From the IMG/VR virus record IMGVR_UViG_3300030372_003828, positions 1 through 30,733 of that record: a stretch of DNA of 30,733 bases. One strand, given 5' to 3'. This document shows, in pieces, positions 1 to 30,733 of this stretch. The DNA comes from a virus (Duplodnaviria; Caudoviricetes). The notes under the pieces were generated by a model. That model was given only the letters and a program-made list of their open reading frames with translations, had not been told where the DNA came from and ran no database searches. Within the stretch, counting starts at the first letter, position 1. Each line of letters begins with the position of its first letter. The translations under genes and the position numbers were made by a program.

Positions 1-273
1 TGTGAAACATCTGCTTGGGGAAGGGCTTTAGCAAATTTTGGTATTGGTATTGATGCTGGTAGTGTGGCAAGTGCTGACGAAGTTATTAATGCTATAAACA
101 ATCAGAAAAAAACTAAACATTACCCTAATTACGAATTTAAAAAAGGTACTTTAACTGATGTGCAATTTGCAAGGGCAATAGAAAGTATAAAAGAAGGCAG
201 TTACACAAAAGAACAATTGCTAAAAACATTTAAATTAAATAGTGAACAAACTAAACAACTAACATCATGCTAA
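1..273 (+). CDS. 3' part (allele A) of the putative single-strand annealing protein gene, 5'-truncated by the window edge
   Basis: Reads CETSAWGRALANFGIGIDAGSVASADEV..., matching the C-terminal half of ORF 30062-30643. Confidence 0.85.
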   Translation, partial: CETSAWGRALANFGIGIDAGSVASADEVINAINNQKKTKHYPNYEFKKGTLTDVQFARAIESIKEGSYTKEQLLKTFKLNSEQTKQLTSC

Positions 274-363
274 AAATAAGATGCTCACAGATTGGCAAAA
301 TAATGACCAATCCAAGATCTAAAAAAGAAACATTGTCAAACACAACAAAGGGTTATTTGAAAG
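1..363. repeat. Imperfect terminal direct repeat, copy 1 (overlap of a circular or permuted genome)
   Basis: 1-77 is identical to 30380-30456 and 285-363 is identical to 30655-30733. The middle is diverged and has a 9-nt indel. Confidence 0.95.
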
Positions 364-971
364 AATTAATTATTGAACAAAAATTTGGCAAGTATAAAAA
401 GATTAAATCAAAATTTATTGATAAGGGAAATGAAGTAGAACTTGAAGGAATTGCATTATGCAATGAAGTTTTAGAAACAGATTTTCTATATAAAAACCAT
501 GAAAATTTTGAAAATGATTATATAACCGGAACACCAGATGTAAATACAACTGATACTCTTTTAGATATAAAAGCAAGTTGGAGTGCTTTTACATATTTTG
601 ATAATTTTTTTAGTGATAATATTCCAAACAAAGATTATTATTATCAATTAATGGGTTACATGATGTTAACAGGTAAAAAGAATTCTATACTTTGTTATTG
701 CCTTTTAAACACCCCTTCTCACCTTGTAGAAGATGAAATAAGGCGTGAACATTATCAACTTAATGCAATTGATGAAATTCCAGGAGTAAGAAAACAGATC
801 GAAAACAATCATAACTTTGACAATATTGATAACGAACTAAGAATTAAAACTTTTCAAGTTGAATACGATCAAAATGTAATTGATAAAATTATAGAAAGAA
901 TAATTGAATGCAGAAAGTATTATGATAAGTTAAATGAATTATTAACCATTAAAGAAATACAAAATGCCTGA
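267..971 (+). CDS. YqaJ/lambda-type exonuclease (PD-(D/E)xK)
   Basis: Motifs GNEVE, GTPDV, LLDIKAS and YYYQLMGYM; lies next to the SSAP and SSB genes. Confidence 0.85.
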   Translation: MLKIRCSQIGKIMTNPRSKKETLSNTTKGYLKELIIEQKFGKYKKIKSKFIDKGNEVELEGIALCNEVLETDFLYKNHENFENDYITGTPDVNTTDTLLDIKASWSAFTYFDNFFSDNIPNKDYYYQLMGYMMLTGKKNSILCYCLLNTPSHLVEDEIRREHYQLNAIDEIPGVRKQIENNHNFDNIDNELRIKTFQVEYDQNVIDKIIERIIECRKYYDKLNELLTIKEIQNA

Positions 972-1191
972 TAATCCAAAAGAAGAAACAGAAATCTTTA
1001 TTGAATACCCTGAAGTTCATTCTTATCAATTCGATAAAAAAAGAAATGATTTATATATTACATTCTTTGATAGGATCATGGAAAAAGAATATACAATTTT
1101 AATTGAAGCTTATGAGTTTGTTAATTGGATAGGATCAAAAGAAATAGCCGAAATTAAAGAAAACACAATAAAGATAATTGAAAAGTTATGA
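964..1191 (+). CDS. Hypothetical protein
   Basis: 75-aa ORF overlapping its neighbours in the operon. Confidence 0.7.
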   Translation: MPDNPKEETEIFIEYPEVHSYQFDKKRNDLYITFFDRIMEKEYTILIEAYEFVNWIGSKEIAEIKENTIKIIEKL

Positions 1192-1358
1192 AAGATAAAA
1201 ACGAAATAACAACCGAAGAAATAATATCAATATTTAAAGAAATACTTGGTACATCTATGTTATACAGAAACGATACGAAATTTGGTAAAAAGGTTAGAAA
1301 TCTACTTATTGAATTTGGCAAAAAAAAATATGCAGAAAATAATAATTTAACAAAATAA
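1188..1358 (+). CDS. Small hypothetical protein (56 aa, not in the ORF track)
   Basis: ATGA overlap with the upstream stop; MKDKNEITTEEIISIFKEILG...NNNLTK fills the gap exactly. Confidence 0.65.
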   Translation: MKDKNEITTEEIISIFKEILGTSMLYRNDTKFGKKVRNLLIEFGKKKYAENNNLTK

Positions 1359-1360
1359 AA

Positions 1361-1612
1361 ATGGAAAAAGAAAAAACAATCTACGTAGGTAGTGGAAAAA
1401 AAATGAATGAAGGTTGGCTAAAAGCTACAATAAACCCAAGTAAATTAAAAGACTACATTGAGGAATTCCAGGGGAATAAATTTATAAGACTAAATATAAA
1501 TATTAAAGACACCCCAGACCAATATGGCAAAGACGTTTCAATAAGTGTTGATACTTGGCAACCAATGAAAGAAGAAATACAAGAAAGTAAAACAGATGAT
1601 CTTCCTTTTTAA
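1361..1612 (+). CDS. Putative small single-stranded DNA-binding protein
   Basis: Acidic C-terminal tip DDLPF typical of SSBs; located in the recombination operon. Confidence 0.65.
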   Translation: MEKEKTIYVGSGKKMNEGWLKATINPSKLKDYIEEFQGNKFIRLNINIKDTPDQYGKDVSISVDTWQPMKEEIQESKTDDLPF

Positions 1613-1622
1613 AAAAAAAGAT

Positions 1623-1630
1623 TATATTTG
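1623..1630 (+). promoter_or_regulatory. Bacteroidota -7 promoter box (TATATTTG)
   Basis: Exact TAnnTTTG match in intergenic DNA, about 30 nt upstream of a terminator hairpin. Confidence 0.5.
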
Positions 1631-1633
1631 AAC

Positions 1634-1695
1634 ATTCATATTTGTTTTATTGATTAATAAGAAAGCCCTTGCATAATTTGTAAGGGTTTTTTTTT
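1634..1695 (+). ncRNA. Candidate ~60-nt small RNA 1
   Basis: Bounded by a -7 box and an intrinsic terminator, has no + strand ORF, and is complementary to early-gene start regions. Confidence 0.35.
1662..1695 (+). terminator. Intrinsic terminator
   Basis: AAAGCCCTTGCA-TAATT-TGTAAGGGTTTT followed by a T run. Confidence 0.85.
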
Positions 1696-1702
1696 ATCTT
1701 TG
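1695..1702 (+). promoter_or_regulatory. Bacteroidota -7 promoter box (TATCTTTG) for the sigma-factor operon, possibly leaderless
   Basis: Exact TAnnTTTG ending 3 nt before the ATG at 1706. Confidence 0.55.
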
Positions 1703-1705
1703 GAA

Positions 1706-2356
1706 ATGAAATGGCTTGTAGAGGTGCAAAAACACCACCAACAATGGATAACAATAGTTAAAACATTTGGTGCTGGTGAATTCTCTGAAGATATAGTCCA
1801 GGACGTTTATATTAGATTGGCAGAAAGATCATCAAAAGAAAAAGTTTTACCAAATGGGAAATTGAACAGTGGTTATGTTTTTTTTGCTTTAAGAAACACT
1901 TATATTGATTGGTATAGAAAACACCGAGGTTGCACCGATAAAAACAGATTCAAGTTTGTTCATTTTGAAGATTATGAAAGAGCAAATAATTTATATGTAA
2001 GTGGTCATTTAAACGAAGAAAGAAAAAGAAAAAGATTATTTAAAGAAAAGATTTTACACAATATGTGGCTGAAAGATGAAAACAATTTTCAGAACGTTAA
2101 AATGAAAGAAAAGAAACACGAAATAATATTAGATAAGATAAACCAGGAAATTAATACATGGCATTGGTACGATCAAATGTTATTCAAAGAATATGTTTCA
2201 ACAGGTAAAAGTATTATTACTTTAGCAAAGGAAAGTAACATTAGTAGAAGTTCGATTTATCAAACCTTAAAAAACTGCAAGGACAGAATTAAAATTACAG
2301 TTGGAGAAGATTGGGAAGATTTTAGAAACCAAGATTTTGAACACATAAAAGCATAA
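1706..2356 (+). CDS. Sigma-70/ECF-like RNA polymerase sigma factor (putative late sigma)
   Basis: Region-2-like SEDIVQDVYIRL...YVFFALRNTYIDWYRK and region-4 HTH SIITLAKESNISRSSIYQTLKNCK. ATG 1706 is preferred over TTG 1700. Confidence 0.8.
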   Translation: MKWLVEVQKHHQQWITIVKTFGAGEFSEDIVQDVYIRLAERSSKEKVLPNGKLNSGYVFFALRNTYIDWYRKHRGCTDKNRFKFVHFEDYERANNLYVSGHLNEERKRKRLFKEKILHNMWLKDENNFQNVKMKEKKHEIILDKINQEINTWHWYDQMLFKEYVSTGKSIITLAKESNISRSSIYQTLKNCKDRIKITVGEDWEDFRNQDFEHIKA

Positions 2357-2357
2357 A

Positions 2358-2516
2358 ATGAAAACATACTTTTTTTACATAAAAAATGATACAGACAAAG
2401 AACCTATAAATGTAATCAGAGCAAAAGACTTACATGAAGCAATTAAAATATTCTGCTATCAGAAACAATTAGAGGAAGAAGATTTTTTAAATATTTACCA
2501 AGTTGAATTAAATTAA
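2358..2516 (+). CDS. Small hypothetical protein (52 aa, not in the ORF track)
   Basis: MKTYFFYIKNDTDKEPINVIRAKDLHEAIKIFC...; tightly packed after the sigma gene. Confidence 0.65.
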   Translation: MKTYFFYIKNDTDKEPINVIRAKDLHEAIKIFCYQKQLEEEDFLNIYQVELN

Positions 2517-2518
2517 TT

Positions 2519-2656
2519 ATGATAGAAAACTTAAAACACTTTTTAGGAATATGTGGAGAACCACATATAAATATATTCAGTATGTCTCTGATAATATTTA
2601 TTACTTTTATTATTTATAAATTAAAATTAAAAAAATGGCAAAAAAGAAAACAGTAA
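2519..2656 (+). CDS. Small membrane protein (45 aa, not in the ORF track)
   Basis: MIENLKHFLGICGEPHINIFSMSLIIFITFIIYKLKLKKWQKRKQ; one hydrophobic helix and a basic tail. Confidence 0.6.
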   Translation: MIENLKHFLGICGEPHINIFSMSLIIFITFIIYKLKLKKWQKRKQ

Positions 2657-3021
2657 AAAAGAAAAGTGAGGGGTTGGGAGATACTATTGATAAAATCTCT
2701 AAAGCTACAGGAATAAAAAAATTAGTTAAATTTGTTGCTGGTGAAGATTGTGGGTGTGAAGAACGTAGAAAAAAATTAAATAAGTTGTTTAGTTATGCAC
2801 CAGACGTAAAATGTCTTAAAGAAGATGAATATCATTTTTTAAGTGGTTGGTTTGCTTTAGAACGTAACACCGTTTCACCCCAGGAACAACAAGATTTAAG
2901 AGATATTTTTAATAGAGTATTTAACAAAAGAACAGATCCAAGTAGTTGTTCATCTTGTGTAAGAGATATGATTGACAGATTAAAAACCGTATATAATGAG
3001 TATGAAAGTAAAAATAAGTAA
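2635..3021 (+). CDS. Cys-motif phage protein, possibly Zn-binding
   Basis: GLGDTI, DCGCEERR and SSCSSCV motifs. Confidence 0.75.
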   Translation: MAKKKTVKKKSEGLGDTIDKISKATGIKKLVKFVAGEDCGCEERRKKLNKLFSYAPDVKCLKEDEYHFLSGWFALERNTVSPQEQQDLRDIFNRVFNKRTDPSSCSSCVRDMIDRLKTVYNEYESKNK

Positions 3022-3580
3022 AGTAAAACCAAATAAAGACAACCCAAGATTAATAAAAGATCACAATTATAATCGGTTAGTTAGAAGCATTGAAGAATTC
3101 CCAGAGATGCTTGAAAAACGCCCTGTTGTGTGTTTTACTGATTCAAATAACAACTATGTTGTTTTAGGTGGAAATATGCGCTTAAAAGCTTCAATTCAAG
3201 CTGGTCTGAAAGAGATACCAATTTTACTTGCAGATGATTGGAGTGAAGAACAAAAAAAACAATTTGTAATAAAAGATAATGTTAGCAGTGGTCTTTGGGA
3301 TTGGGATATGTTGGCAAATGAATGGAGTTCTGAAGATCTTAGTTCCTGGGGCTTGGAAGTCTGGCAAGATGAAAAAATAGATTATGATATTTTAGATGAC
3401 TTTGATATTGAAGAAGAAGTTGATGAAATGAATTCTAATATAAGGAAGGCAATAATGATTGATTTTAGTGTTGATGATTATCCAATTGCTTATGAACTTT
3501 TTAAATATTGGAAAGATAAAGGTTTTGAAATTGGAAAAATGTTAATTAAACATTTGACAGAAGAAAAAGAAAAAGTATGA
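3002..3580 (+). CDS. ParB/Srx N-terminal domain protein
   Basis: KPNKDNPR, LVRSIEEFP, VLGGNMRLKA and FVIKDN...WDWDML motifs, then an acidic linker and a small C-terminal domain. Start is 2996 or 3002. Confidence 0.85.
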   Translation: MKVKISKVKPNKDNPRLIKDHNYNRLVRSIEEFPEMLEKRPVVCFTDSNNNYVVLGGNMRLKASIQAGLKEIPILLADDWSEEQKKQFVIKDNVSSGLWDWDMLANEWSSEDLSSWGLEVWQDEKIDYDILDDFDIEEEVDEMNSNIRKAIMIDFSVDDYPIAYELFKYWKDKGFEIGKMLIKHLTEEKEKV

Positions 3581-4260
3581 AATTATCATTAGAAGAACAT
3601 GATAATATTAAATTTTATTGTAGAGAAAAAACCTCTGATTTTAAAACATTTGAAGAGGTTATTGTCAATAATGTTTATGAAAAAAAGTTCTTTAAAATTA
3701 AACCAAAAGAACATTGGATTGATTTGGGTGGTAATGTTGGTGCTTTCTCATTAGTTGCTTTATCGAAAGGGGCTACAGTTGAAATTTATGAACCTGATCC
3801 ATTCAATTGTAAAATGATCGAAAGAAATTTGAAGTTAAATAATTATAATGCAAAAATTATAAACAAAGCAGTTGTTTCTTCTGAAAAAAAACAAATGACA
3901 ATGTATGTTGCAAATAATTTGCAAGTCTGGAGGAATAGTTTGTATAAAAATTGGGGCAATCAAAAATTTAAAGTTGATTGTATAAATTATAAAGAAGTTA
4001 TTCTTAAAGATTCTAATGTGAAAATGGATATTGAAGGTGCAGAAATGAATATAATTGAAGACATGAAAGTATTTCCAAAAAAATTAATAGTTGAATGGAG
4101 TTTAGACATAGATCCAAATTTGAACAGATACAGAAATGCTATTGATAAATTAAAAGGTAATTATAAAAATATTAATTATAAAAAACAATTTTATAATTTA
4201 CCAGATGATAAAATACCAAATAATATATTCCCAAAAGCTGATAATATTTATTGTTTATGA
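3577..4260 (+). CDS. FkbM-family SAM-dependent methyltransferase
   Basis: WIDLGGNVGAFS (motif I), YEPDPFN, NKAV and KMDIEGAE signature. Confidence 0.88.
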   Translation: MKLSLEEHDNIKFYCREKTSDFKTFEEVIVNNVYEKKFFKIKPKEHWIDLGGNVGAFSLVALSKGATVEIYEPDPFNCKMIERNLKLNNYNAKIINKAVVSSEKKQMTMYVANNLQVWRNSLYKNWGNQKFKVDCINYKEVILKDSNVKMDIEGAEMNIIEDMKVFPKKLIVEWSLDIDPNLNRYRNAIDKLKGNYKNINYKKQFYNLPDDKIPNNIFPKADNIYCL

Positions 4261-5039
4261 AAAAAGTAGAATTAATAAAAAAAGAACACAATGTAAAAAT
4301 TGGTGATAAATGTGGTCATATAAAACCAAATATTACAGAAGATACCTTATTCATTGAAAACGGTGAAATAATAGGGTTCTATTTGAAAGATATTTCAGAA
4401 CATTCAGAAAAACTTTCTAAACTTATTGCTATAGCAAATAAAGAATTGAGAAGTAAAAACGTGCCAAAAAGCGTTATGAAAAGATCTTCTGGCTTTCATT
4501 CAAAAGAAAATGAAGTTTTACAATACTCAACAATTATTGGATCAATTCCAAGTAATACAAGAATGAGAAGGCACTACCCAAGTATATCTTCAGTTCATAA
4601 TAAACCAAGTGCAAAAACTTTTATTAAAGCAATGTTGTTAAGTTGTCAAGAAAGTGAAAATTTAATTAAAAAAATAGCACCAAAAATATATCAGAGGCAA
4701 GTAAAATTGATTGAAGAAAATGTGCCAAAAAAATTTAGGTTTAGTAAGATGTTCACCTCTTCTATTTCTAATTATAATATTCCAGCACCTTTTCATATAG
4801 ATAGGAGAAATATTAAAGGTTGTGTTAACGTTATAATAGCAAAAAAAAAGAATGCAACTGGTGGTAATACAACTGTTCCTGATTATGGTGCAACTGTAGA
4901 TAGCAGTGATAATTCTATGCTTGTATATCCTGCATGGAGAAATATACACGGTGTTACACCGATAGTTCCAACACATAAAGACGGCTACAGAAATAGTTTA
5001 GTATTTTACCCTTTAGATTCTTTTAAAGGTTATTTTTAA
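4251..5039 (+). CDS. TET/JBP-family 2OG-Fe(II) dioxygenase
   Basis: FTSSISNYNIPAPFHIDRRN (HxD), IHGVTPI (distal His) and GYRNSLVFY (2OG-binding Arg). Start may be 4257. Confidence 0.85.
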   Translation: MFMKKVELIKKEHNVKIGDKCGHIKPNITEDTLFIENGEIIGFYLKDISEHSEKLSKLIAIANKELRSKNVPKSVMKRSSGFHSKENEVLQYSTIIGSIPSNTRMRRHYPSISSVHNKPSAKTFIKAMLLSCQESENLIKKIAPKIYQRQVKLIEENVPKKFRFSKMFTSSISNYNIPAPFHIDRRNIKGCVNVIIAKKKNATGGNTTVPDYGATVDSSDNSMLVYPAWRNIHGVTPIVPTHKDGYRNSLVFYPLDSFKGYF

Positions 5040-5049
5040 AAATTGAATT

Positions 5050-5385
5050 ATGGCAAATGAAAAAAATCTAAAAAAACCCTGGAAAAAAGGAGAAAGTGGT
5101 AATCCAAAAGGAAGACCAAAAGGATCAAAAAACAGATCTACTATTGCAAGAAAATGGTTAGAAGTGAAAGAAAAATTTAGAAACCCAATCACTGGTGAAA
5201 TTGAAGAACTAACACAAGAAGATATAACAACTTTAGCACAGATTTTAAAAGCAAGAAAAGGTGATACAAACAGTTACAAAGCACTTGAAGATAGTGCCTA
5301 CGGTTCACCAACCCAACAAATAAATCAAACAATAACAGATCAACCACTTTTCCCAGATGTTCAAGAGGACGAAAGCGATCAATAA
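5050..5385 (+). CDS. terS: Putative terminase small subunit (DUF5681-like)
   Basis: PWKKGESGNPKGRPKGSKN motif; overlaps the terL start. Confidence 0.7.
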   Translation: MANEKNLKKPWKKGESGNPKGRPKGSKNRSTIARKWLEVKEKFRNPITGEIEELTQEDITTLAQILKARKGDTNSYKALEDSAYGSPTQQINQTITDQPLFPDVQEDESDQ

Positions 5386-6514
5386 AATACTTGCTTTAAA
5401 AAAGCGAATTAAAATTATTCAAGGTGGTACAAGTGCTGGAAAAACATACGGCATTATTCCGATCTTAATAAATAAGGCAATCATTAATCCAAATCTTGAA
5501 ATTTCAATTGTTGCTGAAAGTATGCCACATTTAAGAAGGGGGTGTATAAAAGATTTTATAAAAATATTAAAAGAAACAAACAGATATAATGACGAAAACT
5601 TTAACAAAAGTTTTTACAAATATACTTTTTCAAACGGCTCTTTTATTGAATTTTTTTCTGTAGAAGATTCAACTAAATTACGTGGTGCAAGGCGTGACAT
5701 TCTATACTGTAATGAAGCAAATAACATTTCTTTTGAAGCTTACAATGAGTTATCAATAAGAACAGTCAAAGAAGTTTTTCTTGATTTTAACCCTTCTAAT
5801 GAATTTTGGGTGCATACAATTTTAAAAGATGATCCAGATGCAGACTTTTTAATCTTAACTTATAAAGATAATGATGCACTTGATAAAAGAATTGTAAAGG
5901 AAATTGAGAAAGCAAAAGAGAAAGCCGAAACAAGTAATTATTGGCGTAATTGGTGGCGTGTTTATGGTTTGGGATTGGTCGGTAACCTTGTGGGCGTTGT
6001 TATAGAAAATTGGGCTGAAATAGATCATATTCCAAGAGAAGCAAAACTACTTGGTATTGGTCTTGATTTTGGTTATTCTGCAGATCCAACGGCAATTGTT
6101 GAAATATATAAATATAACAACAAAAGAATTGTAAACGAAATATGCTATCAAACTGGTTTAGTAAATTCAGAAATAGCAAAAAAGTTACCTAAACATACTT
6201 TAGTTGTTGGTGATAGCGCAGAACCAAAAAGCATAGAAGAAATAAGAAGATTTGGAATAATGATTAAAGGGGCTACAAAGGGGCGTGATTCAATATTACA
6301 TGGAATTCAATTGATGCAGTCACAAGAATATTTAGTAACCTCACAGAGCAAAAATTTAATAAAAGAATTAAGGTCTTATATTTGGGATACTGATAAGACA
6401 GGCAAACAACTAAACAAACCTAGACCAGGAAACGATCACTTAATTGATGCTTTAAGGTATCATGAAAGCGAAAATTTAGGAAACAAGAATTATGGGCAAT
6501 ACCATATAAAGTAA
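5357..6514 (+). CDS. terL: Terminase large subunit (PBSX-type)
   Basis: Walker A QGGTSAGKT, Walker B LYCNEAN, DFNP, and nuclease motifs GLDFG, DSAEP, DHLIDALRY. Confidence 0.95.
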   Translation: MFKRTKAINKILALKKRIKIIQGGTSAGKTYGIIPILINKAIINPNLEISIVAESMPHLRRGCIKDFIKILKETNRYNDENFNKSFYKYTFSNGSFIEFFSVEDSTKLRGARRDILYCNEANNISFEAYNELSIRTVKEVFLDFNPSNEFWVHTILKDDPDADFLILTYKDNDALDKRIVKEIEKAKEKAETSNYWRNWWRVYGLGLVGNLVGVVIENWAEIDHIPREAKLLGIGLDFGYSADPTAIVEIYKYNNKRIVNEICYQTGLVNSEIAKKLPKHTLVVGDSAEPKSIEEIRRFGIMIKGATKGRDSILHGIQLMQSQEYLVTSQSKNLIKELRSYIWDTDKTGKQLNKPRPGNDHLIDALRYHESENLGNKNYGQYHIK

Positions 6515-6531
6515 TACAAATTACAAAAAAA

Positions 6532-6546
6532 ACGTTCATGTAATAT
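6532..6546 (+). promoter_or_regulatory. Putative late promoter motif ACGTTCATGTAATAT, copy 1
   Basis: Exact 15-mer seen four times, each at the start of a structural gene block. Confidence 0.8.
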
Positions 6547-7297
6547 GAAAGCAGAGATTTTAATACCGACAGATATTAATGAAATACCTTTAAAAAGCTA
6601 TCAACAATTTATGGATAGTTATGAAAAGTCTAATGACGAAGAATTCCTTTGCCAAAAAATGATTCAAATTTTTTGTGGTTTAAGACTTCGTGATGTATTT
6701 AGTGTTAAGTGGTCTGATGTAAAAGATATTACAATTCACCTTTCACAAATGTTTAAAACTAAACCAAGCTTTCAACAAAAGTTCACTTTACAAGGTGTTG
6801 AATTTGGTTTTATTACAGATTTAGAAAATATGTCTTTCGGAGAATACATAGACTTAACACAGAATCTTGATAAGGTAGAAAATTGGCACAAAGCAATGGC
6901 AGTAATGTATAGACCAATTACTGATACCCAAAAAGAAAAATATAAAATAGAAGAATACAACGGCACAAATAATTATGCTGAAGTTATGAAGTTTGCACCA
7001 CTTGGTGTAGTGTTAGGTTCACAAGTTTTTTTTTGGACTTTAACAAACGACTTACTACAAAGTTTGCTGACATTTTTAAAAAGCGAAATGATGACGAAGG
7101 AAATGAAACAGACTTTAGCGAAAGAACTCAATTTGCCGAACGCTGGGGTTGGTATTCAAGCATATATGCAATTGCTAACGGACAACTTCAAGGATTTAGA
7201 GATGTCACCAGACTACCTATACAAGACTGTCTTACCTGGCTTACTTTTGAAAAGCAAAAAAGAGATATTGAATATAACGAAATGCAGCGACAATTAA
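6545..7297 (+). CDS. Putative tail assembly chaperone (zero-frame product)
   Basis: 250 aa with SFGEYIDL and MAVMYRP motifs; contains a T9 slippery run at 7026-7034. Confidence 0.65.
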   Translation: MKAEILIPTDINEIPLKSYQQFMDSYEKSNDEEFLCQKMIQIFCGLRLRDVFSVKWSDVKDITIHLSQMFKTKPSFQQKFTLQGVEFGFITDLENMSFGEYIDLTQNLDKVENWHKAMAVMYRPITDTQKEKYKIEEYNGTNNYAEVMKFAPLGVVLGSQVFFWTLTNDLLQSLLTFLKSEMMTKEMKQTLAKELNLPNAGVGIQAYMQLLTDNFKDLEMSPDYLYKTVLPGLLLKSKKEILNITKCSDN

Positions 7298-7305
7298 AAA
7301 AATAA
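7027..7305 (+). CDS. -1 frameshift extension of the tail assembly chaperone (G-T-like product, 6545-7305, ~253 aa)
   Basis: Slippery heptamer T TTT TTT in the correct phase. The -1 frame stays open for 90 codons (FAERWGWYSSIYAIANG...CLTWLTFEKQK) and ends 2 nt before the next gene. Confidence 0.75.
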   Translation, partial: FFLDFNKRLTTKFADIFKKRNDDEGNETDFSERTQFAERWGWYSSIYAIANGQLQGFRDVTRLPIQDCLTWLTFEKQKRDIEYNEMQRQLKK

Positions 7306-7307
7306 AT

Positions 7308-7763
7308 ATGTACTACGAAATTTTAACAAAGTTACAAACAGAATTAAATAATGATCCATTAATAAACACCGTTAGTGAAGGTGATATTTTCAGCATAGAT
7401 TTGTCAAAACAAACTATTTTTCCACTATGTCATATAATGGTAAACAATGCAACTTTTGTAAACAATGTAATTCAGTATAATATTTCTATAATGGCAATGG
7501 ATATTGTAGATATTTCTAAAGAAGAAACAACTGATAAGTTTAGAGGAAACGACAATGAACAAGATGTTCTAAATACTCAAATAAGTATTTTAAACAGGTT
7601 ATACGAAAAGTTAAGGCGTGGAAACCTTTATGACGATAATTACCAAGTAGAAGGATCACCAAATTGTGAGCCATTTATAGACAGATTTGAAAACAAGTTA
7701 GCTGGTTGGACTATGACCGTAAACATAAACACACCTAACACAATGACAGTTTGTGATGTCTGA
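7308..7763 (+). CDS. Putative tail terminator/completion protein
   Basis: Size, position and motifs IFPLCHI and EPFIDRFENKLAGW. Confidence 0.55.
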   Translation: MYYEILTKLQTELNNDPLINTVSEGDIFSIDLSKQTIFPLCHIMVNNATFVNNVIQYNISIMAMDIVDISKEETTDKFRGNDNEQDVLNTQISILNRLYEKLRRGNLYDDNYQVEGSPNCEPFIDRFENKLAGWTMTVNINTPNTMTVCDV

Positions 7764-8304
7764 AACTAATTTTTTATTGGAAGCTTTAAAAGAGTTTGAA
7801 CAGAAAGTTGTTCAAGCTGCAAAAGATAATTTAACCAAACAAAATACAAGTGGTAATTTAAGCAAGTCAATAAAAGGTGATGTTAAAGAAATGCCAAATA
7901 GTATTAGAGTATTTTTCGAAATGAACGAATACGGATTTTACCAAGATAGGGGGGTGAAAGGTATAAAAGGTGGTAAGTCTTTAGACAACTTTGCCTATAC
8001 TGATAAAATGCCACCACCAAAAGCATTTGACAAATGGGTGGTAAGAAAAGGAATTGCACCACGTGATGTAAAAGGAAAATTTAAAGGCAGAAGCATAAGT
8101 AAAGTTGGTTTCCAAAAATCAATTACTTTTTTAATAGCAAGAAAAATATTTCACCAAGGAATTAAACCAACAATGTTTTTTACTAAACCATTTGAAAAAG
8201 CTTACAATCAATTACCACAAGAACTAATAGAAAAATATGGTTTAGATATGGAAAACTTATTATTATCAATTATAGACGAAAATTTTAAAGAATATTATGG
8301 CTAA
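7753..8304 (+). CDS. Putative neck/tail-completion protein (HK97 gp10-like)
   Basis: SGNLSKSI, YGFYQDRGVKG and GIKPTMFFTKPF motifs. Confidence 0.6.
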   Translation: MMSETNFLLEALKEFEQKVVQAAKDNLTKQNTSGNLSKSIKGDVKEMPNSIRVFFEMNEYGFYQDRGVKGIKGGKSLDNFAYTDKMPPPKAFDKWVVRKGIAPRDVKGKFKGRSISKVGFQKSITFLIARKIFHQGIKPTMFFTKPFEKAYNQLPQELIEKYGLDMENLLLSIIDENFKEYYG

Positions 8305-9436
8305 TATATTTGCACGATCACCTTACATTATTGAAGTTGATGAATCTAATGTTGTAGGTTCACAATTAGATCTAACTTTTTACTATCCTGGAACATCTCC
8401 TGGAACGGCTCAATACGTTTTAAACAAAAAAATACCTTCTTCAAATAACTTGAAAATGTATTACGACATTGCACCGTATTGTAGAGAATATTTGAAGTTT
8501 ACAACAAGGCAAAGTATTATTGGAACGCTTCCTACAACAAGTGGAATTGTAGCAAGTAACAATAACCAATATGTTTTATTAAGAGTGCAAAGATATAAAG
8601 AGAATACAAATGGAACTTTTACACTTTTAGATACCACTACTAATTATTGTTTTGACGGCTACGGCTATTATTCAGAAGGTAGCAACCCAACGAATGCAGA
8701 TTTTATTTTTAGTGGCTCAAAATATGCAACTTTAAAAGAAGGAACTTATTACTATAAATATGATGCTTTAAGCAATCCAACAAGTAACGCAGATGATCGT
8801 GCTGGAATTTTAGGCGTATATAATGCTGCTTCTATTGATAGTGTAAAATATACTGATTTAGTTACAGGAACATCAACAACAATTACAACGCCATTTGCTG
8901 CAGGAAATACTCTTTATGATGTTCCTTCGGTTTGGGTTGGTTATTATGCAAACGGTAATAAATTGGAAATATGGCAAAACGTAAGTTCACCTTCGCCAAC
9001 TTTGTTAGGAACATGGAATTTTAAACCTGTATGCGAACCGAAATACACACCAGTAATGATTGATTTCGTAAACAAGTTTGGATATTGGCAACGTGAATTC
9101 TTTTTTAAAGCTTCTAAAAATAATATTAGCGTAAACAATAAAGAATATAATTTGATGCAATCTAATTCATTAAGTTACTCAACTTTAGAAGGTCAAAGAA
9201 GTGCATTCAATACAAACGGTGAAGAGAAAATAACAGTTAATACAGGTCATGTTGAAGAGAGTTATAATGATACTATTCAAGAAATAATGTTAAGTGAAAA
9301 AATATTACTCGATAATTTGCCAGTTTTATTGAATACAAAATCTATAGAAAAAATAAAAGGTATAAACAGAAATGAACCAACAAGCTATACAATGGAATTC
9401 AAATATTCTAGTGATATAATTAATAGTGTTATATAA
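8297..9436 (+). CDS. Structural tail protein (distal tail/baseplate-like)
   Basis: Beta-rich 379-aa protein with FVNKFGYW motif, in the tail block. Confidence 0.55.
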   Translation: MANIFARSPYIIEVDESNVVGSQLDLTFYYPGTSPGTAQYVLNKKIPSSNNLKMYYDIAPYCREYLKFTTRQSIIGTLPTTSGIVASNNNQYVLLRVQRYKENTNGTFTLLDTTTNYCFDGYGYYSEGSNPTNADFIFSGSKYATLKEGTYYYKYDALSNPTSNADDRAGILGVYNAASIDSVKYTDLVTGTSTTITTPFAAGNTLYDVPSVWVGYYANGNKLEIWQNVSSPSPTLLGTWNFKPVCEPKYTPVMIDFVNKFGYWQREFFFKASKNNISVNNKEYNLMQSNSLSYSTLEGQRSAFNTNGEEKITVNTGHVEESYNDTIQEIMLSEKILLDNLPVLLNTKSIEKIKGINRNEPTSYTMEFKYSSDIINSVI

Positions 9437-11907
9437 TGAAAAGAAGCATTCAAATATATGTAGAAGGTGTTAAATTAGATTTGTTTGCAGATGAGCAAAT
9501 TGAAGTCAATTCAACTATTCAAAATATACAAGATATAAGCAAAGTATATTCTGACTACAGCCAATCTTTTTCAGTACCAGCAACCCCAAATAATAATCAA
9601 GTTTTTAGTCATTGGTACAACAATGATGTTACAACTCATAATGGTTCTTCTTTTGATGTTAAAATAAGAAAAGAAGCAAAGATTGATATTAATTTAACTC
9701 CTTTTAGAAGTGGTAAAATTCAACTCGAAAAAGTAGAATTAAAAAATGGGAAACCTGATAATTACCAACTAACTTTTTACGGTGATATAACAAGCTTAAA
9801 AGATAAGTTTTTAGAAGAAAAATTAACTGATTTAGATTTAAGTTCTTTAGATCATAACTACACTGGAACAGAAGTTTTAAATAGAATAACAGATGATACA
9901 ACTGATTATGATGTTAGATACCCTCTAATAAGTAGTAAAGATTTATGGACGTATGGAGACGGTGGTTCTGAAGATATTTCAACAACTGCAGGTCATATAC
10001 CTTATACAGATTTATTTCCAGCAATAAAAGTAAGCAAAGTTTTTGATGCTATTGAAAGCCGTTATGGTTTGACTTTTAACGGTAATTTTTTAAATGATGA
10101 AAGATTTAAAAAGTTGTTTTTATGGTGTAAAAATGCGAATACAAATACATTCGTTACTCAACCAAAAAAATTAGATATAACTGGTCCTCTTTCATTTCCA
10201 AATGTAGCACCCTTAGTTAACCAAGATTATTTTGATTATACCAATGATACCCTAACTTTACAATGGGACGGCACAACCTTTAATAATGGTACTCTACTAA
10301 ATTCAAATTGGCATACAACACACCCAGGATCTTTTATTGTAACTGTTTATGAAGAAATAACGGTATCAATTTTACCTTCAACTACCAATGCTACTATTTA
10401 TTTAGATATTTATCAGAATAACATTTTATTAGTTACTCAAGAAATACCACCATTGCCAAGTAGTGCTTCAGGTTTGTACATTGATACAACTTTTTACGAT
10501 CAATTAGTTGACTTATCAGGAACACAAAAGGTTTTTCATTGGGAAGTTAGAGCAAGTCAATCAATGAATATAACCGGAAAAATAAACTATAAGCAAAAAA
10601 TAACTTATGAAAATGCTTTAGGCGTTCCAAAATATCAAGAATTATGGCGTGAAACAGGTGGAAATGCAGTGACTTTAACAGGCGTAAATTATATTACTAA
10701 TTATCTTCCAGATCTAAAAGTAAAAGATCTTTTCACTGGTGTCTTAAAAATGTTTAATCTAACTTGTTTTGGTACTGATACAGATGTTTATCAAATCGAA
10801 GATATTGAAACTTGGTATAACGTAGGTGATTTATACGATACTACAACTTACACCGATATTGAAAGCATACAAGTAAAAAAAGTACCCTTGTATAAAAAAA
10901 TTAGTTTTCAATATGCAGAAAGTAAAAGTTTTTTGAATAAACAATTTTCAGTTACTCATCAAAAAGAGTATGGAAATTTAGAACAAACTTTTAATAATGA
11001 AGGAAGTGAATTTAGTGTTAAATTGCCTTTTGAAAATTTAATGGGAACAAGATTTTTTCTTTCTTCAAATGTACCAACAAATACACAAGTGGCTTATGCT
11101 TTAGATGAGAATTACAATCCTTATATTACAAAACCATGTTTGTTTTATATGTACGATAAGCAAACAACCGATATTAAAATTAATGACGGTAGTAGCACCC
11201 AAACCATTACTAATTATATTCCTTTTGGACAGGATTTAAGAGTGAACAACCAAACTGATTACTCACTAAATTTTGGCAATGAGATAAGTACATTTTTATT
11301 AACAACTGTTCCTTTTGGTTTATATGCTGCATACTATTTAAATTATCTTATGAATCTTTACATGATTCAAAATAGAATAACAGATTTAAAAAGTCTTTTT
11401 CCAATATCACTTTTAACTAAATTAAAGCTAAATGATAGGTTAGTAATTAGAGATAAAAGGTACATTATAAACTCATATAAAACCAACCTAACAAGTGGTG
11501 AGGTCAATTTATCATTAATAATGGATCTTAGACCAACAAACCCTATAACAGTTATACCAACTAATCCAACTGCAAATTGTGTTGATGTTCCAATTACCTT
11601 ATACAATAATGTAGTTAGTGCAACTATAACAACAACAACTGCAGGTGTAACAATAACACCAAGCACGGTAACAAGTTCACAAATTATTTCTGTTTGTGTT
11701 CCTGTAAATAACAATCCAAAATGTTATATAATGGACGAAAGTAATAATGCTTTATTTCCACCTATACTGCATAAATTTATTGTTACTGAAACAAATGTTC
11801 CATTAATAAAAGAAAATTATAGTGTGCAAACAATACCACTATTAGTAACCCAAACATATCAAAACGGAGCAATAACAGAAAACACAATTTTAATTCAACA
11901 ACCATGA
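9436..11907 (+). CDS. Large tail tip/baseplate hub protein
   Basis: 823 aa; N-terminal LDLF...SDYSQSFSVPATPNNN; C-terminal LKLNDRLVI...YIIN followed by a Thr-rich Ig-like end. Confidence 0.65.
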   Translation: MKRSIQIYVEGVKLDLFADEQIEVNSTIQNIQDISKVYSDYSQSFSVPATPNNNQVFSHWYNNDVTTHNGSSFDVKIRKEAKIDINLTPFRSGKIQLEKVELKNGKPDNYQLTFYGDITSLKDKFLEEKLTDLDLSSLDHNYTGTEVLNRITDDTTDYDVRYPLISSKDLWTYGDGGSEDISTTAGHIPYTDLFPAIKVSKVFDAIESRYGLTFNGNFLNDERFKKLFLWCKNANTNTFVTQPKKLDITGPLSFPNVAPLVNQDYFDYTNDTLTLQWDGTTFNNGTLLNSNWHTTHPGSFIVTVYEEITVSILPSTTNATIYLDIYQNNILLVTQEIPPLPSSASGLYIDTTFYDQLVDLSGTQKVFHWEVRASQSMNITGKINYKQKITYENALGVPKYQELWRETGGNAVTLTGVNYITNYLPDLKVKDLFTGVLKMFNLTCFGTDTDVYQIEDIETWYNVGDLYDTTTYTDIESIQVKKVPLYKKISFQYAESKSFLNKQFSVTHQKEYGNLEQTFNNEGSEFSVKLPFENLMGTRFFLSSNVPTNTQVAYALDENYNPYITKPCLFYMYDKQTTDIKINDGSSTQTITNYIPFGQDLRVNNQTDYSLNFGNEISTFLLTTVPFGLYAAYYLNYLMNLYMIQNRITDLKSLFPISLLTKLKLNDRLVIRDKRYIINSYKTNLTSGEVNLSLIMDLRPTNPITVIPTNPTANCVDVPITLYNNVVSATITTTTAGVTITPSTVTSSQIISVCVPVNNNPKCYIMDESNNALFPPILHKFIVTETNVPLIKENYSVQTIPLLVTQTYQNGAITENTILIQQP

Positions 11908-12086
11908 TAGAAAAAATAATTGAAATGCTAAAATTAACCGATCATTTCGGAATAAGTGAAGAAATAGAAATAGCAAAAGGAAAATACAAGTTAACAGATA
12001 ATTTAAAAGAAATATACAAGCAAGAACAAAGGAATTTAAAATTTAAAAAGCTTAACAATGGCAGAAAAAAGGACAATAAATCTTGA
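11904..12086 (+). CDS. Small hypothetical protein
   Basis: 60 aa, IEIAKGKYKL motif, overlaps both neighbours. Confidence 0.65.
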   Translation: MIEKIIEMLKLTDHFGISEEIEIAKGKYKLTDNLKEIYKQEQRNLKFKKLNNGRKKDNKS

Positions 12087-14076
12087 TGTAAATACGAACG
12101 CAGAACAAGTTGGTAATCAATTTGACAACTTAAACAAAAGTATAGACGGCACTACAAAAAGCAATAAAGACTTACACGCTACATTTGAAGAAGTCTATGA
12201 CGATATAAGACCTTTGACGGCTCAAATGGGTGAAATGGAAGATCGGCTTTACCAAATGGCTTTAGCTGGTGAACAAACAACAGATGAATTTAAAGAACTT
12301 TTAAAAGAAGTTGGTAAATATCGTAAAACACAAATTGAAACAGATTTAGCAGTTGACACTGCAGCACAAACTATGAGTGCAAAACTTGGTGGTGCATTAC
12401 AAGGTGCAGCAAGTGGATTTGCAGTTGTCCAGGGAGCAATGGGATTATTTGGTACTGAATCTGAAGAAGTAGAACAAGCATTATTGAAAGTTAATTCTGC
12501 TATGGCATTGGCAGACGGAATAAAAGGTATTCAAGACTTTAGTAAAAGTTTTAATTTAGCAAGTAAATCAACGAAAGCTTTTACACTTGTTCAAAAAGGT
12601 CTTAATCTTGTTTTAAAAGCAAATCCATTTGCACTAATTGTTACTGCAGTAATTGGTTTAATTGGTTACTTTGCAGTTTTTACAGATGCAATAAATGTTG
12701 TTATAGAAGGATTAAAATCTGTAAGTGATTTTTTAGGAATTACAGATTATGAAGCAGAAGAAAACGCAAAAAAGCGTGAAGCAGAAGCAGAAACACAAAG
12801 AAGGTTACAAGAAGCAGAACAAAAAAGGGCAGAACGTTTGCACAATTCTAAAATGAATGATCTCGATAACGAAATTGCATTAGCAAGGGCGCAAGGAAAA
12901 GATACAACAAAACTGCAAAAGAAAAAAATTAATGAATTAATTAAAATTAAAAAAGCAAAATTATCAGAACTTGCAGTTGACGAAGCACTTTTGGAAAACA
13001 TAAAGCAAAGATTAATAGCAACTGCAGGAATGGGTGGTGTGGCAGAAGCTGTAGCAAAGGCATCTTTAAAAGCTCTAGAAAGTAGAGAAGAAGAATCTGC
13101 AAAACTAAAAGATGAAATTTCTAAACTTGAAACTGATTTAAAAATTGTTGACATTGAGTTCAATAAAAGAAGTCGTGAAAGGTCAAAAAATTACAAAGCT
13201 GAAAAAGATGCAAAAGAAAAAGCAGACAAAGAAGCAGCAGACAAAGAATTGCAACGTCAAAATGCTATTGAAAAGAAAAGAAAAGACAATCTTAAAAAAT
13301 TACGTGATGATTTTGAAACATCTTTAGAAGCTGAAACAGAAATTGCAAACAAAAGATTAATTAGTGAACAAGAATTCGAAATACAATTAGTTCAAGATAA
13401 GTATTTTAATTTAATAGAACAAGCAAAACAATATGGTTTAGATACGCAAGTTTTAGAAGAAAACCAACAAGCAGCAATAAAAGAAATTGAAGATAAATAC
13501 AGAAAAGAAAAAGAAGAGGCAGAAGATGAAGCAAAGAAAAAAGCCAAAGCAGACAGAGATAAAGATATTGAAGATAATGCAAGAAAATGGGAATTAAGGT
13601 TTCAACTTGCAAATGACTCTTTAGGTGCAATTTCAGATCTTGTAACTGCATTTGCTGGAGAAGGTGAAGAAGCACAAAAGAAAGCTTTTAGAGTAAATAA
13701 GGCAATTAGTATTGCACAAGCTGTAATTAGTACGGCTCAAGGAATCATGTCTCAATTAGCCGTTCCACAAGATGCACTAACTGGCGCAAACTTTGTAAAA
13801 GCAGGAATTGTTGCCGCGACAGGTATTGCACAAATTTCAAAGATTTCAGCAACAAAATTTCAAAGTTCAAGTGCTGGTGGTGGTGGTGGAATAAACTCAC
13901 CAAGTGACCCAGGAGCAAATGCAACACCAACTGCACAATTTAATGTGGTCGGTGATAGTGGTGTAAATCAGTTAGCACAATTACAAATGCAACCAACACA
14001 AGCTTTTGTAGTTAGTGGTGATATTACAACGGCACAAAGTTTAGATAGGAACAAAATAGAAAATGCGACATTATAA
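12058..14076 (+). CDS. Tape measure protein
   Basis: 672 aa, Ala/Gly-rich helical segments, a hydrophobic ANPFALIVTAVIGL segment and a long coiled coil. Confidence 0.8.
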   Translation: MAEKRTINLDVNTNAEQVGNQFDNLNKSIDGTTKSNKDLHATFEEVYDDIRPLTAQMGEMEDRLYQMALAGEQTTDEFKELLKEVGKYRKTQIETDLAVDTAAQTMSAKLGGALQGAASGFAVVQGAMGLFGTESEEVEQALLKVNSAMALADGIKGIQDFSKSFNLASKSTKAFTLVQKGLNLVLKANPFALIVTAVIGLIGYFAVFTDAINVVIEGLKSVSDFLGITDYEAEENAKKREAEAETQRRLQEAEQKRAERLHNSKMNDLDNEIALARAQGKDTTKLQKKKINELIKIKKAKLSELAVDEALLENIKQRLIATAGMGGVAEAVAKASLKALESREEESAKLKDEISKLETDLKIVDIEFNKRSRERSKNYKAEKDAKEKADKEAADKELQRQNAIEKKRKDNLKKLRDDFETSLEAETEIANKRLISEQEFEIQLVQDKYFNLIEQAKQYGLDTQVLEENQQAAIKEIEDKYRKEKEEAEDEAKKKAKADRDKDIEDNARKWELRFQLANDSLGAISDLVTAFAGEGEEAQKKAFRVNKAISIAQAVISTAQGIMSQLAVPQDALTGANFVKAGIVAATGIAQISKISATKFQSSSAGGGGGINSPSDPGANATPTAQFNVVGDSGVNQLAQLQMQPTQAFVVSGDITTAQSLDRNKIENATL

Positions 14077-14083
14077 ATAAAAA

Positions 14084-14098
14084 ACGTTCATGTAATAT
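14084..14098 (+). promoter_or_regulatory. Putative late promoter motif, copy 2
   Basis: ACGTTCATGTAATAT overlapping the ATG at 14097. Confidence 0.8.
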
Positions 14099-15284
14099 GA
14101 GAATAGTAGAATTAATATTAAACGAAGAAGAAGAAAATGCTGGTATTGATGCAGTATCGGTTGTCAATTCACCAGCAATAGAAAGTGATTTTGTAGCTTT
14201 AAAAAAACACCAAGTTGAACTGAAAACTATTAATGATGAAAAGAGGTTATTAATGGGTGCTGCATTGATTCCTGACAAACAAATTTTTAGAAAGAATGGT
14301 GATGATGAGTACTACATTTATTTTAGTAAAGATACCATTCGTAAAGCAAGTCAATTGTTTTTGAAAAAATCTAATCAAAATAACGCTACAATTGAACATG
14401 AAAGAAAAATTGAAGGAATGTCAGTTGTTGAAAGTTGGATCAAAGAAGGTGATAAAGATAAATCAAGTTTATATAATTTTGATCACCCTGTTGGAACATG
14501 GTATATTACTATGAAAGTTGAAAATGATGATGTTTGGAAAGAAGTAAAAAGTGGGAACATTAAGGGCTTCAGTATCGAGGGTTATTTCGCTGAAAAAGTA
14601 GAAGCAAGTAAACAAGAATTAAAGTCTATTATAATAGATGAAGATCTTGCAATTATTGATGATCGAACTGCATATTCAACAGAGGAAAAAGCATTGAAAG
14701 TTGCTAAAGATTTAGGTTGTGAGGGTTCACACCAGCACGAATTTGAAGGTAAAATTTGGTATATGCCATGTAAACAACATACATTAAGCGAAGAAATACC
14801 AACTATTGACTTGAAAAAACCATGTTGGAAAGGTTACGAGCAAAAAGGTTTTAAAACTAAATATGGTAAAAAAGTACCTAACTGTGTTAAAATAAAAAAT
14901 GCTACAGAACTTGAATCTTATTCTGATTATCCGAGTGGTGTAAAAAACAATGCTAAAAGAGGAATTGCACTTAACGAAAAGAACAACAATAAATGTGCAA
15001 CTCAAACAGGCAAAGTTAGGGCGCAACAATTGGCAAATGGTGAAGCAATAAGCGAGGAAACAATTTCAAGAATGTATTCTTATTTAAGCAGAGCAAAAAC
15101 ATATTATGATGATGCAGATACAAACGATTGTGGAAATATATCTTATTTACTTTGGGGTGGTCTTGCTGGATTACGTTGGTCAGAAAGCAAACTTAAAGAA
15201 CTTGGTAAATTAGAAGCAATGAAAGAGGAAATAAATAAAGATACTTTACAAAAAATTAAAAACCTTTTTAAAAATGAGAAATAA
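14097..15284 (+). CDS. XkdF-like prohead serine protease with C-terminal accessory domains
   Basis: KRLLMGAALIPD, ATIEH, VVESW, GTW and IKGFSIEG motifs in the first ~170 aa; lies upstream of scaffold and capsid genes. Confidence 0.8.
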   Translation: MRIVELILNEEEENAGIDAVSVVNSPAIESDFVALKKHQVELKTINDEKRLLMGAALIPDKQIFRKNGDDEYYIYFSKDTIRKASQLFLKKSNQNNATIEHERKIEGMSVVESWIKEGDKDKSSLYNFDHPVGTWYITMKVENDDVWKEVKSGNIKGFSIEGYFAEKVEASKQELKSIIIDEDLAIIDDRTAYSTEEKALKVAKDLGCEGSHQHEFEGKIWYMPCKQHTLSEEIPTIDLKKPCWKGYEQKGFKTKYGKKVPNCVKIKNATELESYSDYPSGVKNNAKRGIALNEKNNNKCATQTGKVRAQQLANGEAISEETISRMYSYLSRAKTYYDDADTNDCGNISYLLWGGLAGLRWSESKLKELGKLEAMKEEINKDTLQKIKNLFKNEK

Positions 15285-15441
15285 GAAAAAAAGAGTAAAA
15301 AAATTTAGTGACAATCCAAATAGCACACAAAGTAAATCTTCACCAAAAGGTGGTAAAAGAGGGTGTTTATGTGCAGATAATACTTACCATGTAGATTGTT
15401 GTGATGGAACTTTAAGAGCCCAAGGAATAGGAAAAGGATAA
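15274..15441 (+). CDS. Small basic Cys-rich protein (55 aa, not in the ORF track)
   Basis: MRNKKKRV...SSPKGGKRGCLCADNTYHVDCCDGTLRAQGIGKG. Confidence 0.75.
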   Translation: MRNKKKRVKKFSDNPNSTQSKSSPKGGKRGCLCADNTYHVDCCDGTLRAQGIGKG

Positions 15442-15468
15442 AAGAAAACGTGATGACTTTTTTTAATT

Positions 15469-15483
15469 ACGTTCATGTAATAT
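15469..15483 (+). promoter_or_regulatory. Putative late promoter motif, copy 3
   Basis: ACGTTCATGTAATAT ending 17 nt upstream of the scaffold ATG at 15501. Confidence 0.8.
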
Positions 15484-15500
15484 ATAAAAACTTTTAAGAA

Positions 15501-16145
15501 ATGAATACTACTGAAATATTAGCTAAAATTAAAACCCTTTTAGGTGTAGAAAACGAAGAAATAAAACTTGCACAAATGAAGCTTGAGGACAAAATTACTA
15601 TTGTTGAGAGTGAAAATTTTGAACCTGGTGATGAATTAACAATAATTACAGAAGATGGGAAAGTTGCAATGCCAATAGGTGATTATAAACTTGAAGATGG
15701 CAGACTACTTGTTGTAAAAGAAGAAGGTATTATTGCAGAAGTTAAAGAATCATCAGAAGAAGAAAACGAAGAAGAAGTTGTTGAGGAAAATGAGGAAGTT
15801 GAAAAAGAGATGAAAGAAAAAGAAGAATATTCTGAAGAAAACAACGCACCAAAAAAAGTAGTTGAAACGATTTCAAAAGAATTACATTTTGAAGAAGTTG
15901 AAAAACTAAAAAAAGAAATTGAAGATCTTAAATTAAAAGCTACTGAAAAAGAAGTTGAATTAAAAGAAGATCTTAAAGAAGAAACAAAAGAAGATAAAAC
16001 AGAAGAAGTTGAATTATCTTCTATTGAAGATCCAAAACCAATTGTACACAACCCAGAAAACAAAAAAGAAATTGAAGGGTTTTTGTATGGTCAAAGTGGT
16101 CATAAAACTACTCTTGATAGGGTAATGAGTAAATTAAGTAAATAA
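15501..16145 (+). CDS. Capsid scaffolding protein
   Basis: Very acidic with a coiled coil, GDYKLEDGRLLVV motif, immediately upstream of the capsid gene. Confidence 0.75.
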   Translation: MNTTEILAKIKTLLGVENEEIKLAQMKLEDKITIVESENFEPGDELTIITEDGKVAMPIGDYKLEDGRLLVVKEEGIIAEVKESSEEENEEEVVEENEEVEKEMKEKEEYSEENNAPKKVVETISKELHFEEVEKLKKEIEDLKLKATEKEVELKEDLKEETKEDKTEEVELSSIEDPKPIVHNPENKKEIEGFLYGQSGHKTTLDRVMSKLSK

Positions 16146-16176
16146 TAAATAAATAATAAATTAAAATTTTTAAACT

Positions 16177-17097
16177 ATGAGTTTAGATATCACTTCAAAC
16201 TATGCTGGAGAAAGTGCAGGAAAATATATTTCTGCAGCTTTACTATCGGCATCAACATTGGAAAAAGGTTTAGTAACCGTTATGCCAAATGTAAAATTTA
16301 AAGCTAATCTACAAGTAGCTTCTTATGATGATATTGTAAGAGATTCAACTTGTGATTACACAAACTATGGAACTTTAACAATGACTGAAAAAGTAATTCA
16401 GCCGTTAGAATACCAAGTAAATACTACCATGTGTAAAAAAGAATTAATTGATTCTTGGGAAGCACAACAAATGGGCTTTAGTGCTTTTGCTGAAGCACCA
16501 GCATCATTTTCAGATTTTGTTATAGGTTACACGGCTTCAAAAGTTGCTGCAAAAATCGAATCAAATATTTGGAGTGGTCAAGTTGCAAACAATGGAGAAT
16601 TTCAAGGCTTTTACTATTTAGCAACTGCAGGTGGTAGTGGTTGTGTGGCTGTTTCTGGCACAACGATCACTGCAACCAATGTTATCACAGAAATGGCTAA
16701 GGTGGTGGACGCTATCCCTACTGCCGTCTACGGCAAAGAGGACTTGCATATTTATGTAGCACCAAATGTTGCACGTGCTTATATTCGTGCTTTAGGTGGT
16801 TTTGTAGCTACTATTGGTGGTGCTGGTGTTGACAATAAAGGTACAACATGGTTCGACGGACAAGGATTATCTTTCGATGGAATTCCTGTAGTTGTAGCAC
16901 AAGGGCTTCCAGCACATTCAATGATGGCAGCACAGAAGTCTAATATGTTCTTCGGAACTGGATTGCTTTCAGACACTAATTCTGTACAAGTTATAGATAC
17001 TTCTGAAACACTTGGAGATCGTAATCTTCGTGTTGTAATGAGATTTACTGCAGCCGTACAAATGGGTATTAACGGTGATGTAGTTATCTACGCATAA
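16177..17097 (+). CDS. Major capsid protein
   Basis: 306 aa in the protease-scaffold-capsid order, with higher GC and biased codons suggesting high expression. Confidence 0.85.
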   Translation: MSLDITSNYAGESAGKYISAALLSASTLEKGLVTVMPNVKFKANLQVASYDDIVRDSTCDYTNYGTLTMTEKVIQPLEYQVNTTMCKKELIDSWEAQQMGFSAFAEAPASFSDFVIGYTASKVAAKIESNIWSGQVANNGEFQGFYYLATAGGSGCVAVSGTTITATNVITEMAKVVDAIPTAVYGKEDLHIYVAPNVARAYIRALGGFVATIGGAGVDNKGTTWFDGQGLSFDGIPVVVAQGLPAHSMMAAQKSNMFFGTGLLSDTNSVQVIDTSETLGDRNLRVVMRFTAAVQMGINGDVVIYA

Positions 17098-17109
17098 GAC
17101 TAATTAATT

Positions 17110-17135
17110 GAGGGGTGTAAAAACCCCTCTTAGTA
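17110..17135 (+). terminator. Hairpin after the capsid gene (weak terminator or mRNA stabiliser)
   Basis: GAGGGGT-GTAAAA-ACCCCTC followed by a poor U tract. Confidence 0.65.
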
Positions 17136-17158
17136 TAAATTTTTAAAACTTAGAACAC

Positions 17159-17743
17159 ATGAGTTGTGATATTATTGGAGGACGTACCGAGCAATGTAAA
17201 GACAGTGTAAGTGGATTACATAATATTTACTTAATTAATTACGGTGATTTAGATATTTCCGGACTTGCACAATATGGAACTGGAGATAATACAGACCAAA
17301 TTGTTGCAGTACAAAGTGACGGTATTACGTTCTCTGCTTTTAAGTTTGAATTAAAAGGTGCTAATTCCTTTGAAACTACTATTGAATCAAGTAGGGAAAA
17401 TGGAACAACATTCTTCACTCAAACTTTGACTGTACAGTTGAAAAGACAAGATGTAAAATCTACAAAAAACATTAAATTAATTTCTTACGGAAGACCAAGA
17501 ATTATTGTTCACACAAGAGGTGATCAATTCTTTTTAATGGGCTTAGATCAAGGTTGTGATGTGACTGCAGGGTCTATTTCCTCAGGGCAAAACTTAGGTG
17601 ATTATAATGGGTATTCTTTGACTTTCACGGCTGCTGAAGAGCTTCCAGCGAATTTCATTAATGCAACAAACGAAACTGAATTAAAACTATTGTTACAAAA
17701 TGGTGCTGGTGGTACCGGGGTTTGTAATATAGTTACTTCATAA
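17159..17743 (+). CDS. Major tail (tube) protein
   Basis: MSCDI..GRTEQCKDSVSG, SRENGTTFFTQTL and GDYNGYSLTFTA motifs; beta-rich, 194 aa. Confidence 0.7.
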   Translation: MSCDIIGGRTEQCKDSVSGLHNIYLINYGDLDISGLAQYGTGDNTDQIVAVQSDGITFSAFKFELKGANSFETTIESSRENGTTFFTQTLTVQLKRQDVKSTKNIKLISYGRPRIIVHTRGDQFFLMGLDQGCDVTAGSISSGQNLGDYNGYSLTFTAAEELPANFINATNETELKLLLQNGAGGTGVCNIVTS

Positions 17744-17772
17744 AAGGGGCTTTTCTTTCTTTATATACTTGT

Positions 17773-17802
17773 AAAAAGGGGTTTTTCGGAATCCCTTTTT
17801 TT
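17773..17802 (+). terminator. Intrinsic terminator
   Basis: AAAAAGGGGTTT-TTCG-GAATCCCTTTTTTT. Confidence 0.85.
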
Positions 17803-17821
17803 GTGACAAAAAAGTAAATTT

Positions 17822-17836
17822 ACGTTCATGTAATAT
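17822..17836 (+). promoter_or_regulatory. Putative late promoter motif, copy 4
   Basis: ACGTTCATGTAATAT overlapping the ATG at 17835, just after a terminator. Confidence 0.8.
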
Positions 17837-18188
17837 GATAATACTAAAAGTAGATACGAACCCCCAAAGTTTTAAATTTATTCCAAGATCTAAAACGTAT
17901 GACGGTTTATTCATTAAAGATGAAAGCACCAATGTTGAAACGCAAATTGTTATTGGTTCTTCTGCAACTAATGATTATTATGATACGATTACGGCAACTT
18001 TTCATACAACCTCACCAGCTTTTACATTAGTAGAGAATAGATTCTATAAACTACTAATTAAAAATGGTACTGACATTGTTTATTATGATCGTATTTTTGT
18101 AACAAATCAAAATGTTACTACCTTTAGCGTAAACAATAACGTTTACAACGAACAAACATCAACTAATGAATTTATAATTTATGAATAA
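17835..18188 (+). CDS. Structural protein, possibly head closure
   Basis: 117-aa beta-rich protein directly before the portal gene. Confidence 0.5.
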   Translation: MIILKVDTNPQSFKFIPRSKTYDGLFIKDESTNVETQIVIGSSATNDYYDTITATFHTTSPAFTLVENRFYKLLIKNGTDIVYYDRIFVTNQNVTTFSVNNNVYNEQTSTNEFIIYE

Positions 18189-19965
18189 TAGTAATTTACA
18201 CGTATTAAATTTAGCTGCATACGAATCACCTGAAATTGTAGAAAGTTCAAGACAAGATTGGGTTTTATACGGTGACAATAATGATTATTTTAATTTTCTT
18301 ATAAATAATTACAAAAACAGTACAACTAACAATGCAGTAATCAACAATATTTGCAAATTAGTTTACGGTAAAGGAATTTCTGCAACTGATTCAAATAAGA
18401 AGCCAAATGAATATGCACAAGCAATTATGCTTTTTGATCCAGAAGATCTAAAAAAAATAATTTTAGATTATAAGATGCTTGGTCAATCGGCTATTCAAAT
18501 ACATTATAGCAGAGACCATAAAAAAATAATTAAGGTATATCACATACCAACACAACTTTTAGCCCCTGAAAAGTGCAATAAAAACGGAGAAATTGAAGCT
18601 TTTTATTACAGTGATAATTGGGAAGAAGTGAAAAAATTTCCACCTAAAAGAATTCCGGCTTTTGGATTTAGTAGAGAATCAGTTGAGATAATGTACATAA
18701 AAAATTATACACCAGGAATGAAGTATTTTGGTTGTGTAGATTATCAAGGTGGTATTCCTTATTGCACCCTTGAAGAAGAAATCAGTTCTTATTTAATTAA
18801 TGATGTACAGAATTCCTTCTCAAGTACTAAGGTGGTCAATTTTAACAATGGTATTCCAACGGAAGAACAACAATCAATTATTAGTTCTAAGGTAATGAAC
18901 AAATTAACTGGCTCAAATGGTCAGAAAGTGATCGTTAGTTTTAATGCTGATGAGCAATCAAAAACTACAATTGATGATATTCAATTGAATAATGCACCAG
19001 AACATTACCAATATTTAGCAGATGAATGTTTAAGGAAAATTCTTGTTTCTCACAATGTAACAAGCCCATTACTTTTCGGAATTGCAAACAAAAATGGTTT
19101 TTCAAGTAATGCAGATGAACTTGAGAATTCAAGCGTACTTTTTGACAATATGGTAATAAAACCAATGCAACAAATTATAATTGATGCGCTTGATAAAATA
19201 CTTGCTTTTAATGGTGTGTCTTTAAAGCTTTATTTTAGGACTTTACAACCTTTGGAGTTTAAAGATCTTGAAGGTGTAAAAGATGAAGAAGTCATTGAAG
19301 AAGAAACAGGAATAAAACAAAATTTACACAAAGATGAAGTTTTGACAGATGAGCAAAAAGAATTTGTACTTGACAATCTTGAAGGTGAAATAATTGACAC
19401 TGAAGAATGGGAACTTGTAGATGCAAGAAAAGTTGATGAAGAAAACGAGAGTATTGAAGATTGGGCGAATAAATTAATCAAAGTAAAAAAATCTGCATTA
19501 ACAAAATTAGCTAATTTTATTAAAAGTTATCCAAACAGAAAATCTTCTTTAGACAAAGACATTTATAAAGTCAGATATTCTTATGAAAGAATTGCAAAAT
19601 CTATGAAAAAAGGAAGCAAAAGCAGGGATTTTTGCAAAAGAATGGAACAAAGAACGGCAAGGGGTGTAGTTTATAGAAAAGAAGATATTGATATGGCAAG
19701 TTTTCAAGGGGTTAATAATTCTTTTGGTCATAAAGGTCAAAACTACTCAATTTTCCGATTTAAAGGAGGCCCGAACTGTTACCATTTTTGGCAAGAAAAT
19801 CTTTACAGACTTAAAAAGAAAACAGACGGCAATTACTATAAGGACAAAAGTTTAAGCAGTTCTGAAGAAGTGAATTCTGTTCCATATTCTGTAAATCCTT
19901 CAGGAAACAAAGATTCAAAAATTGCGCCTATAAATAGAGATGATAAAGGTTATTACGATAAATAA
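18181..19965 (+). CDS. Portal protein with C-terminal extension
   Basis: WVLYGDNNDY, STTNNAVIN, GSNGQKVIVSF and ILVSHNVTSPLLFGI motifs; C-terminal SRDFC...FKGGPNCYHFW domain. Confidence 0.8.
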   Translation: MNNSNLHVLNLAAYESPEIVESSRQDWVLYGDNNDYFNFLINNYKNSTTNNAVINNICKLVYGKGISATDSNKKPNEYAQAIMLFDPEDLKKIILDYKMLGQSAIQIHYSRDHKKIIKVYHIPTQLLAPEKCNKNGEIEAFYYSDNWEEVKKFPPKRIPAFGFSRESVEIMYIKNYTPGMKYFGCVDYQGGIPYCTLEEEISSYLINDVQNSFSSTKVVNFNNGIPTEEQQSIISSKVMNKLTGSNGQKVIVSFNADEQSKTTIDDIQLNNAPEHYQYLADECLRKILVSHNVTSPLLFGIANKNGFSSNADELENSSVLFDNMVIKPMQQIIIDALDKILAFNGVSLKLYFRTLQPLEFKDLEGVKDEEVIEEETGIKQNLHKDEVLTDEQKEFVLDNLEGEIIDTEEWELVDARKVDEENESIEDWANKLIKVKKSALTKLANFIKSYPNRKSSLDKDIYKVRYSYERIAKSMKKGSKSRDFCKRMEQRTARGVVYRKEDIDMASFQGVNNSFGHKGQNYSIFRFKGGPNCYHFWQENLYRLKKKTDGNYYKDKSLSSSEEVNSVPYSVNPSGNKDSKIAPINRDDKGYYDK

Positions 19966-19982
19966 AAAAAGAATTAAATAAA

Positions 19983-20483
19983 ATGGCAGAAGCGTTATTA
20001 ATTTCAAGGGCAGACATAGTTAAATTTACTTCAATGAATGGAAATGTTGATACAGATAAGTTCATTATGTACATAAAGATTGCCCAGGACACCCATATAC
20101 AGAACTATCTTGGAACAGATCTATTACAAAAAATACAAGCAGACATTATTGCTGGTAGTTTAGGTGGTAATTATTTAACATTATTAACTACTTATGTTAA
20201 ACCTATGCTAATTCATTTTGCAATGGTTGAATACTTGCATTTTGCAAGTTTTACGATTAGTAATAAAGGGGTTTATAAACATAGTTCTGAAAACAGTGAA
20301 AACGCATCAAGTGAAGATATTAAAGATCTTGTAGCAAGTGAGCAAAGAATAGCAGATCATTACGCACAAAGGTTTGTTGATTATATTTGCAATAATTCTA
20401 ATTTATTCCCTGAGTACAATTCTAATAGTGGTGATGATATGTACCCAAGTACAGACGTAAATTACACTAATTGGTATATATGA
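19983..20483 (+). CDS. Putative head-tail adaptor (DUF6712-like)
   Basis: NGNVDTDK..YIKIAQDTHIQNYLGTDL and YVKPMLIH motifs; helical; follows the portal gene. Confidence 0.65.
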   Translation: MAEALLISRADIVKFTSMNGNVDTDKFIMYIKIAQDTHIQNYLGTDLLQKIQADIIAGSLGGNYLTLLTTYVKPMLIHFAMVEYLHFASFTISNKGVYKHSSENSENASSEDIKDLVASEQRIADHYAQRFVDYICNNSNLFPEYNSNSGDDMYPSTDVNYTNWYI

Positions 20484-20584
20484 AAAAAATAGTTACAAGG
20501 AAACCAAAAGAACAGAATATTATTAAATTAAAAAAATATTTAAAAAAGCATGGCAGAAGTAAAAATATCAGAATTAACAAATAA
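20480..20584 (+). CDS. Small basic peptide (34 aa, not in the ORF track)
   Basis: ATGA overlap; MKKIVTRKPKEQNIIKLKKYLKKHGRSKNIRINK. Confidence 0.45.
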   Translation: MKKIVTRKPKEQNIIKLKKYLKKHGRSKNIRINK

Positions 20585-20990
20585 AGGTACTTTTTTAGAA
20601 GATACCGATTTATTTATTATATCTAAAAGTGATGGATCAGGTGGCTATGATACTAAATATCTAACAGGTACAGAATTAAGACAATTAGAACTTAATAAAG
20701 AAGGAACAAGCTATACTTTAGTTTTAGCAGATTTAAACAGACTTGTAGAAATGGAAGACGGTAGTGCAAATAATTTAACTATTCCACCAAACAGTTCTGT
20801 AGCTTTTCCTATAGGTGGTATAATATATATTAGCCAATTGGGTGCTGGTCAAACTACGGTTGTTCCTGGTAGTGGTGTTACATTACGTTCTGCTGGTGGC
20901 AAAACAAAACTTTCTGTTCAATATTCAATGGGAAGATTAATTAAAAGAGGTACTGATGAATGGTATCTTAGTGGAGATATAACAACTTAA
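20550..20990 (+). CDS. Tail fibre-associated protein
   Basis: VKISEL N-terminus; SYTLVLAD...LTIPPNSSVAFPIG...QLGAGQTT...LIKRGTDEWYLSGD fibre-type domain. Confidence 0.65.
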   Translation: MAEVKISELTNKGTFLEDTDLFIISKSDGSGGYDTKYLTGTELRQLELNKEGTSYTLVLADLNRLVEMEDGSANNLTIPPNSSVAFPIGGIIYISQLGAGQTTVVPGSGVTLRSAGGKTKLSVQYSMGRLIKRGTDEWYLSGDITT

Positions 20991-21000
20991 AAAATAAATT

Positions 21001-21825
21001 ATGTCAGATTGGGGACAAGGTGTTGTAAATAACACAATAGAATGGGGAAGGGGTTCAACTAATAATTCAATTGGTTGGGGATCGGTTTATGCAGATTCTC
21101 CAAGTGGTGATACTGCTTTGGAAAATGCTGGTTTTACTAATACTTATTCAATGAGTTTTGACGGTGTAAGTACTTATGTAGATTGTGGTGTATTATCTTC
21201 TTTAAATAGCTTAACAGAAGCAAGTATTTCTTTATGGGTTTATTTAGATGATAGTGCTGCAAATTATGTAGTTTCACAATGGGAAGGGGTTGGTGGAAGT
21301 GGAGATAATAGACAATTTGCATTATTAATTAAGCCTTCTGATAATAGAATTGATGTATATTTTGGCTCGAGTGTTACATATAGAAGTACGGCAATACCTT
21401 TAAATACAGGGCAATGGTATAATATCGTAGCTACATATAACGCAAGTAATTCTCCGAATGCTGAAAAAACATTAGTTTATGTAAATGGCACTAAATATAT
21501 CCAAACTGTTGGATATAATTCACCAAGCTCATTAAAATCTTCACCTTCTACAAGTTGGCAAATTGGTAAAAGGGGTGGATATTCTTATGAAGTAACTGAA
21601 GGGGAAATTGATGAAGTAGCAATATTTAATAAAGAACTTTCACAAAGTGAAGTAACGGCAATAGCAAGTGGACCAGCAGATTTAACTGGTCATAGTGGTA
21701 TTACTAATTGGTGGCGTATGGGTGATAATGATAGTATTTTAGGAACAACAATTACTGATGAAGTAGGAAGTAATAACGGAACTTTAATTAATACACCAAC
21801 TTTTAGTACAAATGTACCAACTTAA
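21001..21825 (+). CDS. LamG/concanavalin A-like virion protein (candidate glycan receptor binding)
   Basis: YSMSFDG, SISLWV, WYNIVATY, YVNG, GEIDEVAIFNKELS and WWRMGD motifs. Confidence 0.85.
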   Translation: MSDWGQGVVNNTIEWGRGSTNNSIGWGSVYADSPSGDTALENAGFTNTYSMSFDGVSTYVDCGVLSSLNSLTEASISLWVYLDDSAANYVVSQWEGVGGSGDNRQFALLIKPSDNRIDVYFGSSVTYRSTAIPLNTGQWYNIVATYNASNSPNAEKTLVYVNGTKYIQTVGYNSPSSLKSSPSTSWQIGKRGGYSYEVTEGEIDEVAIFNKELSQSEVTAIASGPADLTGHSGITNWWRMGDNDSILGTTITDEVGSNNGTLINTPTFSTNVPT

Positions 21826-21830
21826 TAATT

Positions 21831-22088
21831 ATGAAATATAATAATTTTACATACGCAATAATAAGCATTGATGATCTGCCAAAAGTAGATTTTCAACAAG
21901 TATTTCAAACAAGTAATGAAACTATAAGAAGATCATTAGATTTTACAAAATTTGTTTTAAGTTGGGAAAAAACACCAACTTTTATTGAAGATGAATTAAT
22001 TGTACCAATAGGAATTTATAATCATGAAGAAGTAGTTGAAATTATGAGAAGTGAAGAATGGACACCAAAAGAATTAAATGAAGAATAA
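21831..22088 (+). CDS. Hypothetical protein following the LamG gene (possible fibre chaperone)
   Basis: VDFQQVFQTSNETIRRSLD...EEWT; 85 aa. Confidence 0.65.
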   Translation: MKYNNFTYAIISIDDLPKVDFQQVFQTSNETIRRSLDFTKFVLSWEKTPTFIEDELIVPIGIYNHEEVVEIMRSEEWTPKELNEE

Positions 22089-22263
22089 AAACCATATATA
22101 TTTTTTTGGAATAATGGTATTTTGTAGTGCTATTTTGACTGGTACTTCATTAATTTTAAATAGCCCTTATTATAAAATGTTTGGTGGTGTTATGATTATT
22201 GGATATACAGTTTTACAAATGTTGGTAGGTATAGAAAGAAATGATGAAAGAGAAGATATTTAA
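22078..22263 (+). CDS. Two-helix membrane protein (holin candidate)
   Basis: Two hydrophobic helices and charged termini, upstream of the lysin candidate. Confidence 0.55.
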   Translation: MKNKNHIYFFGIMVFCSAILTGTSLILNSPYYKMFGGVMIIGYTVLQMLVGIERNDEREDI

Positions 22264-22489
22264 CATTAGTTTTAAACAGTTTTTAAAAACACCGTTTAGT
22301 GCTATTTTAATCGGTTCTATTGTTTTACTTTGTTGGTTAGGTAGATATTTACTAACTTCAAAGGAAAATGTAATTTTAGAGCAAAGAGAAAGGTTAAAAG
22401 ATTGTGATGAGGAAAGAAAGCATGATAAAATATTGATGCAAGATTTAGTTTTTGAAAAGAAAAGAAACCAAGAACTACAAGAAAAATAA
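22241..22489 (+). CDS. Membrane protein with coiled coil (lysis accessory candidate)
   Basis: One transmembrane segment (FSAILIGSIVLLCWLG) and a charged helical tail. Confidence 0.5.
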   Translation: MMKEKIFNISFKQFLKTPFSAILIGSIVLLCWLGRYLLTSKENVILEQRERLKDCDEERKHDKILMQDLVFEKKRNQELQEK

Positions 22490-22490
22490 A

Positions 22491-22757
22491 ATGGATAATA
22501 AGACAATCATAATAGTAGCTATAATAAGTGCAATTGGATCTTTTTTTGAACCAACTTTTGAACCAAAAAACCAAAAACAAAAAAAAGATAATGTAACGTG
22601 TGAAACAGAGCATTACATAGATTCTATTAGATTAGTCAACGATAGTCTGTTACACAGTCTTAAAATGCGAAATAAAGCACTTTTAGAAGATAATACCAAG
22701 TTAAAAAGAAAGCGTAAATATTATATAACAAAAAATGGTCAGAAAATACACCGATAA
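22491..22757 (+). CDS. Membrane-anchored coiled-coil protein (spanin-like candidate)
   Basis: ATG 22491 gives MDNKTIIIVAIISAIGSFF, followed by a coiled coil. Confidence 0.5.
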   Translation: MDNKTIIIVAIISAIGSFFEPTFEPKNQKQKKDNVTCETEHYIDSIRLVNDSLLHSLKMRNKALLEDNTKLKRKRKYYITKNGQKIHR

Positions 22758-23325
22758 AGAACTGTTAGATAAAGTACAAGAATTAAAAAGCTTTAAGGAA
22801 TTTCCAAAAGGTTATTGGATTCTTGCAGTTAGAAGCAAAGAAGATAAACCAAATAAATTTGATGATAAATTTTATATTTATAAAGGAGAAGAGTTTATTA
22901 AGGTAACTACAGGAACAACGAACCCAGGAACAAGCATTTTGAAAGGTGGTTTCAAGCGTTATAATAGGGTTGGTGCTGCCGTAGTTAAATCAAATGAATG
23001 GTATTATGACGTTTATAAATACGGTTTACATAGAGGGAAAATGCCATGTTTAAGACAACATAGTAGAAAAGAAATTTTATATTTCCGTGACGGTGATTTA
23101 GACGGTAAAAGTGAAGAACTTGGAAAAGTGCAAAGTGGTGTTATTTATACAAACTTTCATGGATCAACTTATAACAAAGGATCTTTATTGGAACGAGATA
23201 ATATCAATGGTTGGTCAGCTGGGTGTTTAGTATGTAATAAGAACCCTGATTACGAAGCAATAATAAAAATGTGTAAAGATAGTAAGCAAAAGTATTTTAC
23301 TCTTTGCTTAATAAAAGAATTTTAA
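22735..23325 (+). CDS. Putative endolysin with an L,D-transpeptidase-like His/Cys site
   Basis: NKFDD, TTNPG and TNFHG...GWSAGCLV motifs; sits among the membrane-protein genes. Confidence 0.65.
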   Translation: MVRKYTDKELLDKVQELKSFKEFPKGYWILAVRSKEDKPNKFDDKFYIYKGEEFIKVTTGTTNPGTSILKGGFKRYNRVGAAVVKSNEWYYDVYKYGLHRGKMPCLRQHSRKEILYFRDGDLDGKSEELGKVQSGVIYTNFHGSTYNKGSLLERDNINGWSAGCLVCNKNPDYEAIIKMCKDSKQKYFTLCLIKEF

Positions 23326-23336
23326 ATTTATAAATT

Positions 23337-23660
23337 ATGTTTAATATGAAAAATGCAATTAAGCCGATAGAGGTGAATGTAGATACAAAGAACTTTGATG
23401 TTCAATTTGTACGTGATAAGAAAAAAGGAAAAACGTATATAGAAATAGATACTGATTCTGTAGATATTGTTTACCAAAAAAATGGTGATGTAAAAATATT
23501 TAAGCTTGATACTGAAAGTGATATTTTAGACGTTGAAATAAGAACAGATAAAGACGGTACTAAAGTAGATGTAAAGTCAAAAGTTAATTGGATTGGCAAA
23601 GTTGTTAGTTGGTTCTTAACAAGAAAAGCAAGAAGATTAGCAAAAAAATCTAAAAAATGA
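23337..23660 (+). CDS. Hypothetical protein with beta-hairpin repeats
   Basis: Three xDTxxxDV/I units (VDTKNFDV, IDTDSVDI, LDTESDILDV) and an amphipathic basic C-terminus. Confidence 0.7.
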   Translation: MFNMKNAIKPIEVNVDTKNFDVQFVRDKKKGKTYIEIDTDSVDIVYQKNGDVKIFKLDTESDILDVEIRTDKDGTKVDVKSKVNWIGKVVSWFLTRKARRLAKKSKK

Positions 23661-24529
23661 AAGTAGAAAGAATTTCAAAAAACATTGCGAAATTTACTAC
23701 TTATAAAAAACATAATAAAATAGCAATTTTGAGTGATTTGCATTGGGACAACCCTCATTGCAATAGAGATCTTTTGAAAGCACATTTAGATTATTGTTTA
23801 AAGGAAGAAATACCTGTTTTTATTAATGGTGACTTCTTCTGCCTTATGCAAGGTAAAGGAGACAGAAGGGGGAATAAAAGTGATGTAAGACCGGAACACG
23901 CTTTTAATAATTATTTTGATAGTATTGTAAAAACTGCCGTTGAATGGTTTACACCGTATGCAAATATTATTAAATTAATTGGGTATGGCAACCACGAAAC
24001 CTCTGTGCTTAAACACCAAGAGACAGACATCATTTCCAGGTTTGTTGATCTTCTAAATTACAAATGCAATTCAAATATTTTAACAGGTGGTTACGGTGGT
24101 TGGATATGGTTAAATTATCAAAACAGTAATATGGTTAAAAGCTTGAAAATTAAGTATTTTCATGGTGCTGGTGGTGGTGGTGCAATCACAAAAGGAGCAA
24201 TAAATTTAAGTCGTGCTTTATCCATGTACGAAGCAGATGTATATACAATGGGGCATATACACGAAAATTCAGCTAGAACAGACGCAAAAGAAATTATGTA
24301 TTTAAAAAAAGGCATTTGCGAAGTTAGGCACAAATATATTCATAACATGATAACTGGAACTTATAAAGATGAATATGCAGACGGCTCAAACGGTTTTCAT
24401 ATAGAGAAAGGAAGACCAATTAAGGTTTTAGGTGGACGAATTTTAACACTCGATTTTGATCGTAATCGGATCAATGGTGTAAGAAGCTTAAAATGTGCCG
24501 TTGATAGCAGACAATTTCCAATTATTTAG
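23657..24529 (+). CDS. Calcineurin-like metallophosphoesterase
   Basis: SDLH, NGD, GNHE, FHG and GHIH motifs. Confidence 0.9.
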   Translation: MKVERISKNIAKFTTYKKHNKIAILSDLHWDNPHCNRDLLKAHLDYCLKEEIPVFINGDFFCLMQGKGDRRGNKSDVRPEHAFNNYFDSIVKTAVEWFTPYANIIKLIGYGNHETSVLKHQETDIISRFVDLLNYKCNSNILTGGYGGWIWLNYQNSNMVKSLKIKYFHGAGGGGAITKGAINLSRALSMYEADVYTMGHIHENSARTDAKEIMYLKKGICEVRHKYIHNMITGTYKDEYADGSNGFHIEKGRPIKVLGGRILTLDFDRNRINGVRSLKCAVDSRQFPII

Positions 24530-24537
24530 TATATTTG
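24530..24537 (+). promoter_or_regulatory. Bacteroidota -7 promoter box (TATATTTG)
   Basis: Exact TAnnTTTG match about 38 nt upstream of a terminator stem. Confidence 0.5.
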
Positions 24538-24540
24538 TTA

Positions 24541-24603
24541 GCGTTTTTAAAAATCTAACGTGTTATGTTGTGTTAAAACCCTTACAATTGTAGGGGTTTT
24601 TTT
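24541..24603 (+). ncRNA. Candidate ~62-nt small RNA 2
   Basis: Bounded by a -7 box and a terminator; GU-rich core complementary to several start regions. Confidence 0.35.
24575..24603 (+). terminator. Intrinsic terminator ending the late region
   Basis: AAAACCCTTAC-AATT-GTAGGGGTTTTTTT. Confidence 0.85.
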
Positions 24604-24685
24604 GTTTCTATAAAAAAATATGTTCAAAAATGTTGATAAATTGAAACTTTTTTTGTTTCTTGTGCGTTATTAATACAAAAACGAT

Positions 24686-24928
24686 ATGAAAATAGAAATA
24701 AAAAAAATAATAAACTTTGGTGAAGTTACTGAAGAATTAATATGGGAAGGAACAGAAGATGAAATCTTTTATAAATTTTATAAAGAAAATAATCGTTTAA
24801 GATATTGTAATGGTGATTCTTTTAAGTTTAAATGGATAATGTATAAAAAAAGATATGATCTTTGGTTTGATTCTTTAACAAAAGAAAAAAGATTCGATAT
24901 GTACTACGGTAATGGAACAGTCGATTAA
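24686..24928 (+). CDS. Early hypothetical protein
   Basis: 80-aa ORF with an A-rich start, first gene after the late terminator. Confidence 0.7.
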   Translation: MKIEIKKIINFGEVTEELIWEGTEDEIFYKFYKENNRLRYCNGDSFKFKWIMYKKRYDLWFDSLTKEKRFDMYYGNGTVD

Positions 24929-24979
24929 TACAAATAATTTATAACCAGGAAGTTCAATCTTCCACAAAACACAACAAAA

Positions 24980-25258
24980 ATGCAAAAAATAAAAATTAAC
25001 AACATGACTTCAAACAGTGGTAACCAAGTGGCAAACCAATTTGAAATTCAAACAGATGAAGGTTTCTACTTTCAGAGCTATGATTCAATTATAGTATTTA
25101 TTCCAAACGATTCAGATGAAAAAACAGTTTTAGATATAAATACTTGGGATTATTCAAGAACTACTGGTAAATATAGAAATATATTTCTTGGTGAATCAAA
25201 ACAAGAAACCGAAAAGAAGATAAAAGAAGGTATTTATATTTTAAAAGATTTAAACTAA
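24980..25258 (+). CDS. Early phage protein
   Basis: NQF, FQSYDSII and WDYSRTTGKYRNIFL motifs, of a type often seen in phage early regions. Confidence 0.75.
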   Translation: MQKIKINNMTSNSGNQVANQFEIQTDEGFYFQSYDSIIVFIPNDSDEKTVLDINTWDYSRTTGKYRNIFLGESKQETEKKIKEGIYILKDLN

Positions 25259-25262
25259 TATT

Positions 25263-25496
25263 ATGTATAAACTAATTTGGAAAAAAGAAGTTATTGATGA
25301 AGTCGATAACAAAAAAGAAGCAGATATGCTTATGCAAGAATACAACCTTGCTTATAAAGGTGGTGTAACAATGAGATACACCGAACCAGTAGAAAAAAAT
25401 ACTTGCAGAAACTGTAATGAAGAAATAGATCTTGATTTAAACGGTTGGTTTTGTAGCAAAAGTTGTTACAATGATTATGCAAATGATATGTTTTAA
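25263..25496 (+). CDS. Early protein with a C-terminal Zn-finger-like motif
   Basis: CRNC...FCSKSC. Confidence 0.7.
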   Translation: MYKLIWKKEVIDEVDNKKEADMLMQEYNLAYKGGVTMRYTEPVEKNTCRNCNEEIDLDLNGWFCSKSCYNDYANDMF

Positions 25497-25506
25497 AAAA
25501 TACACT

Positions 25507-25641
25507 ATGAAAAATTATATAAGATTTATTGAAGAATTAAAGAATTTATATGTTTATAAGTTCTATTGGGAACGTGAACACAGAGGTACGTTCAATCAAA
25601 AACTATATTTAGAATACTTAAAAGCAAAACAAAATGACTAA
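25507..25641 (+). CDS. Small hypothetical protein (44 aa, not in the ORF track)
   Basis: MKNYIRFIEELKNLYVYKFYWEREHRGTFNQKLYLEYLKAKQND fills the gap. Confidence 0.6.
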   Translation: MKNYIRFIEELKNLYVYKFYWEREHRGTFNQKLYLEYLKAKQND

Positions 25642-25819
25642 AGAAGAAATTTTACAACAATTAAAATACATATTAAATAATATGGAAGTTACCAGCTTAG
25701 AAATAAGCAAAATTGAAAGTGATGATATTTATGACTTTATTGAAAAGAGTGGTAAATATCAAGTTAGCCATGATTTTACAAAATGGAGAATAAAAGAATT
25801 AATAAAATATATTGATTAA
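25634..25819 (+). CDS. Early hypothetical protein
   Basis: 61-aa ORF in the operon. Confidence 0.65.
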   Translation: MTKEEILQQLKYILNNMEVTSLEISKIESDDIYDFIEKSGKYQVSHDFTKWRIKELIKYID

Positions 25820-25832
25820 TAAAAAAGCAAAT

Positions 25833-26156
25833 ATGAAAACAATAGAAGAAAAATATTATAACGGTAGGCAAAGCGTAGAATTTGAAGGAATATATCAGCA
25901 CCAGGAAAACAAACTAAAAATTGAAATTGATATAGATAGTTATGATTTTCAATCGAGTGCAAATATTTTTATATTTAATAAAAAAGATCTTAAATGGAAT
26001 AAAATATCTTCAATACACTATTCGCAAATGTCAAGTAAAGAAGTTTTCTATCAAAGAAAAGTTAAAATGAATGGGGAAGGTTTAAGACTTTTAGAAAAAG
26101 AATTAATATTAAAAGATATTAAAGAACTTAAAAATAAAGCAAAACGTATATTATGA
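25833..26156 (+). CDS. Early hypothetical protein
   Basis: ATG 25833 (MKTIEEKYY) with an A-rich leader is preferred over TTG 25812. Confidence 0.7.
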   Translation: MKTIEEKYYNGRQSVEFEGIYQHQENKLKIEIDIDSYDFQSSANIFIFNKKDLKWNKISSIHYSQMSSKEVFYQRKVKMNGEGLRLLEKELILKDIKELKNKAKRIL

Positions 26157-26953
26157 GAATATTAGTAGGTTGTGAAGAAAGCCAAGTAGTCACAAAAGAA
26201 TTAAGAAAACTTGGTCATGATGCGTACAGTTGTGATATATTAGATTGTAGTGGTGGTAAACCAGAATGGCATATAAAAGGTGATATATTGCCAATTTTAA
26301 AAAAAGATTGGGATATGCTTATAGCTTTTCCACCGTGTACTTATTTAGCAGTTAGTGGTGCAGCTTGGTTTTACCACCCAGACGATTTTGATCTTGATAT
26401 AAAAGATAGAAGACCACACCCAAAACACCCTAACAGAAAAAAATTTCGAAAAGATGCACTGAAATTTGTTACTGATTTAATGAACGCACCTATTGAAAGA
26501 ATAGCTATTGAAAATCCAATAGGTTCAATAAGTACGTATATTAGAAAACCTGATCAAATTATACAACCCTGGCAATTTGGAGATAAAGCACAAAAATCAA
26601 CTTGCTTATGGTTAAAGAATTTACCAAAATTAAAACCTACAAATATAGTTGAAAAAGGTGAGTTTTTTGAATGGATTGACAGTAGAAGTGGTAAGAAAAA
26701 AAGGCAGCCATTATGGTTTTACCAAGCTTTACAGAAAGCAAAAACACCTGAAGAAAGAAGAACCCTAAGAAGTAAAACTTTTCCAGGTATTGCTGAAGCA
26801 ATGGCAAAACAATGGACAAAAGGTAAATTTTTAAAACAACTAAATTTATTCGAAGAAGAAAAAAAATGTACTTTTAATTTTAATGATTGTGATAATTTAA
26901 AACACGATTTTTGTAATGATTGTGATGAAGGTGATAATTATGAAAAATTTTAA
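26153..26953 (+). CDS. C5-cytosine DNA methyltransferase-like protein
   Basis: Variant motif I (ILVGCEESQ), SCDI, GDI, catalytic FPPCT (motif IV), IENP (motif VI), QPWQFG, TCLWLKNLP and RSKTFPGIAEAMAKQW. Confidence 0.8.
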   Translation: MRILVGCEESQVVTKELRKLGHDAYSCDILDCSGGKPEWHIKGDILPILKKDWDMLIAFPPCTYLAVSGAAWFYHPDDFDLDIKDRRPHPKHPNRKKFRKDALKFVTDLMNAPIERIAIENPIGSISTYIRKPDQIIQPWQFGDKAQKSTCLWLKNLPKLKPTNIVEKGEFFEWIDSRSGKKKRQPLWFYQALQKAKTPEERRTLRSKTFPGIAEAMAKQWTKGKFLKQLNLFEEEKKCTFNFNDCDNLKHDFCNDCDEGDNYEKF

Positions 26954-26954
26954 A

Positions 26955-27218
26955 ATGGAAAAAGAAAAAAGAATTAAAATAGAAATCAGTTATATTGATA
27001 ATTTTGAAAAGTCTGGCAGATCTGTTTTATTAGATATTTTAACACAAATATCTGAAGACATACTTGAAAAAAATCTTATATATAATAGTGGATATATACC
27101 CAAAACTAAAAAAATTGGATCAACTTATAAATATTGTTTTTATAGGATTGAAAAAATCAATGATAAATTATGTTATGTTTATCCTTCAAAATTAGATTCA
27201 TGTAATCATAATTTTTAA
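26955..27218 (+). CDS. Hypothetical protein
   Basis: Start uncertain (26916, 26940 or 26955). Confidence 0.6.
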   Translation: MEKEKRIKIEISYIDNFEKSGRSVLLDILTQISEDILEKNLIYNSGYIPKTKKIGSTYKYCFYRIEKINDKLCYVYPSKLDSCNHNF

Positions 27219-27376
27219 ACTGAATAAAATAAATTTAACAATAGCTTTAAAACAAATAATATTTAATAAGTCTCTTTTCATAATTTTTTTTGCAAAAGTG
27301 ATATTTAAAACTTATAACATTTAGATATTAGAAAGCTTATAAAACAAAATAAACAGAAATACTAATAAATTAATAA

Positions 27377-27763
27377 ATGAAAACACTTAAAAAAATACCA
27401 GGAGTTGTTCAAATAATTAGAAACAATGAATTAAATAAAGAAAAACGAACAAAAATTAAAACTTATCAAAGAGTTTTTATAGCAAAATATTTAAGAGAAA
27501 ATGGTTATACGCTTCAAGAAATCGGAAAACTTTTAAACAGATCACATTCAACTATAATTTATTTTTTAGATATTTACGAATCTAAATTAAAAGATCCTAA
27601 ATTTAAAGATTCAGTTTATGAAATTTCTTTGGCTTTAGGCAATAATAAAATTTTTGACGATCCTGAAATTCAAAATATAAAAAATGCACTTTCAACTAAT
27701 GATTGTGAAAAACTAAAAAAAATAGTAACTGAAATTTATAACACGGTTACCAATATTAATTAA
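27377..27763 (+). CDS. HTH protein resembling DnaA domain IV
   Basis: RVFIAKYLRENGYTLQEIGKLLNRSHSTIIY resembles the DnaA signature SLxEIGxxFGGRDHTTV. Confidence 0.7.
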   Translation: MKTLKKIPGVVQIIRNNELNKEKRTKIKTYQRVFIAKYLRENGYTLQEIGKLLNRSHSTIIYFLDIYESKLKDPKFKDSVYEISLALGNNKIFDDPEIQNIKNALSTNDCEKLKKIVTEIYNTVTNIN

Positions 27764-27776
27764 ACTAAAACATAAC

Positions 27777-28343
27777 ATGAACAACAAAAAATCTTTTATT
27801 TTATATGCCGATATTTACAGTACATTAAAACTACTTACAGACAAAGATGCTGGTCGGCTTTTTAAGACTATTTTAAGCTACGTTAACGACGAAAACCCAG
27901 AAGTTGATGATCTTATACTGAAAGTTGCTTTTGAACCCATTAAACAACAATTAAAACGAGATCTTAAAATTTGGAAAAATAAAAAAAATGTTAGGGCTGA
28001 AGCTGGTAGAAAAGGTGGCTTGGCAAAAAGTAGCAATGCCAAGCAAAAGTTAGCAAAGTTACCTGTTACTGTTACTGATAGTGTAACTGTTAATATATCT
28101 AAAGATATATATAAGGCATTCAATCATTTATCTATTAGTAAAAAAGAATATTTAAAATTACTTGAAGACTATAAAAAAGAAAATATTGATGAAGTTCTTG
28201 AAAGTATTGAAAACTATAAAGACAATAAAAAATATAAATCTTTATATTTGACTGCTAAAAATTGGTTGAAGCGTGATTCTAAAAACGTAAAATTAAAATC
28301 TGATCCATTAGTTGAATACGTAAATACACAACTAAAAAAATGA
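27777..28343 (+). CDS. Putative replication initiator (DUF6291-like N-terminus)
   Basis: KSFILYAD...DAGRLFKTILSY...AFEPIKQQLKRD...AGRKGG; C-terminal YKSLYLTAKNWLKR; upstream of the helicase. Confidence 0.7.
   Translation: MNNKKSFILYADIYSTLKLLTDKDAGRLFKTILSYVNDENPEVDDLILKVAFEPIKQQLKRDLKIWKNKKNVRAEAGRKGGLAKSSNAKQKLAKLPVTVTDSVTVNISKDIYKAFNHLSISKKEYLKLLEDYKKENIDEVLESIENYKDNKKYKSLYLTAKNWLKRDSKNVKLKSDPLVEYVNTQLKK
28021..28113. repeat. Iteron-like repeats (candidate replication origin)
   Basis: Four 10-bp-period units TGGCAAAAAG/TAGCAATGCC/AAGCAAAAGT/TAGCAAAGTT, then GTTACT hexamers and an AT-rich inverted repeat. Confidence 0.5.
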
Positions 28344-29197
28344 TAATAAACAAAGGAAGTAACTTACAATATTTACAAAACTACAAAGAAGGTAAAATTA
28401 AGCTTGGTTTGGGTATTGGTTGTAAACTTGATGACTATTTAAGATTTAAAAGAAAACAACTTTGTATAATCCTGGGACATGATAACGTAGGTAAAACATA
28501 TTGGTTCATTTGGTATATGGTTTGTTTGGCAACTAAACACGGAATTAAATTTGCAATATGGAGTGGTGAAAATTCAAGTGGTCAAATATTGCGTGACATG
28601 ATCCAAATGTATAAAGGTAAACCATTTAAAACTTTATCTTTATCAGAAATACAAAATGCAAATGCTTACTTGGAGCAATTTTTTACATTTGTAGATAACA
28701 AAAAACTTTATAAACCAAAAGAACTTTTGGACATATTTAATGAAATAGATTGTGATGCGTGTTTTATTGATCCCTTCACTGGACTTGATCGAAACATGAC
28801 TTATGAAGGAAATTATAATTTTTTAAATATTAGCAGACAATTTTGTAACATAACTGGTAAAACAATTTACATATCTTCTCACCCAAATAGTGAAAGTGGA
28901 AGGAGTGGAAATTTATATCCTGAAAGCCATGAATGGGCTGGAATGTTGAAACCACCTTTAAAAGATCACATTGAAGGGGGTAAAAGTTTTTTAAACAGAT
29001 CAGACGACATGATCGTCATACACCGTTTAACTAAAAGCCCAACAATGAAATATGAAACAATGATAAGCACCGAAAAAATAAAGGATAAAGAAACCGGTGG
29101 TGCTTTGACTGAATTCAATATGCCGTTATTATTTAATTTTAATAATGGTTTAGGTTTCACAATCCAAAATAAAAACCCCTTAAAACAACAAACATGA
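28340..29197 (+). CDS. DnaB-like (SF4) replicative helicase
   Basis: Walker A GHDNVGKT, SGEN, Walker B CFIDP, SSHP, NRSDD and KIKD motifs. Confidence 0.85.
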   Translation: MIINKGSNLQYLQNYKEGKIKLGLGIGCKLDDYLRFKRKQLCIILGHDNVGKTYWFIWYMVCLATKHGIKFAIWSGENSSGQILRDMIQMYKGKPFKTLSLSEIQNANAYLEQFFTFVDNKKLYKPKELLDIFNEIDCDACFIDPFTGLDRNMTYEGNYNFLNISRQFCNITGKTIYISSHPNSESGRSGNLYPESHEWAGMLKPPLKDHIEGGKSFLNRSDDMIVIHRLTKSPTMKYETMISTEKIKDKETGGALTEFNMPLLFNFNNGLGFTIQNKNPLKQQT

Positions 29198-29508
29198 TAG
29201 AAATTATTAATGCAAAGTTAGGATTAAACAAAGTTTTTTTAAAAGCTCAATTAACACTCGAAGAACTTAAAGAAAAAACCCCTCATAAAAAACAACTGAT
29301 AAAAAGCCAGGAAGAAAGTCTTGATTTATTAGCTGAAGCCCAAGTAGTTTTTCACCGATTAGATACAAAAGTAATGGCATTGCAAAGTGATAACCACAGT
29401 AAAAACATTATTTTGCAGTCTGCATTTCTAAATATTGATGATCTAAAAGATGAAATAAAAGAACTTAAAAAAATAAACAAAAGATTATTAGAAGATGCCA
29501 CGTTGTAA
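29194..29508 (+). CDS. Coiled-coil hypothetical protein
   Basis: 104-aa helical ORF with ATGA overlap. Confidence 0.7.
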   Translation: MIEIINAKLGLNKVFLKAQLTLEELKEKTPHKKQLIKSQEESLDLLAEAQVVFHRLDTKVMALQSDNHSKNIILQSAFLNIDDLKDEIKELKKINKRLLEDATL

Positions 29509-30028
29509 AAAATGCAAAGAAAAATTTGAAGCTTTACACTTCAATCAAAAATACTGCACTCATAAAAAAGAATGTATTAATGAATGGATCAACATAGCAA
29601 AAGAAGTTCAATGGAAAAAGAAAAAAAGAAGGTTAAAAGAAGAACTTAAAACAACAAGCGACTATTTAAAAGAAGCCCAAAAATGGGTAAACAGATTTGT
29701 AAGACTACGTGACAAAGATAAAGGTTGTGTAAGTTGTGGTGTGCCTTTAGTTGGCAAGTATGACGCTGGTCACTTTTTTTCTGCTGGTGGTCATGGTTCG
29801 GTTCGTTTAAACCCTTTGAATATACACGCACAGTGTGTTTACTGCAATCAGTATGAACATGGCAACTTGTATAACTATCACAAAGAATTATTAAACAGAA
29901 TAGGCAGTGAAGCTTTTGAAAAATTAGAGAAGCAAAGCAAAGGAGTTCACAAGCACGACAAAGAAGAACTTAAAGAAATAATAAAAGAATACAAGAAAAA
30001 ATGCAAAGAAATAGAAAATAATGATTAA
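29495..30028 (+). CDS. ninG: NinG/Rap-family recombination endonuclease
   Basis: CKKC, AQKWVNRFVRLRD, CVSCG, DAGHF and NIHAQCVYCN motifs. Confidence 0.9.
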   Translation: MPRCKKCKEKFEALHFNQKYCTHKKECINEWINIAKEVQWKKKKRRLKEELKTTSDYLKEAQKWVNRFVRLRDKDKGCVSCGVPLVGKYDAGHFFSAGGHGSVRLNPLNIHAQCVYCNQYEHGNLYNYHKELLNRIGSEAFEKLEKQSKGVHKHDKEELKEIIKEYKKKCKEIENND

Positions 30029-30033
30029 CTTTG
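30026..30033 (+). promoter_or_regulatory. Bacteroidota -7 promoter box (TAACTTTG) for the recombination operon
   Basis: Exact TAnnTTTG match 28 nt upstream of ATG 30062. Confidence 0.55.
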
Positions 30034-30061
30034 AACAATTATAAACAATAAAAACAAGTAT

Positions 30062-30643
30062 ATGAGCAAAACAACTGATAAGGTAATTGCCTTAAAACAA
30101 GCAGAAGAACAAACTGCAAAAACAAATCAAAGAACAAAAGTAAATTTAAAAACTGTAAACATAAAGGGAAAGCCCTATGTTACAGTTGATGAACGTCTAA
30201 TTTATTTCCGGGATCATTACCCTAACTATTCTTTAGTTAGCGAAGTAATTGAAAAAACTGAAGATTCAATTCTTATCAAAGCAATTATATTAGATGAAAA
30301 AAATAGAATAATTGCAACTGGTCTGGCTGAAGAAGAAAAAGGAAGTAACTATATAAACAAAACCTCTTATGTTGAGAATTGTGAAACATCTGCTTGGGGA
30401 AGGGCTTTAGCAAATTTTGGTATTGGTATTGATGCTGGTAGTGTGGCAAGTGCTGAAGAAGTTATTAATGCTATTAACAATCAAAATAAAGGGCAAAACG
30501 TTAAATTTAAAAAAGGTTCTTTAACAGATATACAATTTCAAAGAGCAATACAAAGTATTAAAGAAGGTAGTTATACCAAAGAACAATTGCTAAAAACATT
30601 TAAATTAAATACACAACAAACTAAAAAACTAACATCATGCTAA
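30062..30643 (+). CDS. Putative single-strand annealing protein (Rad52/Sak/Erf-like), allele B
   Basis: IKGKPYVTVDERL, ATGLAEE and ENCETSAWGRAL motifs; directly upstream of the exonuclease and SSB genes. Confidence 0.7.
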   Translation: MSKTTDKVIALKQAEEQTAKTNQRTKVNLKTVNIKGKPYVTVDERLIYFRDHYPNYSLVSEVIEKTEDSILIKAIILDEKNRIIATGLAEEEKGSNYINKTSYVENCETSAWGRALANFGIGIDAGSVASAEEVINAINNQNKGQNVKFKKGSLTDIQFQRAIQSIKEGSYTKEQLLKTFKLNTQQTKKLTSC

Positions 30644-30733
30644 AAATAAGATGTTCACAGATTGGCAAAATAATGACCAATCCAAGATCTAAAAAAGAAA
30701 CATTGTCAAACACAACAAAGGGTTATTTGAAAG
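30380..30733. repeat. Imperfect terminal direct repeat, copy 2 (includes the 5' end of the exonuclease gene from 30637)
   Basis: Matches 1-363 with a diverged core. Confidence 0.95.

Follow-up and report, generated by a model that had tools for sequence, protein, structure and literature searches.

A viral FkbM methyltransferase family predicted to O-methylate 5-hydroxymethyluracil in phage DNA

Introduction

What is a methyltransferase of the FkbM family doing between a ParB-like gene and a TET/JBP dioxygenase gene in a phage genome, and on what does it act? The question arises from the virus record IMGVR_UViG_3300030372_003828, analysed here over its whole length of 30,733 nucleotides (the window), in which these three genes overlap one another directly upstream of the terminase genes. 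A sequence-only reading of this DNA had proposed that the hydroxymethyl group made by the dioxygenase, or a further oxidised carboxyl group, is capped directly by methylation, giving 5-methoxymethylcytosine, 5-methoxymethyluracil or a methyl ester. Here, we compare the locus with its relatives among viruses, and weigh which base is modified, at which position, and by what kind of methyltransferase.

Results

The window is the entire record of a marine phage, ~30 kb long, estimated by CheckV to be 99% complete, and its ends overlap (positions 1-363 against 30379-30732, 90% identical). All 43 ORFs scanned with Pfam and PHROGs lie on the plus strand. As the sequence-only reading had described, three overlapping genes are present and intact, namely a ParB-like protein (3002..3580, plus strand; PF02195, ParB_N, E 1.6e-7), an FkbM-family SAM-dependent methyltransferase (3577..4260, plus strand; PF05050, Methyltransf_21, E 8.9e-7), and a TET/JBP Fe(II)/2-oxoglutarate dioxygenase of 260 aa (4257..5039, plus strand; PF12851, E 4e-9), with all three Pfam matches exceeding the curated cut-offs. 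The coordinates first given for the ParB and FkbM genes stand, and that of the dioxygenase start is corrected from 4251 to the ATG at 4257, which is supported by comparison with relatives and overlaps the FkbM stop as ATGA. The successive ORFs overlap by ATGA, and together they make up a cassette with coupled translation. The terminase genes come next (5050..6514, plus strand), comprising a small subunit at 5050-5385, assigned from its position and DUF5681, and a large subunit at 5357-6514; a terminase also lies downstream of the cassette in most relatives. The stretch from 2900 to 5200 was found in a single contig in two public assemblies, possibly the source of this DNA itself. In agreement with the earlier reading, the Pfam and PHROGs scan, which covered the 43 longer ORFs of the plus strand, detected no glycosyltransferase, kinase or carbamoyltransferase. 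Searches of the whole record found no TAGT, AADT, HMUDK or thymidylate synthase, and the profiles for 5hmU-DNA kinase and amino acid:DNA transferase (PF18724, PF18748), which matched their positive controls, had no match in it.

The dioxygenase belongs to the TET/JBP family by its iron triad, distal arginine and TET-type jelly-roll fold. The HxD...H...R set noticed from the sequence corresponds to H180-x-D182, H231 and R245 (numbered from 4257), all invariant across 21 aligned dioxygenases, and the PF12851 score is 36.4 bits against a cut-off of 34.9. An AlphaFold model (pLDDT 93) finds CcTet, TET2, CMD1 and NgTET1 as its first matches, with FTO and AlkB ranking behind. PHROGs and RefSeq label these TETs 'queuine tRNA-ribosyltransferase', which Pfam and fold rule out. 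We predict that the window TET oxidises thymine to 5-hydroxymethyluracil (5hmU).

ParB-activated thymine oxidation has been shown for clade C1 of the 5mYOX enzymes, for example 5mYOX176 with ParB176 (O'Toole et al., PNAS 2026, PMC13229309; this and later citations refer to the sections of that paper covered here). The cassette resembles this clade in having a ParB with N-terminal and C-terminal domains beside Tet_JBP, an adjoining terminase, no neighbouring C5-methyltransferase, and relatives with kinase, AADT or GATase genes. The window's ParB, for which there are in-frame ATGs at 2996 and 3002, is 192 aa long; PF02195 spans residues 4-95 and is followed by an acidic linker and a C-terminal domain, whose ~65 residues are conserved among 29 aligned relatives, the N-terminal domain being variable. 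Judged from its length, it has no DNA-binding (HTH) domain. Because activation of thymine oxidation by ParB has been demonstrated (PMC13229309), the window's ParB likely activates its dioxygenase by analogy. A predicted complex of the ParB C-terminal dimer with TET scored the same as a control, and no RNA dataset was listed as carrying the cassette.

In other respects the window differs from clade C1. Its TET is shorter, ending 9 residues past the last invariant tyrosine, whereas the C1-like enzymes of loci L161 and L191 extend 20-30 residues further. It occupies a long branch apart from the C1-like loci, at 22% identity, in a tree from which the tested enzymes are absent and for which L161 was placed in C1 by eye; the TET of locus L114, used as a query, retrieved only itself. 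No lookalike of the window's clade occurs among the Dataset S11 sequences compared (PMC13229309, in the part covered). The C-terminal extension is found only in ParB-dependent enzymes and is needed in 5mYOX176 (PMC13229309); that the window's TET clade is without it counts against the reading proposed below. Because of the missing extension and the 22% identity, we do not place the window's TET in clade C1, and describe the cassette as one that would work like the ParB-dependent class.

The methyltransferase matches FkbM profiles (for TIGR01444, fkbM_fam, at 61.9 bits where the cut-off is 37.7) and has the class I fold that binds SAM, which makes it an FkbM enzyme, and the motifs DLGGNVG, EPD and KMDIEGAE that had been picked out by eye are found in its translation. 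It shares the profile match, the class I fold, and the DxGxxxG and KxDxEGxE motifs with the FkbM family at large (PF05050, TIGR01444, 2py6), but forms a separate family with its own invariant residues, which, besides the SAM motifs, are R16, D21, E27, Y34, R119 and E173. Members score 214-293 bits and generic loci at most 120, and in a tree of 32 family rows with 40 of 80 generic FkbM rows a branch (SH-aLRT 85) divides the family from the rest. The median net charge per 100 aa is +0.4 to +1.7 in the family versus -2.9 in generic FkbM rows; as the latter were trimmed to the domain, the more basic character of the family carries little weight. A profile search returned 648 family clusters at 50% identity (E up to 1e-30), a figure to be read as a maximum, since some of these may be fringe members. 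When the FkbM model was used in a fold search, the best match was to RNA methyltransferases (Z 13.4), with FkbM 2py6 at 11.9, and this model-based comparison points to no particular acceptor; searches of single proteins against solved structures by sequence gave nothing useful. Generic FkbM enzymes have small molecules and glycans as substrates. O-methylation is the rule among FkbM enzymes, the one reviewed exception being the N-methyltransferase EreM (PMC9811515, in the part covered). This exception, the branch support of only 85 and a fold search without an acceptor are further points against the reading proposed below.

Among the TET relatives (best 80 of 260), nearly all of which have ParB upstream, 38 TET-first loci remained after dereplication at 95%, and the position beside ParB-TET, between the two genes, proved to be an interchangeable slot. 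It holds FkbM in 11 loci, kinase, AADT or GATase genes in another 11, and a glycosyltransferase in 2 (L065 by Pfam TAGT; L078 by eye, with no Pfam or NCBIfam match), and is empty in 14, counting L011, whose FkbM is a deleted remnant. FkbM occurs together with another slot gene in none of the 38 loci (Fisher p 0.006, rows non-independent). The TETs of one locus with FkbM (L028) and one with GATase, AADT and kinase (L037) are 96% identical, and at least nine changes of the FkbM state fall across the starred branches of a TET tree with 108 rows. In the window's nearest relative (L001; terminase 99%, TET 88%), ParB joins TET by ATGA, a clean whole-gene difference; in an independent seawater run, a contig at depth 710 carries ParB-TET without FkbM, and near-identical FkbM pieces are present at depth 10-14. 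A further complete genome (G024) has ParB-TET and no FkbM, AADT or TAGT. Since the closest relatives are without the gene and the content of the slot exchanges, the FkbM gene is accessory. The kinases and transferases of the slot act on the hydroxyl of 5hmU-DNA (Lee et al., PMC8989533, in the part covered), and FkbM occupies the position of enzymes that use this hydroxyl.

The pairing of TET and FkbM without a glycosyltransferase, whose recurrence the sequence-only reading had proposed to check, is widespread: TET was present in all 80 loci of an FkbM-first scan (best 80 of 347). It is conserved in the sense that it recurs, and not in the sense that the nearest relatives keep FkbM. The order of the two genes varies, and their TETs may be only 22-28% identical to that of the window (L114, L161). 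A census of 266 viral loci, 198 of which hold a family member, gave 88 clusters at 90%. TET alone accompanies the family in 74 clusters, and TET with kinase/AADT in 1, so that 75 are TET-linked in all, a share inflated by the TET-first scans. Eleven TET-less clusters have a synthase and/or HMUDK_hel, 7 of them without and 4 with kinase/AADT in addition. Only 2 of the 88 (L341 and L324, the contig of the latter beginning at the gene) are near neither, and TET, synthase and HMUDK_hel were found in 0 of 80 generic bacterial FkbM loci. Locus L190 (TET, a divergent FkbM and TAGT) was omitted from the census, its 107 bits falling under the threshold.

A wider scan reached 14 TET-less contigs, with no Tet_JBP in any, a thymidylate-synthase-like gene in 12 and HMUDK in 3; three of the contigs reach a completeness of 90% or more. 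The L340 synthase has its closest counterparts (45%) in Bordetella phages MW2 and CN1, where the genes are annotated as deoxyuridylate hydroxymethyltransferase, and that of L348, ~32% identical to anything, has 'pyrimidine hmase' as its best match; we infer that the synthases of these contigs are hydroxymethylases. In TET-less phages, the family member usually adjoins HMUDK_hel. Fusions were also found, Tet_JBP and FkbM being carried in one chain, in both orders, by 10 of the 24 longest proteins among the best 150 of the profile search (one of them partial; L327 is such a fusion). A narrow-alignment search for longer fused forms had found none, a misleading result, as the full profile search found many. 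Across the TET-linked, TET-fused and synthase-linked contexts, 5hmU in DNA appears to be the common factor, and the methyltransferase represents a virus-specific FkbM family linked to 5hmU.

Some loci show the family in company that runs counter to this pattern. FkbM, AADT, kinase and TET occur together in L149, two fusions have a TAGT-like domain, and 8 FkbM loci, like 2 of 10 whole genomes, have an unlinked GT-B gene at a distance of up to 6 kb; with L190, these are co-occurrences with other users of the hydroxyl. L341 and P0187 pair a family member with a radical SAM enzyme and have no TET, and such minority contexts, like those with HMUDK_hel, leave room for other chemistry.

Which base is modified was examined in 22 cassette records, 16 of which are complete or at least 90% complete. 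Profile phrog_757 matched in 3 of the 21 records other than the window, and PF00145 in 4 of 22; counting the window's own gene, some C5-methyltransferase is present in 5 of 22 cassette genomes and none in 17, including both cultured complete genomes searched. The window's C5-cytosine-methyltransferase-like gene (26153..26953, plus strand; phrog_757, E 9.5e-64; no PF00145 match), which had been suggested as part of the module, does not belong to it: it is unlinked, 21 kb away, and such genes are mostly missing from cassette genomes. It is also the nearest candidate, so that the adjacent active C5-methyltransferase typical of clades A/B is not found here, and in pairwise comparison only the region of the PC motif resembles a canonical C5-methyltransferase. 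Because 17 of 22 genomes have no C5-methyltransferase and the slot holds 5hmU kinase and AADT genes, thymine is very probably the substrate of the cassette.

Discussion

We propose that the TET/JBP enzyme, probably aided by ParB, would hydroxylate the methyl group of some thymines in finished DNA to 5hmU, and that the FkbM enzyme, a predicted 5hmU-DNA O-methyltransferase, would move a methyl group from SAM onto the hydroxyl, yielding 5-methoxymethyluracil. Such a methyl cap would need one gene only, in place of the kinase/amino-acid-transferase or glycosyltransferase routes on the same hydroxyl, and would likely serve to conceal sites from nucleases or glycosylases of the host. This product is our best guess because 5hmU is common to the TET-linked, TET-fused and synthase-linked contexts of the family and FkbM enzymes are mostly O-methyltransferases. 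We have good confidence that the methyltransferase would act on an oxidised base in DNA, and equally good confidence that, if it does so, the linkage would be an O-methyl ether; the reading as a whole, thymine oxidation followed by O-methylation, is held with moderate confidence. Direct capping, as in the original suggestion, is therefore kept as the best reading, with cytosine less likely than uracil and the ester weakened. A supporting point is that the same FkbM family pairs with divergent TETs, including that of phage HTVC112P, which by eye resembles 5mYOX187, an enzyme that with ParB gives 0.5-1.1% 5hmU (PMC13229309).

Perhaps the methyltransferase belongs to the 5hmU pathway and methylates another atom or a later adduct, be it a ring nitrogen or an added phosphate, amino acid or sugar. 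Kinase/AADT genes alongside the family in L149 and in 4 of the 11 TET-less clusters, the TAGT-like fusions, and adjacency to HMUDK_hel would all suit such a role, and EreM proves that N-methylation by an FkbM enzyme is possible. We nevertheless regard it as unlikely, as kinase, AADT, GATase and slot-type glycosyltransferase are all missing from the fetched flanks of 74 of the 75 TET-linked clusters, and none of the 22 whole records contains TAGT or AADT (positive controls 4/4 each). With most TET cassettes holding no other modifying enzyme, a later adduct is disfavoured, and among hosts as unlike as Prochlorococcus and Pelagibacter a shared host partner would be improbable. Methylation at N3 would, in addition, break pairing with A.

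The route through a thymidylate-synthase-type hydroxymethylase yields 5hmU with no further oxidation. This bears on the ester, in which the dioxygenase would proceed to 5-carboxyuracil (5caU) and the methyltransferase would form its methyl ester, since 11 family clusters lie in TET-less synthase-type or hmU-kinase contexts where 5caU cannot arise; the ester is therefore disfavoured, and we consider it improbable. Phage T-dioxygenases are iterative in vitro and 5mYOX97 yields much 5caU on circular DNA, but the ParB-dependent 5mYOX176 gives <3% 5fU or 5caU (PMC13229309). The TET-FkbM fusions are compatible with either product.

A cytosine target, in which 5mC made by the 26153-26953 product or by a host methylase would become 5hmC and then 5-methoxymethylcytosine, is very improbable. 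It would give the methylase-like gene of the window a role, and both 5mYOX97 and 5mYOX176 also oxidise 5mC in vitro (PMC13229309), but TETs nearly identical to one another partner 5hmU-specific kinases in place of FkbM. The window is poor in CpG (O/E 0.57), but so are methylase-free genomes (0.55 in G009, 0.64 in G013), and dinucleotide bias does not separate genomes with a C5-methyltransferase from those without. Least probable of all is a passenger in a variable slot with a protein, glycan or small-molecule substrate, for although the gene is dispensable, with both alleles in one seawater run, and generic FkbM enzymes do act on small molecules and glycans, 86 of 88 clusters lie beside 5hmU-making genes and none of the 80 generic controls does, the two domains are fused in either order, and the link persists whatever the gene order and in distant TET clades.

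O-methylation of 5hmU would add to known ways of elaborating an oxidised base. In the kinase/AADT hypermodification of 5hmU-DNA (M6, ViI, PaMx11, PhiW-14 and SP10; PMC8989533, in the part covered), the same predicted hydroxyl is used by genes that swap with FkbM, but the route takes several enzymes, by phosphorylation and displacement, whereas here a single SAM enzyme is predicted to add a single methyl. The phage systems of C5-methyltransferase, TET and glycosyltransferase (clades A/B; PMC8256090 and 10.1101/2023.12.21.572611, in the parts covered) and trypanosome base J likewise rely on TET/JBP hydroxylation and then a cap; here there is no linked C5-methyltransferase or glycosyltransferase, and the cap is a predicted methyl ether instead of a sugar.

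The cap had been put forward as not known to be characterised, and this holds for the product, though less so for its surroundings. Iyer et al. are said to have described phage TET/JBP neighbourhoods in 2013, and may already have predicted a methylation step. ParB-activated thymine dioxygenases are published, 'O-methyltransferase (FkbM)' was counted, uncharacterised, in 1479/23070 to 1777/25240 mined contigs (6-7%; PMC13229309), and O-methylation was named in passing as a possible follow-up in the part covered of a preprint (10.1101/2025.08.14.668559). In the literature searched, outside which most subscription papers lie, we found no DNA-acting FkbM enzyme, no 5-methoxymethyl-pyrimidine DNA base, and no description of the product of DNA modification in phage P-HS2. 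The covered portions of Burke 2021 (PMC8256090) and Pyle 2023 (10.1101/2023.12.21.572611) do not mention FkbM, and PMC8670742 and the supplement of PMC8989533 held no match for the terms sought.

The cassette is carried by P-HS2/MED4-184 and MED4-117 (FkbM 43%, TET 51%; the order ParB-FkbM-TET-terminase was checked in P-HS2) and, in the order ParB-TET-FkbM, by HTVC112P. On balance, and by a narrower judgement than for the cassette itself, we lean towards a general picture in which a viral family O-methylates 5hmU in DNA, and 5-methoxymethyluracil is a natural base of marine and freshwater phages and probably of giant viruses. The family would be fed by any source of 5hmU, including several TET clades, TET fusions, replication-time hydroxymethylases and perhaps radical SAM enzymes, and at least three cultured Prochlorococcus/SAR11 phages should carry the base, so that these cultured carriers make the cassette directly testable.

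If true, this would bring to the phage catalogue a DNA base and a type of DNA methyltransferase that are both new, the latter O-methylating a modified base within the polymer, and would account for the individual partner gene most frequent in this TET clade. It would also offer a one-step way of labelling 5hmU by means of SAM. This large family is found in phages that infect the most abundant bacteria of the ocean, and the occurrence of both forms, with and without the gene, in one population suggests that the methyl cap may be a switchable counter-defence trait.

Discussion

In the ParB encoded beside TET, the C-terminal ~65 residues (window 3400-3580) are conserved across the ParB alignment (A5), while at least three different types of N-terminal domain occur among the aligned relatives, for example those of the related viral loci L057 and L149. 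This pattern of conservation suggests that it is the C-terminal part of ParB, rather than its N-terminal domain, that is tied to the window's TET clade. The window TET itself (4257-5039) reads HIDRRN where the clade reads HRDxGN, a variant common to the window and L089, and it also deviates from the clade at the PPKPHM motif. These departures might alter the sequence preference of the enzyme.

The slot beside ParB-TET holds other genes in related loci. In L078 (4158-5063), and also in L080, it is occupied by a gene of 301 aa that is glycosyltransferase-like by eye and has no Pfam or NCBIfam match. In L011, the FkbM gene (2847-3010) carries a large internal deletion, which is a sign of recent loss.

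L149 (5396-9509) unites ParB, FkbM, an amino acid:DNA transferase (AADT), a 270-aa gene (FAD oxidoreductase-like by eye, with no Pfam match), a kinase, and TET, and is the sole TET locus having both the FkbM and the kinase/AADT routes. In seven long proteins (P0137, P0237, P0179, P0213, P0215, P0224, and P0230), the family methyltransferase is joined to short, divergent TET-like domains missed by Pfam, and two of these fusions additionally contain a domain resembling the TAGT type of glycosyltransferase. Downstream of ParB-TET, L190 (1056-3360) and L201 carry a TAGT-like gene together with a methyltransferase of another kind, either a divergent FkbM or a different class I enzyme; these methyltransferases may act on the sugar instead.

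Existing annotations of these dioxygenases include errors. Both 'queuine tRNA-ribosyltransferase', applied to the window's TET family (phrog_6059, RefSeq phage records), and 'DnaJ/SNF2', applied to the HTVC112P TET, are wrong by Pfam and fold. As for the window record, its ends (1-363 and 30379-30732) overlap with only 90% identity, so the assembly has probably merged two strains or a recombinant.

The family methyltransferase also occurs in phages lacking TET. In L328, L330, L332, L338, L340, L348, and L351, it immediately follows the HMUDK_hel gene, and no match to the 5hmU-DNA kinase HMUDK was found in these contigs; HMUDK_hel may be its partner in such phages. In L341 (4285-6952), a run of three genes consists of ParB, a methyltransferase of the family, and a radical SAM gene of the PA0069 type, and neither TET nor synthase was found in this contig, which is 42% complete. 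Protein P0187 joins the methyltransferase in one chain to a radical SAM domain 44% identical to that of L341. It is tempting to speculate that these radical SAM proteins could provide oxygen-independent activation of the thymine methyl group.
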